NCBI RefSeq assembly: GCF_041909475.1 | Contig: NZ_JAYRDJ010000019.1 | Location: 11,283-75,282 of the forward strand | Source: Niveibacterium sp. | GTDB taxonomy: Bacteria; Pseudomonadota; Gammaproteobacteria; Burkholderiales; Rhodocyclaceae | Reading direction: 5' to 3' | DNA: 64,000 nt | In this document: positions 1 to 64,000 of the stretch, piece after piece | Layout of the letters: each line of letters starts with the position of its first letter | How positions within the stretch are numbered: position 1 is the stretch's first letter | Notes under the pieces: generated by a model | What the model was told of the DNA's origin: nothing | The model's input: the letters and a program-made list of their open reading frames with translations, nothing else | Databases searched by the model: none | Translations under genes and position numbers: made by a program

Positions 1-70
1 GTGGGGATCTCCTTGGGGTAGTGCGCAGGATGCTACTGCGCCGCGGGCGCGCGGGCCAGATGCCGGCCAC

Positions 71-781
71 TCAGGCCGTGTCGCGCGCCACGCAGAGCAA
101 GCCTTCAAGAACCAGATTCGGGAAGTCGATACGCGGCGGCGCGATCAGCGGCGCCAGGGCTGCAGCAGATCCGCCGGACAACACGACCGGCGTGTGGGCC
201 GGCATCTCTTGGCGAAAACGCTCCACCGCGCCCGACTGCGCATAGCGGATTCCGGTTTCGATCGCGTCGTGCGTGTTCTTCGGAAACGCCACGCAATCAC
301 CCTCGGCGAGCGGCAAGGCTGCGGTGCCACCGGCCAGCGCGCGCAACATCAAGCCGTGCCCCGGCAGGATCAGGCCACCGAGGAAGTTGCCGCCCGCGTC
401 GATCGCATCCACCGTCGTCGCAGTGCCTGCGCTCACCACCACGCAAGCGCCGCGCACCCGGTGCCAGGCACCGATCGCGGCGGCCCAGCGGTCCGGCCCC
501 AGGCGCGTCGGTTCGGCATAGCGGTTGGTCACGCCGCAACGCGACAGGCTGGCAGCGAACCACTCGGCGCGCGCGGCGGTATCGCCCAGTTGTTCGAGGA
601 TCAGCGAGCGGATCGCTTCCGACGCCACATGAGCGATCAACACCCGCTCGGGCGTACCGAAGCGCATGAAGTCGCAGGTCGCCAGTGCGTCATGCGCCAC
701 GTCCTCGCGGCACAGCCAACGGCTACCGTCGTGAAAGCCCCATTTGACGCGCGTGTTGCCGGCATCGATCAGCAGGTACAT
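71..781 (-). CDS. coaX: Type III pantothenate kinase
   Basis: LLIDAGNTRVKW, RLGPDRW, VSAGTATTVD and GGLILPG motifs; adjacent to birA as usual. Confidence 0.95.
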   Translation of the reverse strand: MYLLIDAGNTRVKWGFHDGSRWLCREDVAHDALATCDFMRFGTPERVLIAHVASEAIRSLILEQLGDTAARAEWFAASLSRCGVTNRYAEPTRLGPDRWAAAIGAWHRVRGACVVVSAGTATTVDAIDAGGNFLGGLILPGHGLMLRALAGGTAALPLAEGDCVAFPKNTHDAIETGIRYAQSGAVERFRQEMPAHTPVVLSGGSAAALAPLIAPPRIDFPNLVLEGLLCVARDTA

Positions 782-1623
782 CAGCCTCGCCTCCGCAGCG
801 ACACATCGCCGCCCAGCACACGCACCAGCAGGCCATCGCGCTCCAGCATCAAGGCGCCCTCTGCATCAACGCCGCGACACAGGCCTTCCGCCTCACCGCT
901 GTCGTCGACCAAGCGCACCGGCTGATCCTGCAACGCATGGCGCACCTGCCATGCATCACGCAGGACCGCGAACCCCTGGCGCTCGAACAGGTCGAGCGAG
1001 GTGGCCAGCGACGCCAGCACGGCAGCCAACACAGCCACCGGATCGGTCGACACGGCGCTCGACTCGGAAAGCCCTGCGACCGGCTGATCCAGTACATCGC
1101 CGGGCGCCGGCGGCGCCAGATTGAGGCCGATTCCGATCACCGCTGCGGTGCGCGCACCGCTTTGGTGCAGTTCAATCAGGATGCCGCCCAACTTGCGTCC
1201 GTCGAGCCAGATATCGTTCGGCCACTTCAGTGCAATGTCGCGCGCACCAAGGCCTTCGAGGGCCTGTGCAACGGCCAGGCCGGCGGCAAGGCTGAGCCCG
1301 GAGAGGCGCGTGCCAGGCTGAAATCGCCACAGCAGGGAGAAAGTGAGGCTGGCCTCGGGTCGCGCTACCCATGCGCGGCCACGACGACCGCGACCAGCGG
1401 TCTGCTCGAGCGCCCACAGCACGGCGCCCGAGGGCGCGCCCGCCGCGGCGCGGTCGAGAAGCAGGCTGCTTGTGGAGGGGCAGGTTTCGAGCAGATCGGC
1501 GTCGAAACGGGCGGCGACGGGGCCGAGCTGCGCCTTGAGGCGGGCCAGCTCCTGATCGGTGCGATCTGACACTGCGCGTGATCCAGCTTGGGAAACGCGC
1601 AGTGTAACGGCTGCACCGTTCAA
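781..1623 (-). CDS. birA: Biotin-[acetyl-CoA-carboxylase] ligase
   Basis: QTAGRGRRGR, LKWPND, KLGGILIE, IGIGLN motifs; no N-terminal HTH evident. Confidence 0.95.
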   Translation of the reverse strand: MNGAAVTLRVSQAGSRAVSDRTDQELARLKAQLGPVAARFDADLLETCPSTSSLLLDRAAAGAPSGAVLWALEQTAGRGRRGRAWVARPEASLTFSLLWRFQPGTRLSGLSLAAGLAVAQALEGLGARDIALKWPNDIWLDGRKLGGILIELHQSGARTAAVIGIGLNLAPPAPGDVLDQPVAGLSESSAVSTDPVAVLAAVLASLATSLDLFERQGFAVLRDAWQVRHALQDQPVRLVDDSGEAEGLCRGVDAEGALMLERDGLLVRVLGGDVSLRRRG

Positions 1624-1705
1624 GAGCAGCCTATGCGGGGCGATGTTGCGTCAACACTGAAGCACTTCGCGCGCGGCAGCGCCCGCCGCATTTTCTCGGC
1701 GCTGC

Positions 1706-3100
1706 TTACTCGGCGTCCATGCCGAGTTCCTGAATCTTGCGCGTGATCGTGTTGCGACCGATGCCCAACAACTGGGCGGCCTCGACACGACGGCCACCGG
1801 TGGCATTGAGTGCGCGACGGATCAGGTTGCGCTCGAACTCGCGCGTCAGCATGTCGAACACCTCGCCGGGCTTGGTCGCGAGCAGGCGATCGGCCTCCAC
1901 CGCCAAGGCGTCGAGCCAGGACTCCGAGGCCACACGCGCCGGTTGCTCGCGCACTTCGCTCGGCAGGTCGCCGACATCCACCGTCTGCCCCGGCGCCATC
2001 ACGGTGAGCCAGTGGCACAGGTTCTCCAGCTGGCGCACGTTGCCGGCGAATTCCAGCGTCTGCAGATACTTGAGCGCCTGTTCGGATAGCCGCTTGGTCT
2101 CGACCCCCAGTTCATGCGCCGAACGCGACAGGAAGTGGCGCGCCAGCAGGGGCACGTCTTCCTTGCGCTCACGCAGCGGCGGCAAGCGCAGGCGGATCAC
2201 GTTGAGGCGGTGGAACAAGTCTTCGCGGAACAGGCCGTCGCGAACCCGCTGTTCGAGGTTCTGGTGCGTCGCCGCAATCACGCGCACATTGGCCTTGATC
2301 GGCTGGTGGCCACCAACGCGATAGAAATGATTGTCGGACAGCACACGCAACAAGCGCGTCTGCAGCTCCGGCGGCATGTCGCCGATTTCGTCGAGGAACA
2401 GCGTGCCACCCTCGGCCTGCTCGAAACGGCCGCGGCGCTGCGCGGTGGCACCCGTGAAGGCGCCCCGCTCATGACCAAACAGTTCGGATTCCAGCAGATC
2501 CTTCGGAATCGCCGCGGTGTTGATGGCGATGAAGGGCTGGTCCTTGCGCGGACTGTGGCGATGCAATGCTCGGGCGACGAGCTCCTTGCCGGAGCCGGAT
2601 TCGCCGTTGATCATCACCGTTGCATGCGACTGCGACAGCCGCCCAATGGCGCGAAACACTTCCTGCATCGCCGGTGCCTGGCCAAGGATCTCCGGCACCG
2701 TGGTGCTCTCCTCGGCGGCGGGGCCGCGATGGCGGCTCTCTTCGATCGCGCGACGCACCAGCTCGACCGCCTGATCGACATCGAAAGGCTTGGGCAGGTA
2801 TTCGAATGCACCGCCCTGGAAAGCCGATACCGCGCTGTCGAGATCCGAGTAGGCGGTCATGATGATCACCGGCAGGCTCGGGTAACGCGCCTTGACCTTC
2901 TCCAGCAGCACCAGGCCCGATTCGCCCGGCATGCGGATATCGCTCATCATCACCTGCGGTGGCGCGGCGCCGGCATCCAGCTCGGTCAACGCTTCGCTGG
3001 CCGAGCCGAAACTGCGGTGAGGAATGTTCTCGCGGGTGAGTGCCTTTTCGAGGACCCAGCGGATGGAGCGGTCGTCGTCAACAATCCAGATCGGATTCAT
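1706..3100 (-). CDS. ntrC: Nitrogen regulation response regulator NtrC (sigma54 activator)
   Basis: REC domain (IWIVDDD...DIRMP), [22 protein letters not shown]-terminal HTH; start moved to MNPIW (3100). Confidence 0.97.
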
Positions 3101-3162
3101 GGTCTGCACTTCTGTAAGGGGTGAGGACTGCAGGCCCGCAGCGGACCTGCACGCCTCAGCAC

Positions 3163-4251
3163 TCACTCTTCGTTGCGGATCGGCAGCACGATCGTGAAGC
3201 AGGTACGGCCTGGCTCGCTTTCGACATCGATCATGCCCTGATGCTGTTCGACGAAGCTCTGCGCGATCGAAAGCCCGAGGCCGCTGCCGCTGTCGCGGCC
3301 CGACACCAGCGGATAGAAGATGCGATCGCGGATCGCCTCGGGGATTCCGGGGCCGCTGTCGATCACGCGCAGTTCAAGTGCGAGCTTGTGGCGCTTCTTC
3401 GCCAGCGTCACCTGCCGCAACGCGCGGGTACGCAGCACCACTTCACCCTCGCCCTGCATCGCCTGTGCAGCGTTGCGCGCGATGTTCAGCACCACCTGGA
3501 TCAGCTGCTCGCGGTCGCCTGTCAGCTCGGGCAGGCTGGTGTCATAGTCGCGCCGCACGACGACGCCGGGGAACTCCGCGCGCACCAGACGCAGCACGCG
3601 TTCAAGCACGTCATGGATATTGACCGGGCCGGGCTGCATCGCGCGGTGCGCGTTGAGCAGGCGCTGCATCAGATCCTGCAGCCGGTCGGCTTCGGCGATG
3701 ATGACTTCGGTGTATTCCTTGAGCTGCGCGTCGTTGAGTTCGCGTGCCAGCAGCTGGGCGGAACCACGGATGCCGCCGAGCGGATTCTTGATTTCGTGCG
3801 CGAGGTTGCGGATCAGCTCGCGGTTCGCCTGCTGCTGCTCGATCAATCGCTCTTCGCGCGCCACTTTCAGTTGCGCATCGATCGGGCGAAATTCCATCAG
3901 CAGGCGGGCGCCAAACACATCAACCGGCGTGGCAGTGCAATCCACATGCAGGGTGTCGTGTCCGGCGCGCGCCAGCACGAGATTCTGGCCGGTGTAGCTC
4001 CAGTTGTTTGCAAGCGCATTGTCGAGCGCGGCATCGAGGCCGGGCGGCTCGCCGAGCAGCGCCGTCAGCGGGCGACCGACAGACTGGCGGGCGCTGACTT
4101 CAAACAGGTTCTCTGCGGCGGGGTTGATATAGCGGACGACACGGCCGTCGTCGACCAGCACGACGGCCGACGCAAGCAAGTCGAGCCCCGCGATCCGGGC
4201 GTCGGTATGCGCCTGTGGCACGGGGTCGGAATACACGGTTACGCGAGTCAT
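3163..4251 (-). CDS. ntrB: Nitrogen regulation sensor kinase NtrB
   Basis: PAS domain, LAHEIKNPLGGIRGSAQLL, DSGPGIP, GSGLGL; start at 4251 uncertain. Confidence 0.96.
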   Translation of the reverse strand: MTRVTVYSDPVPQAHTDARIAGLDLLASAVVLVDDGRVVRYINPAAENLFEVSARQSVGRPLTALLGEPPGLDAALDNALANNWSYTGQNLVLARAGHDTLHVDCTATPVDVFGARLLMEFRPIDAQLKVAREERLIEQQQANRELIRNLAHEIKNPLGGIRGSAQLLARELNDAQLKEYTEVIIAEADRLQDLMQRLLNAHRAMQPGPVNIHDVLERVLRLVRAEFPGVVVRRDYDTSLPELTGDREQLIQVVLNIARNAAQAMQGEGEVVLRTRALRQVTLAKKRHKLALELRVIDSGPGIPEAIRDRIFYPLVSGRDSGSGLGLSIAQSFVEQHQGMIDVESEPGRTCFTIVLPIRNEE

Positions 4252-4264
4252 GCGGAGCAATGCG

Positions 4265-4280
4265 AGCAAGAAGCGCGCCA
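4265..4280 (-). promoter_or_regulatory. Putative sigma54 -24/-12 promoter for ntrBC
   Basis: Minus strand TGGCGCGCTTCTTGCT matches TGGCACG-N4-TTGCW with GG-N10-GC spacing. Confidence 0.55.
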
Positions 4281-4388
4281 AGCTTGATTTGCGCTGCGAG
4301 ACACCGAGATGCGCGACAAACCGATCATCGCCCGCCGCGTTGCAGTGACGGACGCGACACACCAGCGGGCGAGATCGCCCGCACCGGA

Positions 4389-4865
4389 TCAGCGTAGTTT
4401 GGCGATTTCCGCCCGGATCGCTTCGACATTGCGCTCATGCAACTCGACCTGATCCTGGAACGGCTTCAAACGCTCCTGCACCTTGGCAAAATTCTTCTCG
4501 CTGCCGCTGCGCGCGCCTTCCTGCTCCGCCAGCTCCTTCTTTGCCGACTCCAGCGCCCGTTCCTCGGTCGCCAATTCGGTTTCGAGGATCTTGCGCCGGT
4601 CGCTGTCGCGACTGCGCTGCGTCGAAGCATCGACTTTCGGAAACTCGGCGGGAGACGGCGTTGCCGACGGCTTCTTTGCCGACGGCCCCGGCACGGACGA
4701 AACGTTCTGGTCGCGGGACAGCAGCGTGCAACCCTTCTCGCCGATCTTGGTGTTGGTGTAGGTGACCTTGCCGGACACCGGATCGACACACTTGAAGATG
4801 TCGGCATGGGCCGGCAGCGTTGAGAGAAGTGCCGCAACAGCGGCCAGGGAACGAATCGTGGACAT
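4389..4865 (-). CDS. DUF4124 domain exported protein
   Basis: Signal peptide ending AHA-DIFKCVD...VTYTN, followed by a coiled-coil C-terminus; typical occupant between glnA and ntrB in betaproteobacteria. Confidence 0.8.
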   Translation of the reverse strand: MSTIRSLAAVAALLSTLPAHADIFKCVDPVSGKVTYTNTKIGEKGCTLLSRDQNVSSVPGPSAKKPSATPSPAEFPKVDASTQRSRDSDRRKILETELATEERALESAKKELAEQEGARSGSEKNFAKVQERLKPFQDQVELHERNVEAIRAEIAKLR

Positions 4866-4965
4866 GCAGACGTCACGCGGGTGGACGGGCCGTCGAGTGT
4901 AGGCGCCGCCGCGTCGCCTGCCAAGCGCCGACACGATTCGATGCACTTTCACGCCGGCGAAGGAC

Positions 4966-4994
4966 AAAAAAAGAGGACGGGCAAGCCCGTCCTC
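4966..4994 (-). terminator. Rho-independent terminator after glnA
   Basis: GAGGACGGG-CAAG-CCCGTCCTC hairpin followed by a T7 run on the minus strand. Confidence 0.85.
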
Positions 4995-5019
4995 CTTGTG
5001 CTCCGGATCGAGGAATCGA

Positions 5020-6429
5020 TCAGAGGCTGTAGTACATGTCGAATTCGACCGGGTGCGTGGTCATGCGGATCTTCGTCACGTCTTCCATCTTCAGCGCGAT
5101 GTACGCATCGATGAAGTCGTTCGAGAACACACCACCACGGGTCAGGAACTCGCGATCCTTGTCCAGCGCTTCCAGCGCCTGATCCAGCGAGGAGCAGACG
5201 GTCGGGATCAGCGCGTCTTCTTCCGGCGGCAGGTCGTACAGGTTCTTGTCAGCTGCATCGCCCGGGTGGATCTTGTTCCGCACGCCATCCAGACCGGCCA
5301 TCATCAGCGCGGCGAAGCACAGGTACGGGTTCGCGCCCGGATCCGGGAAGCGAGTCTCGATACGACGCGCCTTGTCGCTGTTGACGAACGGGATGCGGAT
5401 CGAAGCCGAACGGTTCTTCGCCGAGTAAGCCAGCTTGACCGGTGCTTCGTAGTGCGGCACGAGGCGCTTGTAAGAGTTGGTCAGCGGGTTGGTGATCGCG
5501 TTCAGCGCACGGGCGTGCTTGATGATGCCGCCGATGTAGTACAGCGCGAACTCGGACATGCCGGCGTAGCCGTTGCCCGCAAACAGGTTCTTGCCGTCCT
5601 TCCAGATCGACTGGTGCACGTGCATGCCCGAACCGTTGTCACCAACGATCGGCTTCGGCATGAAGGTCGCGGTCTTGCCGTACTGGTGGGCAACGTTGTG
5701 CACCACGTACTTGAGCATCTGCGTCCAGTCAGCGCGCTTGGTCAGCGTGCTGAACTTGGTGCCGATTTCGTTCTGGCCGGCGGTCGCCACTTCGTGGTGG
5801 TGCACTTCGACCGGGATGCCGATCTGCTCGAGCGCCAGCACCATCGCGGCACGGATGTCGTTGTGGCTGTCGACCGGGGGAACCGGGAAGTAACCGCCCT
5901 TGACGCCCGGACGGTGGCCGGTGTTGCCGCCTTCGAACTTCTCGCCCGAAGCCCAGGCGCCTTCTTCCGAGTTGATCTTGACCGAGCAGCCCGACATGTC
6001 GACGTTCCACTCGACGCTGTCGAAGATGAAGAATTCGGGTTCCGGACCGAAGAAGGCGGTGTCGCCCAGACCGGAGGCCTTCAGGAAGGCTTCAGCGCGC
6101 TTGGCGATGCCGCGCGGGCAACGGTCGTACGGCTTCATGTCGGTCGGATCGAGCACGTCGCAAGACAGGACCAGCGTGGTCTCGTCCATGAAGGGGTCGA
6201 TGAAGGCAGAGGCCGGATCCGGCATCAGCAGCATGTCAGAAGCCTGGATACCCTTCCAGCCGGCGATCGAGGAGCCATCGAAAGCGTGGCCGTGCTCGAA
6301 CTTCTCCTCGTCGAAGGCCGAAACCGGCACGCCGACGTGTTGCTCTTTGCCCTTGGTGTCGGTGAAACGGAAGTCGACGAACTTGACTTCGTTCTCCTTG
6401 ACCATCTTCAAGACGTCTTGCGGGGACAT
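5020..6429 (-). CDS. glnA: Glutamine synthetase type I
   Basis: [34 protein letters not shown] (adenylylation Tyr); AGGAG RBS before MSPQD. Confidence 0.99.
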
Positions 6430-6497
6430 ATTCACTCCTAAGGTATGGAAGCCAACTGACATTCTGCGGTGCCAAATACCGCGATCCGGTTTCAAAA

Positions 6498-6513
6498 AGC
6501 ACGTAGCGTGCCA
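6498..6513 (-). promoter_or_regulatory. Sigma54 promoter of glnA
   Basis: Minus strand TGGCACGCTACGTGCT (GG-N10-GC) about 70 bp upstream of the glnA start. Confidence 0.85.
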
Positions 6514-6664
6514 AAGGATCGCCCGGTTGCTCCGCACAGCACGCTACGCGCTGAGAACCCGAACCGGACAAATCTTGGTTTGAAAGGCGCGGTATTGTGC
6601 CACAGCACAGGGCTCGCCCTAAGCACCGCAAGGCACCCCAAAACGGTGCAACCGCACCACACAA

Positions 6665-6700
6665 TGCACCGTTTCGGTGCGCATGCGCCAACTTGGCGCA
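6665..6700. promoter_or_regulatory. Tandem NtrC binding sites (enhancer)
   Basis: TGCACCGTTTCGGTGCG (6665-6681) and TGCGCCAACTTGGCGCA (6684-6700) fit TGCACCA-N3-TGGTGCA; further GCAC/GTGC half-sites at 6623-6660. Confidence 0.85.
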
Positions 6701-6799
6701 CCCTCCTGATCCAGCAGAAACCTTGCGGGTGTGCGCTCGCGCGCGCATACTCGCCGCCCGGCGATTTTTCGCGCCTCACCCCAACTCCGGCTCTTCTGA

Positions 6800-7252
6800 A
6801 TGGGACACCTTAGCGACCTGCTCGGCCTTGCCCGCGACCGCGGCGAGAAGCTCAGCCTTCCGTATTCCGGCGCGCTGACTCCCGCCGAAGCCTTCACTGT
6901 GTGGCAGAAGGCACCCGGCGCAGTCTTGGTGGATGTGCGCACCCGCGCTGAGTGGGAGTGGGTCGGGCGCGTGCCAAACGCGGTCGAGATCGAGTGGAAC
7001 AGTTGGCCGGGTGGCGAGCGGAACCCGAACTTCCTGGCGCAACTGACGCACCAGGTCGATCGCGAGGCGCTGGTGCTGTTCCTTTGTCGCAGCGGGGCGC
7101 GATCGCACAACGCCGCAATTCTGGCCCAGCAACAGGGCTACACCGCCTGCTACAACATCCTGGAAGGCTTCGAGGGCGACCGTGATGCGAACGGGCAGCG
7201 CGGCCACATCGGCGGCTGGCGCCACGCCGGCTTGCCCTGGATTCAGGGCTGA
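6800..7252 (+). CDS. Rhodanese-like domain protein
   Basis: LVDVRTRAEW, FLCRSGARS, ILEGFEG, GW; divergent from glnA. Confidence 0.9.
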   Translation: MGHLSDLLGLARDRGEKLSLPYSGALTPAEAFTVWQKAPGAVLVDVRTRAEWEWVGRVPNAVEIEWNSWPGGERNPNFLAQLTHQVDREALVLFLCRSGARSHNAAILAQQQGYTACYNILEGFEGDRDANGQRGHIGGWRHAGLPWIQG

Positions 7253-7326
7253 GGCGGGAACACCGCGCCGCATTTCAGGTCTGCATTACTGCGCGCCGAT
7301 CCGGCGCACCTTTCTTGAGTAGAACC

Positions 7327-8430
7327 ATGCAAGTTGCCCCCATCAGCTTTGACCGCTTCAACACCCTGCGCGACGAAGAAGCACAGGAGCGCATCCGCGC
7401 CGCCCGCGCCCGCCTCGGCAAGAAGGCCGTGCTGCTGGTGCACCACTACCAGCGCGCTGATGTGTATCAGCATGCCGACCTGACCGGCGATTCGCTGCGC
7501 CTGTCGCACCTGGCGGGCCAGTCGGATGCGGACTACATCGTGTTCTGCGGCGTGCACTTCATGGCGGAAGTTGCAGACATCCTCTCCAACCCGCACCAGA
7601 TCTCGATCCTGCCCGACCTCGCGGCAGGCTGTTCGATGGCCGACATGGCCAACCTGGCGAAAGTCGAGCGTTGCTGGCGCGAGCTGACAGAAGTGCTCGG
7701 CGAGTCGCCCGACAAGCAGATCACGCCGGTCACCTACATCAACTCCGCAGCGGACCTGAAGGCCTTCTGCGGCGACCACGGCGGCATCGTGTGCACCTCG
7801 TCGAACGCGCGCACGATCCTCGACTGGAGTTTTGCGCAGCGCCCGAAGATCCTGTTCTTCCCGGACCAGCACCTCGGCCGCTGGACGGCACACACGATGG
7901 GCATCCCGCTCGAAGAGATGGTCGTGTGGGACCCGGATCAGGAGTACGGCGGACTGACGCCGGAGCAGATCCGCAACGCGAAGATGCTGCTGTGGAAGGG
8001 CCACTGCTCGGTGCACCAGATGTTCCAGCCCGCCCACATCATGCGCTGGCGCAACAAGTACCCGGACGGCATCGTGATCTCGCACCCCGAGAGCCCGTTC
8101 GAGGTCTGCCGCCAGTCGGAGCACGTCGGCTCGACCGAGTACATCATCAAGACGATCAAGGCCGCGCCTTCGGGCACCCGCTGGCTGGTCGGCACCGAGC
8201 TGAACCTTGTTAGCCGCCTTGCGGAGGAAGTGAAAGCCGACGGCAAGATCGTCGAATTCATGTCGCCCACCGTCTGCATGTGCTCGACGATGCAGCGGAT
8301 CGACCCGCAGCATCTGGCCTGGACGCTGGAAAACCTGGCCGACGGCAACATCGTGAACCGCATCAGCGTGCCGGATCACGAAGCCAAACTCGCCAAGCTC
8401 GCGCTCGATCGCATGCTCGCGGTGTCCTGA
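7327..8430 (+). CDS. nadA: Quinolinate synthase A
   Basis: HHYQR, FCGVHFMAE, GCSMADM, TYINS, CTSSNA, HPES, CxCxxM motifs. Confidence 0.96.
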   Translation: MQVAPISFDRFNTLRDEEAQERIRAARARLGKKAVLLVHHYQRADVYQHADLTGDSLRLSHLAGQSDADYIVFCGVHFMAEVADILSNPHQISILPDLAAGCSMADMANLAKVERCWRELTEVLGESPDKQITPVTYINSAADLKAFCGDHGGIVCTSSNARTILDWSFAQRPKILFFPDQHLGRWTAHTMGIPLEEMVVWDPDQEYGGLTPEQIRNAKMLLWKGHCSVHQMFQPAHIMRWRNKYPDGIVISHPESPFEVCRQSEHVGSTEYIIKTIKAAPSGTRWLVGTELNLVSRLAEEVKADGKIVEFMSPTVCMCSTMQRIDPQHLAWTLENLADGNIVNRISVPDHEAKLAKLALDRMLAVS

Positions 8431-8448
8431 GCGGCGGCCACACCAAAC

Positions 8449-8483
8449 AAAACGCCCCGGCGCGCGAGCGGCGGGGCGTTTTT
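8449..8483. terminator. Bidirectional terminator between nadA and the convergent gene
   Basis: AAAACGCCCCG...CGGGGCGTTTTT. Confidence 0.8.
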
Positions 8484-8502
8484 CATTGCTGCGTCACGTC
8501 GA

Positions 8503-9078
8503 TCAGTTCGGTACGCCGAGCAGGTTGTTGCGCAGGTTGGTACGCACCTTCGGGCCGATCCAGACCTTCATCACCACCGGGTAGAACGCGTCACCCTGAA
8601 TCGCTTGCGTTGCCAGATCCCCGTTGATGCGGATCTCGGTCGTCTTGGGGCCCGGGTTCCAGTCCAGCGTCACCACATCGCCCTTCAAGAGCTTCGGGCG
8701 GCTATTGAATGCCGCACCCATCGCCGCCAACTGCAGGATGTTGTTCTCCACCTCGTCGCGCGTCGCGTTCTGCTTGATGCGGTCCAGCAGCACCGTTGCG
8801 AGATCCTTGGCCGAGATCTCCTTCAGCGCAACCAGGCGAATCCGCTTGGCGCCCTTCACGGCAAAAGCGGCTTCCGGCGTGTTCGCCTTCTGCACCATGT
8901 ACAGGCCGACCACAGTGGCCTTGGACGACAGGATCTGCGACGAAGACGCGCCGTTCAGCACCAGCTTCTGGCCCGCCACGGTATCGCCCTCTTCAAAGCT
9001 GACGCCATCCACATCCACCGCCGCGACGGCCTGCCCGACAAACATCAAAAACGCCAGAGCGATGCCCCGACACAACAT
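8503..9078 (-). CDS. Chalcone isomerase-like family exported protein
   Basis: Signal peptide, LVLNG...GLY, IRLVALKEI, F..VMKVWIG pattern of the bacterial CHI-like family; GAAGGA RBS before the 9078 start. Confidence 0.7.
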   Translation of the reverse strand: MLCRGIALAFLMFVGQAVAAVDVDGVSFEEGDTVAGQKLVLNGASSSQILSSKATVVGLYMVQKANTPEAAFAVKGAKRIRLVALKEISAKDLATVLLDRIKQNATRDEVENNILQLAAMGAAFNSRPKLLKGDVVTLDWNPGPKTTEIRINGDLATQAIQGDAFYPVVMKVWIGPKVRTNLRNNLLGVPN

Positions 9079-9259
9079 TTTTCCTTCAATACGCCACCGC
9101 ATGGGCACCCCCGTGTAATTTTGCAAGCTGTCTTGTGTAACAATCGCCGCCGTTGTTGGGCTTGCATCAATACGCAAGCGTATGGAAAAGACCCGACCCG
9201 GACGCGCGAGAGGGCGGATTCTCGCAGAAGAAGCCGCCAAAAAGTACTAGTAAGGAAAA

Positions 9260-10288
9260 ATGATGAAACACCGTTCCCGTCACCGTCTGATCGCAGCAAT
9301 GCTGCTGACGATCACCGCGAGCGCCCCGGCGATCGCGACCGAGCGCGGCCAGTTGCGCGCCCTGCTGGGCCTGCCCGGGCAGGATCTGACCTCGCCGGCG
9401 ATGCCGGGTTTCTACGTGCAGGCGAACTACCAGCACTACTACGCCGGCGAGTTCAAGGACGATGAAGGCAACAAGCCGGTCCAAAGTGCAAGCATTCCCG
9501 GCATCGGCAAAGTCAGCGCCGAGCAGGACAGCCAGGTGCGCGCCGACGTGCTCGCCCTGCGCGCGAGCTGGATCTCGGACTACCAACTGTGGGATGGCCG
9601 CGTCGGCGTATCCGCCACCGTGCCGCTGATCAAGACTTCGCTGACCACCAACCTGACCCGCACGACGCCGTTGCCGGCACCGATCGGTGCGCTGGTGGAT
9701 GCCCAGATCGCAAAACTCGCCACGGCCAACACCGGCGAAGAGTCCGGCATCGGCGACACCGAGATCGCCCCCTTCGTCGACTGGCAGACCGATACCTACC
9801 GTATCCTGTTCGCGCCGGCCTTCGTCGCCCCGACCGGCAGCTACGACAAGGACCGCGCGGTCAACCCGGGCGCGGGTAAGTTCTGGACCTTCCGCCCAGC
9901 GCTGACCTTGGCCTACGTGACCGAGAACGGCTGGGAATTCGGCGCGCGCACCACCTACTCGTTCAACACCAAGAACGATGACACCAAGTACACCTCGGGC
10001 CAGTACCTGCATTCGGACGGTGCCGCGATGTACCAGATCCGCGATGGCGTGCGCATCGGCGCGGCAGGCTACATGATCGTGCAGACGACCAAGGACAAGT
10101 CCGACATCGCCGGCGCCGTGGCCGACAACGGCAACAAGGCCCGCGTGTTCGCGCTCGGCCCGCAGCTCGGCTGGCAGACCGAGGACTCGTCGCTCGGTCT
10201 CGAATTCAAGGTGCTGCAGGAATTCGGTGCGCGCAACCGCCCCGAAGGCACGATCGGCTGGCTGCGCCTGATCTACCGCGTGAACTGA
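9260..10288 (+). CDS. SphA / MetA-pathway phenol-degradation-type outer membrane transporter
   Basis: Signal peptide, SGIGD, APTGSYD...VNPG, YTSGQYLH, FALGPQLG, RNRPEG beta-barrel pattern. Confidence 0.8.
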   Translation: MMKHRSRHRLIAAMLLTITASAPAIATERGQLRALLGLPGQDLTSPAMPGFYVQANYQHYYAGEFKDDEGNKPVQSASIPGIGKVSAEQDSQVRADVLALRASWISDYQLWDGRVGVSATVPLIKTSLTTNLTRTTPLPAPIGALVDAQIAKLATANTGEESGIGDTEIAPFVDWQTDTYRILFAPAFVAPTGSYDKDRAVNPGAGKFWTFRPALTLAYVTENGWEFGARTTYSFNTKNDDTKYTSGQYLHSDGAAMYQIRDGVRIGAAGYMIVQTTKDKSDIAGAVADNGNKARVFALGPQLGWQTEDSSLGLEFKVLQEFGARNRPEGTIGWLRLIYRVN

Positions 10289-10309
10289 TCACTCCCATCC
10301 CTCATACGC

Positions 10310-10335
10310 AAAGGCCCCGCACGCGGGGCCTTTTT
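10310..10335 (+). terminator. Rho-independent terminator
   Basis: AAAGGCCCCGC-AC-GCGGGGCCTTTTT. Confidence 0.85.
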
Positions 10336-10463
10336 CATTGGCGGCCGGCATGCTTCGCCGCCGCGGCTGGGCTGCCAAGAAGATCACGCCGCCGCGCACG
10401 CCGCCATGACATGTAGATTTGCCAATGTCATCATCCGGCATTCCCGTTTGAGCCCGTCACCTC

Positions 10464-13343
10464 ATGTCGGTCGCGTCCTTGCTGTCCGCAGTCCTCCCCG
10501 CCTCGCTGTTTTCATCCGAGTCGCGCCTTTACGACTTCGCGCTCGAAGGTGACGCCACGCCGTGGCTCGTTGAGCGCTTCCGCGCACGCGAAGCGCTCTC
10601 CGAACTGTCGAGCTGGCAGATCGATCTGCTGAGTACCGATGCCAACGTCGACACCGGCGCCCTGTTCGGCAAGCAGGCTGCCCTGAGAATCACGCTCGCC
10701 GACGGTGGCCGCATTCAGCGCTCCGGCTACGTCAGCAACGCCGTGCTTCTGGCGGCCAACGGCGGCCTTGCACGCTACCGCTTCACGCTGGTGCCCTGGC
10801 TATGGTTCGCCAACGACACGGCGCAGAGCCGCGTATTCCTCGAACAACCGCTGACGGCAATCATCGAAGCAGTGCTCGCGCCTTACGCGAGCCTGGCGCA
10901 ATGGCGCCTCGCCGACGAGGTGCCCGCCTTCCTCGCCGATCTGCCGCCACGCTCGCTGTGCGTGCAGTACCGCGAAACCGACTACGCCTTCCTCTCACGC
11001 CTGCTCGCCGAAGAGGGCCTCGGCTTCTGCTTCCGCGAGCTGAACGAGGACGGTGCGGCAGCCGAAACGCTCTCGCAACAGGCCCTGCACGAATGGCTGA
11101 TCTTCGCCGACGCCGCAGCGCTGCCGCAGGATCGCTGCGCAGCGTCAGCCGCCGGTGGCGCCGGCCTGCGCTTTCACCGCGCCGCCGCACCGGAGGAGCA
11201 GGACAGCATCCTCGCGTTCGGCGCCGAACGGCGCTTCGCCGCCTCCGTCACCACCCTGCTTTCAACCGACTACAAGGGCGACACCAGCATCAGCGCATCG
11301 CTACCCGCTGCGCGCTCGGTCGGCGGCCCCAACGCGCCAGCGCTGGAGGACTACGACTTCGTTGGCGCCTACGCCTTCGCCAACGCGGGCCTCGCCGAAC
11401 GGTATGCGCGCCTTGCACGTGAAGCGATCGAGGCACGGCAGGAACGCTGGCTCGGTCATGCATCCGTGCGCACCCTACGCCCCGGCACCTGGTTCGATCT
11501 GAAAACAAGCCTCATCGACGACCTCGTGTCACTGCTGCCCGGCGCCGCCAGCGGCAACCAGGCGCGGCGCTTTCTCGTTTGCACCGTCGAAGCGGCCGGC
11601 AAGAACAATCTGCCCGTCGGGCTCGCCGAAGCCGCTGCTCGACTGAGACACGCCGACGACGGCGCGATGGCGCTCTCGCCCGCCTTGCTTGCGGCGAGCG
11701 ACGAACATGGCTTCGCCTGCCACTTCGGCGCGCAACGCGCCGCGATCCCCTGGCACCCGCAACTCACGGATGACACCGGTGCCCGCCTCAACCCGCGCCC
11801 CACCGCGTCCGGCCTGCAGCACGCCGTGGTCGTGGGCGCCAATGGCGAAGAGGTCGCCTCGGGTACGCAGGAGGTGCATACCGATGCGCTGGGCCGCATC
11901 CGTGTGCGCTTCCTGTGGCAGCAGCCGGATGACCCCGCATCATGCTGGGTGCGCGTGGTCACCCGCCACGCAGGGTCGAACGCCGGCACCCGCTTCATCC
12001 CGCGCATCGGGCAGGAAGTCCTGATCAGTTTCATGAACGGCGACATCGATCGGCCGGTGTGCGTCGGCGCGGCCTTCAACGGCCGCGGCGAGAACGGCGT
12101 CGCACCCTCCCCCGGCGGCCGTGCCAGTGCGCCCGATCCGAACGTCTTCACGCTGGCGAACGATCGCGCTGCAAGCGCGCAGGGCAACCTCACTGGGGGC
12201 CATGCACCGCTGTGGCATGCCGCCGGTGCGGGCGATGCGAACCACCGCAACGCGGGCGCGCTCTCCGGCATCCGCAGTCGTGCCTGGGGGGGTGGCGGCT
12301 GGAGCGAGCTGGTGTTCGACGACTCCGACAATCAGCTGCGCACGCAAGTCAGCACCACACAGCAGGCAACAAGCCTCGCGCTGGGTCACCTGATCCACAC
12401 CCGTGACAACTATCGCGGCAGCTTCCGCGGCAAGGGCTTCGAGCTGCGCACCGACGCTTACGGCGCGATCAACGGCGGACGTGGCGTCCTGCTCTCCACC
12501 TACGCACAGCGCGGCAGCGAAGTTGCAGGCGACAACGCGGCCGGCGTCGCGCTCGCGCGCCAGGCACAGAAGCTGGCCGAAGCGATGAACAGCGCCGCGA
12601 AGACGCATCAGACGGTGCCCTACGCGAGCCATGTCGGGGCAGTACGCGCCAACGCCTGCACCCTGACGCCGCAAAAGTCGCTCGCCGCCGCACTCACCGA
12701 AGCGCTCTCCGGTTGCGTCGCCCCGGAAGACCTCGGCGCCGCCTACAGCGATGCCGCGCTACCGATCAAGAAGCAAGGCGTGCCACACAGCGCTGCAGCG
12801 CTGCTCGCCATCTCCGGCAAAGCCGGCATCGCGCTCACCGCCGCCGACAGCATCACGCTCGCCGCCAACGAAACGGCCTTGTTCGCCACTGGCGCGAATC
12901 AGGAGTGGGTTACGCAAGGCAACACGCGGCTGCATACCGGCCAGACGCTTGGCATCCTCGCCGGTGCCGAAAAGGCAGGAGAGGGCGGCATGGGCCTGTC
13001 GATGATCGCCGGCGCCGGCCCGCTGCGGCTCGAAGCCCACAGCGACATCCTGCAGATCGCGGCGAAGGACGATCTGAAGATCCTCTCCGCCAACGCCTCC
13101 GCCGACTTCGCCGCCGCCAAGAAGATCCACCTCGCCACCGCCGGTGGCGCAGCGATCACCATCGAAGGCGGCAACATCACGGTGCAGTGTCCGGGGACGC
13201 TCACGGTGCATGCGAGTCAGAAGAGCTTTGCGGGGCCCGGCAAGCTGAACCCGCCCTTGCCCGATTTTCCGAAGTCGATCTGCGTGGAATGCATGATGAA
13301 GGCAATGCAGAACGGCGCGCCGTTTGCGCGGCAAGGAGCTTGA
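10464..13343 (+). CDS. vgrG: Type VI secretion spike protein VgrG with T6SS_Vgr/DUF2345-type C-terminus
   Basis: CVQYRETDYAFLSRLLAEEG, VHTDALGRIRVRFLW, FIPRIGQEVLISF.NGDIDRP, SEL.FDD, GFELRTD, C-terminal ICVEC. Confidence 0.95.
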   Translation: MSVASLLSAVLPASLFSSESRLYDFALEGDATPWLVERFRAREALSELSSWQIDLLSTDANVDTGALFGKQAALRITLADGGRIQRSGYVSNAVLLAANGGLARYRFTLVPWLWFANDTAQSRVFLEQPLTAIIEAVLAPYASLAQWRLADEVPAFLADLPPRSLCVQYRETDYAFLSRLLAEEGLGFCFRELNEDGAAAETLSQQALHEWLIFADAAALPQDRCAASAAGGAGLRFHRAAAPEEQDSILAFGAERRFAASVTTLLSTDYKGDTSISASLPAARSVGGPNAPALEDYDFVGAYAFANAGLAERYARLAREAIEARQERWLGHASVRTLRPGTWFDLKTSLIDDLVSLLPGAASGNQARRFLVCTVEAAGKNNLPVGLAEAAARLRHADDGAMALSPALLAASDEHGFACHFGAQRAAIPWHPQLTDDTGARLNPRPTASGLQHAVVVGANGEEVASGTQEVHTDALGRIRVRFLWQQPDDPASCWVRVVTRHAGSNAGTRFIPRIGQEVLISFMNGDIDRPVCVGAAFNGRGENGVAPSPGGRASAPDPNVFTLANDRAASAQGNLTGGHAPLWHAAGAGDANHRNAGALSGIRSRAWGGGGWSELVFDDSDNQLRTQVSTTQQATSLALGHLIHTRDNYRGSFRGKGFELRTDAYGAINGGRGVLLSTYAQRGSEVAGDNAAGVALARQAQKLAEAMNSAAKTHQTVPYASHVGAVRANACTLTPQKSLAAALTEALSGCVAPEDLGAAYSDAALPIKKQGVPHSAAALLAISGKAGIALTAADSITLAANETALFATGANQEWVTQGNTRLHTGQTLGILAGAEKAGEGGMGLSMIAGAGPLRLEAHSDILQIAAKDDLKILSANASADFAAAKKIHLATAGGAAITIEGGNITVQCPGTLTVHASQKSFAGPGKLNPPLPDFPKSICVECMMKAMQNGAPFARQGA

Positions 13344-13344
13344 A

Positions 13345-14142
13345 ATGCGGATTGATCCCTTGCCCCCTTCGAACATCGCGGTGCTGACCGAGGCGCTGCG
13401 TCGACACACCTGCGCGGTGGATACATCGGATGCGCCCGACGCACACATCTACGCCGTGGTGGACCAACTGTTTTTGCCTGACGCAGAAAGTCGGCGCCGA
13501 CTGGCCATTTCGCAATGGCCAAACCACAACTTGCTGGACCACCTTGGCGGTGCTGGCGACCATCACTCCGTGTTTCTGGTTGCACTGCCCAAGAACGGCG
13601 AGCGCTTGAGCGCCGCCATCAGAAGACTCTGCCAAGCGTGCGACGGGCGGCCGATGCTGAGCTTTGTCGTATCGCGCGCGCCATTCGCGGCACTCGCCGA
13701 ACATCTACGCAAGTACACGGAAGCCCGCCTGGCGCCGGACGACGACGAGTACCTGCTTCGCATCGGGGATACCCGCGTTCTGAGCGCCATTCTCAACAGC
13801 CTGGGCGATGCTCAACGCGTGACCCTGCTCGCGCCTCTAATTGCCTGGCTGCACATTGACCGCAACGGAAGCCTCATTGAAACCCCCGGTCTTGACAGCC
13901 CCGACCGGCTGGCGCACGACATGCCACACCTCGCTCCTGAGCACTGGCAAGCGCTGATCGACGCGGCCTGGCCTGATGCCGTCCTCGCGCAACTTGATCC
14001 ACTGGCACCCGCCGCATGGCAGGCGGATCTGCCATCGCGGCGGCACGCCGCCGTCACGCAGTGGCTGATGGAAGCCACAGAGATTGGGCATGACGACCCG
14101 GCAACGCAGATTGCATACTGCCTGAGCCAGCTAGAAATCTGA
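13345..14142 (+). CDS. DUF4123-family T6SS effector adaptor/chaperone (Tap/Tec-like)
   Basis: YAVVD, LAEHLRK, YLLRIGDTRVL (family LR..D.RVL motif), LLAPL.AW; directly after vgrG. Confidence 0.8.
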   Translation: MRIDPLPPSNIAVLTEALRRHTCAVDTSDAPDAHIYAVVDQLFLPDAESRRRLAISQWPNHNLLDHLGGAGDHHSVFLVALPKNGERLSAAIRRLCQACDGRPMLSFVVSRAPFAALAEHLRKYTEARLAPDDDEYLLRIGDTRVLSAILNSLGDAQRVTLLAPLIAWLHIDRNGSLIETPGLDSPDRLAHDMPHLAPEHWQALIDAAWPDAVLAQLDPLAPAAWQADLPSRRHAAVTQWLMEATEIGHDDPATQIAYCLSQLEI

Positions 14143-14160
14143 TCGAACAAAAGACACCCC

Positions 14161-14865
14161 ATGGCACCGTCCAAAACCCAACACCTTTGCTGCGGTTTGC
14201 TTATTGCCTTTGGCATCACCATCCCCCGCGCTTGCAATCCACTCGACTCTGCGTCCAGCGAGAAAAAGGAAGGCCCGAACACCTTTACGGCGTCGACCTA
14301 TTCGCTCAACTACAGCAGCAAGTATTTCTTTGATTACACGGTTTACGACACAACCGATAGCAAAATGCCCGCGATTGGTGGCGCGGCGGTCGACCCTTTG
14401 GGGGGCGGAGACCAGGGCTGCTGCATCGCTTTGCCGAAGATGTGGCGCCCCGGATTGAAGGTACTGATCAAATGGAGTTACGCGGACCGCGAAAAGATCC
14501 ACGAAGCGTACTCACGGGAATTCGAAATCCCGCGCTACGCTGAACCTGGCAACCTGTTCGTGACGTTCTACGACGCCAATGACGTCGAACTGGTCGTATC
14601 CCGCTACGAAGCAGGCCATCCGCAATGGCCGGGGCGGATCAAGACCGACCCGATGAGCCATTGCCTCGCGACCGAAGCCAACAAGAAACAGTGTGAGCAG
14701 TGGTCGGCCAGGAACATGACCAGGCCATCCCCGCAGGTGCTGCTAAAGCACTGCAATTTTCAGAACCCGAGTGAGGCATGCCAGTTCTTAATCTCCAGTT
14801 GTGTCGAGGAATTTGGAGAAGAGGCGTGCTCTGAGAAATCGGTCAGTGGTGGAGACGATAAGTGA
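14161..14865 (+). CDS. DUF3304-like T6SS immunity protein, copy 1 (Tli1-like)
   Basis: NY..Y...Y, GGG..GCCIALPK.WRPGLKV.IKW, IPRY.EPG.L.VTFY, HPQWP; upstream of a DUF2235 effector. Confidence 0.8.
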   Translation: MAPSKTQHLCCGLLIAFGITIPRACNPLDSASSEKKEGPNTFTASTYSLNYSSKYFFDYTVYDTTDSKMPAIGGAAVDPLGGGDQGCCIALPKMWRPGLKVLIKWSYADREKIHEAYSREFEIPRYAEPGNLFVTFYDANDVELVVSRYEAGHPQWPGRIKTDPMSHCLATEANKKQCEQWSARNMTRPSPQVLLKHCNFQNPSEACQFLISSCVEEFGEEACSEKSVSGGDDK

Positions 14866-15098
14866 ACGTTCGCTTGGCAGAGCCCTGCAGGGAAACGCAC
14901 CTCGAACCAACTCCGACAGAGTGGGCAATAAGGCGCAAACTCGAACCACCTATCTTCCCTTGCAAAGCCGACCCTGCCCCATGCCATCAAGAAATCTTCT
15001 TAAGCTTTTTCTTCGACGGCACGAACAACAACAAGTACCGCGATACGCCCAATCAAGCGCAAAGCAACGTCGCACGCCTGTTCGAAGCCTGCATCGGC
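14862..15098 (+). pseudogene. 5' fragment (79 codons) of a Tle1/DUF2235 effector, read in frame into immunity copy 2
   Basis: Ungapped match to residues 1-79 of 15824..18223; residues 45-79 identical; no catalytic motifs. Confidence 0.9.
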
Positions 15099-15128
15099 GG
15101 CCCGCGCAAATCAAACTCCGGAGATCCG

Positions 15129-15827
15129 ATGCACAAGAAAAGCATGCTCCTGGCTCTTGCCGCTTGCGTGATCGCCCTCAGCGCCTGCAAGCCGATCAGC
15201 TCTGTTTCTAGCGAGAAGAATAAGAAAGAAGATCCGAATACCTTTACGGCGTCGACCTATTCGCTCAACTACAGCAGCAAGTATTTCTTTGATTACACGG
15301 TGTATGACGCAACGGTACCGACGTTGCCGGCCATCGGCGGTGCGTCGGTGACCCCTCTGGGCGGGGGCGATCAAGGCTGTTGCATCGCTCTGCCCAAAGT
15401 GTGGCGCCCCGGACTGAAGGTGCTGATCAAGTGGAGCAATAGCGACCGGGACAAAACCTTCGACGAGTACTCGCGGGAGTTCGAGATCCCGCGCTACACC
15501 GAGCCGGGCAACCTGTTCGTCACGTTCTACGACGCGAATGACGTTGAGCTGGTCGTCTCCCGCTATGAAGCAGGCCATCCACAATGGCCGGGGCGGATAA
15601 AGGCCGACCCGATGAGCTATTGCCTCGCAACCGAGTCAAAGACGAGACAGTGCGAGCAATGGTCGGCGCGGAACATGACGCGAATGCAACCACCACAGCT
15701 ACTCGAAGGTTGCGATCTGCACAACCCAGACGACATCTGCAAGGATTTGTTAAGGAGTTGCATCGTCGAGTTCGGTCCGGAAGCCTGTTCTGAAGAGGGC
15801 ATTAAAACCGCGAAGGAAGTGCAATGA
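15129..15827 (+). CDS. DUF3304-like T6SS immunity lipoprotein, copy 2
   Basis: GGAG RBS, MHKKSMLLALAACVIALSA-C lipobox, core close to copy 1. Confidence 0.85.
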   Translation: MHKKSMLLALAACVIALSACKPISSVSSEKNKKEDPNTFTASTYSLNYSSKYFFDYTVYDATVPTLPAIGGASVTPLGGGDQGCCIALPKVWRPGLKVLIKWSNSDRDKTFDEYSREFEIPRYTEPGNLFVTFYDANDVELVVSRYEAGHPQWPGRIKADPMSYCLATESKTRQCEQWSARNMTRMQPPQLLEGCDLHNPDDICKDLLRSCIVEFGPEACSEEGIKTAKEVQ

Positions 15828-18223
15828 GCGTCCGTCTTGCGGAACCATGCAGAGATCAACCGCTCTCGTTTACGAAGGCCGAACGCTCAATCGCACTGCA
15901 ACTCAATCCCGCTCAAATCTGCACAAAGAACAACCCCGCCCCCTGCAATCAGGACATCTTCCTGAGCTTTTTCTTCGACGGTACGAACAACAACAAGTAC
16001 CGCGACACGCCCAATCAAGCGCAGAGCAACGTCGCACGCCTGTTCGAAGCCTGCATCGGCACCCCGACGCTGATCAAACCGACTTACGGCGGTGAGGCGG
16101 ACAAGCCGGATTTGAATGGAGCGCCAACAGGCGCAGAGGCGTACTACCGCAAGACCTACATTCCCGGGCTCGGCACCGCGTTCAAAGAAATCGATGACAG
16201 TGGCGTAGGGGCGGACCGTACCGGCGGGCTGGCCGCAGCGCTGCAAGGGGAGGCTCGCGTGGTGTGGGCGCTGCTGCAGGTGACCGAACACTTGCACGTG
16301 ATCCTTTCCGGGGGCAGCTCGATTGCGGGCGCCGCAAACGACGGCAACGTCGCGCGGCAATGCCAGACGAGCCAGGTCATGGTGCGGAACCTGGGCGACG
16401 CGCTGATTGCCGGCCTATCCGTGGCGCCGCCAGCCGAGCGCGCCAAAGCGCTTGCGCGAATGAGCGCACGGCAACAGCGGCTTGAAGTGCTGCAAGGGCG
16501 GGCAAAGACGCTTGAAGCGTCCAATCCAGTCAAGACGAGGCTGACCACCAAGAGCAAGCCCAAGATCACCCGCATCCGGATTTCGGTCTTTGGCTTCTCA
16601 CGAGGCGCAGCCGAAGCGCGCGTCTTTGTGAACTGGCTGCTGGAGGCTTACGGAAGCCGCATTGCGGGCATCCCGTTGCAGATCGACTTCCTCGGCGTGT
16701 TCGATACCGTTGCGTCGGTGGGCCTCGCGCACGGCGTACTGGTGGCCGACGGCCACATGGGCTGGGCGGATGGCGAGAACATGGTCGTACCCGAATCAGT
16801 CAGGCGCTGTGTTCACCTGGCTGCGGCACACGAAGTGCGCGGCAGCTTCCCGCTCGACTCGGTGTGTATCGGCGACGAATTGCCATCGAACTGCAAGGAG
16901 ATCATCTACCCCGGAGTCCACTCGGATGTGGGGGGTGGATATCCGCCGCACGACCAAGGGCGCTCGACAAGCGATGCAGACAAACTCTCACAGATCCCGC
17001 TGGCGCAGATGTATCGCGAGGCACTCATCGCAGGGGTGCCGCTGAGGCTTGAGGCAGACCTCGGTGCAAAGGTCAAAGCAACGTTCAATATCTCCGAGTC
17101 GCTTAAGAGCGCATTCAACGCCTACATCGCCGCAACCCGAACCGGCAAGGTCGCACCAGCGGGCATGAAGGACCCGATGTTCCCGGAAGAAACGCAGCCC
17201 GCAGGGACCGTCGAGCAGATCATGCACAAGCAGTACGGCCACTACCTTGCATGGCGCAAGCTGAGGCTTGGCAACATCCATGCACAGAAGAACGTGCAGG
17301 AGGCGAGAACGGGCTCGCGCGTGCAAGACATTGCCGACCTTAAACTCGCGGACGAAGAGTTGCGCGAAGAGCTCGCCCTGCTGAACACGCCGGTATGGCG
17401 ACGCGCGCTTTCGGCCACTTCCCTGCTGGGCGCCATTGAAGCAGCCGCTCAGCAAGAAAAGTTCGCAGACTGGGGCGAGATTCGTCCGATCTGGGAGCAC
17501 GCCCATCTCACTCCGCAGAATGACCAGGCGGTCATCGAACTCTTCGATCGCTATGTCCATGACTCGCGCGCGTGGTTCAAGATTCTCGCGAGCGATGATG
17601 CAGACTGGTTCGACAGTGTCGGCCCGAACGGAGAAAAGAAAGAAGGCGAGCTCGCAAGAAAGACCAAGGCAAGAATCAAAGAGCTTGAGCAGGAGCGGGC
17701 GCAACTGGTGCGCAACGCCGAGCAGCTGCGCGCTGCAAAACCGCAAACTGTGTCCGCCGTTGGCAATTTGGCGACAGCGCGCTCCGGGCCGGCTTACAAC
17801 GTGATGGTAGCCCCCCAGTCGGACCAAATGCGTGCCCAGTGGCTGGCCGCCACCGAAGCGCGAATCGCGGCATGCGACAAGGAAATCGCCGCCTACAAGA
17901 ACGGCACAAAGACCTTCCTGAACCGCGGCGCGATGAATCACGAGATGTATTCGATGTGGGGCTACCTGCGCTGGCGCCGTATCTACACGACCGGTTCGCC
18001 ACGCCCGCCCAAGCTCGTGTACAAGCCTGTCGATCGTGCCGCGGCGCTCAAAGCGCTGGATCAACGCCAGCGCGACTACATGGCCGCATTGCGCAAGGGG
18101 ATTGATGAGGCGCGCGCAAACGTTCAGGCGCAGAACGGTGATTTGGCGGCCTTCGACCGTTCACAGCAGTACATCATGGAATACACCAGCGCATGGATGG
18201 CCAAGGAGCGGGCGGCAATCTGA
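15824..18223 (+). CDS. tle1: T6SS phospholipase effector, Tle1 / DUF2235 family
   Basis: FFDGT, GFSRGA (GxSxG), FLGVFDTV, HSDVGGGY motifs giving a Ser-Asp-His triad; vgrG/adaptor/immunity context. Confidence 0.9.
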   Translation: MSVRLAEPCRDQPLSFTKAERSIALQLNPAQICTKNNPAPCNQDIFLSFFFDGTNNNKYRDTPNQAQSNVARLFEACIGTPTLIKPTYGGEADKPDLNGAPTGAEAYYRKTYIPGLGTAFKEIDDSGVGADRTGGLAAALQGEARVVWALLQVTEHLHVILSGGSSIAGAANDGNVARQCQTSQVMVRNLGDALIAGLSVAPPAERAKALARMSARQQRLEVLQGRAKTLEASNPVKTRLTTKSKPKITRIRISVFGFSRGAAEARVFVNWLLEAYGSRIAGIPLQIDFLGVFDTVASVGLAHGVLVADGHMGWADGENMVVPESVRRCVHLAAAHEVRGSFPLDSVCIGDELPSNCKEIIYPGVHSDVGGGYPPHDQGRSTSDADKLSQIPLAQMYREALIAGVPLRLEADLGAKVKATFNISESLKSAFNAYIAATRTGKVAPAGMKDPMFPEETQPAGTVEQIMHKQYGHYLAWRKLRLGNIHAQKNVQEARTGSRVQDIADLKLADEELREELALLNTPVWRRALSATSLLGAIEAAAQQEKFADWGEIRPIWEHAHLTPQNDQAVIELFDRYVHDSRAWFKILASDDADWFDSVGPNGEKKEGELARKTKARIKELEQERAQLVRNAEQLRAAKPQTVSAVGNLATARSGPAYNVMVAPQSDQMRAQWLAATEARIAACDKEIAAYKNGTKTFLNRGAMNHEMYSMWGYLRWRRIYTTGSPRPPKLVYKPVDRAAALKALDQRQRDYMAALRKGIDEARANVQAQNGDLAAFDRSQQYIMEYTSAWMAKERAAI

Positions 18224-18298
18224 AGCCAAGCACCATGCTTGTTGCCGCGCGCTGTTTCCCTGTGCCGGACGTTCAGTCGAATGAGAACCCCGAGAGAA

Positions 18299-18862
18299 AT
18301 GAACAAACACTTGAAGTGGACCACCCGCTGCGCACTTTCGGTGCTCGCACTGTCACTCATCGTCGGCGGTTGCAAGAGCCGCGAGGAGCAGTTGGAAGCC
18401 GAGCGTACGCAAGGCGCCAAGTTGGTGGAGGACCAGGCTGCCAAAGCAAAGGGCATCGGCCAGGCGCTTCAAAATGATGGTCAGAAGGCAGCCGAAGAGG
18501 TTGCGGCAGGTGTCGGCAAGGTATTCAGCGGTGTCACGCAAGGCCTGGACCGCGCGGCCGAAGTGCACATCGTCGTGGATGGTGGCGCAGAAAAGCTCGG
18601 GCTGAAGAGTGAACGGGCCGTGTTGGAAGTTGGATCCTCCGGCTCGAAGAATGCACTGAAGGCTTACGTGCTGGCATCGCAGAAGTTCAAGGGCACGCTA
18701 CACGTACGCGGGCTTGACGCACATAACCGTGAAGTGGGTCGCAGCGCAAAGGTCGAATACGCGTTGGACGCGGACGACGCGCAGTATCTGCATTTTGAGT
18801 TCGACGCCGCGACGCCCATGACGCGCGTCGCGAAATGGGTGCTGTGGGCAACAGCCTCCTGA
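18299..18862 (+). CDS. Hypothetical lipoprotein
   Basis: MNKHLKW...LSLIVGG-C lipobox; helical N-half, beta-rich C-half. Confidence 0.7.
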   Translation: MNKHLKWTTRCALSVLALSLIVGGCKSREEQLEAERTQGAKLVEDQAAKAKGIGQALQNDGQKAAEEVAAGVGKVFSGVTQGLDRAAEVHIVVDGGAEKLGLKSERAVLEVGSSGSKNALKAYVLASQKFKGTLHVRGLDAHNREVGRSAKVEYALDADDAQYLHFEFDAATPMTRVAKWVLWATAS

Positions 18863-18993
18863 GCTGAGAGGCGATCGGACATAACAACGGCGGCGCGCGC
18901 CGCCTCGGCCGCCAACGCGATCGCCTTGTCGCGCTCTGTGCGCCATCGCGACTTTGCGGCACACTGAGGCGACTCCCTTTTTCGCTCGCCGCA

Positions 18994-19743
18994 ATGACGC
19001 GCCTCCGGATCTGCTCGTACAACATCCACAAGGGTTTCTCGCAGTTCAACCGCCGCATGGTGATTCATGACCTGCGCGAGCGGCTGCGGGGGTTGAATTC
19101 GGATGTGGTGTTCTTGCAGGAGGTGCAGGGGCTGCATCTGGGGCATCAGGCGCAGCACGACGACTGGCCGGCGATGCCGCAGCACGAGTTTCTCGCGCAG
19201 GGCAACTGGCAGCAAACGGCGTATGGCGGTAACGCGGTGTATCGGCAGGGGCACCACGGCAATGCGCTCATTTCGAAGCTGCCGATCCTGACCGCGGATA
19301 ACCAGGATGTGTCGCTGACCCGCTTCGAGCGACGCGGCCTGCTGCATTGTGTGCTGGGCATGGACAACGGTGTGCCGCTGCACGCGATCTGTGTGCATGT
19401 GTCGCTGACCGATGCGCAACGTCGGCGCCAGCTCTCTAGCCTGATCGAGCGGGTGCATGAGGAGATTCCGCCGGACGCGCCGGTGATCATTGCCGGTGAC
19501 TTCAACGATTGGCACAGCAAGGCGAACGAGTGGCTCGCGCGCCAGCTCGGTATGCAGGAGGTGTTTACCGAACTGACGGGGCGGCCGGCGCGCAGCTTCC
19601 CGAGCAAGCTGCCTTTGCTCACGCTCGATCGGATCTACGTACGCCACCTGCGCCCCACCCAGGCCGAAGTGTTGCGCGGCCATGGCTGGGCGAACGTATC
19701 GGACCATGCGCCGCTCACTGCGGAGCTGGTCTACACCGGCTGA
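18994..19743 (+). CDS. Endonuclease/exonuclease/phosphatase family protein (YbhP-like)
   Basis: SYNIHKG, LQEVQG, GDFNDW, LDRIY, SDHAPL. Confidence 0.93.
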   Translation: MTRLRICSYNIHKGFSQFNRRMVIHDLRERLRGLNSDVVFLQEVQGLHLGHQAQHDDWPAMPQHEFLAQGNWQQTAYGGNAVYRQGHHGNALISKLPILTADNQDVSLTRFERRGLLHCVLGMDNGVPLHAICVHVSLTDAQRRRQLSSLIERVHEEIPPDAPVIIAGDFNDWHSKANEWLARQLGMQEVFTELTGRPARSFPSKLPLLTLDRIYVRHLRPTQAEVLRGHGWANVSDHAPLTAELVYTG

Positions 19744-19744
19744 C

Positions 19745-20920
19745 ATGCCTGCGCCGCTGCTCCCCGGTAACGCCCTGACGCTGCTCGAATGCGGTGCGGA
19801 GTACTTCCCCGCGCTGATCGCTGCAATCGACGCCGCGCGCATCGAAGTGCACCTGGAGACCTACATTTACGCCAGCGATGCGACGGGTGAGGCGGTCACT
19901 GCGGCGCTCAGCCGGGCGGCAGCGCGCGGCTGCGCGGTACGGGTGCTGGTGGATGGCTTCGGAGGCCGCGATTTTGTCGATCACACTGCGCCACGGCTCC
20001 GAGAGGCCGGCGTCGAAGTGCTGATCTACCGGCAGGAGCTGCGCGCCCTGCGCTTTCGCCGCCACCGCCTGCGTCGATTGCACCGCAAGCTGGCAGTCAT
20101 CGACGCACGGATTGCCTTCGTTGGCGGCATCAACATCATCGACGACATGGATACGGCCGGCCAGACACCACCGCGCTTCGACTACGCGGTGAAGGTGGAA
20201 GGCCCGCTGCTGGGCCCGATCCACACCTCGGTGCACCGAGTGTGGTGGCTGGTGAGTTGGGCCGGTTTGCGCGAGCGCCCAGCCTGGCAAAGCGAACTGG
20301 CGGCCTCCCCCTTGCCGGTTGGCGCGGTACGCGCCGCCTTCGTAGTGCGCAACAACCTGCGCAACCGGCGCGACATCGAGAACGCCTACCTCGATGCGAT
20401 CGCTCAGGCGCGGCGCGAGATCGTGATTGCGAACGCCTACTTCTTGCCCGGCCGGCGCTTCCGCCAGGCCCTGATCGAAGCTGCGCGGCGGGGTTGCAAC
20501 GTGGTGCTGCTGTTGCAAGGTCGCGTGGAGTACGTATTGCTGCACTACGCCACGCGGGCCCTCTATCCGCACCTGCTGGCCGGCGGTGTGCGCATCTTCG
20601 AATACCGCAAGAGCTTCCTTCACGCAAAGGTGGCGGTATGCGACGGGCACTGGGCGACGGTGGGTTCATCCAACATCGACCCCTTCAGCCTGATGCTCGC
20701 GCGCGAGGCGAATGTGGTGGTCCGTGACGTCGGCTTTGCGGGTGAGCTGCGTTCAAGTCTTGAACATGCGATGCAGGATGGCGCGGTGGAGTTGCTGCTG
20801 GCCGAACACCAGCGCGCCCCGTGGTACCGGCGTTTCGCGAGCTGGGGCGCGTACATGCTGGTGCGCGCGATGATGGGTATTGTCGGCGTGCGAGCCGCCG
20901 ATCGCGGCCCCCCGGGGTAA
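19745..20920 (+). CDS. clsB: Cardiolipin synthase B
   Basis: Two HKD motifs (HRKLAVID, HAKVAVCD), GSSNID, no N-terminal TM, follows a ybhP-like gene. Confidence 0.92.
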   Translation: MPAPLLPGNALTLLECGAEYFPALIAAIDAARIEVHLETYIYASDATGEAVTAALSRAAARGCAVRVLVDGFGGRDFVDHTAPRLREAGVEVLIYRQELRALRFRRHRLRRLHRKLAVIDARIAFVGGINIIDDMDTAGQTPPRFDYAVKVEGPLLGPIHTSVHRVWWLVSWAGLRERPAWQSELAASPLPVGAVRAAFVVRNNLRNRRDIENAYLDAIAQARREIVIANAYFLPGRRFRQALIEAARRGCNVVLLLQGRVEYVLLHYATRALYPHLLAGGVRIFEYRKSFLHAKVAVCDGHWATVGSSNIDPFSLMLAREANVVVRDVGFAGELRSSLEHAMQDGAVELLLAEHQRAPWYRRFASWGAYMLVRAMMGIVGVRAADRGPPG

Positions 20921-21043
20921 TGTCCCCGCCCCGTCACGGGGGCGCCTGCATTTCGCTCCTACTCTCTGCACTTCGCGCCACGCTGGCGTCGGTTCGTCTT
21001 GGCACACTGGTGGATCACTACGGCCGCAAGGCATCATCTCGGC

Positions 21044-22114
21044 ATGAAACCATGCACCCAAAACCCGGTTCCGCCGCGGCACTACCTGAAGGAAGTGCCG
21101 CTGCTGCTCGTCTTCAACACCGTATTCGCCGCGCTGTGGACAACCGTGTCGGGCAGCGGCTTCCGCGAAGCTCTGTTGTATAGCCAGTGCATTGGCGGGC
21201 TCTGTTATCTGTCATCCATCCCGATCCGCTACATCCGCTACCCCGCCCTGAAGTTCGCCTGGGGCATTGCTGGCGGCGCGCTCGGTGTGGTCGGCGGTCT
21301 CATGCTCGCCACGGCCCTCCGCGGCTACCCGGCCACCGCGGCGCTGACGCAATCGCCCTACGCCTGGCGACTGACATTTGGTTTCTCGGCCATCGCGTTT
21401 GCCGTCTGCTTCGCATTCTTCTGGTGGCGCGAAGTCGCAGAGCGCCGCGCGGCGGAGCTCGCCACCCGCGCCGCGCAGGCCGACTTCGCGCGTACCGAAG
21501 CCGAACGTGCCGCCGCGAGCGCGCAGCTGGCCGCGCTGCAGGCACAGATCGAACCGCATTTCCTGTTCAACACCCTCGCCAACCTGCGCAGCCTGATCGG
21601 CCGCGACCCCGAACTGGCGCGCACCCTGCTCGATCGCCTGATCGAATGGTTGCGCGCCACGCTGCAGGCCTCGCGCACACCGCACATGACGCTGGCCGCC
21701 GAGTTCGATCTTCTGAGCGCCTACCTCGACATCCAGCGCATCCGCATGGGCGGCAGGCTGACGTTCGAGATCCATATTGACCAGGCTTTGCGCGAGCTAC
21801 CGCTCCCGCCGCTGCTGCTGCAGCCGCTGGTGGAAAACGCCATCGCTCACGGCATCGAACAGAAGGCCGGTCCGGCGCACATTGCCCTGCTTGCCGAACA
21901 GCACAACGGCTGGGTGCGCCTCTCGGTCACCGATGATGGCGTCGGCCTCGGCGCGTCGACAACGCACGGCACCGGCCTCGGGCTGGAGAATGTGCAAGCG
22001 CGCCTGGCTTCATGCTTTGGCGACGATGCGCGTCTGTCGGTCGAAGGCGCGCCGGCCGGCGGCGTGCGTGCAAGCATCGAGATTGCAGCCCATCGTGCCG
22101 GAGTGCCCGCATGA
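21044..22114 (+). CDS. LytS-family sensor histidine kinase
   Basis: TM helices, LQAQIEPHFLFNTL, LLQPLVENAI.HG, DDGVG, GLGL.NV. Confidence 0.93.
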   Translation: MKPCTQNPVPPRHYLKEVPLLLVFNTVFAALWTTVSGSGFREALLYSQCIGGLCYLSSIPIRYIRYPALKFAWGIAGGALGVVGGLMLATALRGYPATAALTQSPYAWRLTFGFSAIAFAVCFAFFWWREVAERRAAELATRAAQADFARTEAERAAASAQLAALQAQIEPHFLFNTLANLRSLIGRDPELARTLLDRLIEWLRATLQASRTPHMTLAAEFDLLSAYLDIQRIRMGGRLTFEIHIDQALRELPLPPLLLQPLVENAIAHGIEQKAGPAHIALLAEQHNGWVRLSVTDDGVGLGASTTHGTGLGLENVQARLASCFGDDARLSVEGAPAGGVRASIEIAAHRAGVPA

Positions 22115-22884
22115 CCACGACCATCCGCGCCGTCGTTGCTGACGACGAACCCTTGCTGCGCGCCGACCTTGTCGACACCCTGCAGCAACTGTGGCCCGCC
22201 CTGCAGATCGTTGCGGAAGCCGGTGACGGTGACAGCGCTTTGGCCGCCTGCCGTGCGCAGCGCCCGGACATCGCGTTTCTCGACATACGCATGCCGGGGC
22301 AGTCCGGCATGTCGGTCGCGCAACGCTTGCTCGACGAAGGGATCGCGCCGTTGGTGGTGTTCGTCACCGCGTATGACAGCTTTGCGGTGGAGGCATTCGA
22401 ACGCGAAGCGGTGGACTACCTGCTCAAGCCCTTCACCACGCAGCGGCTGGAATACTGCATCGCAAAGCTGCGCAAGCGCCTGGAACAACCTTCCGCAGCG
22501 CCGGATCTTGGCAGCCTGATCGCAGCGCTGCAGCGTGGTGTCGCGCCCGCGCAGCCGGCCCGGCTCAACTGGGTGCGCGCAGCCGTCGGCGATACGGTGA
22601 AGATGCTCGCCGTGAAGGACGTGGTGTATTTCGCCGCCACCGACAAATATGTGGCGGTGTTCACGCAGGAAGGTGAGTCACTGATCCGCACGCCCTTGAA
22701 AGAGCTGCTGGATCAGCTGGACCCGGCAGACTTCCAGCAGGTTCATCGCGGCCTCATCGTGAACCTGCGCCATGTGCAGAGCGCGCGGCCGGACGGCAAT
22801 GGCCGCGTGCAGCTCAAGCTCACCGGCCGGCCCGAGACGCTGACCGTATCGCGCAGCTACGCCCACCTGTTCCGGCAGATGTAG
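22111..22884 (+). CDS. LytTR-family response regulator
   Basis: ADDEP, FLDIRMP, VTAYD, DYLLKP, FQQVHRGLIVN, VSRSY. Confidence 0.95.
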   Translation: MTTTIRAVVADDEPLLRADLVDTLQQLWPALQIVAEAGDGDSALAACRAQRPDIAFLDIRMPGQSGMSVAQRLLDEGIAPLVVFVTAYDSFAVEAFEREAVDYLLKPFTTQRLEYCIAKLRKRLEQPSAAPDLGSLIAALQRGVAPAQPARLNWVRAAVGDTVKMLAVKDVVYFAATDKYVAVFTQEGESLIRTPLKELLDQLDPADFQQVHRGLIVNLRHVQSARPDGNGRVQLKLTGRPETLTVSRSYAHLFRQM

Positions 22885-22897
22885 CCGCGCGGCGCGC

Positions 22898-23317
22898 TCA
22901 GAGGTTCTCTTCCTTCTGGGTGAAGTCGTGGCGGCTGTCGCGGGTGTTCTTCTGCACGGCCACTGCGGCAAACAGGCTCAGCGCGAAGGCCATCGCGTAG
23001 AAACCCTTCTCGCTCGGCGCCAGTGTGGCGTTCCATAGCCCCACGCAGAGCAGCAGGATCGATACCGCCACCGATACCCAGGCGAGGCCGAAGTAGATGC
23101 CGGTGACCGGAATGCCTTCAAGCCTGTCGCGCACACTCTTCTGCAGCGACACCGCCGCGAACAGGCCGTACAGGATCAGCGTGAAGTAGTAGCCCTTCTC
23201 GTTGAGCTGCATCTGTGCATTCCACAGGCCGGCGCAGTAGGCGCCAACGCCCAGGAACAACGCGATCCAAGATGCGCCGACGAACGCGGCGGACGGTTTG
23301 TAAAGTTCGCTTGCCAT
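22898..23317 (-). CDS. yiaA: Inner membrane protein YiaA
   Basis: Two repeats of GLWNA.....EKG(Y/F)Y......LFAAV..QK..RD. Confidence 0.9.
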   Translation of the reverse strand: MASELYKPSAAFVGASWIALFLGVGAYCAGLWNAQMQLNEKGYYFTLILYGLFAAVSLQKSVRDRLEGIPVTGIYFGLAWVSVAVSILLLCVGLWNATLAPSEKGFYAMAFALSLFAAVAVQKNTRDSRHDFTQKEENL

Positions 23318-23517
23318 GTTTCCTCTTGGTTTGATTTCAGTCTTCGTTGCCGGGTTGCATTGTCAATTGAGCGCGCTCGCGGCGCGAGACACAAATGCAG
23401 CCGGCAGCGACAGATTCCGCGCCGCACGCGCTGCCCGCAAGGGGGTGCGGCGCCGGTATCAGAACATGCGCCGGACGGGATCGCCTACGCGTGCCCACCT
23501 CGGCCGCCGCGCCACGC

Positions 23518-26088
23518 TCAAGGCAGCAGCGTCACGTCGAGCGCCTCATCAACGCTACGCTCGCCAAGCCGCAGCGTGACACCGCCCTCGCTGGCATACC
23601 AGCCCACCGTTGAGCCCGCCGCATCCGCGGCCGGCAACACAGCGCCGCCAACGCGCACTTCACGCACGCCGGCACCGCCGAGCAGGAATTCCAGCGTGAG
23701 CTTGCGTTTGGCCGTGGCGCCGCTACGGTTGTCCGGCTGCAGCGTAAATCGCACTTCGCCGGCGCCACCGCGCTGTGCGGTCAGTGCGGTGCGCGCCACC
23801 TGCCCCGCTTCATAGCCACGCGTGACGCCGTCGTCCTCGACCAGCGTGAAGCGGCTCACGGTGGCGGCTGGCACGATGCGCACGAGCAGATCGTCGAACC
23901 AGTGGATCGCACGATCGCGCGGGTCACCAAGGTGCGCAGGTGCGTCGCGCAGCATCGGCACGATCGCCCCTTCGCGCAGGAAGATCGGCGCGCGCAACTG
24001 ATCGGCCACCAGCAGATTCTCCTGGCTGAGCGCCCCCTGCGAATCGATCCGCCGAGCAGGGGCATAGAAGTCAGTCCAGGCACCCGCGGGCAGATACACG
24101 CCCATCGTCGCGTCGGTACCACTCGGTGCACCAAACAGCAACCAGGGGCCGATCATCTTGGTGGTGACGACGCTGCGCGCGGCCTTGTCTTGCTGGAAGT
24201 AGTACGCGAGCGGCGGGAACATTGCATCACCCTGATCGTGGGCCGCGTGCGCCAGGCTGTACAGATAGGGCACCAGGCGGTAACGCAATTTCAGCGCGGC
24301 GAGATTGCTTGCCGCATCGCCGATGCGGTCCGGCGCCGTCTCGGTGCAGTTGCAGAGGTTCTGCACATGCGGCCGCAGCGGCACATCAAGCAAGGCGCTG
24401 GTCGCGAACCAGCGGGTGTAGAGCTTCGACAGCGGCGCGCCACCCATGCCGGCACGATCGAATCCGCCGACATCGGAGCCGTAGTAGTCGAAGCCCGAGA
24501 GGCTCATGTTGGCCTGTGCCGTCATCTGTGCGCCGAGCGCAGCGAACGAGGACTGCACATCGCCCGACCAGGTTGCAACGCCGAAGCGCTGGCTGCCCGC
24601 GGCGCCTGAACGGCTCAGTATCCACGGCCGCCGCTCCGGGTGCGTGCGTGCGGTGTCGGCCGCGATGCTGCGGCTCCAGAAGAAGTTGAGCAGGTTGTGC
24701 ACGTCAGCATGGCGAGTCGGATGTGCGCCGTACCAGTCGATGCCGAAGTACTGCGACGAAGGGCTGAACATCTCGGGTTCGCCAAGGTCGGTCCAATGGC
24801 CCAGCACGCCGTCGTTGATCAAGGCCACACGCTTGGCGTCGTGCCACCAACTGCCCGCACCGGGGTTGGACCAGTCGATCATGCCGCCGATGCCCCACCA
24901 AGGGTTGCTGCTGAGCACCGTTGCCTCGGTGCACGGCGGCGCGCAGTCCATGGCGAGGTGACGTTGATCCGCCAGCGCGCGGAACTCGGACAGCGCCGCG
25001 CCGATGTAGCTTTCCTCGATCAGCACGGTGCCAACGCCGTTCGCGGCATAGCCGGCGAGTTTGGCGGCCGGATCGGGGAACTTGCCGGTCGCCCAGCTGA
25101 GCTTGCCCATCGACGTCGTTTGCGAACCGCTGTTGATGCCACCGAACCATTGCAGATCCAGCACCGCGCCATCGACCGGAAAGCCCTTGCCGTGCAGCGT
25201 GGCAAGCTTGTCGTCGAGCTCTGCCCAGTTGTCGTAGCCGTACTCGGATATCCAGAGGCCGAATGCCTTCAAGGGTGGCACCGGCGGCGTGCCGGTGAGC
25301 GACACGTAATCGCGCCGCAGATCAGGCAGGTCGGCACCAGTGAACACGAAGAGGCCCAGCGAGGGCGAAGGGCTGTCGAGCGTCCAGTTCGCCGCTCGAA
25401 GATCAAAACTCAGCGGATAGGCGGAGTCGACGAACAAGCCCCAGTTGCGACGCCCCTCGCCGAGCACATAGGCCACCGGCACTTGCATGTCGCCAGAGGC
25501 AGAGATGTCGGAGTACGTCATCGCATTGCCGTAGCGGCTCGCCGGCACGCGCTGTGTGCCAAGCCAGGAAGGTGACCTCCCCGCGCCGCTGACGAGGCGT
25601 TCGCCCAGCCCCAGCACCTCGGTCGCGCCCTCGCCGGAAAGTGTCAAGCGTAGTCGCTCGGTCTGCCAGTCCTGCACGCACAGCCGTGTCAGCACGCGTT
25701 GCTCTGGTTGCCTAGCCGACACGCGCCAGCAGCCTTGATCGAGCTCCACCATCAGCTCGTCGGTCGTGAGGCGCTTGGCGTCCGCATCCCAAGCGTAGCT
25801 CGCCGGCCCGCTGAAGTTGCGCGGCGCGATCATCGGCGAGAGGAAGGGCGTGCCCGGTTCGATCTGCGCGCTGTAGGCAACATGCAGCATGTCGCCGCGC
25901 AGCAGTGTGAGCATCACTTGATGGCCGGCCTGGCTCAGGCGCACTTGCGGCGTCGCCGATTCGAAGTAGCTGACCTCCGCGGGTGGCGTGGTAGGTGCCG
26001 GCGTCGCCGCGCTGGCGCCGCCACCGCCGCAACCCGCCAACAGCAGACTGCCGGCACTGATCAGCGCCGCCCAGCCGCGCGCTTGCAT
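23518..26088 (-). CDS. Glycoside hydrolase family 31 lipoprotein
   Basis: LLAG-C lipobox, LDLQWF, KFPDP, HWTDLGEPE (nucleophile), SRSG, WSGD, SDVGGF (acid/base), DDG.T C-terminal domain. Confidence 0.9.
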   Translation of the reverse strand: MQARGWAALISAGSLLLAGCGGGGASAATPAPTTPPAEVSYFESATPQVRLSQAGHQVMLTLLRGDMLHVAYSAQIEPGTPFLSPMIAPRNFSGPASYAWDADAKRLTTDELMVELDQGCWRVSARQPEQRVLTRLCVQDWQTERLRLTLSGEGATEVLGLGERLVSGAGRSPSWLGTQRVPASRYGNAMTYSDISASGDMQVPVAYVLGEGRRNWGLFVDSAYPLSFDLRAANWTLDSPSPSLGLFVFTGADLPDLRRDYVSLTGTPPVPPLKAFGLWISEYGYDNWAELDDKLATLHGKGFPVDGAVLDLQWFGGINSGSQTTSMGKLSWATGKFPDPAAKLAGYAANGVGTVLIEESYIGAALSEFRALADQRHLAMDCAPPCTEATVLSSNPWWGIGGMIDWSNPGAGSWWHDAKRVALINDGVLGHWTDLGEPEMFSPSSQYFGIDWYGAHPTRHADVHNLLNFFWSRSIAADTARTHPERRPWILSRSGAAGSQRFGVATWSGDVQSSFAALGAQMTAQANMSLSGFDYYGSDVGGFDRAGMGGAPLSKLYTRWFATSALLDVPLRPHVQNLCNCTETAPDRIGDAASNLAALKLRYRLVPYLYSLAHAAHDQGDAMFPPLAYYFQQDKAARSVVTTKMIGPWLLFGAPSGTDATMGVYLPAGAWTDFYAPARRIDSQGALSQENLLVADQLRAPIFLREGAIVPMLRDAPAHLGDPRDRAIHWFDDLLVRIVPAATVSRFTLVEDDGVTRGYEAGQVARTALTAQRGGAGEVRFTLQPDNRSGATAKRKLTLEFLLGGAGVREVRVGGAVLPAADAAGSTVGWYASEGGVTLRLGERSVDEALDVTLLP

Positions 26089-26124
26089 GGTTTCACTTCG
26101 CATCGGAATCACCCTTCTAATTGA

Positions 26125-27243
26125 TCAGTTGCAGCTTTCCGTTGCGCCGTCGCGAATCAGATCGGGCAGCATCAACATCGGCGTGACAAAGCATTTCACC
26201 GCGCCGGCGCTGTCGCGCTTCGCCCGCGTCATCCACTCTGCCATGAAGCGATCGTCGCCGATCGGCAGGAAGCTCATCGGTGCGCGCCCGTTGCCAAAGC
26301 TCAGCATCAGCCGATCACCCGCCATGCTCATCGTGACGGTGAGGTTGTTTTCGCCACGATACGTGCCGACGTAGTCGGCGGCGTTGATCAGCGTCGTCTC
26401 CTCACTCGCGTCCGGGCGCGACTGCGCGAGCATCCAGCCGATCGGTTCGGCTTGCAGCGCCTCCCATTGCGTTTCGCCGTGGCCCTTGTTGGTCTCGTGA
26501 TAGTCGGGTTGGCCGCCGGCGCCGCGCAGGATCGCCACCGGGTTGCGTGCCCAGGCAATCGGCACGCTCTGATCTGGAACCCCCGCGTACACCCGCATCG
26601 GCGTATCGATGATGCGGGCGAAGCTGGCTCCCCAGTCGGCCGCAGTCGTGATCGGCTGGTGGCGATCGTAGGAGTCCGTGTCGTTCGACAGCCCACCCAC
26701 GACCGGCATCACCGCGGCAAAGCGCTTCGGGTAGGCCAGCACCATGCTCCAGGACCCGAATCCGCCAAGACTGCCGCCAGTAATGCTGACGCGGGTCTTG
26801 TCCACCGCGAAGCGCTGTTCGACATCGCGGATCACCATGTCGATGAAGGCCGGGTCGTGCCAGTCGACCTTATGGCCATGGGTATTCACATCCTGCTGGG
26901 GCTGCACAACGATCGCCGGCAGCCCTTTCTGGTTGTCCTTCATGTAGCCCATGATGCCCTGTTGACTCAGGCTACTGAGCACCAGGCCGGAAAACGGCTG
27001 CGACCCATGCAGATAGATGATCAGCGGCCATTTCGCCGTCGCGTCGTCGCCGTAACCCTTGGGCAGGTAGAGCAGGTAGTTCGACGCACCGTCGACCGGC
27101 GTCGCCAGTTTCTCCTGCGTCACCGTGATCGTATCGCCGGCAATCGGCGGCGTAACCGTGCCGGTTCCGTCGCCACCACCACCGCAGGCCGCAAGCAGCA
27201 AGAGGGCCAGCAGGCTGGCCGTACGCAGAATCCTCGAACGCAT
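26125..27243 (-). CDS. Alpha/beta hydrolase (esterase-like) lipoprotein with C-terminal DUF3471-like domain
   Basis: LAA-C lipobox, YLLYLP, IYLHGS, VDKTRV.ITGGSLGG (GxSxG), D..VP, GH; YVGTY...GDDRF tail. Confidence 0.8.
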   Translation of the reverse strand: MRSRILRTASLLALLLLAACGGGGDGTGTVTPPIAGDTITVTQEKLATPVDGASNYLLYLPKGYGDDATAKWPLIIYLHGSQPFSGLVLSSLSQQGIMGYMKDNQKGLPAIVVQPQQDVNTHGHKVDWHDPAFIDMVIRDVEQRFAVDKTRVSITGGSLGGFGSWSMVLAYPKRFAAVMPVVGGLSNDTDSYDRHQPITTAADWGASFARIIDTPMRVYAGVPDQSVPIAWARNPVAILRGAGGQPDYHETNKGHGETQWEALQAEPIGWMLAQSRPDASEETTLINAADYVGTYRGENNLTVTMSMAGDRLMLSFGNGRAPMSFLPIGDDRFMAEWMTRAKRDSAGAVKCFVTPMLMLPDLIRDGATESCN

Positions 27244-27656
27244 TATTTCTCCTCAACGCAAAGGGCGGACATGGGCGCACCCGCCGTGGCGGCTGCCACT
27301 CGACAGCACGGGTAAGGCCACGCGGATGTACCCGAACTGGATCCGTGTCACCGCAGGAGACAGCTCCAGCGGCAGCTTCATTTGCGCAGGCGTTTGAGGC
27401 CACGCCGACTCGCGGCGTGGGCGCGGCGATAGGGCTGCCGCGCACAGGACCCGCAGCACATCGGGGCGCCGCGTAGCCTGTCTGGCCCGCAGTGTAGTCG
27501 CTGGCCCTGCGCGCTGTCGGCAACAATGACGAACGAATCACGGACTTTTGACACGGCGCAGACCAGCGCCTACCGCTTCCCGTTGCGGCGCGCCCCGGCT
27601 ACGCTTGCGGCCTTACCCCGCAGAACGAGGGGGGGGAACAGCAGATCGGGGTCATC

Positions 27657-28391
27657 ATGCGCATTGCCTTCGTATCGGATATCCACGGCAACCTGCCCGC
27701 ACTCGAAGCGGTGGTCGCGGACATCCGCGGCCACGGCGCGGACCTCATCGCGAACCTTGGTGACAGCCTTTCGGGCCCGCTGCTGCCGCGTGAGACCGCG
27801 CAGTACCTGATCGCCGCCGGCTGGCCCACACTGGCCGGCAACCACGAGCGCCAACTGCTGACACAAGCTCCCGACCACCAGGGCGCGTCGGACGCCTACG
27901 CTTTCTCCCAACTGGGCGAGGCCGAGTTCGCCTGGATGCGCAGCCAGCCCGGCACGCTGCAACTGCAGCCGGATGTATTCGTCTGCCACGGCACGCCTGC
28001 GAGCGACCTCGAGTATTTCTTCGAAACGCTCACCCCTGCCGGCGCACGCATCGCCAACGCCGCCGAAGTCCGCGCACGGCTCGGCAACCAGAGAGCGCCC
28101 CTTGTCGTGTGCGGCCACTCTCACATGCCGCGGATGCTCCGCCTTGACGAGCAATGGCTGCTCAATCCCGGCAGCGTCGGGCTACAGGCCTTCCGCGGCG
28201 AATACCCCTATCCGCACACGATAGAAACCGGCTCGCCGGACGCCCGCTACGCGATCGCCGAACAGCGCGGTAGCGTCTGGCATCTGTCGCTGCACGCCGT
28301 ACCCTACGACTTCGAGTCGATGGCGCAACTGGCCGAAACGCACGGCCGACCGGAATGGGCGCAGGCGCTGCGCTCCGGTTATATCGGGTGA
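27657..28391 (+). CDS. Metallophosphoesterase family protein
   Basis: SDIHGN, LGD, GNHE, CHG, GHSH, NPGSVG. Confidence 0.92.
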   Translation: MRIAFVSDIHGNLPALEAVVADIRGHGADLIANLGDSLSGPLLPRETAQYLIAAGWPTLAGNHERQLLTQAPDHQGASDAYAFSQLGEAEFAWMRSQPGTLQLQPDVFVCHGTPASDLEYFFETLTPAGARIANAAEVRARLGNQRAPLVVCGHSHMPRMLRLDEQWLLNPGSVGLQAFRGEYPYPHTIETGSPDARYAIAEQRGSVWHLSLHAVPYDFESMAQLAETHGRPEWAQALRSGYIG

Positions 28392-28441
28392 GCCTCGCAT
28401 TCGGCGCGTGCGCGGCGTTGCGCAATCACGCGCAGTCGGAA

Positions 28442-28891
28442 TTAGCGCCGCCGCTGCGCCAGCAAGCGATCCAGCGCGGCACCAAAGGCGCGCGTATCCG
28501 CTGCGGAGAAGCCGGCCGGCCCGCCGGTTTCGACACCGGAATCACGCAGGCCCTGCATGAAGTCGCGCATCGAAAGCCGCTCGCGGATGTTGTCCTTCGT
28601 CAGCCGTTCCCCGCGCGGGTCCAGTACCAGGCCACCGCGCTCGATCACCTGTGAGGCGAGCGGGATGTCGGCGGTGATCACCAGATCGCCAGGCGACACG
28701 CGCTGCGCGATCTCGTCGTCCGCCACATCGAAGCCCTTGGGTACCTGCACCGAGCGGATGTAGGGCGATGGCGGCACCGCGATCATCTGGTTCGCGATCA
28801 GGGTCACCGGAATCGTCGTGCGGGTAGCTGCACGGAACAGGATCTCGCGTATCACGCGCGGGCAGGCGTCGGCATCAACCCAAATCTGCAT
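28442..28891 (-). CDS. YaiI/YqxD family protein (DUF188)
   Basis: [29 protein letters not shown]. Confidence 0.93.
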
Positions 28892-29045
28892 GGTGGGCGT
28901 CTCAGTTTCTGAAGCACACAGAATACGACAGACGCTGCATGGAAGAACCCGCTTGTCGCGGCGGTAGAATGCCAAATGGCAAAACAGCGCCCGCCCAGCA
29001 CAACGGTATTGCCGGCACGCGCGCCCCTGTTTGCATGGAGGCCTC

Positions 29046-29450
29046 ATGAAGCATACGTTTCCCGAGCCCGCACAACAGCATGTCTGGGACACCGTCGTAG
29101 CACTCAATGCCGCGTGGACTTTCGGCGACCCCGACGAGCTGTCCGCCTACTTTCACCCCCGCATGGTTGCCATCACGCCGGGCGACCGCTGGCGCCGCCT
29201 CGGCGCCGAGCAATGCATCGCCGGCTGGAAGGGCTTCCGCGAAGCCGCGCAGATCCACCGCTTCGATGTGACCGAACCGGTGGTCGACGTATTCGGCGAC
29301 GCGGCGGTGGTGAGCTACTACTACGACATGTCCTTCGACATGGGTGGGCAAACCATCGACACCGGCGGGCGCGACCTGTTCTTCCTGGTGCGCGAAGGCG
29401 CTCGCTGGTGGGTCGTCGCGGACCAGTTCTCGCCCTATCCCTCGAGCTGA
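29046..29450 (+). CDS. NTF2/SnoaL-like (DUF4440) protein
   Basis: Size and pattern ([28 protein letters not shown]). Confidence 0.75.
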
Positions 29451-29494
29451 ACGCTGCGCCGCGCCTGCAGACATCTGGCCACACAGGAGGAACG

Positions 29495-29944
29495 ATGCCC
29501 GCCTTTCAACTCGCCCAGCTCAATATCGCGCACCTGCTCGAACCGCTCGACTCGCCACGTCTGGCGGACTTTGTCGCCAACCTCGAACGGATCAACCAAC
29601 TGGCCGAACAATCGCCCGGCTTCGTCTGGCGCCTGCAGGATGAAGCGGGCGACGCCACGGCGATGCGGCCGTTCGCGGACGACGTGATCGTCAACATGTC
29701 CGTGTGGCAGGACATCGCAGCGCTGCACACGTTCGCCTTCCGCTCGGCGCATGCCGACATCCTGCGCCGGCGCCGCGAATGGTTTGCACGCATGGCCGAT
29801 GCGTACGCTGTGCTGTGGTGGGTGCCCGCGAATCATCGCCCCAGCATGGAGGAAGCAGCCGAGCGCCTCGCCAGCCTTCGCGCACACGGCCCAACGGAAT
29901 TCGCATTCACCTTCCGCGACGCCTTCCCCGCCCCCGCTGCGTGA
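29495..29944 (+). CDS. DUF3291 domain protein
   Basis: LAQLNI, SPGFVWRLQ, NMSVW, RR.EWF, LWWVP, GPT..AFTF; AGGAGG RBS. Confidence 0.9.
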   Translation: MPAFQLAQLNIAHLLEPLDSPRLADFVANLERINQLAEQSPGFVWRLQDEAGDATAMRPFADDVIVNMSVWQDIAALHTFAFRSAHADILRRRREWFARMADAYAVLWWVPANHRPSMEEAAERLASLRAHGPTEFAFTFRDAFPAPAA

Positions 29945-30094
29945 CGAAGTTTGACACTCACCGCATCGGCGGCGTGGAAAACTGCGCAGGCCCAGCTTTG
30001 CATTGCGCACTACGCTAGCGTGTGCCTGCCCTGCAGGTGATCGGCCACATCAGAAGAAGTGGCCAACACGCCACTCAGCTTCGCATCCACGCAC

Positions 30095-30397
30095 ATGAAC
30101 ACGCGCTCGAACTCCCCCTGGGGCGCCACGCTGCCCCTCAAGTCACTCCGCAGCACCCCGCCGAAGCAACGCCTCAACGGCTGGTGGCTCGAGCACGCGC
30201 CGGGGCAATCCAACGCCACCGGCATCATCGGTGCCTTCGTGCACACCGCAGCCGGCAAAACGAGCTCGGTCATCGACATCGATGCAGAAACGCGCCGCGT
30301 AAAAACCAAAAGCGGCACAATCTACGAACTGGGCTTGCCCGACACCGCTTTTGCGCGTGAGAACAGCCGCCTGCTGCGCGAACTCGGGCTGATCTAG
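30095..30397 (+). CDS. Small hypothetical protein
   Basis: 100-aa ORF co-oriented with neighbours, protein-like composition (KTSSVIDID...KTKSGTIYELG). Confidence 0.65.
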   Translation: MNTRSNSPWGATLPLKSLRSTPPKQRLNGWWLEHAPGQSNATGIIGAFVHTAAGKTSSVIDIDAETRRVKTKSGTIYELGLPDTAFARENSRLLRELGLI

Positions 30398-30472
30398 CAA
30401 GCACGCGACACCTTCACCGGGCGGCGCCACGGCGGCGTAAAGTGCGGGCTCCCACACTACGCAGCCTGCCCG

Positions 30473-31204
30473 ATGCCTGTCACCACAAACGCCTTTGGCC
30501 AGCCCGTTGGCGCCGAAGTTCCGAACTGGTCGCCGCCGCCTTGGCCAGGCGGCGTTGCACTGCAGGGCCGTTTCTGCCGCGTCGAACCACTCGACCCCGC
30601 ACGCCACGCGGAAGAACTATTCGCGGCTGACGCGCTGGATCACGACGGCAGCAGCTGGACCTACCTGCCCTACGGCCCCTTCACGTCGCTCGACGAATAC
30701 CGGGCCTGGTTGACCGACATGGCTGCAGGGCAAGACCCCTGCTTCTACGCGATCGTGGATGCCGCAACCGGTCGCGCAGTCGGCGTGTGCAGCTACTTGC
30801 GCATCGACCCCGCTGCCGGGCCGATCGAGGTGGGTCACCTGCACTTCTCGCCGCTGCTGCAGGGCAAACCCGCCGCCACCGAGGCGATGTTCCTGATGAT
30901 GCAGCAGGCGTTCGCGCTTGGTTACCGGCGCTATGAGTGGAAGTGCAATTCACTCAATGAGCCTTCCCGCCGCGCCGCGCTGCGGCTCGGTTTCACCTAC
31001 GAAGGCTGCTTTCGGCAGGCGCGCATTGATCGCGGCCGCAACCGCGACACCACGTGGTATTCGGTCATCGATGCGGAGTGGCCGGCGCTGAAAGCACTGT
31101 TCGAACAATGGCTCGCGCCGGAGAATTTCGACGAGGACGGTCGCCAACGGGTCGCGCTGTCGGCACTGACCGCCTCGCTGCACGACGCGGACGCCAAGGC
31201 CTGA
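30473..31204 (+). CDS. GNAT family N-acetyltransferase (RimJ/RimL-like)
   Basis: WTYLPYGPF, IEVGHL, YRRYEWKCNSLN.PSRRAA.RLGF.YEG.FRQ, RNRDT.WYS. Confidence 0.93.
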   Translation: MPVTTNAFGQPVGAEVPNWSPPPWPGGVALQGRFCRVEPLDPARHAEELFAADALDHDGSSWTYLPYGPFTSLDEYRAWLTDMAAGQDPCFYAIVDAATGRAVGVCSYLRIDPAAGPIEVGHLHFSPLLQGKPAATEAMFLMMQQAFALGYRRYEWKCNSLNEPSRRAALRLGFTYEGCFRQARIDRGRNRDTTWYSVIDAEWPALKALFEQWLAPENFDEDGRQRVALSALTASLHDADAKA

Positions 31205-31228
31205 GCGTGCCGCGCTAAACTCGTCGGC

Positions 31229-31969
31229 ATGGTTTCACCCAGCCCAACGCACCCCGCCCCGCCCGAAGACCACCGCCCTCGCGTGGCTGCCGAGCGGCGC
31301 GAGCGGACGCGGGCGCGGCTGATCGCCAGCGCGCTCGTCGTGATCGCGCAGCGTGGCCTGGAGCCGGGCGTGATCGACGAAGTGATCACCGCAGCGGGCG
31401 TCGCGCGCGGTACGTTCTACAACTACTTCCGCACGCATGAAGCGCTCTGGGCTGGCGTGGCGGAGGCCGTCAGCAACGAGATCGTTCGTGTCATCGACCC
31501 CCTCGTCTTGCTGCACCGAGACCCGGCGGCGAGACTCGCAGCCGGCTTGCGCTATGCCTTGCGGCTTGCGAAGACATACCCGCTGTTCGCCACCTTTGTG
31601 GTGCGCGGTGGCCACGCGGCCATCCGCCAGGGCGGCCAAGCCACCCAGAACGTCATGCGCGACATCGACGCGGGGATCGCGACCGGTCGCTTTGCCGCTT
31701 TGCCGGCTGCACTGATCCTCGATCTTGTTTTCGGTTCGGTTGTCGCGGCGTTTGCCACGGTGCAATCCGGTAACGCCCCCAATGACTACCCGGAGCAGTT
31801 CGCGCAGGCATTACTCCAAGCGCTCGGTGTGCCGCGGGCAGCCGCTCAGCGCCATGCGACATGCGCGCTCGCGCCAATCGAGATTCCCGCGGACTCCCTG
31901 CTCGCCCACGCCCGCAGGGCCGCCGACACCACCTCGACACCGAAACCGGCGCGCCCAAACCAAAAGTGA
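31229..31969 (+). CDS. TetR/AcrR family transcriptional regulator
   Basis: TRARLIASA, AAGVARGTFYNYF HTH. Confidence 0.92.
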   Translation: MVSPSPTHPAPPEDHRPRVAAERRERTRARLIASALVVIAQRGLEPGVIDEVITAAGVARGTFYNYFRTHEALWAGVAEAVSNEIVRVIDPLVLLHRDPAARLAAGLRYALRLAKTYPLFATFVVRGGHAAIRQGGQATQNVMRDIDAGIATGRFAALPAALILDLVFGSVVAAFATVQSGNAPNDYPEQFAQALLQALGVPRAAAQRHATCALAPIEIPADSLLAHARRAADTTSTPKPARPNQK

Positions 31970-31984
31970 CACCTGTGTCACTTT
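31963..31984. promoter_or_regulatory. Perfect 22-bp palindrome, probable TetR operator
   Basis: AAAGTGACAC-CT-GTGTCACTTT, about 100 bp upstream of the sulfatase start. Confidence 0.7.
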
Positions 31985-32085
31985 GATCGTTGCGGCAGAC
32001 TCGATGCGCCCGACGACCGACGGCATTCGAACCGCCGGCGCCACCCTACTGCGCGCAGCCGGCGCGCCCCCACGAGGAGATCCGT

Positions 32086-33879
32086 ATGTCGCACGATCGC
32101 GTTCCACCCGAACAGCCCGCCGGGCTCACCCGCCGCGAATTTCTGTCGCTGACTGGAGCGGCCGCCGTAGCAGCCCCGCTGTTGGGCAGTTCCAGCTCAG
32201 CGGCCGCCGCCGCACCAACTGGCCGCGCATCGAAGCCGGCACGCAGCGCGGGTAAGGCGCCCAACATCCTGTTCGTGTTCACCGACCAGGAACGCCACAT
32301 CACCCAATGGCCGAAGGGTTACACACTGCCGGGTCACGAACTGCTCGCCAAGCGCGGGGTGCGCTTTGACCAGCACTACTGCCCGGCGGTGATGTGCACC
32401 AGTTCGCGTGCGGTCATGATGACCGGCCTGCAAACCCCCGATAACCGCATGTTCGAGAACGCCGACATGCCCTACGTCGAAGCCCTCTCGACCAAGGTGC
32501 CCACAGTCGGCCACATGCTGCGCAAGGCCGGCTACTACACCGCCTACAAAGGCAAATGGCACCTGAATGCGGCATTCGACACCGAAGCGCCCGATCAGTT
32601 GTTCACCAAGGAGATGGATGCCTACGGCTTCTCCGACTTCGTTTGGCCGGGCGATGTGCTGGTGCACACGCTGGGCGGCTACAAGCACGACCACATGATC
32701 GCCGGCAGCGCGGTGTCCTGGCTTCGAGAAAAGGGCCAGGCACTGCAGAGCGACGGCAAGCCCTGGGCGCTGTTCGTAAGCCTGGTGAACCCGCACGACA
32801 TCATGTACTTCAACACCGACGCGCCGGGCGAGAAGGTTCAGGACACCGGGCACCTGCTGATGCATGCAGCGCGCGCGCCGGAGCACCCCGCCTACCGCAC
32901 GCGCTGGAATGCACCGCTGCCGGCGTCGCTGCGGCAACCTCTCGACACCGCCGGCCGCCCAGGCGCGCACCGCGAATTCCTCCGTGCCTGGGGATACACC
33001 TTGGGCACGATTCCGCTTGAGGCGGAACGCTGGCAACGCTTCTCGGACTTCTATCTGAACTCGATCCGCTCGGTCGACGCGCAACTCAAGCGGATGCTCG
33101 ACGAACTCGACGCATTGGGCCTCGCCGACGACACGATCGTCGTTTTCACCTCCGACCACGGCGAGATGGGCGGCGCCCATGGTCTGCGCGGCAAGGGGCC
33201 GTTTGCATATCAGGAGTCGATCCATGTGCCGATGTATGTCGCCCACCCCGACGTGCGCGGCGGACAGTCTTGCAAGGCGCTGACCGGCCACATCGACATC
33301 GTGCCGACGCTCCTATCGCTTGCTGGCGTTGATGCCACGCGCGCGAGCGAACTGGCGGGCCGTGATCTGCCGGGCCGCGACTTCTCGCCAGCCCTCTCCA
33401 AACCGGCCACTGCTGGGGTACATGCGGTGCGCGATGCCGTGCTGTTCACCTACAGCGGCATCGCGACCAACGACAGCGAGGTCACCCGCATCGTGTCCGA
33501 GGCGCGCGCTGCCGGTCAGGACCCGAAAAACGCGATGGCCGCCGCCGGCTACCGGCCCAACCTGCGCAAGCGCGGCAGCCTGCGCACCACGTTCGACGGC
33601 CGCTACAAGCTCACGCGCTACTTCTCGCCGATCGAACGCCACCGCCCCACGAATCTCGATGAGCTCTTCGCGCGCAACGACGTCGAGCTGTTCGATCTAC
33701 AAAACGATCCGCAGGAGATGCAGAACCTGGCGCTGGACCGCGCCAAACACGCGAGCGTGCTTGAATCGATGCGGGAGAAGCTCGAGCAACAGATCGTGCG
33801 CGAGATTGGTGTCGACGATGGGCGTGAGATGCCGGACTTCGACGGCATCAAGTGGCAGATCGACCGCCTGGACCTGTAA
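32086..33879 (+). CDS. Tat-exported sulfatase-like hydrolase (Cys-type)
   Basis: TRREFL twin-arginine signal, NILFVFTDQ, CTSSRA..MTG (CxxxR), GKWHL, TSDHGE..GAHG..GKG; GAGGAG RBS. Confidence 0.9.
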   Translation: MSHDRVPPEQPAGLTRREFLSLTGAAAVAAPLLGSSSSAAAAAPTGRASKPARSAGKAPNILFVFTDQERHITQWPKGYTLPGHELLAKRGVRFDQHYCPAVMCTSSRAVMMTGLQTPDNRMFENADMPYVEALSTKVPTVGHMLRKAGYYTAYKGKWHLNAAFDTEAPDQLFTKEMDAYGFSDFVWPGDVLVHTLGGYKHDHMIAGSAVSWLREKGQALQSDGKPWALFVSLVNPHDIMYFNTDAPGEKVQDTGHLLMHAARAPEHPAYRTRWNAPLPASLRQPLDTAGRPGAHREFLRAWGYTLGTIPLEAERWQRFSDFYLNSIRSVDAQLKRMLDELDALGLADDTIVVFTSDHGEMGGAHGLRGKGPFAYQESIHVPMYVAHPDVRGGQSCKALTGHIDIVPTLLSLAGVDATRASELAGRDLPGRDFSPALSKPATAGVHAVRDAVLFTYSGIATNDSEVTRIVSEARAAGQDPKNAMAAAGYRPNLRKRGSLRTTFDGRYKLTRYFSPIERHRPTNLDELFARNDVELFDLQNDPQEMQNLALDRAKHASVLESMREKLEQQIVREIGVDDGREMPDFDGIKWQIDRLDL

Positions 33880-34017
33880 TCGTCGAGCGGGGCGGGCGCC
33901 TTTTCAAAGAGCCTGCCCGCAGCATCGAAGATCGAATCCCGATGCGGGCAGCGCGCTGGCGCAGCCCCACCGCACGCTCAGCGGGCACGCGGATCGCCGA
34001 GCGTTGCGTAACGCCCT

Positions 34018-34773
34018 TCAATTGCCCGCACACCACGCGCCATCGTTCAATCGTTCGGCGACGAGCTTTCCGTCGCGGATCGCGAAGCGCCCGACCGCGA
34101 TGTGGGTTCTGAGCGCGGGGTCGATCGCCTTCAGCAGCGTCTGCTGCATGGCAAACTTGTCGGACCGCTGTTCCTGAAGGGTGCGCCGGAGGTATTCCGC
34201 GACACGGATCAAGTACGGGTCCTGCAACGCGTTCAGGTGTGCCGCGCAGGCTTCGGCGATCGCCTCATGCGCCGGCAGCACGAGTCGCAGGAAAACCCAA
34301 TGGAGGCACAGCGCAAACCCGTTGTGTTGCGAGTTGTCGACGAGCGTCGCGTAGTCGCGTGCCCACAGCGGGGCCGCTTCCGGGTGAGCAGCGATTTCCT
34401 CCGGCACCACGAACAGGTGCTCCAGCGCGTTCTCAAGCAAGTAGATCGACTGGATTTCCGCGCCGCTCGCTGAGGCGACCGGGAAGAACTTCGGCACCGA
34501 TTCGAGGACGTTCCGCTTCAGGTGAATCAGTTCATGGGAAATGATCCGCGGGCTCAGGGCTGACAGCGAAACACGGATCGTGATCGACTGCTGACGGTGC
34601 TCGATGTCGAGCACTGCAGACGCCGACGCAAACGAGGGATTGCGGCGCGCAAAGGATTCGTCGATTTCCTGCACACGCACTGCGATGCCGGTCTGGCTGC
34701 GGATCTGCTGCGGCACGTCGCGCAGCGCGGGCGGAATCGCGTCAAGAAACGCGGCGGGAAAGAAGTCCTGCAT
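34018..34773 (-). CDS. Hypothetical protein with HExxH motif
   Basis: IISHELIHL followed by LENALEH; family not recognised. Confidence 0.65.
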   Translation of the reverse strand: MQDFFPAAFLDAIPPALRDVPQQIRSQTGIAVRVQEIDESFARRNPSFASASAVLDIEHRQQSITIRVSLSALSPRIISHELIHLKRNVLESVPKFFPVASASGAEIQSIYLLENALEHLFVVPEEIAAHPEAAPLWARDYATLVDNSQHNGFALCLHWVFLRLVLPAHEAIAEACAAHLNALQDPYLIRVAEYLRRTLQEQRSDKFAMQQTLLKAIDPALRTHIAVGRFAIRDGKLVAERLNDGAWCAGN

Positions 34774-34967
34774 TAACGGGGCGGGCAAACCGGCGGAGGA
34801 ATTAGGCGGAGTCGCGCGCGCCAAGTTTGCCGGGCGAGTCTAGCATCGCCGGTCTGCCCGCTCGATGCGCCCTCCGGCGGCCAGAGCGGCCAACGCGCCG
34901 ATGAGCCCGCGCAATACAGCGTCGCAGGCGACTCGGCCCCGCGCCGTCGCTTGCCGCTGCAGTGGCG

Positions 34968-35708
34968 TCAGTACCCCTGCCGCCGCGGCCCCTGCTCGAC
35001 ATCAATCACCGCATGCAGCCGGTAGTGCTCACCCGGATGCCACAGCGTGGCGACCGACGCGACGCCGGCCGCGCCCCGCGTTACCCGGTGCATCACCAGA
35101 CAGGGCGAACGGGCATCGATCCCCAGCATGGCTGCGATATCGCGCGGCGGCAGCCTCGCCTCGACCGTGAAGCGCGCGCTCGCAAGCGGCGCAACGCGGG
35201 TCAGGTAGGCGTTGGGGGTTTCGGTGCTGAAGTCCAGTTGCAGGTAGTCCGGCGCCAAGGCGGCGTTGACCCAGCGGTCTTCGACCTGGATCGGGCGGCC
35301 GTCCTCGCGGTGCACCAGCACCGAATGGAACAAGGGCGCGCCGACTGGCAGCTCGAAGGCCTCGGCCAGCGCGGCGTCGACCTGCCCGCGCGCGAGGCTG
35401 AAGAGCTCTGCGGTGTGCGCGTGGCCGCGCGCGGCGATGTCCTCTGCGATGTTGCGGATCTCCAGCAGCGGAGCCTCGACCCGCGGCGGCGCGACGAAGG
35501 TGCCGGCGCCGCGCGTGCGGGTCAGCACGCCGGCCTCGGTCAACTCGCGCAGCGCGCGGTTCACGGTCATCCGCGCGACGCCGAAATCGCGCGCCAGGCC
35601 TTCCTCCGGCGGGATCGCCTCGCCGACCTGCCATTCGCCGGCACGGATGCGGGCGAGCAGCTCGTCCTTGATCTGCTGGTAGCGGGGGGCGCTGCGTTCG
35701 GTGCTCAT
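34968..35708 (-). CDS. hutC: Histidine utilization repressor (GntR/HutC)
   Basis: YQQIK, P.EE.LA..FGVARMTVNRAL, GTFVA, UTRA domain; divergent from hutU. Confidence 0.95.
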   Translation of the reverse strand: MSTERSAPRYQQIKDELLARIRAGEWQVGEAIPPEEGLARDFGVARMTVNRALRELTEAGVLTRTRGAGTFVAPPRVEAPLLEIRNIAEDIAARGHAHTAELFSLARGQVDAALAEAFELPVGAPLFHSVLVHREDGRPIQVEDRWVNAALAPDYLQLDFSTETPNAYLTRVAPLASARFTVEARLPPRDIAAMLGIDARSPCLVMHRVTRGAAGVASVATLWHPGEHYRLHAVIDVEQGPRRQGY

Positions 35709-35821
35709 GGCTCGCTTCTCGGTTCGGGGCGCCGGGCCGTCACCCAGTCGCTTGACAGGCGTCCGCCGAGATCCGTGTTCATTCGTGTGATCCGCGGCGA
35801 AGCGCTTGCCCTCCCATTTAA

Positions 35822-35876
35822 TTGTATAGACAACTCTTGCGCAAAGCATCTTCCTGCGCTAAAAATGTATAGACAA
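35822..35876. promoter_or_regulatory. Two HutC operators
   Basis: TTGTATAGACAA (35822-35833) and ATGTATAGACAA (35865-35876) match the enteric HutC box CTTGTATAGACAAG. Confidence 0.85.
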
Positions 35877-35899
35877 CTTTTGCAGTCGCGGAGTACGCC

Positions 35900-37609
<1,710 letters not shown>

Positions 37610-37634
37610 CCTGCATCCCTCACTGGATTCCGAC

Positions 37635-39179
37635 ATGACCAAGACCATCACCCTCGTCCCCGGCCAGATCACGATGCCGCAGCTGCGCGCGGTGTGGGAC
37701 GGCAGCGCCCGCCTCGCGCTGGACCCCGCCGCCTGGGGCCCGGTGCGCGCCTCGGCCGCCGCGGTGCGCACCATCGTGGAGGCCGGAAAGCCCGCCTACG
37801 GCATCAACACCGGCTTCGGCAAGCTCGCCAACACGCACATCGCGGAAGACCAGCTCGAAGCGCTGCAGACCAACCTGATCCGCTCGCATTCGGTGGGCGT
37901 CGGCCCGCTGATGGACGACGGCGTCGTGCGCCTGATCCTCGCGATGAAGATCGCGAGCCTCGCGCGCGGCTTCTCGGGCATCCGCCCGCTGGTGCTGGAG
38001 ACGATGATCGAGGCCTACAACGCCGGCATCCTGCCCTGCATCCCGAGCAAGGGTTCGGTCGGCGCCTCGGGCGACCTCGCGCCGCTGTCGCACATGACAC
38101 TGGCGCTGATGGGCGAAGGCCGCGTGCGGGTCGATGGCGTCGAACGCAATGCGGCCGACGCGTTGGGCGAAGCCGGCATCACGCCGATCCAGCTCGCTGC
38201 GAAGGAAGGCCTCGCGCTGATCAATGGCACCCAAGCCTCGACCGCGTTGACGTTGCAAGGCCTGTTCCTCGCCGAGCGTGTGTTCGCCGCGGCGATTGCA
38301 GCCGGCGCGATGTCGGTGGACGCCGCGCGCGGCTCCGACGCGCCCTTCGACGCCCGCATCCACGAAGTGCGCGGCCAGCCGGGGCAGATCGCCGTTGCCG
38401 CGCGCTACCGCGAACTGCTCGCCGGCTCCGAGATCCGCCAGTCGCATCTGACCAACGACGACCGCGTGCAGGACCCCTACTCGCTGCGCTGCCAGCCGCA
38501 GGTGATGGGCGCATGTCTGGACCTGCTGCGCGGCGCGGTCACCACGCTGACGATCGAAGCCAATGCGGTCTCCGACAACCCGCTGATCTTCGAGCACGAA
38601 GGCCACTGGTCGGTGCTCTCGGGCGGCAACTTCCATGCGGAGCCGGTGGCCTTTGCGGCAGACACGCTCGCGCTCGCAATCGCCGAGATCGGCGCACTGT
38701 CCGAGCGTCGCATCGCGCTGCTGATCGACGCCTCGCTATCGGGCCTGCCGGCCTTCCTGATCCCGAACCCCGGCCTGCACTCGGGCTTCATGATCGCGCA
38801 CGTCACCGCCGCGGCACTGGCGTCGGAGAACAAGTCGCTCGCCCACCCGGCCAGCGTCGACAGCCTGCCCACCTCGGCGAACCAGGAGGACCACGTCTCG
38901 ATGGCCACCTTCGCCGGCCGGCGCCTGACCGACATGGCGAAGAACACCGCGCACATCGTCGGCATCGAGTTGCTCGCCGCCGCGCAGGGCATCGACTTCC
39001 ATCGCGCGATGAAGACCTCGGTGCCGCTGGAAAAGGTGCATGCGCAACTGCGCGCCGAGGTGCCCTTCCATTCGGACGACCGCTACCTCGCACCCGATCT
39101 GGAAGCCGCGCAGCGCATGGTGCTCTCCGGCATCTTCGACCACGCGGCGCACGATCTCATGCCATCCATCGAGGGCTGA
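37635..39179 (+). CDS. hutH: Histidine ammonia-lyase
   Basis: [17 protein letters not shown] (MIO Ala-Ser-Gly), [16 protein letters not shown]. Confidence 0.98.
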
Positions 39180-39182
39180 ACC

Positions 39183-40157
39183 ATGAGCACCGAGGGCGTA
39201 CGGCATACCGGCTTCGACGCGACCATCTGGCAGGGTCGCGAAGACTCGCATGAAGCGCACTTCAGCCAGCGCTGGCATGAGGCGGTGCAGCCGCTGGGCG
39301 ATGCCACGCAGCGCCACGGTGTCGCGCTGCTCGGTTTCGCCTGCGACGCCGGCGTGCGCCGCAACCTCGGCCGCCCCGGCGCCGCCGCCGGCCCCACCGC
39401 CCTGCGTCGCGCGCTGGCCAACGTCGCGCTGGCCGAGGCCTCGGTGCTCTATGACGCCGGCGACGTGCATTGCGACGGCGACGCACTGGAAGCCGCGCAG
39501 GCCCACTACGCCGGCGAGATCGCGAAACTGATCGAGCGCGGCCACCTGCCGATCGGGCTGGGCGGCGGGCACGAGATCGCCTTCGGCAGCTTCATGGGGC
39601 TGGCCACCGCGCTGAAGAAGCGCAGCAGCGAAACACCGCGCATCGGCATCCTGAACTTCGACGCGCATTTCGACCTGCGCGCGGCGGACCGCGCGAGTTC
39701 CGGCACCCCCTTCCGGCAGATCGCCGAGTATTCGCACACGCAGGGCTGGCCCTTCCACTACTCAGTGTTCGGCATCTCGCGCTTCGCGAACACGGCGGCG
39801 CTGTTCGAGCGCGCGAAGCAAGTGGGCGTGCGCTGGATGCTGGATGAAGAACTGGGCGCTGCGAAGCTGCACGCCGCGCTCGCTGCGCTGCACGCATTCC
39901 TCGCGCAAGTCGACCACCTGTACCTGACGATCTGCCTCGACGTGCTGCCGCCCGGCCTCGCCCCCGGCGTCTCGGCGCCCTCGGCGCACGGCGTCGCCAT
40001 GGAAGTCATCGAACCCCTGATCGACGCGGCGGTCGCCAGCGGCAAGCTGCGCCTCGCCGACATCGCCGAACTGAACCCCGCGCAGGACATCGACGCCCAC
40101 ACGGCGCGGGTCGCGGCCCGGCTGGTTGCCCGCATCGCCGCGGGGGCGCATCCGTGA
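39183..40157 (+). CDS. hutG: Formimidoylglutamase (arginase family)
   Basis: [31 protein letters not shown]. Confidence 0.93.
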
Positions 40158-41371
40158 ACGACGCGCCGGTCCGGGACGGACTGCTGCGCAACGTCCATCT
40201 CGCGAGCTTCGTCGGTGAGGGCTACGGCACTGTCCGCAACGCCGCACTTGCGTGGCGCGACGGCACCATCGCCTGGCTCGGGCCGGAAGCTGAGCTGCCC
40301 GCCGAGTTCAGCGCGCTGCCGACCCACGACGGCGCCGGCGGCTGGCTCACGCCGGGGCTGATCGATTGCCACACTCACCTCGTCTACGCCGGCAACCGCG
40401 CCAACGAATTCGAAGCCCGGCTCAACGGCGCGAGCTACGAAGACATCGCCCGCGCCGGTGGCGGCATCCTCTCCACGGTGCGTGCGACACGTGCGGCCGA
40501 CGAAGACGCGCTGCTCGCCGCCAGCCTGCCGCGCGTCGACGCACTGCTCGCTGAGGGCGTCACCACGCTGGAGATCAAATCCGGCTACGGGCTGGACCAG
40601 CCCAGCGAACGCAAGATGCTGCGCGTCGCGCGCCGCATCGGGGAACTGCGCGGCATCACCGTGCGCACCACATTCCTCGGCGCCCACGCGCTGCCAACGG
40701 AGTTCGCCGGCGAGGCCGATGCGTACATCGACCACCTCTGCACCGCGATGCTGCCCGCGCTCGCCAGCGAAGGCCTGGTCGACGCGGTGGATGCCTTCTG
40801 CGAGCGCATCGCCTTCACGCCCGAACAGACCACCCGCGTGTTCGACGCCGCTGCGAAGCTCGGCCTGCCGGTGAAACTGCACGCGGAACAACTCTCCGAC
40901 CAGGGCGGCGCCGCGCTGGTCGCACGCTACCGCGGGCTCTCCGCGGATCATCTCGAATGGTTGTCGGACGACGGGATCGCCGCGATGAAAGCGGCCGGCA
41001 CCATCGCCGTACTGCTGCCCGGCGCCTTTTACTGCCTGCGCGAAACCAGGCTGCCGCCGATCGCCGCGCTGCGCGAGGCTGGCGTGCCGATGGCCGTCGC
41101 CACCGACGCCAACCCCGGCACCTCGCCTCTGACCTCACTGCTGCTCGCGGCGAACATGGCCTGCACGCTGTTCCGCCTCACGCCGCAGGAAGCCCTCGCC
41201 GGCATCACACGCGAAGCGGCACGTGCACTGGGGCTGGTCGATCGCGGCACGCTCGCCGTCGGCAAGCGCGCGGATCTGGCCTTGTGGCGGATCAGCGAGC
41301 CAGCCGAGCTGGCTTACGCGCTCGGCGCGCGGCCCTTGGCTGCGACCTGGGTGGGCGGCATCAAACGCTAG
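40154..41371 (+). CDS. hutI: Imidazolonepropionase
   Basis: [34 protein letters not shown]. Confidence 0.97.
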
Positions 41372-41456
41372 CGCGCCTGGCAGCGCGATGCCCTGGTGGG
41401 CCTCGTAACGCGAAGCGCTAGCGCGCCTCGCAGCGCGAGCCCCTAGTGGGCCTCGT
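41366..41456. repeat. Imperfect tandem direct repeat (41 bp, period 50) at the hutI/polA convergence
   Basis: 41366-41406 vs 41416-41456, 37 of 41 positions identical. Confidence 0.85.
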
Positions 41457-44238
41457 CCCAGTTGGCGCCGGCGCCGACTTCGACCACCAGCGGCACTTTC
41501 AAGGCCGCCGCGCCGCTCATCAGTTCCGCGAGCGTTGGCTTCACGACATCGAGCTCGCCCTGCGGCACTTCGAGCACCAGTTCGTCGTGCACCTGCAGCA
41601 GCAGTTTCGATTGCAGCGTACTGCCCTGCAGCCAGTCATACACCCGACGCATCGCGATCTTGACGATGTCCGCGGCGGTGCCTTGCATCGGTGCGTTGAT
41701 CGCGGCGCGTTCTGCACCCTGGCGACGGCCGACCTGCGCGGCGCGGATCTCGGGCAGCATCAGGCGGCGGCCGAATACCGTTTCGACGTAACCGTGATCG
41801 CGCGCGAAGTGGCGCGTCTCTTCCATGTAGCGGGCGACGCCGGGGTAGCGCGCGAAGTAGCGGTCGATATAGGCCTGTGCGGCGCTGCGTTCGAGGTCAA
41901 GCGCCTTCGCCAGCCCGTGTGCGCTCATGCCGTAGATGAGGCCGAAGTTGATCGCCTTGGCGTAGCGGCGCTGTTCGCTGGTGACCTCCGACGGCACGAG
42001 GCCGAACACCTCTGCGGCGGTGGCGCGGTGCACATCCAGCCCTTGCGCGAAGGCTTCGAGCAAGCCCGCATCGTCGGACAGGTGCGCCATGATGCGCAGC
42101 TCGATCTGCGAGTAGTCCGCCGACACGATGACGTTGCCCGGCGCGGCGATGAAGGCCGCGCGGATGCGACGCCCTTCTTCGGTGCGCACCGGGATGTTCT
42201 GCAGGTTCGGTTCGGAACTCGACAGCCGGCCGGTGACGGCACCGGCCTGCGAGAAGCTGGTATGCACCCGCCCGGTGTTCGGGTTCACCGAGCGCGGCAG
42301 TTTGTCGGTGTAGGTGCTCTTCAGCTTCGCCATGCTGCGGTATTCGAGCAGCAGTTTGGGCAGCGGATAGTCGAGCGCCAGCTGTTGCAGCACTTCTTCA
42401 TCGGTCGAGGGCTGGCCGCCGGGGGTCTTCTTGATCACCGGCAGCTTCTCGCGCTCGAACAGGATTTCCTGGATCTGTTTGGGGCTGTTGAGGTTGAAGG
42501 GCTGCTTGGCGAGCGCGTGGGCTTCGGCCTCCAGCTCCAGCATGCGGCGGCCGAGCGTGTCGGACTGACGCAGCAGCAGGTCGCGGTCGATCAGCACGCC
42601 GTTGCGCTCCATCGCCCACAGCACTTCCATCGCCGGCATCTCGACCTCGCGGTAAAGCTTGGCCAGCGCGGCGTCGCTGGTCACGCGCGGCAGCAACACG
42701 TTGTGCACCCGCAACGTGGCGTCGGCGTCTTCGGCGGCGTATTCGGTCGCCCGCGCGATCGCAACTTCATGGAAGCCGATCTGGTTGGCACCCTTGCCGC
42801 ACACATCGGTGTAGCTCAGCGTATCGAGCATGCCGGCGTGGCGCTTGGCGAGCTGGTCGAGGTCGTGGCCCTTGTCGCTCTCGACGACGAAGGATTCGAG
42901 CAGCGTATCGTGCTCGACGCCCCGCAAGCGGATGCCGTGGTTGGCCAGCACATGCATGTCGTACTTCAGGTTCTGGCCTACTTTGCGGTGGGCATCGGAT
43001 TCGAACCAGCCGCGCAGCTTGTTGAGCACCTCGGCGAGCGGCAGCTGCGCGGGCGCATCGGGGTAGTGGTGCGTCAGTGGCAGGTAGGCGGCCTCACCCT
43101 CCTGCACGCTGAAGCTCATGCCGACGAGGCGCGCGAGCATCGGGTCGAGGCTGTCGGTTTCGGTGTCGAAGGCCGTCAGCGGTGCTGCGCTGATCTTCGC
43201 CAGCCAGGCGTCGAAGGTCTGCCAGTCGAGGATCGTGACGTAGGCGGCGCGATGCGCACCGGCATCATCCAGCAGCGAAGCCTGCGCCGGCATGGCGGCA
43301 ACCTCAGGCTTTGCGGCAGGCGCGGACGACTCCTCGGCAGCGGCGTCGCCACCACCCAGCGCGGCGCGCGCCTCCTTGAGCCAGGTGCGGAATTGCAGGC
43401 GCTCGAACCATTCGGCCAGCGTCTCGTTCTGGCTGATGCCAAACGCCAGCTGATCGAGCGTCACCGGCAGTTCGCAATCGGTTTCGATCGTGACGAGCTT
43501 GCGACCAAGCGGCAGGAAGTCCAGGTGCTTGCGCAAGTTATCGCCGACCACGCCGCCGATCGCCCAGTCCTCCTTCTTGCCCTTGGCAACCTTCTGCTGC
43601 GCGGCAGCGACCACGCCATCGAGCGAGTCGAATTCAGACAGCCACTTCACCGCGGTCTTGGGCCCGCACTTCTCGACGCCCGGCACGTTGTCCACCGCAT
43701 CGCCGACCAGCGCAAGGTAGTCGATGATGCGCGTCGGCGGCACGCCGAACTTGGCGAGTACGCCGGCTTCGTCAAGCACCTCGTTGCTCATCGTGTTCAC
43801 CAGCTTCACGCGCGGCGTGACGAGCTGGGCCATGTCCTTGTCGCCGGTCGAGATCACCACGTCATAGCCGGCCGCTTCCCCGCGCCGGGCCAGCGTGCCG
43901 ATCACATCATCGGCCTCGATGCCTTCGACCATCACGATCGGCCAGCCCATCGCCTGCACGCAGGCGTGGATCGGTTCGATCTGCAAGCGCAAGTCGTCCG
44001 GCATCGGCGGGCGATGTGCCTTGTAGTCGGGGAACAGGTCTTCGCGGAAGGTCTTGCCCTTGGCATCAAAGACACAGGCAAGCCGGTCTGCCTTGTAGTC
44101 ACCCAGTAGCCGGCGTAGCATGTTCAGCACCCCGAACACCGCGCCAGTAGGCTCTCCGCGAGCATTTCGCATGTCAGGCATGGCATGGAATGCGCGGTAC
44201 AGATAAGAGGATCCGTCGACCAGCAGAAGCGTCGGCAT
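41443..44238 (-). CDS. polA: DNA polymerase I
   Basis: LVDGSSYLYRAFHA 5'-3' exonuclease, FDTET 3'-5' exonuclease, DYSQIELR, AKAINFGLIYG, QVHDE. Confidence 0.99.
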   Translation of the reverse strand: MPTLLLVDGSSYLYRAFHAMPDMRNARGEPTGAVFGVLNMLRRLLGDYKADRLACVFDAKGKTFREDLFPDYKAHRPPMPDDLRLQIEPIHACVQAMGWPIVMVEGIEADDVIGTLARRGEAAGYDVVISTGDKDMAQLVTPRVKLVNTMSNEVLDEAGVLAKFGVPPTRIIDYLALVGDAVDNVPGVEKCGPKTAVKWLSEFDSLDGVVAAAQQKVAKGKKEDWAIGGVVGDNLRKHLDFLPLGRKLVTIETDCELPVTLDQLAFGISQNETLAEWFERLQFRTWLKEARAALGGGDAAAEESSAPAAKPEVAAMPAQASLLDDAGAHRAAYVTILDWQTFDAWLAKISAAPLTAFDTETDSLDPMLARLVGMSFSVQEGEAAYLPLTHHYPDAPAQLPLAEVLNKLRGWFESDAHRKVGQNLKYDMHVLANHGIRLRGVEHDTLLESFVVESDKGHDLDQLAKRHAGMLDTLSYTDVCGKGANQIGFHEVAIARATEYAAEDADATLRVHNVLLPRVTSDAALAKLYREVEMPAMEVLWAMERNGVLIDRDLLLRQSDTLGRRMLELEAEAHALAKQPFNLNSPKQIQEILFEREKLPVIKKTPGGQPSTDEEVLQQLALDYPLPKLLLEYRSMAKLKSTYTDKLPRSVNPNTGRVHTSFSQAGAVTGRLSSSEPNLQNIPVRTEEGRRIRAAFIAAPGNVIVSADYSQIELRIMAHLSDDAGLLEAFAQGLDVHRATAAEVFGLVPSEVTSEQRRYAKAINFGLIYGMSAHGLAKALDLERSAAQAYIDRYFARYPGVARYMEETRHFARDHGYVETVFGRRLMLPEIRAAQVGRRQGAERAAINAPMQGTAADIVKIAMRRVYDWLQGSTLQSKLLLQVHDELVLEVPQGELDVVKPTLAELMSGAAALKVPLVVEVGAGANWDEAH

Positions 44239-44313
44239 GGGTATTCAACCGGTGAGCGCGGCAGGTGTCGTGCCGGTACCGGCACCACATCGATCCTGCG
44301 ACGAAAGACAAGA

Positions 44314-45042
44314 ATGAGCGCGAAAGAGAAACTCCCGCCCGTAACCACCGCAACGCCCGGCACGCACAACCAGATGGCGCGCGAGGCATGGCGGATCTTT
44401 GGAATTATGGCAGAGTTCGTCGAGGCGACTGAGCGTCTCGCGCCGATCCGCCCGGCTGTCAGCATCTTCGGCAGCGCCCGCACGAAGCCCGACGATCCGT
44501 ACTACGAGAAAGCCGAGAAGATCGCGCGCCTGCTGTCGGATTCCGGCTTCTCGGTGATCTCCGGCGGCGGCCCCGGCATCATGGAGGCGGCCAACAAGGG
44601 CGCCTACTTCGGCAGCTCGCCCTCGGTCGGCCTCAACATCCAGTTGCCGATGGAGCAGCACGGCAACCCGTATCAGGACATCTCGCAGACCTTCCACCAC
44701 TTCTTCGCGCGCAAGTACATGTTCGTGAAGTGCGCCAGCGCGTACGTGGTGATGCCCGGCGGCTTCGGCACGCTGGACGAACTGATGGAGGCGCTGACGC
44801 TGATCCAGACCGGCAAGAGCCGGCCGATCCCGGTGATCCTGGTGCATTCGCCGTTCTGGAAGGGGCTGATCGACTGGTTCCGCGAGCGCTTGGTGGCCGA
44901 GAAGATGGTCAACCCGGAAGACCTCGATCTGATCCAGGTGCTGGACTCGCCGGAAGATGTGGTCGAGGCGATCTTCAAACACTACGAGCATCGTGGATTC
45001 GAGCCGCTGCCGGGCGAGCACGAGCTGATGCTCAACCTGTAG
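44314..45042 (+). CDS. TIGR00730/LOG-family Rossmann-fold protein
   Basis: SIFGSAR, SGGGPGIMEAANKGA, PGGFGTLDE. Confidence 0.93.
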   Translation: MSAKEKLPPVTTATPGTHNQMAREAWRIFGIMAEFVEATERLAPIRPAVSIFGSARTKPDDPYYEKAEKIARLLSDSGFSVISGGGPGIMEAANKGAYFGSSPSVGLNIQLPMEQHGNPYQDISQTFHHFFARKYMFVKCASAYVVMPGGFGTLDELMEALTLIQTGKSRPIPVILVHSPFWKGLIDWFRERLVAEKMVNPEDLDLIQVLDSPEDVVEAIFKHYEHRGFEPLPGEHELMLNL

Positions 45043-45052
45043 GAGGCACACC

Positions 45053-45394
45053 ATGCCCCACACACTCCGCAATCTATTCGCGATCGCCCTGCTTGCCGCG
45101 GCGCCGGTGATGGCGCAGGACAAGCCGCCCAAACTCGAACCGATCCCCGAACCGCCACCGCCGCCGGCCGGCGTCGTCGACACCGACGAAGCGCCGGAAG
45201 TCACCGTATCGACGCGCGGTGAGGACAAGATCGAGGAGTACCGCATCAAGGGTCGGCTCTACATGATCAAGGTGACGCCCAAGGTCGGGAAACCCTACTA
45301 CCTGGTCGACCACAAAGGCGACGGCGTGTTTTCGCGCGCGGATGACAACGAACGCAGCCTGTCGGTGCCGATGTGGCTGATCAAGTCCTGGTAA
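45053..45394 (+). CDS. DUF2782 domain exported protein
   Basis: Signal peptide, IEEYR..G.LYMIKVTP..G.PYYLVD, P.W.I.SW. Confidence 0.85.
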   Translation: MPHTLRNLFAIALLAAAPVMAQDKPPKLEPIPEPPPPPAGVVDTDEAPEVTVSTRGEDKIEEYRIKGRLYMIKVTPKVGKPYYLVDHKGDGVFSRADDNERSLSVPMWLIKSW

Positions 45395-45433
45395 GCCGCT
45401 GGCGCGGCACTGTGCTGCCAGCAAACTGAAACG

Positions 45434-46378
45434 ATGTCCGTCTTCACCACCGTCACTCCGGAACAGATGCACGACTGGCTCGCCGGCTACGCCGTCGGCC
45501 GGCTGGTCGAGCTGCGCGGCATCGAAGCCGGCGTGCAGAACAGCAATTTCTTCGTCACGACCACGCTCGGCCGCTATGTGCTGACGCTGTTCGAAAGCGT
45601 GCCGCGCGCCGAGCTGCCGTACTACCTGCACCTGATGGCGCATCTTTCCCGCCACGGCCTGCCGGTGCCGGCGCCAATCGCCAACCGTGACAATGACTAC
45701 CTCGGCCCCCTCGCTGGCCGCCCGGCCGTGATGGTGATGCGGCTCGCCGGCCGCTCCGAAATGGCGCCCACCGTGGCGCAGTGCGAACGCCTCGGGGCGA
45801 TGCTCGCCGGGCTGCATCTGGCCGGCATGTCCTACGGCCGCAGGCAGGACAACTCGCGCGGCCCGGCCTGGCGAGAACGCGCCGCGGCGGCGGTGCTGCC
45901 GCAGCTTGCACCGGGCGACCGCGCACTGCTGGAAGCCGAGCTGATCGTGCAGCGCGGGCTGGACGACCTCGATCTGCCGACCGGCACGATCCACGCCGAC
46001 CTGTTCCGCGACAATGTGCTGTGGGATGGTGAGCACGTCGGCGGCGTGATCGACTTCTACTTCGCCTGCACCGACGCGCTGCTGTTCGATGTAGCCGTCA
46101 CGCTCAACGACTGGTGCGGTCGTGCCGACGCCACGCTGGACCCGGCGCGCGCCAGCGCCTTCCTGCGTGCCTACCACGCCGACCGGCCGTTCACGCGCGC
46201 CGAACGCGAAGCCTGGCCGGCGATGCTACGCCGCGCGGCCTTGCGCTTCTGGCTCTCGCGGCTGGAAGACTTCCACCGCCCGCGCGAAGGCGAAATGGTG
46301 CTGGTGAAAAACCCGGACGAATTCCGCGAGATCCTGCGTACGCGCATCGCACAGCCCGGTGTGGTCCCCCTGCCGTGA
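45434..46378 (+). CDS. thrB: Homoserine kinase (type II, APH-like)
   Basis: MSVFT, GVQNSNFF, LTLFE, IHADLFRDN, IDFYFAC, RFWLSRL. Confidence 0.95.
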   Translation: MSVFTTVTPEQMHDWLAGYAVGRLVELRGIEAGVQNSNFFVTTTLGRYVLTLFESVPRAELPYYLHLMAHLSRHGLPVPAPIANRDNDYLGPLAGRPAVMVMRLAGRSEMAPTVAQCERLGAMLAGLHLAGMSYGRRQDNSRGPAWRERAAAAVLPQLAPGDRALLEAELIVQRGLDDLDLPTGTIHADLFRDNVLWDGEHVGGVIDFYFACTDALLFDVAVTLNDWCGRADATLDPARASAFLRAYHADRPFTRAEREAWPAMLRRAALRFWLSRLEDFHRPREGEMVLVKNPDEFREILRTRIAQPGVVPLP

Positions 46379-46465
46379 GACATCCGCGCCGGCCGCCAGC
46401 GCGGAAAACGCTGCGCATTTGGTAGCATCCGCATCCCGCCGCCCCGATCGCACGACCCGCCTGCC

Positions 46466-47203
46466 ATGCATGCTCATAACCTCCCCACCCCGGCCGAAGT
46501 CCCGGCCAGCCGCGCGCTGAGCTGGTTTCGCGAAGGCTGGCGCCTGTTTCTGGCGCACCCCGCCGTGTGGGCCATGATGGGTGCCGCGACCTTTCTGGTA
46601 CTCGCGATCGCCGTATGGCTGCCACTGATCGGCCGCGTGCTGGCGATGGTCGTACTACAGGTACTGGCCGGCGGCATGGTCGCCGCCGCCCACCATTCGC
46701 GTGAAACCGGCGCGCTGAAGATCAACGAACTATGGGACGGCCTGCGCCAGCACGCCGCCAACCTGGCGATGATCGGCGTGCTGCAAGGCATCGCGCTGAC
46801 TGCAGCGGGCATCCTCACTTTTGTCACCAGCCTTGTCCTTGGCTTGCTGCTCGATATCACCGGCCTCGCGGGTTTTGACTGGATCACGCTCGCGCTGAGC
46901 TGGGTGGCGGATATCTTCGTGTCCTTCGTCGTCGTGATGGGCATGTTGCTGGCGCTGTGGTTCGCGCCGGCACTGGTGATGCTCAACCGCGCATCCCCCT
47001 TCGATGCGATGCGCCTGTCCTTCCGCGCCGCGCTGCGCAACACCGGCGCCAGTGCGCTGGTCGGCGGCGTGCTCGTGCTGGGTGTGCCGCTGGCGATCAC
47101 GCTGACTTTCGGCTTCGGCATCGTCGTCGTGATCCCGCTGGTCGCCACCACGATCTACGCATCGTGGCGTGACGTGTTCGCCAACACCGGCGCCGGGGCC
47201 TGA
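46466..47203 (+). CDS. BPSS1780-family membrane protein, copy 1
   Basis: V.A......W...GW.LF, WFAPAL, S..A.LRN, IY.SWRDVF; follows thrB. Confidence 0.8.
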   Translation: MHAHNLPTPAEVPASRALSWFREGWRLFLAHPAVWAMMGAATFLVLAIAVWLPLIGRVLAMVVLQVLAGGMVAAAHHSRETGALKINELWDGLRQHAANLAMIGVLQGIALTAAGILTFVTSLVLGLLLDITGLAGFDWITLALSWVADIFVSFVVVMGMLLALWFAPALVMLNRASPFDAMRLSFRAALRNTGASALVGGVLVLGVPLAITLTFGFGIVVVIPLVATTIYASWRDVFANTGAGA

Positions 47204-47204
47204 G

Positions 47205-48017
47205 ATGCAGGCGCACAAACTGCCCGCCTCGCGCGGCTGGGCCTGGGTCAAGGCCGGTTTCGCGCTGTACCGGCGCAATCCGTTTGCACTCGCAGCCAAC
47301 GTGATGCTGATGTGGCTGGTGCTGATGTTCGCCGGCATGATGCTGGTGCCGCTGCTGGTCACGGTGTTGCCCGAATCGGTAGCGCCCTGGATCGCGCAGG
47401 CACCGCTCGCACTCTTGCTACCCGCCCTGTCGGTCGGTGTGTTCAACGTCTGCCGGACAATCGAACAGGGCGACACGGTGCTGCCGTTCTCGCTCTTCTC
47501 GGGCTTCCAGCGCAATCTGCGCGAGCTGGTCGTGCTGGGTCTGATCTACTACGTCGGCAGCCTGCTGGCGCTCGCGCTGACCACGGCCTGGGACGGCGGC
47601 CTGCTGATCGACGTGATGCAGGGCCGGCGCAAGCTCGACGACCCGGCCCTCGACGCCGACGCCTTGATGCGCTCCGCGCTGATGCTGATGGGCCTGACGA
47701 TGCCGGTGATGATGGCCAACTGGTTCGCGCCTCTGCTGACCGCCTGGCGCGAGGTGCCGCCGGTGAAAGCCGCGTTCTTCAGCTTCATCGCTTTCTGGCG
47801 CAACTTCGCGGCCTTTCTGGTATTCGGGCTCGCCGTCGCATTGGTGCTGTGGCTGATCCCGGGCGTGATCGGCGCGGTGATCGCGATGGCCTCGCCTACG
47901 CTCGGCGCGTCGATCGCGATGATGTTGCCGATGCTGCTGATCCCCGGCCTTTACGGGGCCTTCTACGCCAACGCGCTGGACGTCTTCCCGGGCCTGCAGG
48001 ATGGTCCGCTCGCCTGA
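47205..48017 (+). CDS. BPSS1780-family membrane protein, copy 2
   Basis: LPASRG..WVKAGF.L, WFAPLL, SF.AF.RN, Y....DVF. Confidence 0.8.
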   Translation: MQAHKLPASRGWAWVKAGFALYRRNPFALAANVMLMWLVLMFAGMMLVPLLVTVLPESVAPWIAQAPLALLLPALSVGVFNVCRTIEQGDTVLPFSLFSGFQRNLRELVVLGLIYYVGSLLALALTTAWDGGLLIDVMQGRRKLDDPALDADALMRSALMLMGLTMPVMMANWFAPLLTAWREVPPVKAAFFSFIAFWRNFAAFLVFGLAVALVLWLIPGVIGAVIAMASPTLGASIAMMLPMLLIPGLYGAFYANALDVFPGLQDGPLA

Positions 48018-48693
48018 GCTCGCGCCGCTCGGCATCCTCGGCGGCACCTTCGACCCGATCCACTTCGGCCACCTGAGGCTTGCCGAAGAGGCTCGCCAGC
48101 AGCTGGGGCTCGCCCGCGTACGCCTGATTCCGGCTGGCCGCCCCGCCCACCGCGGCGCGCCCGGCGCGCGAGCGGAACAACGCCTGGCGATGACGCAGCT
48201 GGCCGCCGCCGGCAACGCTACGCTGGAAGTCGATGCCGCGGAGGTCCTCAGCAACGCACCGAGCTACACCGTGCCGACACTGGAACGCCTGCGCCGCGAA
48301 CTGGGCGCACAGCAACCGCTTGTGTTGCTGCTGGGGGCTGACGCCTTCGCCGGCCTGCCGACCTGGCATCGCTGGCGCAGCCTGTTCGAGCTTGCCCACA
48401 TTGCCGTCGCAACCCGGCCCGGCCATTCGCTCGCCCCCCACGCGCTGTCGCCCGAGCTGGCGGCCGTGTGCGACGAACGAAGCACCGATGCAAGCGCGCT
48501 GGCGACGTCGCCAGCCGGCTGCATCCTGCGTTTCCCGATCACCCCGCTCGACATTTCAGCCACCGCCATCCGCAGCGCCTGCGCGCGCCTAGAGAGCCCG
48601 CGCTACCTGTTGCCGGATGGGGTTGTCGACTATATTGCCCAGCACCGCCTCTATCGCGAGGCGCCCTGCGAACCGGAGGAAGAACCGTCCTGA
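48001..48693 (+). CDS. nadD: Nicotinate-nucleotide adenylyltransferase
   Basis: GGTFDPIHFGHL (HxGH), SYTV.TL, LLGAD, ISAT.IR. Confidence 0.96.
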   Translation: MVRSPELAPLGILGGTFDPIHFGHLRLAEEARQQLGLARVRLIPAGRPAHRGAPGARAEQRLAMTQLAAAGNATLEVDAAEVLSNAPSYTVPTLERLRRELGAQQPLVLLLGADAFAGLPTWHRWRSLFELAHIAVATRPGHSLAPHALSPELAAVCDERSTDASALATSPAGCILRFPITPLDISATAIRSACARLESPRYLLPDGVVDYIAQHRLYREAPCEPEEEPS

Positions 48694-49064
48694 TGAATAT
48701 CGCCAAGCTTGAAAAAGTGGTCGTCGACGCCCTTGAAGACATCAAGGCCAAAGATATCGACGTCATCAATACCACCCGCCTCACCTCGCTGTTTGACCGC
48801 ATCGTGATCGCGAGTGGCGATTCCAACCGCCAGACCAAGGCGCTCGCCCGGCATGTGCAGGACAAGGTCCGCGAAGCCGGTGGCGAAGTGATCAGCGTCG
48901 AAGGCGAACAGACCGGCGAATGGGTGCTGGTCGACCTCGGCGACATCGTCGTGCACGTGATGCAGCCTGCCGTACGCAGCTACTACAACCTGGAAGAGAT
49001 CTGGTCGCATACGCCGGTTCGCCGCCGCCCGCATGCGGCCGAGGCGCACGGCGAAGCGCTCTGA
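48693..49064 (+). CDS. rsfS: Ribosome silencing factor
   Basis: [29 protein letters not shown]....R.YYNLEEIW. Confidence 0.96.
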
Positions 49065-49534
49065 TGCGGCTCGCGATCCTCGCCGTCGGCACCCGCATGC
49101 CGGGCTGGGTCGATGAGGCCTTCGGCGACTTCGCCAAGCGCATGCCGCGTGAATGCACGCTCGATCTGGTCGAGGTCAAGGCCGAACCGCGCAGCGGTGG
49201 CAAGACCGCCGAGCAGATGATGGCCGCCGAAGCCGAGCGCATCCGCGCCGCACTGCCGCCGCGCGCACGGCTGGTGATCCTCGACGAGCGCGGCGAAGAC
49301 CTGAGCACCAAGTCACTCGCGCAACGGCTGGAGCGCTGGCTGGGTGCGGGTGACGATGTTGCGCTGGTGATCGGCGGGCCGGACGGGCTCGACCCGACAC
49401 TCAAACAGGCGGCACACGAGAAGATCCGCCTTTCGTCGCTGACCCTGCCGCACGCGATGGTGCGTGTGCTGCTGGCCGAGGCGCTGTACCGCGCCTGGAG
49501 CGTGACGAAGAACCACCCTTACCACCGCGAGTGA
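49064..49534 (+). CDS. rlmH: 23S rRNA pseudouridine-1915 N3-methyltransferase
   Basis: [31 protein letters not shown]. Confidence 0.97.
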
Positions 49535-50163
49535 GCGGCAGAATCGCCCGCATGTTGCCACCCAGAATCTACCTCGCCTCCCGCAGCCCGCGCCGCCGCG
49601 AGCTGCTGCACCAGATCGGCGTCGCGTTCGACACGCTGCTGTTCCGCGCCCCACCGCGCGAAGACGCCGACGTGGCCGAGGATGTGCTACCCGGCGAGCA
49701 CCCCGACGCCTACGTGGTCCGCGTTGCCCGCGCCAAGGCGCAGGGCGGCTGGACGCGGCTCGCCTGGCGCAATCTGGTGCCACGGCCGGTGCTGTCCGCC
49801 GATACCACGATCGACCTCGACGGCGAGATCATCGGCAAGCCGGCCGACGAGGCCGATGCCGCGGCGATCCTGCGTCGCCTCGCCGGCCGCAGCCATCGTG
49901 TGCTGACCGCAATCGCGATGGCGGACGGGCAACGCATCGATCACCGGCTCTCGGTCAGCGAAGTGCGTTTCGGCGAGCTGAGTGACGAGGACATCCGGCG
50001 CTACGTGAGCAGTGGCGAGCCGATGGACAAGGCGGGCGCCTACGGCATACAGGGTCGTGCGGGCGCATTCATCGCTGAGATCCGCGGCTCCTACACCGGC
50101 ATCGTCGGCCTGCCGCTGCACGAAACCGCGCAGCTGCTGCGCGAGTTCGGCTACCCGGCCTGA
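49531..50163 (+). CDS. maf: Maf/YhdE nucleoside triphosphate pyrophosphatase
   Basis: [33 protein letters not shown]. Confidence 0.95.
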
Positions 50164-50179
50164 CGCACCCGCTGCGGCA

Positions 50180-51742
50180 TCACTCCGCGTAAAGCCGCAC
50201 CGCGTTGCGGCCTTCCTTCTTGGCGCCGTACATCGCAGCATCGGCACGCCGCATCAGTTCATCCGGTGCACTCGTAGCCGCGCAGGTCATCGCCACCCCG
50301 ATGCTGGCCCCCACCGCTACGTCGGCTCCGCTGTCGAGCGTGATCGGCGCCAGCACCGCTTCGCGTACCTTGTTCAGGATCGCGGTCGCGGCGTCCGCTT
50401 CGGTCACGCCGTCGAGCAGCAGCACGAATTCGTCGCCGCCCGGCCGCGCTACGGTGTCGGTGCGGCGCACCGCCCGCTCCAGCCTTTGCGCCACGACGCG
50501 CAACACATGGTCACCCGCGTCGTGTCCGTGCGTGTCATTGATCTGTTTGAACCAGTCGAGGTCGATCATGGCGAGCGCGAAGCCACGCGCCGGGTCGCGG
50601 GTGTGTTCGGCGAGCATGTTGGCGAGGCGACGGTTGAGGCCGAGGCGGTTCATCGCGCCGGTCAGGCTGTCGGTAATCGCCAGCTCCTGCGCAGCCTCCT
50701 CGGCGCGCTTGCGGTCCGAAATATCGTTCGCAAGCCCCTGCAGGGCGCCGCCGCCGGCCGGTGTCAGCACGATCTGGATCCAGCGCTGCAGGCCGCTCTC
50801 CTCCGTCAGCACGAAGTCTTCGGAGACCGAACGCTGGCGTTCAATGCAACGCGCACGCAAGGCGTCGAGCGCCGCCGCCAGCGGCGGCAGCAGCTCGGCC
50901 AGCGTGGGGCTCTCATGCGGTGAATGGGGCCCGCCCAGCACGCGAACGCAGGCGGGGTTCCAGGATTGCAGGCGGCCATCCGCAGTCAGTGTGAACAACC
51001 CGGTTTCCGCATTCTCGAAGATCAGCCGCAGGCGCTGCTCATCCAGCTCGCGCTGTTCGCGCAGGCTGCGTTCGGTGCGGATCAGCCCGGAGAAGCCGGC
51101 GATCAGCGCATTGGTGTCGCGCACCAGACGCCCGAGCTCGTCCTCATCGTGGCCCCGCGGGGTGGGAATCTCGCCGCCCTCCTTGCCCTCGATGCGATGG
51201 AGACTGTTGGAGATCAGCCGGATCGGGCGCGTCACGAACACGCTGACGGCCATCAGCGCCGCCAGCACCACCGCCAGCATCTGCCCGCCCATCAGCGCCG
51301 CCACACGCCAGGCGCGCTCATGGGCCACTTCGCGGATCAAAGCCTCACTTGGCTCGACACGGATCTCGCAGATGGTTTCGCTTTCCGAGAACGGCGAGTG
51401 GACTGCGCGTGTCAGCAGGTCGGCACCGGAAGGCGGGCCGCCCACCTCGGCGATCGTGGTCTTGCCAACGCGGATATCGGCGCGGCGGACGTAGGGATTC
51501 TTGATCAGGCCGTCGAGCGACTGTTTCGCCAGCACCCGATCATCGACGAAGCAGGCGGTGCTGACCGTGCCTTCCACCGCATCGATCAGCGCGATGCTCT
51601 GGCGCTGCATCGCCTCGCGCTCCTGCACGAGCACGAAGGGCAAGGTGGCAAGCGCAAAGGCGACACCGACCACACCGCCAACGAGCAGGATGATCGCCGT
51701 GGTGCGCAGGCCGAGATTGCGGCGGACCAGCCTCAGCATCAC
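50180..51742 (-). CDS. Membrane diguanylate cyclase (2 TM-HAMP-PAS-GGDEF)
   Basis: Two TM segments, DELG.L HAMP, PAS (NPA), D.LTGA.NR, DLD.FK.IND.HGH.AGD, RRTD I-site, intact GGDEF. Confidence 0.92.
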   Translation of the reverse strand: MMLRLVRRNLGLRTTAIILLVGGVVGVAFALATLPFVLVQEREAMQRQSIALIDAVEGTVSTACFVDDRVLAKQSLDGLIKNPYVRRADIRVGKTTIAEVGGPPSGADLLTRAVHSPFSESETICEIRVEPSEALIREVAHERAWRVAALMGGQMLAVVLAALMAVSVFVTRPIRLISNSLHRIEGKEGGEIPTPRGHDEDELGRLVRDTNALIAGFSGLIRTERSLREQRELDEQRLRLIFENAETGLFTLTADGRLQSWNPACVRVLGGPHSPHESPTLAELLPPLAAALDALRARCIERQRSVSEDFVLTEESGLQRWIQIVLTPAGGGALQGLANDISDRKRAEEAAQELAITDSLTGAMNRLGLNRRLANMLAEHTRDPARGFALAMIDLDWFKQINDTHGHDAGDHVLRVVAQRLERAVRRTDTVARPGGDEFVLLLDGVTEADAATAILNKVREAVLAPITLDSGADVAVGASIGVAMTCAATSAPDELMRRADAAMYGAKKEGRNAVRLYAE

Positions 51743-52179
51743 TTGTCCCCCAGCTCGAACACGATGCGCACGCGCGCATCGGTGCGCGAACGCTCGACGT
51801 AGCCGATGCCGCCGGGGTTGCGTTGCACCAGCGTCAACACCTCCTCGGTGCTGTCGGCCTGCACCGGCGGCGAGGCCTGGCCGGAGAAGGTAAGCCGTGC
51901 CCAGTAGGCGCGCACTTCGGCGAGGTCGCGTGACAGCAGCCGCTGATAGAACAGCTGCTTTTCCTGGCCCGAAGCACTCAGCAGATCAATCGGCCGCGCG
52001 GGCGTGCCGTCGGGCAGTTTGCGCAGCCGCCCCATGTACAGATTGATCACGTCGTCACGACTAAGGCGCGCAACGCTGCAAGCCGGGTTGACCACCACCA
52101 CCAGATCCACTGCGCGCGCGGCACCGACCGGCCAGAGCAGGCTCAGGATGCAAAGCGTGGCGAAGCGGATCGTGGCCAT
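51739..52179 (-). CDS. Small exported protein of the 'phosphate ABC substrate-binding-like' family
   Basis: Signal peptide, VVVVNP, LS...V..LYMG, YW....FSG...PP, V..NPG.IGYV. Confidence 0.75.
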   Translation of the reverse strand: MATIRFATLCILSLLWPVGAARAVDLVVVVNPACSVARLSRDDVINLYMGRLRKLPDGTPARPIDLLSASGQEKQLFYQRLLSRDLAEVRAYWARLTFSGQASPPVQADSTEEVLTLVQRNPGGIGYVERSRTDARVRIVFELGDK

Positions 52180-52183
52180 GGTG

Positions 52184-53425
52184 CTAGAACACGAAATCCA
52201 TGACGGCGCTGAAAACTGTCGTCTTGAAGCCGTCCGACGGCGCATCGTCGTTGAACCACAACACGATGCTGTGCCGCCCGTGGATGCGCTCCGCCTGCAG
52301 TTTCAGCGCAAGGTGACTCGCGAGATCCCAGCGCGCGCCCAGCGCGACGGTCTGCAGGTTGTTGAGGTTTGCTTCGAACATCTTGCCGACCACATCCTCC
52401 AGCGGCGCCAGCACAGGCCAGGGCGGCAGACCGGATTCGGGTTTGCTGTCGGGTGAACGCGCCGCCGACAGCAACAGGTAGGGCGTGATCGTGCCAACGC
52501 GATAGCCCAGCAGCGCAAAGCCTGCCGTGTAGGGTGGCAGCGAGTCACTGTGCGAATGGAGGTGGCTGCCTGCCAGTTGCACTTGCAATGCACCGCGCTG
52601 ATACCCCAGCGACCCGGCCACGTAACCGAAGCGCTTGTCCTCCACCGACAGGCGATCTGCCAGTGCTGGGCCTCCGGGGATACCCGCGTTGCGCAGGACA
52701 TCAAACACCCCAGGGAAGGGAAACTCATGCGCCACGCGAATCTGCGTGTAGCCCAGCCGCGCCGTCCACGGGTCGCCCTGGTATTCGAGGTAGGCGCCCC
52801 ATAGCGGCGAATCCGCGAGGTCGAATACCGAACCCTGCGCATCGGCCACCGCCTTGCCAACTGCAAGCCCGGCATACGCTTTGAACTTCAGCGCGTCGGC
52901 GCCAAGCGGCCACAGATAACTGAGGTCGACACCGTCGAGCGACTGCATCGGGATGCCGCCGTAATAATCGGGTGCCGGGCGCACCGGCAGGTAGGAGTAG
53001 CCGATGTTGGTCGAATCGGCGAGTGGGTACACATCCAGCCCGAGTCGGCCGCCGCGCACCGTCAGCGCACTGTCGGGCGCATAGCGGAGGAAGCCCCAGC
53101 TCAGTTCCGGTCGCCACGACGCATCGTAACGGTAGCGGGACAGGGCCTGCACGACCGCCTCCCAGTCCGCCCCGATCTGATAGTTCAGTTGCACGCCGAT
53201 CCGGGTGTCAACGTTTGCGGCGCCCGCGCCGCCCTTGACGCCAGTCGGGGCTTGCGTGACATCACGCCGGTACTCGATCCCGTCGGCACTGGCCCACGTA
53301 CCGCCCAGAGTGCCGAAGCCGGCGAGCCGCCATGGGCGATCAGCTGCTTCGTCCGCGCGAGACGACGCCCCACAGGCAAAGCACAGCGCCGCGAGCATCA
53401 CGCGGGTTTTTGCGACAGCGCTCAC
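52184..53425 (-). CDS. Putative outer membrane beta-barrel (porin-like) protein
   Basis: Signal peptide, GFGTLG, amphipathic beta pattern, C-terminal aromatic residue (MDFVF); GGAGG RBS before GTG 53425 (alternative ATG 53398). Confidence 0.7.
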   Translation of the reverse strand: MSAVAKTRVMLAALCFACGASSRADEAADRPWRLAGFGTLGGTWASADGIEYRRDVTQAPTGVKGGAGAANVDTRIGVQLNYQIGADWEAVVQALSRYRYDASWRPELSWGFLRYAPDSALTVRGGRLGLDVYPLADSTNIGYSYLPVRPAPDYYGGIPMQSLDGVDLSYLWPLGADALKFKAYAGLAVGKAVADAQGSVFDLADSPLWGAYLEYQGDPWTARLGYTQIRVAHEFPFPGVFDVLRNAGIPGGPALADRLSVEDKRFGYVAGSLGYQRGALQVQLAGSHLHSHSDSLPPYTAGFALLGYRVGTITPYLLLSAARSPDSKPESGLPPWPVLAPLEDVVGKMFEANLNNLQTVALGARWDLASHLALKLQAERIHGRHSIVLWFNDDAPSDGFKTTVFSAVMDFVF

Positions 53426-53505
53426 CAGCCCCTCCGCTGATTGCCGGCCGGCTGCCGGCACTGAGGGTTAACGGCTGCCCGTTGCGGCGGCTTTAGCCCG
53501 GCCGA

Positions 53506-54699
53506 TCAGGCGGCCATGCCGGCGCTGTAGGCGCTCGCCCAGGCCCACTGAAAATTGTAGCCGCCCAGCCAGCCGGTCACGTCCATCACCTCGCCAACGA
53601 AGTAGAGCCCCGGCACGGCCTTGGCCATCATCGTTTTCTGGTCCAGCGCGCGGGTGTCGACGCCGCCCGCCGTCACCTCCGCCTTGCGGTAGCCCTCGGA
53701 GCCTGCCGGCACCAGCTGCCACGCGTTCAGGCGCTGCGCCAGCTCGCGCAGTGCGCGATCCGGCATATCGGCCAGCGGCCGGCCGGCGTAGCCACTGGCG
53801 GCGGCCCAGTGTTCCGCAAGGCGGCGCGGCAGCCACTGCGCCAGGGCGTTCTGCAGCTGCTGCTTGTTCCCTGGCTTGGCGGCCAGCAGCGCTTCGGCAA
53901 GATCGGTGTCGGGCGCGAGATTCAGCGTGATCGCCTCACCCGGGCTCCAGAACGACGAAATCTGCAGGATCGCGGGGCCAGACAGACCGCGATGGGTGAA
54001 CAGCAGATCCTCGCGAAAATGCCCACGGCGCTTGCCGCTGCCGCCTGAGACCTCCACCTCAAGCGACACCCCGGAGAGCTCGGCAAAAGGCGCCCAATCA
54101 GCTGCAGCGACGGTCAGCGGCACCAGTGCGGCGCGCGGCGGCACAAGGGGCAGATCGAACTGCTTCGCCAGCCGGAAGCCGAAATCGGTGGCCCCGATCT
54201 TCGGTATCGAAAGTCCGCCAGTCGCCACCACCAGCGATGCCACCTCGATGCGACCCAGGCTGGTCTCCAGGCTGAAACCAGCCTCGTCCTGCGCCACCTC
54301 ACCGACGCGGCAAGGCCGACGCCACGCCACGCCGCCGGCCGCGCATTCGGCCACCAGCAGGTCGATGATCTGCTGCGCGCTGTCATCGCAGAACAGCTGG
54401 CCCTTGTGCTTTTCATGCCAGCGTACGCCGTGGCGTTCGATCAGGTCGAGGAAATCGCGCGGGGTGTAGCGCGACAGCGCAGAACGGCAGAAGTGGGGAT
54501 TGTCCGACAGGTAGTTGGCCGGGCTGGCCTGCAGGTTGGTGAAGTTGCAGCGCCCGCCACCCGAGATGCGGATCTTTTCCGCCAGATGCTCGGCGTGGTC
54601 GATCAGCACCACCCGCCGGCCGCGTTGCCCGGCCACCGCCGCCGCCATCATGCCGGCCGCGCCTGCGCCGATCACCGCCACATCGAACTGTTCTGCCAT
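53506..54699 (-). CDS. HI0933/YhiN/BaiN family flavoprotein
   Basis: IGAGAAG, KIRISGGGRCNFTN, ATGGLS.PKIGA, FTH.GLSGP, GGYN.QWAW.S. Confidence 0.95.
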   Translation of the reverse strand: MAEQFDVAVIGAGAAGMMAAAVAGQRGRRVVLIDHAEHLAEKIRISGGGRCNFTNLQASPANYLSDNPHFCRSALSRYTPRDFLDLIERHGVRWHEKHKGQLFCDDSAQQIIDLLVAECAAGGVAWRRPCRVGEVAQDEAGFSLETSLGRIEVASLVVATGGLSIPKIGATDFGFRLAKQFDLPLVPPRAALVPLTVAAADWAPFAELSGVSLEVEVSGGSGKRRGHFREDLLFTHRGLSGPAILQISSFWSPGEAITLNLAPDTDLAEALLAAKPGNKQQLQNALAQWLPRRLAEHWAAASGYAGRPLADMPDRALRELAQRLNAWQLVPAGSEGYRKAEVTAGGVDTRALDQKTMMAKAVPGLYFVGEVMDVTGWLGGYNFQWAWASAYSAGMAA

Positions 54700-54796
54700 G
54701 CCGCACTCCAAGGAGAGCGCGAGATCTTACCGGGCCGGCGCCACGCCGGGCGGTTAGAATGAAGCGCCACCCGGGTCCGCGGCGCCGCCGGTGTGC

Positions 54797-54834
54797 GATG
54801 CGGGAGCACCTCCGCAAGGGGGTGCTCCCGCATC
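54797..54834 (+). other. 17-bp stem with GCAA tetraloop in the rng leader
   Basis: GATGCGGGAGCACCTCC-GCAA-GGGGGTGCTCCCGCATC (one G-U pair), no U tract, ends 18 nt before the ATG. Confidence 0.8.
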
Positions 54835-54852
54835 ACACTTCGAAGCGTCACC

Positions 54853-56307
54853 ATGAGCGAATCATTCCTGATCAATTTCACGCCGCAGGAAACCCGGGTC
54901 GCGATGCTGCTGAACGGCGTCGTGCAGGAACTGCATATCGAACGCGAACACTCGCGCGGCTTTGTCGGCAACGTCTATCTGGGGCGCGTGGTCCGCGTGC
55001 TGCCGGGCATGCAATCGGCCTTCATCGACATCGGCCTCGAACGCACCGCCTTCCTGCATGTGGCGGACATCTGGTTCGACCGCCACGCTGGTGAAGTGCA
55101 GCGGCCGATCGAGAAGATCCTGCACGAGGGGCAGAACCTCGTCGTGCAGGTCCTGAAAGACCCGATCGGCACCAAGGGCGCGCGACTCTCCACGCAGATC
55201 AGCATTGCCGGCCGGCTGCTCGTGTACCTGCCGCAGGAAAAGCACATCGGCATTTCGCAACGCATCGAAAGTGAGGAAGGCCGCCTCGCGCTGCGCGAGC
55301 GCCTGCACCAGCTGGTGCCGGCCGACGAGAGCGGCGGCTTCATCGTGCGCACGATGGCCGAACGTGCCAGCAACGAAGAACTTGGCGCCGACATCGCCTA
55401 CCTGCGCAAGATCTGGAGCGAGATCAAGAGCCGCTCGGTCGGCGCACATCCGCCGCTGGCGCTGTACCACGACCTGAACCTTGCTCAGCGCGTGCTGCGC
55501 GATCTGGTGACGCCCGAGACCGAAAAGATCGTGATCGACTCGCGCGAGAACTTCCAGAAGCTCAACGCCTTCGCTACCGAGTACATGCCGCAGGTGGTGC
55601 CCCTGCTCGACCACTACACCGGCGAGCGCACACTGTTCGATCTGCACGGAGTGGAGGACGAGATCCAGAAGGCGCTGTCACGCCGCGTGGATCTGAAGAG
55701 CGGCGGCTACCTGATTGTGGACCAGACCGAAGCGCTGACCACGATCGATGTAAACACCGGCGGTTTCGTCGGCGCGCGCACCTTCGACGATACGGTCTTC
55801 AAGACCAACCTCGAAGCCACGCTCGCGATCGCGCGCCAGCTGCGGCTGCGCAACCTCGGCGGCATCATCCTGATCGACTTCATCGACATGGAAAGCGACG
55901 AGCACCGCGCGGCCGTGCTGGCCGAACTTAACAAGGCTCTGTCGAAAGACCACACCAAGGTGTCGGTCGGCGGCTTCACCTCGCTGGGCCTGGTCGAGAT
56001 GACGCGCAAGCGCACCCGCGAATCGCTCGCCCACATCCTGTGCGAGCCCTGCCCCACCTGCAGCGGCCGCGGCGAGATCAAGACCTCGCGCACCGTGGCT
56101 TACGAGGTCCTGCGTGAACTCGTGCGCGAAGCACGCCAGTTCAACGCCAAGGAATACCGCGTACTCGCCGCGCCGTCGGTGATCGACCTCTTCCTCGACG
56201 AAGAGTCGCAGGCGCTCGCGATGCTGTCGGACTTCATCGGCAAGCCGATCTCGCTGCAGGCGGAAACCAGCTACAACCCCGAGCAGTTCGACATCGTGTT
56301 GCTGTGA
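54853..56307 (+). CDS. rng: Ribonuclease G
   Basis: VGNVY.GRV.RVLPGMQSAFIDIG, KGARLST, TIDVNTG, IDFIDM, CP.C.G.G; no long C-terminal scaffold. Confidence 0.97.
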   Translation: MSESFLINFTPQETRVAMLLNGVVQELHIEREHSRGFVGNVYLGRVVRVLPGMQSAFIDIGLERTAFLHVADIWFDRHAGEVQRPIEKILHEGQNLVVQVLKDPIGTKGARLSTQISIAGRLLVYLPQEKHIGISQRIESEEGRLALRERLHQLVPADESGGFIVRTMAERASNEELGADIAYLRKIWSEIKSRSVGAHPPLALYHDLNLAQRVLRDLVTPETEKIVIDSRENFQKLNAFATEYMPQVVPLLDHYTGERTLFDLHGVEDEIQKALSRRVDLKSGGYLIVDQTEALTTIDVNTGGFVGARTFDDTVFKTNLEATLAIARQLRLRNLGGIILIDFIDMESDEHRAAVLAELNKALSKDHTKVSVGGFTSLGLVEMTRKRTRESLAHILCEPCPTCSGRGEIKTSRTVAYEVLRELVREARQFNAKEYRVLAAPSVIDLFLDEESQALAMLSDFIGKPISLQAETSYNPEQFDIVLL

Positions 56308-56340
56308 CGCCCACGCGAACTCGCCCCCAACCCGCACCGG

Positions 56341-57000
56341 ATGCCCTTGGCGATGAAGATTGACGCCGTAATTTTCGACATGGACGGCCTGCTGCTCGAT
56401 AGCGAGCGCGTGTCCTATGCCTGTGGGCGGGAGGCATGCGAGGCGCTCGGCCTGCCGTGGCGCGAGGAAACCGCGCTGGCGATGATCGGGCGCAACGCAC
56501 GCGACAACGCGCTGCTGCTGGAAGGCCTGTTCGGCGATCCGCGCCATGTGGATGCACACGCCGCCGAGTTCGCGCGACGCTACGAAGCATTGATCGCGGC
56601 CGGTGCGATTCCGCTCAAGCCTGGTGTGACCGAACTGCTCGAACTGCTCGATCGCCGCGCGCTGCCGCGGGCCGTTGCCACCTCGACGAGTCACGCGCGG
56701 GCGCTGTTCAAGCTGGAGCGCGTGGGCCTCGCGGCGCGCATGCATGCTGTCATCGGCGGCGATCAGGTGCCACTGGGCAAGCCTGCGCCGGACATCTTTC
56801 TTGCGGCCGCCGAGCGCCTTGGCGTTGCGCCGGCGAACTGCCTCGCACTGGAGGACTCCAACGCGGGCGCGCGTGCCGCGCTTGCCGCCGGCATGCAGGT
56901 GCGCATGGTGCCCGACCTGCTGGCACCGGACGACGATGTGATCGCCGCCGGAGCGCGCATCCTGCCCTCTCTGTTCGCTGTGATCGAGGAACTCGCATGA
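56341..57000 (+). CDS. HAD-family phosphatase
   Basis: FDMDGLL.DSE, ATS, GKPAPD, EDS..G. Confidence 0.92.
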   Translation: MPLAMKIDAVIFDMDGLLLDSERVSYACGREACEALGLPWREETALAMIGRNARDNALLLEGLFGDPRHVDAHAAEFARRYEALIAAGAIPLKPGVTELLELLDRRALPRAVATSTSHARALFKLERVGLAARMHAVIGGDQVPLGKPAPDIFLAAAERLGVAPANCLALEDSNAGARAALAAGMQVRMVPDLLAPDDDVIAAGARILPSLFAVIEELA

Positions 57001-57377
57001 AGTGGCTGATCCTTCCGCTGCTGCTCGGCGCCTGCAGCGCGCTGGCGCAAAGCCCGGGCGTATCGCCCGGTGCCAACGGCACGCCACCGGGCGCTGGCCC
57101 GACCGGCTCCACCGCGTTCTGCCTGTTCGCCCTGCCGGCCGAGAACGGCACCCAACGCTGGGTGAACCTGGGCATCGTGCAGTACGTCGAAGCGCGCGCC
57201 GATGCGGTGCAGATCACCTACGGCGGCGGGAATCTGGGCAGCGGCTATGACGCGAAGATCCCGGTGAAATCGCCCGACGAAGCGCGTGCGGTGATGCAAC
57301 GCCTGCGCCAGACGGCCGAGGACTGCGCCCGCCGACCCGCCCCCGCAGCCTTGCCCAACCGGGAGGAGGCACGATGA
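56997..57377 (+). CDS. Hypothetical exported protein
   Basis: MKWLILPLLLGACSALA signal or lipobox; overlapping starts and stops with both neighbours. Confidence 0.75.
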   Translation: MKWLILPLLLGACSALAQSPGVSPGANGTPPGAGPTGSTAFCLFALPAENGTQRWVNLGIVQYVEARADAVQITYGGGNLGSGYDAKIPVKSPDEARAVMQRLRQTAEDCARRPAPAALPNREEAR

Positions 57378-57985
57378 AACTGATCGGCATGCTCGATTCG
57401 CCCTATGTGCGCCGCGTGGCCGTATCGGCCCGGCTGATGGGCGTCGCACTCGAACACGAATCGGTGTCGGTATTCCGGCACATGGATCGCTTCGCCGCGA
57501 TCAACCCCTTGATCAAGGCGCCCACGCTGATCTGCGACGACGGCGGCATCCTGATGGACAGCACGCTGATCCTCGACCATGTCGAAGCGCAGGCGCTTGC
57601 CGCACGCCGCCTGACGCCCGCCGGCGGCGCTGCGCGACAACAGGCGCTGTACCGCGTCGGGGTGGCGCTGGTGGCGATGGAGAAGGCGGTGCAGTGGTAC
57701 TACGAAATCAGCCTGCGACCGGAGGCAAAACGCTGGGACGACTGGATCGCCCGCATCCGCCAGCAGTTGCAGCGCGCCTTCGAGTTGCTCGAAGCGGCCT
57801 TGCCGGCGGAAGGCTGGTTCGGCGGCGAGCGCCCCGATGCCGCCGACGTGGCCTGCGCCGTGGCCTGGCGCTTCACGCATTTCGTGCTGCCGGGCCAGCT
57901 CGATCTGGCGCACTTTCCACGCATCGCGGCGCACTCGGCGCGCGCCGAGGCCCTGCCCGAATTCATCGCCTGCCCGCTGGAATGA
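57374..57985 (+). CDS. Glutathione S-transferase family protein
   Basis: SPYVRRV, NPLIK.P.L, DS.LI..H. Confidence 0.92.
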   Translation: MKLIGMLDSPYVRRVAVSARLMGVALEHESVSVFRHMDRFAAINPLIKAPTLICDDGGILMDSTLILDHVEAQALAARRLTPAGGAARQQALYRVGVALVAMEKAVQWYYEISLRPEAKRWDDWIARIRQQLQRAFELLEAALPAEGWFGGERPDAADVACAVAWRFTHFVLPGQLDLAHFPRIAAHSARAEALPEFIACPLE

Positions 57986-57986
57986 G

Positions 57987-58011
57987 AAAGGCCGCCTTAT
58001 GGCGGCCTTTT
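57987..58011. terminator. Bidirectional terminator
   Basis: AAAGGCCGCC-TTAT-GGCGGCCTTTT. Confidence 0.85.
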
Positions 58012-58031
58012 CGGCTACGGCGCTTGAGTCG

Positions 58032-58256
58032 TCAGCGTTCCATGATCTGGACGATGTCGTCCTTCGGCACCATCGTCGCCTTGCCGTCGGCGTCCTTCAG
58101 CTTGTACATGCCGCTCTTCTCGTCCAGCTGAGGCTTGCCGTCCGATACCAGCATGCGGCCTTCCTTGGTGCTCAGGATGTACTGGCTGCCGCCGCACGCG
58201 GCGAGTCCGAGCGACAGTGCAACTGCCGTCACCACGGCCATCGATACCTGTTTCAT
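58032..58256 (-). CDS. YgdI/YgdR family lipoprotein (DUF903)
   Basis: LAA-C lipobox, Y..STK.G.M.VS.GKP.LD..SGMY...D..G. Confidence 0.88.
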   Translation of the reverse strand: MKQVSMAVVTAVALSLGLAACGGSQYILSTKEGRMLVSDGKPQLDEKSGMYKLKDADGKATMVPKDDIVQIMER

Positions 58257-58404
58257 CTCCAAACCTCCCTTGGTGCGTTGATGGTTGCCGACCCGTGCTT
58301 GTTCTTGGGGGTCGCAAAACAAGCCTAGACCAGCAAATCCGGGCCTGCCACCGCGATTCCCGCCGCTGCCCGTACAATCTCACCTTTGACTGGTTTGCTC
58401 GAAC

Positions 58405-58992
58405 ATGATCGGACGCCTGCGCGGCACCCTCGCCGAAAAGAACCCGCCACAGATCCTGCTGGATGTGGGCGGCATCGGCTATGAACTGGAGGTGCCGATG
58501 AGCACCTTCTACAACCTGCCCGCCACCGGCCAGCCGGTGAGCTTGCACACCCACCTGGCGGTGCGCGAGGACGGGCACTTCCTGTACGGTTTCGGTTCGG
58601 AAGATGAACGCGTGGCCTTCCGCCAGTTGCTGAAGATCTCCGGCATCGGTGCGCGAACCGCGCTGGCCGTGCTGTCCGGCCTGTCGGTAACGGAGCTCGC
58701 GCAGGTAGTCGCATCGCAGGAACCGGGCCGCCTGACCAAGGTGCCGGGCATCGGCAAGAAAACCGCCGAACGCCTGCTGCTCGAACTGCGCGACAAGCTG
58801 CCCAAGGCGCTGCCCGCCGCGCATGCGCATGCCGCCAGCGCCGCCGGTGGCGCGCAGGGCGACATCGCCAACGCGCTGCTGGCGCTCGGCTACAACGACA
58901 AGGAAGCGCAGGCGGCGATGAAGCAACTGCCCACCGACATCGGCGTCTCCGACGGCATCCGCGCAGCGCTGAAGCTGCTCTCCAAAGTCTGA
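58405..58992 (+). CDS. ruvA: Holliday junction branch migration protein RuvA
   Basis: [40 protein letters not shown]. Confidence 0.98.
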
Positions 58993-59037
58993 TCCGCGCC
59001 GCGACGGGCGTCGCGCGCCTTACCTGCAGGACGCATC

Positions 59038-59757
59038 ATGAACGCTGAAATCGAAATCCACCGCCCGCTCGACGACGACGAGCTCGACACGCTGGATGAC
59101 CTGCTAAGCCAGTTCCCGGATTCGCTGTCGCTCGAAGAGATGGACGGCCTGTTCTGTGCGCTGGTGGTCGGCCCCGAAGTCGTATCGCCCTCCGAATGGG
59201 TGCCGGCGGTGCTGGGCAGCGAAAAGCCAGAATGGGAGTCCGATGCCCAGGCGCGCCAGACGATCGAGCTGCTGATGCGGCACTGGAACACCGTGGCGAC
59301 CGGCTTCCGCGAGGACTGGTCGGGCGTCAGCGCGGAAGAAGGTTCGGAGTCGATGTACTTCCCGCTGCTTGACGACCCGGAGGAAAGCGGCCACCCGCTC
59401 GCCGAAGGCTGGGCACGCGGCTTCCGCGATGGCCTGGAGTGGATGGACGACGCGCACTGGGATGCGCTGGAAGAGGACGAAGACTGCGTCACGCTGCTGA
59501 ACCTGATCGCGGCGATGGACTCGGGCGAAAAATCCCCCGGCCACCCGCTTTCCGACGACGAGCGCGACGAGATCCTGAGCCCGCTGGTGGCTGGCCTGCA
59601 GTACCTGTACGCCTTCTGGCGCCGCTATCTGCGCGTGATCACCGCACCACGCGTGCCGATGCGCGCACCGGAGTTGCCGGGCCGCAATGATGTGTGCCCG
59701 TGCGGCAGTGGCAAGAAGTTCAAGAAGTGCTGCGGCTCGCCGGAAAAGCTCCACTGA
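59038..59757 (+). CDS. YecA family protein (UPF0149 + SEC-C motif)
   Basis: LEE.DG.F.AL..GP, W..GF, C-terminal [18 protein letters not shown]. Confidence 0.92.
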
Positions 59758-59845
59758 CCACACCTCGGTGCCCTGAGGCCGGTTCGCCGCCGGCCGAGCA
59801 TTGCGCCCGCCTGCCATGCGGGCCGACATCCCTCGCCCGCTCCTG

Positions 59846-60727
59846 ATGTCCGCTCACCCGATCCGCAGTTACGCCCTGTTGTTCGCCTCGATGGCCGTCG
59901 TTGGCAGCTATGTCGCGCTGTCGAAACCGCTCGTCGCCGCGCTGCCGGTGTTCCTGCTCGCCTGGCTGCGCTTCGGCATCGGCGGACTGGCCATGCTGCG
60001 GCAAACGCTGCCACAGCCCGGCGAGCACATCAGCCGCGCAACCTGGCGCGCGCTGTTCCTGCAGAGCTTCTTCGGCAACTTCCTGTTCTCGATCTGCATG
60101 CTGTACGGCGTGTCGAAGACTTCGGCCACCGCTGCCGGCGTGATTCTCGCGACGCTACCGGCAATGGTTGCCCTGCAGTCGCGCGTGATCCTCGGCGAGC
60201 GGCTGGCGCCACGCAACCTGGCCGCGGTGCTGCTGGCCGTCGCCGGCATCGCAACGCTGGGGCTATCGAAAGGCGAGGCGGGCAGCAACTCGCTCGCCGG
60301 CAATCTGCTGCTGATCGGTGCGGTGGCCTGCGAGGCCGCCTATGTGGTGATCGGCAAGCGGGTATCCGCCCACCTGCCGCCGCTGCGCGTGTCCGCGCTG
60401 ATCAACCTCGTCGGCCTGTTGTTGATGACGCCGTTCGGGTTGTGGCAAGCAACGAGTTTCAACTTCGCCAGCGTGCCGGCAAGCATGTGGTGGCTGCTGC
60501 TGTTCTACGCACTCGGCGCCAGCGTGTTTTCAGTGTGGCTTTGGATGAGCGGGCTACGCGGCGTGCCGGCCAACCACGCTGGCGTATTCACGATTGCGCT
60601 GCCGCTGGCCTCCAGCGCAGTGGGTGTGATCTTTCTCGGGGAGACGCTGCACCTGCCGCACTTCATCGCCTTCGGCTGCGCCGTAGCGGGGGTGCTGCTG
60701 GTGGCGTGGCCCGGCAAGCGCGGTTGA
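59846..60727 (+). CDS. DMT/EamA family transporter
   Basis: About ten hydrophobic helices with a two-fold internal repeat. Confidence 0.9.
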   Translation: MSAHPIRSYALLFASMAVVGSYVALSKPLVAALPVFLLAWLRFGIGGLAMLRQTLPQPGEHISRATWRALFLQSFFGNFLFSICMLYGVSKTSATAAGVILATLPAMVALQSRVILGERLAPRNLAAVLLAVAGIATLGLSKGEAGSNSLAGNLLLIGAVACEAAYVVIGKRVSAHLPPLRVSALINLVGLLLMTPFGLWQATSFNFASVPASMWWLLLFYALGASVFSVWLWMSGLRGVPANHAGVFTIALPLASSAVGVIFLGETLHLPHFIAFGCAVAGVLLVAWPGKRG

Positions 60728-60730
60728 GCT

Positions 60731-61972
60731 TCAGTCTGCGCGCAACATGCGCAAGCGCTGGTTGATTGAGGGCAGCGCCTTGAGCAACTCATCGGGCGGC
60801 AGCGCGCACGCGATCAGGTAACCCTGCGCCAGCTCGCAACCAAGCTCGCGCAGGAGCTGCCAGTCTTCGAGCGTTTCGACCCCTTCGGCAACCGTGCCAA
60901 GTTTGAGCCGCTGGCCGATCTCGATAGCCGAGGCAAGCAAGGTGCGCAGATGCGGCCGTTGCCACGCACCGGTGACGAAGGAGCGGTCCACCTTGAGTTC
61001 AGAGAACGGCAGCTTCGAGAGCTGTTGCATCGACGAGTAGCCGGTACCGTAGTCGTCGATCGATAGGCCACAGCCGCGTAGCCGCAAGCGCACCAGGCAA
61101 CCGGTGGCGAGTGCGGCATCGGCCGCCATCGCAGTTTCTGTTACCTCGAACATGAAGTGGTGCGCATCGATGCCGGAGGATTCAACACGCCGGATCAGGC
61201 CGTCGGTGAGCACCACATCGTGCAGCGATGCCGGCGACAAGTTGATCGCGACCGAGAGCTGCAGGCCGCGCGCCTGCCACATACGCAGCGCCTCGATCGA
61301 TTTGTCCAGCATCTGCAGCGTGAGTTGCGACATCAGCCCATGCTGTGCGGCGAGTGGAATGAATTCATCCGGCGGTACCACGCCGCGCGCCGGCGACACC
61401 CAGCGGGCCAGCGCTTCCACACTCTTGACCATGCCCAGCTGCAGCGATGCCTTGGGCTGGAAGAACGGCTGCACTTCTCCGGCGTCCAGCGCACGCTTGA
61501 ATTCTTCCGCAGGCACATTCGGAGCCTGGCGCCCCTCGCGCGGCGCGCTCTTGCGTTCGGCGTCGAGACCCTGCAGCGCCTTCAACAGCGCCTCACGCGA
61601 CACCGGCTTCTGCAACGCACCGAGCAAGGGCAGGCCGAGGCTGTCGATCATCGAGGCGACCGCACTGATCAGCACGTCTTCCTTCGAACTCGCCAGCACG
61701 ATGGCCGGCGGCAAGGGCAACTCCGCAAGGTGCTGAATCAGTTCGACGCCATCCATGCCCGGCATCTCGAGATCGATCACCATCAGCGCCGGTTGCGGCA
61801 GCAGCTGCGCAAGGCGTGCGAGTGCATCGGCACCCTCGTTCGCCTCGAAGATGCGGCTCACACCGAGCGCCTGCAGATGTTCGATCAGCGCCATGCGCTG
61901 CAGCGCGCTGTCATCGACGACCAGCACACCGCGGCCGAGCAGTTCGGCCGATAGCGGTAGTTCAGCGACCAT
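60731..61972 (-). CDS. REC-EAL response regulator (c-di-GMP phosphodiesterase)
   Basis: [17 protein letters not shown]; [43 protein letters not shown]. Confidence 0.93.
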
Positions 61973-63017
61973 AGGCAACAATCGCGTTGGGAATCTTGTC
62001 GAGCCCGAGCAGCTCCTGCACACCACCGTGGCGCACCGCTTCCTTGGGCATGCCGAACACCACACAGCTCGCTTCGTCCTGCCCCAGCGTGCGGGCACCG
62101 GCGTCGAACATTTCCTTCAAGCCACGCGCACCGTCGTCACCCATGCCGGTCATGATGATGCCCAGCGCGTTCGGCCCGGCCGACTTGGCCACCGAGCGGA
62201 ACAGCACATCGACCGACGGCCGGTGGCGCGACACCAGCGGGCCGTCGATGACCTCGACCACATACTGAGCGCCATTGCGCTTGACCAGGGTATGCCGCCC
62301 ACCCGGCGCAATCAGCGCGCGCCCGGTGTGGATGCGGTCTCCGGTCGCAGCCTCCTTGACCTCGATCTGCGACAGGCTGTTCAAGCGCGCGGCGAAGCTG
62401 CTGGTGAAGCGCTCCGGCATATGCTGCACGATCACCAGGCCGGGCGCGGTGCGCGGCAGCGCCGGCAGCACGTATTCGAGCGCCTGGGTGCCGCCGGTGG
62501 AGACGCCGATCGCGACGAAGCGATCGGTCGTGCGCGCCATTGCAGCGCTGGGTCGCGGCGCCGACATGATCGCGTCGGCCGTGAGTTTGGGGGTCGCAAG
62601 TTTCACGTTGAGGCGCCGCGGATTCGCCGCCGCAGCCGCACGGATCGCCCCTGCAAGCTCGTCCTCGTTGTCGCGCAGGAAGCCGCCGACGCCGATCTGC
62701 GGCTTGGTGATGATGCTCACCGCGCCCGCCTCGAGCGCTTCCATCGTGATCTGCGCGCCCTTCTCGGTCAGAGAAGAACAGATCACCGTAGGCGTGGGCC
62801 GCTGCTGCATGATCTGCTTGAGGAAGGTGATGCCGTCCATGCGCGGCATCTCCACGTCGAGCAACAGCACATCCGGCCAGTTCTTCTGCATCTGCGCGAG
62901 CGCGAAGATCGGGTCCGACGCGGTCGCGATCACCGAGATATCCGGGTGCTGGCGCAGCACTTCCTGCACCACCTGACGTACCACCGCGGAATCGTCCACC
63001 ACCATCACACGGATCAT
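61962..63017 (-). CDS. cheB: Chemotaxis methylesterase/glutaminase
   Basis: REC plus GVSTGG, QHMP, RHRPSVD.LF, TGMG.DG. Confidence 0.97.
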
Positions 63018-63505
63018 TGTTCAAACCCTTTCGCGGGAAGCTGGATCGCGCCCTGGCGGTGACTGACCCACACATCGCCGGTGCCGACCATGAAACGCAG
63101 CACGCGGTGGCCAGTGCCTTCCACATGCTCACGCACGATTGTCAGGCCGGATTGACCGAGCAGGTCGCGCAGGGCGCGCACATTGTCGCCACCGACTTCG
63201 GAGCCGCTGGCAAACACCTGCGCACCGCCGAACAGTTTGCACTGGCACTCGGTCACGCTGATGCCGTGATCGCGCAGGCTGTTCTGCATCGCGCGCCACG
63301 CCTCATCGGCAAAACGCGTGTCCTCGGCCGGCGCGCCATTCCGCCGCCTTGCCCCCCTGTGCGCCGGCAGCACGATATGGCTCATCACGCCAATGCGGCG
63401 CAGCGGATGCCACAGCGTTACCGCGACACAGGAGCCGAGGATCGCGCGCAGTTCGTCCTCGGGCCCGCCGACCACGATGTCGCCTGCATGCACATGGCGG
63501 ATCAT
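63014..63505 (-). CDS. cheD: Chemoreceptor glutamine deamidase
   Basis: LGSCVAV.LW, SHIVLP, KLFGG, NV; catalytic Cys and His present. Confidence 0.9.
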
Positions 63506-64000
63506 GCTGACACCACCCGGTAGACGGAGTGGCCCTCGGCACGCAAGGGCAGATCTAGCTCCTGCAAACTCTCCGAACGGCCGATGAAAAGCCAGCCGCC
63601 GACCGGCATGCGTTCGATCACGCGCAGCACGATCTCGCGCTTTGCCGCCGCGTCGAAGTAGATCAGTACATTGCGCAGGAACACCACATCGAAGCGACCC
63701 AAGGTGGGGCGGCTGTCGAACAGGTTGTGCTGCAGAAAGCTCACGCGCTCGCGCAGTGCGCGCTCGATGAGCAGGTAACCCTCGTACTGCCCGGTACCGC
63801 GCCGGCAGTAGCTGCGCAGGAAGTGCCGCGGCATCGCATCGAGCCGTGCCTGGCGATAGAGCCCACGCCGCGCGTGCTGCACCATGCGCTGCGACAGATC
63901 GGTGCCGACCAGGTCCCAGCCCTCGCGCCCGACGACATGGTCGAGCTGCATGGCAAGGCTGTAGCACTCTTCACCCGATGAGCATGCAGCCGACCATAAC
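63502..64000 (-). CDS. cheR: Chemotaxis protein methyltransferase (5' end lies outside the window)
   Basis: WSAACSSGEE, GTDLS, HNL, FDV.FLRNVLIYF, GG.LFIG.SESL. Confidence 0.95.
   Translation of the reverse strand, partial: LWSAACSSGEECYSLAMQLDHVVGREGWDLVGTDLSQRMVQHARRGLYRQARLDAMPRHFLRSYCRRGTGQYEGYLLIERALRERVSFLQHNLFDSRPTLGRFDVVFLRNVLIYFDAAAKREIVLRVIERMPVGGWLFIGRSESLQELDLPLRAEGHSVYRVVSA

Follow-up and report, generated by a model that had tools for sequence, protein, structure and literature searches.

Organization of the locus and related systems

Orphan modules of Rhs and CDI toxin systems retain a short conserved piece of the toxin gene, which later offers a homology handle when they recombine with the main gene. 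The handle lies 5' of the variable 3' toxin domain, arrays of such orphans expand and contract, and an orphan can become an active toxin again. These orphan toxin-immunity modules, formed by C-terminal displacement, are cited in the account of T6SS arrays of Vibrio cholerae, in which a horizontally acquired effector-immunity module takes the place of the resident effector and the resident immunity gene is kept (Kirchberger et al. 2017, PMC5361080). The route proposed there was homology-facilitated illegitimate recombination, then frequent homologous recombination leading to mosaic loci; the gene order is effector then immunity, and old immunity genes accumulate downstream (PMC5361080). In the Pseudomonas aeruginosa locus vgrG4a-tla1-tli1b-tli1a-tle1, as in tli1/tli1b of EAEC cited with it, one of the two immunity genes was thought to be redundant or decaying, and Tli1b was proposed to be a pseudogene owing to a frameshift (PMC13133936).

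The window analysed here, the whole stretch of 64,000 nucleotides from Niveibacterium sp., contains an operon ordered vgrG, DUF4123 adaptor, tli-1, 5' stub of tle1, short linker, tli-2 and full tle1. Its features were as follows.

10464-13343, + strand: vgrG, spike gene and first gene of the operon (959 aa; Pfam Phage_GPD, Phage_base_V, T6SS_Vgr, DUF2345)
13345-14142, + strand: DUF4123 adaptor gene, Tla1-like (265 aa; PF13503, E 2.8e-14)
14161-14865, + strand: tli-1, DUF3304 immunity lipoprotein gene (234 aa; PF11745/DUF3304, E 7e-13)
14725-14963, + strand: hypervariable block, tli-1 C-terminal tail and stub codons 1-34
14862-15104, + strand: tle1 5' stub, codons 1-81 of a putatively displaced tle1 allele (gapless codon alignment to tle1)
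14862-15827, + strand: continuous open frame of stub, linker and tli-2 (321 aa; ORF listing)
14971-15104, + strand: conserved tle1 5' block in the stub, direct repeat of 15933-16066 (134 nt, 91%; repeat search)
15105-15128, + strand: junction/linker, read in frame within the 321-aa ORF and holding the tli-2 Shine-Dalgarno sequence
15129-15827, + strand: tli-2, DUF3304 immunity lipoprotein gene (232 aa; PF11745)
15824-18223, + strand: tle1, full-length phospholipase effector gene (799 aa; PF09994; GFSRG motif)

The initial annotation had described the layout from tli-1 to tle1, with a single 321-aa frame, GTGA and ATGA overlaps and a GGAG and lipobox for tli-2, and every one of these sequence statements holds. 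The stub GTG (14862-14864) overlaps the tli-1 TGA (14863-14865), and the tle1 ATG (15824) overlaps the tli-2 TGA (15825-15827). The tli-2 ATG at 15129, where the gene-caller product P0001 also begins, is preceded by GGAG at 15120-15123, and its lipobox is LSAC; that of tli-1 is IPRAC in the window versus ILSAC in L003, X1, X3, X8 and X9. The loop sequences are SYADREKIHEAY in tli-1 and SNSDRDKTFDEY in tli-2. The stub lacks the GFSRG catalytic motif. The tle1 product matched PDB 9j3f (E 1.5e-92) and 4o5p (E 3.6e-50), and the gene shares 91-92% identity with its counterparts in L002 and L005. When 10200-19100 was scanned for promoters, the sole promoter-like site was at 10406-10434, just 5' of vgrG, and inside the operon neither promoter nor terminator signals exceeded chance.

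The window resembles the P. aeruginosa locus in families and order, with VgrG, a DUF4123 adaptor, two DUF3304 lipoprotein genes and tle1. Protein identity is low, however: the NCBIfam matches fall under the curated cut-offs (adaptor to Tla1, E 7.7e-16; tli-2 to Tli1a_fam, E 7.7e-16), and 4o5p aligned only from Tle1 residue 38. No tle1 stub is described between the two P. aeruginosa tli genes (PMC13133936), whereas the window has one. Displacement with a kept immunity gene, the recombination route and mosaicism as described for V. cholerae fit the window, L005 and L002. Since immunity precedes effector in the window, in contrast to V. cholerae, the relic is a 5' effector stub; it lies between two immunity genes, has retained its start codon, remains coupled to the old immunity gene and, in this lineage, is in frame with the next one. 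Unlike the Rhs/CDI modules, the retained 5' piece has no catalytic portion, so that the array would archive immunity genes alone and no toxins.

The stub as a probable in-frame remnant

The array structure is not an assembly artefact, since independent contigs of other metagenomes (at least 99% identical) span both junctions. The stub-tli-2 junction was found without indel in L003, X1, X3 and X5 (at least 99% identical), and at this identity in at least six metagenomes. L001/L005, from an Uliginosibacterium MAG (~88% identical), and X14, a groundwater variant (~95% identical, ~5% diverged), share this junction, again without indel. L005 has the open frame too (319 aa, starting with ATG), and L001 and L003 have part of it. 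Comparison of the locus across relatives, which the initial annotation had suggested, found that junction and open frame recur (L003, L005, X14), and the frame was open in all three diverged lineages with the common junction (window, L005, X14).

We consider, with a probability of roughly 75%, that this is an ordinary orphan-immunity array and that the stub is an incidental in-frame remnant, a decaying leftover rather than a new protein. The stub is transcribed with the operon, is probably translated from its weakened GTG, and would read into tli-2 by chance of frame; tli-2 itself would still yield a normal lipoprotein, initiated at its own GGAG/ATG. Keeping both tli genes would confer immunity to two Tle1 specificities. 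The stub would have no function of its own, and the chimera probably none either. Between the window and L005, 165 nt remained without indel despite 26 substitutions; the chance probability of no stop after these 26 substitutions in codons 35-89 was 0.42-0.47. An open frame would be expected by chance (P about 0.45), and the in-frame state alone, with a prior of about 1 in 3, is within chance. The stub start of the window lineage is a weaker GTG in place of ATG. Points against the remnant reading are that window and L005 both retain a start codon, that the window has a good Shine-Dalgarno sequence (GGAG 7 nt upstream), and the open frame in three lineages and lack of indels noted above.

Independent (tli-stub)n arrays were found in Herbaspirillum, Janthinobacterium and other metagenomic loci. 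Every tli in them was intact, and their stubs were separate, frameshifted or truncated ORFs. A ~280-codon stub in L009 was frameshifted and out of frame with the next tli; the Herbaspirillum stubs (L024, L025) were separate ORFs, one with an internal deletion; and two of the four stubs of L026 (Janthinobacterium) were truncated or disrupted, with all tli copies at 206-207 aa. L027 and L029 had 2 and 3 units, respectively. Judged from these reading frames, stubs elsewhere decay while tli genes stay intact, and stub-containing immunity arrays prove common.

The same junctions bear on an unlikely alternative, in which the stub peptide is meaningless but selection keeps its translation open, ribosomes from the tli-1/stub overlap running into tli-2. 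The benefit would be that no untranslated gap invites Rho-dependent polarity and no out-of-frame ribosomes pass over the tli-2 start, so that tli-2/tle1 expression is protected. Tight coupling of the genes of these operons by 4-nt overlaps and the lack of a predicted internal promoter are consistent with this, as is the retention of start codon and frame in window, L005 and X14. There are also three independent junction types, in which the stub frame stops at the next tli start (ATGA; L024, L025, L027, L029), stops ~10 nt short (L026) or fuses (window, L005). However, a prior of about 1 in 3 applies to each configuration, and the known independent junctions number only 4-5. Moreover, the L009 stub overlaps the next tli by ~145 nt in another frame, one L026 stub ends 181 nt short of a tli that is nonetheless intact, tli-2 has its own good Shine-Dalgarno sequence and ATG, and the stop-free state has a chance probability of ~0.45.

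Probable origin of the array by allele displacement

In a gapless alignment with resident tle1, stub codons 1-10 were identical at 20 of 30 nt, with solely synonymous changes past the first two codons, codons 11-37 at 35 of 81 nt (43%) and codons 38-79 at 116 of 126 nt (92%). Codons 45-79 encode the same protein with 5 synonymous nt differences. The codon alignment thus bore out the gapless match, identical residues 45-79 and diverged residues 11-37 seen initially. The synonymous saturation in codons 1-10 points to long divergence under selection, prior to truncation. Homology between stub and tle1 reaches codon 81 at least and, given a 1-nt deletion, possibly tle1 nt ~256 (15116), a weak extension seen in one pairing only (p about 0.02). 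Of the "10 unrelated codons" reported at the junction, therefore, only about 12-24 nt would be truly foreign.

The comparison supports the formation of the orphan-immunity array by a different tli-tle1 allele that displaced an older tle1. L002 and L006 are syntenic with the window and have only one tli-tle1 pair, and tli-1 with its upstream DNA is colinear with the single tli of L002, to 14720 (88%); tli-1 is by this colinearity its positional orthologue. The tli-2 signal-peptide region and the linker upstream (~90 nt) had no counterpart where unit 1 begins on the left, nor in the spacer between the DUF4123 and tli genes, and the tli-2 5' end is foreign to the locus. The syntenic single pair of L002, tli-1 orthology and this foreign 5' end favour displacement, as first proposed, over a fresh in-place duplication. 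The tli-2 loop type is that of the only tli of L002. We infer that tli-2 is likely cognate to the resident tle1 and tli-1 likely an orphan specificity.

The ancestor would have had one tli-tle1 pair, which a second tli-tle1 allele then entered. One end of the incoming allele presumably joined illegitimately within the resident tle1, past the conserved 5' block (codon ~81-85), and the other end by homologous recombination farther downstream. Of the old pair, tli-1 would thereby have survived whole and tle1 as its initial ~80 codons.

Tandem duplication of tli and the tle1 5' part in place by unequal crossing-over, followed by divergence and gene conversion with no foreign cassette, is quite unlikely. 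The two units are indeed head-to-tail direct repeats of ~960 nt (period 959-962 nt, 82-91% identity), and unit amplification is real elsewhere (copy number in L027 versus L029; near-identical units in L026 and L024). Duplication, however, does not account for the ~90 nt that open unit 2 on the left and lack a homologue in the same place of unit 1, for codons 1-10 differing at nearly all synonymous sites, or for the step in identity from codons 11-37 to 38-79. In addition, the two tli genes carry alternative loop types, each a single allele elsewhere (L002, L004).

After displacement, the array was handed down and reshuffled through homologous recombination at patches of homology, namely stub codons 38-79 and the tli cores. 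The block of tli C-terminal tail and tle1 N terminus and the Tli specificity loops were exchanged with alleles of other strains. The conserved stub block 14971-15104, with perfect runs up to 36 nt against 15933-16066, is a substrate for homologous recombination or gene conversion. Block 14725-14963 is ~50% identical to L005 between flanks of 88-92%, and the equivalent block adjoining tle1 (15693-15887) is replaced in run X14 by 192 unrelated nt. Stub codons 1-44 were saturated between window and L005 (pS 0.86), so the 5' part of the stub was imported from other alleles and did not diverge in place. Window and L005 carry the Tli loop types at exchanged array positions, and VgrG and adaptor stay 85-95% identical while the variable N-terminal part of the stub is swapped. 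Alleles of the hypervariable block are exchanged between lineages.

Constraint on the stub and the putative chimera

In the suggested dN/dS calculation on the stub, between window and L005, the overall value for codons 1-79 was low (0.11), with 5 synonymous and 0 replacement changes in codons 45-68. We attribute this low value, which comes from few lineages, to probable import from functional copies of tle1 and to gene conversion by them, direct selection on the peptide being the less likely reading. In linker codons 80-89, on the other hand, 23 of 30 nt were identical and dN/dS was about 0.7, suggesting near-neutral evolution. The SNVARLFEACIG motif has four replacements in the L005 stub (N69K, L73P, C77R, I78V), and none of the full-length tle1 genes compared departs from it. 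Its core positions (S68, N69, V70, A71, R72, L73, E75) vary little or not at all in the alignment of Tle1 N termini. The stub part inherited in place shows relaxed constraint in this diverged relative.

The initial annotation had raised the in-frame chimera as a possible selected product, a secreted immunity protein or adaptor decoy. Its premise that the Tle1 N terminus helps loading onto adaptor or VgrG has published support: in P. aeruginosa, Tle1 does not bind its DUF4123 adaptor, Tla1, without R37, and the tail of VgrG4a is contacted by R47/K61. The Tle1-Tla1 interface, however, also needs V53, R107 and D429, outside or beyond the 80-residue fragment (PMC13133936). AlphaFold2 gave pLDDT <50 for all but a dozen of residues 1-139 (stub, linker and signal peptide) and 70-85 for the Tli beta-sandwich, from a shallow alignment of 8 sequences; the stub is without a predicted fold. 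When 1.84 billion representative proteins were searched exhaustively with phmmer, P0002, of the L005 lineage, was the only one that spanned stub and Tli, and no such fusion was found outside this junction lineage. The relaxed L005 stub, the missing fold, the one-lineage fusion and the broken independent stubs speak against the proposal.

A functional 321-aa chimera or stub peptide of any kind, whether decoy or regulator at the DUF4123 adaptor or VgrG tail, T6SS-loaded immunity, or cytoplasmic or membrane-anchored Tli-2, is highly improbable, given also that the stub is an alpha/beta-hydrolase core fragment (one strand, part of a helix), that its variable N-terminal part is swapped freely beside a conserved VgrG and adaptor, and that its start codon is weakened. 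Compatible with such a function are the open frame in three lineages, the conserved N-terminal motif MxVR[LF]AEPCR still in the stub, and the location of the contact residues R37, R47 and K61 upstream of the FDGT motif, so that the stub could in principle bind (PMC13133936). The stub is also transcribed: an RNA contig of metatranscriptome X10 covers 14715-15064 (tli-1 3' end and stub), and tle1 is likewise covered by RNA contigs.

Organization of the tli and tle1 genes

The tle1 effector gene and its DUF3304 immunity lipoprotein genes were located in a compact T6SS auxiliary operon, with the following features.

Genes of the auxiliary operon (window coordinates)
10464-13343, + strand, vgrG, first gene of the operon
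13345-14142, + strand, DUF4123 adaptor gene (PF13503; Tla1-like by NCBIfam, under cut-off)
14161-14865, + strand, tli-1 (DUF3304)
14862-15827, + strand, 321-aa ORF consisting of a tle1 stub, a linker, and tli-2
15824-18223, + strand, tle1 (PF09994, E 2.5e-23; PDB 9j3f, E 1.5e-92; 4o5p, E 3.6e-50)

The translation of full-length tle1 contained GFSRG, the GxSxG nucleophile motif of a Tle1 catalytic domain, and the effector was co-encoded with vgrG and the DUF4123 gene, both directly upstream. Both tli-1 and tli-2 matched PF11745 (E about 7e-13), as DUF3304 genes do, and Tli matched Tli1a_fam under cut-off (E 7.7e-16). The Tli part of the 321-aa ORF was predicted to form a beta-sandwich (residues 142-233, pLDDT 70-85, AlphaFold2 on a shallow alignment). 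Within 10200-19100, the sole promoter-like site predicted sits before vgrG, and terminator-like sites were not above chance.

The initial annotation described the 5' end of a tle1 allele reading in frame into tli-2, and its statements on gene order, starts, and alignment were all confirmed by the sequence check. The 321-aa ORF begins with a GTG overlapping the TGA of tli-1, the tle1 ATG overlaps the stop of tli-2, and tli-2 has its own ATG at 15129, its own GGAG at 15120-15123, and a canonical LSAC lipobox. Stub codons 1-79 aligned to tle1 without gaps, and 10 more codons lead to the tli-2 ATG; homology to tle1 extends to codon 81 at minimum. Codons 1-10 kept the peptide with nearly every synonymous site changed, DNA identity was 43% over codons 11-37 and 92% over codons 38-79, and codons 45-79 encoded the same protein with 5 synonymous nucleotide differences. 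A further extension of the homology to tle1 nucleotide ~256 through a 1-nt deletion was marginal (p about 0.02, one pairing only) and was not relied on. Units 1 and 2, each a tli and a tle1 5' end, formed direct repeats of ~960 nt with 82-91% identity. Consisting of codons 1-81 only, the stub lacks the catalytic domain and GFSRG (residues ~264-268), and the 321-aa ORF gave no match to PF09994. The junction peptide of the 321-aa frame is GGPRKSNSGDPMHKK. Since contigs from independent metagenomes (the near-identical contig L003 and sequencing runs X1, X3, and X5) spanned both junctions with at least 99% identity, the arrangement is real.

The tli-1 lipobox reads IPRAC in the window and ILSAC in L003 and runs X1, X3, X8, and X9. 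Compared to these, the tli-1 signal peptide (14202-14242) carried 6 clustered substitutions, and the change from ILSAC to IPRAC occurred in the window only. IPRAC reflects either an assembly error beside the repeat or an orphan Tli that is genuinely no longer lipidated.

Probable displacement of the resident tle1

L002, a syntenic metagenomic contig, contained the same flanking genes with one tli and one tle1; its colinearity with the window extended as far as 14720 (88%) and resumed at 15933 (91%). The order vgrG, DUF4123, tli, tle1 was also found in Chitinimonas (L006) and in about ten further metagenomic loci. Because these single-pair loci are colinear or alike in order, tli-1 is the positional orthologue of the single tli. 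Two tli and one tle1 were present in the window and in L005, a locus of an Uliginosibacterium MAG lineage, against one of each in L002 and L006 with synteny shared, leaving one immunity gene an orphan. The tli copies were distinct alleles, with 82-91% nucleotide identity, unrelated 5' ends, and loop types that occur singly elsewhere, and unit 1 had, on its left side, nothing corresponding to the linker and tli-2 signal-peptide region. The single-pair relatives, the foreign tli-2 5' end, and the saturated stub start together supported the proposal that the resident tle1 was displaced by a distinct tli-tle1 allele; the foreign linker and tli-2 5' end and the saturated synonymous divergence at the stub start likewise upheld the view that this was not a fresh in-place duplication. 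A single junction was shared by the window, L005 and L001 (same lineage), the diverged groundwater run X14, and L003, consistent with homology-facilitated illegitimate recombination. No donor configuration for the second tli-tle1 allele was found among the loci compared.

This origin parallels the effector displacement put forward for Vibrio cholerae (PMC5361080). Unlike in V. cholerae, the immunity gene precedes the effector gene at the Tle1 locus, and the relic is therefore a 5' effector stub. With tli before tle1, effector displacement archives immunity genes as units of a tli and a tle1 5' stub.

A hypervariable block, consisting of the Cys-rich C-terminal tail of tli and tle1 codons 1-37, was observed at 14725-14963 and 15693-15932, with ~50% identity between loci that are 88-92% identical elsewhere. 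The block next to full-length tle1 was likewise swapped: tle1 of the window and L002 was 91% identical and unalignable before codon 37, and 15693-15887 was replaced by 192 nt in X14. The same pattern was seen between stub copies in L009 and in L026. Tle1 residues 1-10 (M-x-V-R-[LF]-A-E-P-C-R; 15824-15853) were nearly invariant across the subfamily, and this decapeptide persisted despite saturated synonymous change and the adjoining hypervariable segment; it might be a candidate loading signal.

Recurrence of the fusion and selection on its frame

Recurrence of the junction and frame across relatives held only in part: both recurred in one junction lineage, whereas independent stubs were out of frame, frameshifted, or truncated. 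In L005 (from a MAG named uncultured Uliginosibacterium sp.), the DUF4123 gene was followed by a tli, an 18-nt gap, an ATG-started stub, the linker, a tli, and tle1. The linker was the same 30 nt, 23/30 identical to the window, and the open frame was 319 aa. A ~5% diverged contig of X14 was gapless across stub, linker, and tli-2. In an exhaustive phmmer search of 1.84 billion representative proteins with the 321-aa query, P0002 from the L005 MAG lineage was the sole other protein spanning stub and Tli. Tli homologues extended by ~100 residues at the N-terminus (P0110, P0113, P0116, P0125, and others) were rejected as fusions, having transmembrane helices and no Tle1 sequence. Scanning metagenome contigs with the fusion/Tli protein alignment as a guide gave no matches, and a DNA pattern for the FFDGTNNNKYRDT block gave 17 loci in metagenome contigs. 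The fusion frame was kept only within the one junction lineage and was not conserved as a selected chimera would require.

Between the window and L005, the overall dN/dS of the stub was 0.11, a misleading value because codons 1-44 were saturated (pS 0.86) and the 5' block was swapped by recombination. The block at 14725-14963 (tli-1 tail and stub codons 1-34) was ~50% identical to L005 with flanks of 88-92%, which, together with the saturated pS, argues for its replacement by recombination with other alleles. Crossovers must then resolve in the conserved block (codons 38-79), which would account for the 5 synonymous and 0 replacement changes in codons 45-68. Over codons 69-89, which were inherited in place, 14/60 nucleotides differed (5 synonymous changes and 9 replacements). 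The fused segment thus showed no purifying selection, with 4 of the replacements falling in an invariant motif: the L005 stub carried N69K, L73P, C77R, and I78V within SNVARLFEACIG, which was the same in every full-length tle1 compared and had core positions invariant or nearly so in the subfamily alignment. The stub start was weakened from ATG to GTG in the window. With 26 substitutions between codons 35 and 89, a stop-free frame had a probability of 0.42-0.47; an argument for selection on the frame from stop codons was dropped, as the open frame would be retained by chance at ~0.45. A more modest explanation, that the stub stays open to translation because this maintains coupling or prevents polarity, was considered unlikely. 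AlphaFold2 (shallow alignment) gave pLDDT <50 for nearly all of residues 1-139 of the 321-aa product.

Independent arrays of tli and tle1 stubs

A profile search with the Tle1 N-terminus returned about 97 short proteins, whose genome contexts revealed (tli + tle1 5' stub)n arrays.

Independent arrays and remnant (coordinates of each locus)
L024, 1204-5950, Herbaspirillum rubrisubalbicans array, two stubs
L025, 7248-11033, Herbaspirillum sp. DW155 array, one stub
L026, 3604-15109, Janthinobacterium rivuli array, four stubs
L027 and L029, 5258-10743, metagenomic lineage array, two units (L027) versus three (L029)
L009, 2067-2893, independent tle1 remnant of ~280 codons

Array junctions were at differing tle1 codons (about 66-72, 70-105, about 100, and about 280), and some stubs formed ORFs of their own, with stops at the start of the following tli or slightly ahead of it. 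In the L009 remnant, the frame is shifted precisely at the GFSRG nucleophile motif, and the stub frame overlapped the next tli start by ~145 nt, out of frame. One internally deleted stub was found in L024, and 2/4 stubs of L026 were truncated or disrupted, whereas every tli copy in the independent arrays was full length. That all tli were intact while stubs decayed argues more strongly than any other observation for selection on the immunity genes but not on the stubs.

Arrays of this kind, variable in copy number, are spread over several Betaproteobacteria: the Uliginosibacterium-like window, Herbaspirillum, Janthinobacterium, and metagenomic lineages. They are a variant of the known orphan-immunity arrays; no description of (tli-stub)n arrays or of truncated or partial tle1 stubs was found in the searchable literature. 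The stubs can mislead gene callers and effector predictors, and they serve as markers of past toxin replacements and as a source of homology for immunity-allele shuffling. Stubs of L024-L027 and L029 were annotated as hypothetical proteins of 66-123 aa, and short Tle1 N-terminal proteins were also present in Iodobacter, Noviherbaspirillum, Ralstonia, and Xanthomonas genomes. In L026, a 125-aa ORF (13037-13414) was an adaptor 3' stub ahead of more tli copies downstream of a second tle1; beyond its first five residues, it differed from the C-terminal part of the DUF4123 adaptor of the locus by one residue. This suggests a second type of duplication unit with its left boundary inside the adaptor gene.

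Interpretation of the stub

The favored interpretation is that the stub is a tle1 remnant in decay, continually refreshed by recombination, and that its in-frame fusion to tli-2 is incidental. The functional effector-stub::immunity chimera raised in the initial annotation is most likely wrong, given the motif replacements in L005, the chance-compatible frame, the pLDDT <50, and the decayed independent stubs. Bench work on the decoy hypothesis can therefore be spared.

It is very doubtful that Tle1 5' stubs are retained as short products made by translational coupling or, in the window, as additional sequence at the N-terminus of Tli-2. Their N-terminal ~80-120 residues would contain the conserved MxVRFAEPCR motif, a variable stretch, and strand 1 of the fold. 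Jointly with such retention, and with equally little probability, these products would bind the DUF4123 adaptor or the tail of VgrG, or adjust how strongly the archived immunity genes are expressed. Functional stubs, if true, would explain why many arrays in Betaproteobacteria retain stubs with intact starts. Also very doubtful is a decoy, in which the stub or chimera binds the adaptor or VgrG. Its premise is partly supported by Pseudomonas aeruginosa Tle1, which needs R37 to bind Tla1 and touches the tail of VgrG4a through R47/K61 (PMC13133936). Against it, V53, R107, and D429 also take part in that interface, the stub is predicted to be an unfoldable piece of the hydrolase core, its variable part swaps freely while VgrG and the adaptor remain 85-95% identical, and stubs decay in relatives.

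Putative cognate immunity and a candidate specificity interface

The loop type was SYADREKIHEAY in tli-1 and SNSDRDKTFDEY in tli-2. The single tli of L002 had the SNSDRDKTFDEY type, and L002 Tle1 matched window Tle1 at residues ~409-430; the tli beside tle1 in L005 had the SYADREKIHEAY type, and L005 Tle1 differed exactly at these residues. Tle1 residues ~409-430 (17049-17114) therefore co-varied with the adjacent tli loop (14464-14499 / 15435-15470) in the window, L002, and L005 only, and Chitinimonas L006 was neither for nor against this co-variation. In an AlphaFold 3 model of the P. aeruginosa proteins, Tli1a loop 69-92 contacts Tle1 residues 14-16 and 438-446 (PMC13133936), and the Tle1 contact residues corresponded to the variable patch of the window in a HMMER alignment to 4o5p. 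From sequence comparison of these three loci, it is suggested that the tli adjoining tle1 would be cognate and the other tli of orphan specificity, and that the window and L005 lineages may be reciprocally immune. The co-variation of Tle1 patch and Tli loop, again from three loci, makes them a candidate, testable specificity interface and is indirect evidence that Tli neutralizes Tle1.

Expression and the downstream lipoprotein ORF

In a biofilm metatranscriptome, RNA contigs identical to the window covered 14516-15064 (the 3' end of tli-1 with the greater part of the stub), tle1, and the downstream lipoprotein gene, and wastewater RNA libraries contained scattered tli-2 fragments. No junction-spanning RNA contig was found in the biofilm metatranscriptome or the additional RNA libraries.

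Between tle1 and an Exo_endo_phos gene, an additional lipoprotein ORF of 187 aa (18299-18862) with the signal MNKHLKWTTRCALSVLALSLIVGGC was observed. It matched no Pfam or NCBIfam family, was missing from the equivalent position in L002 and L005, and might be a further orphan immunity gene or an unrelated insertion. An RNA contig of the metatranscriptome run X10 covered 18575-18744 within this ORF.
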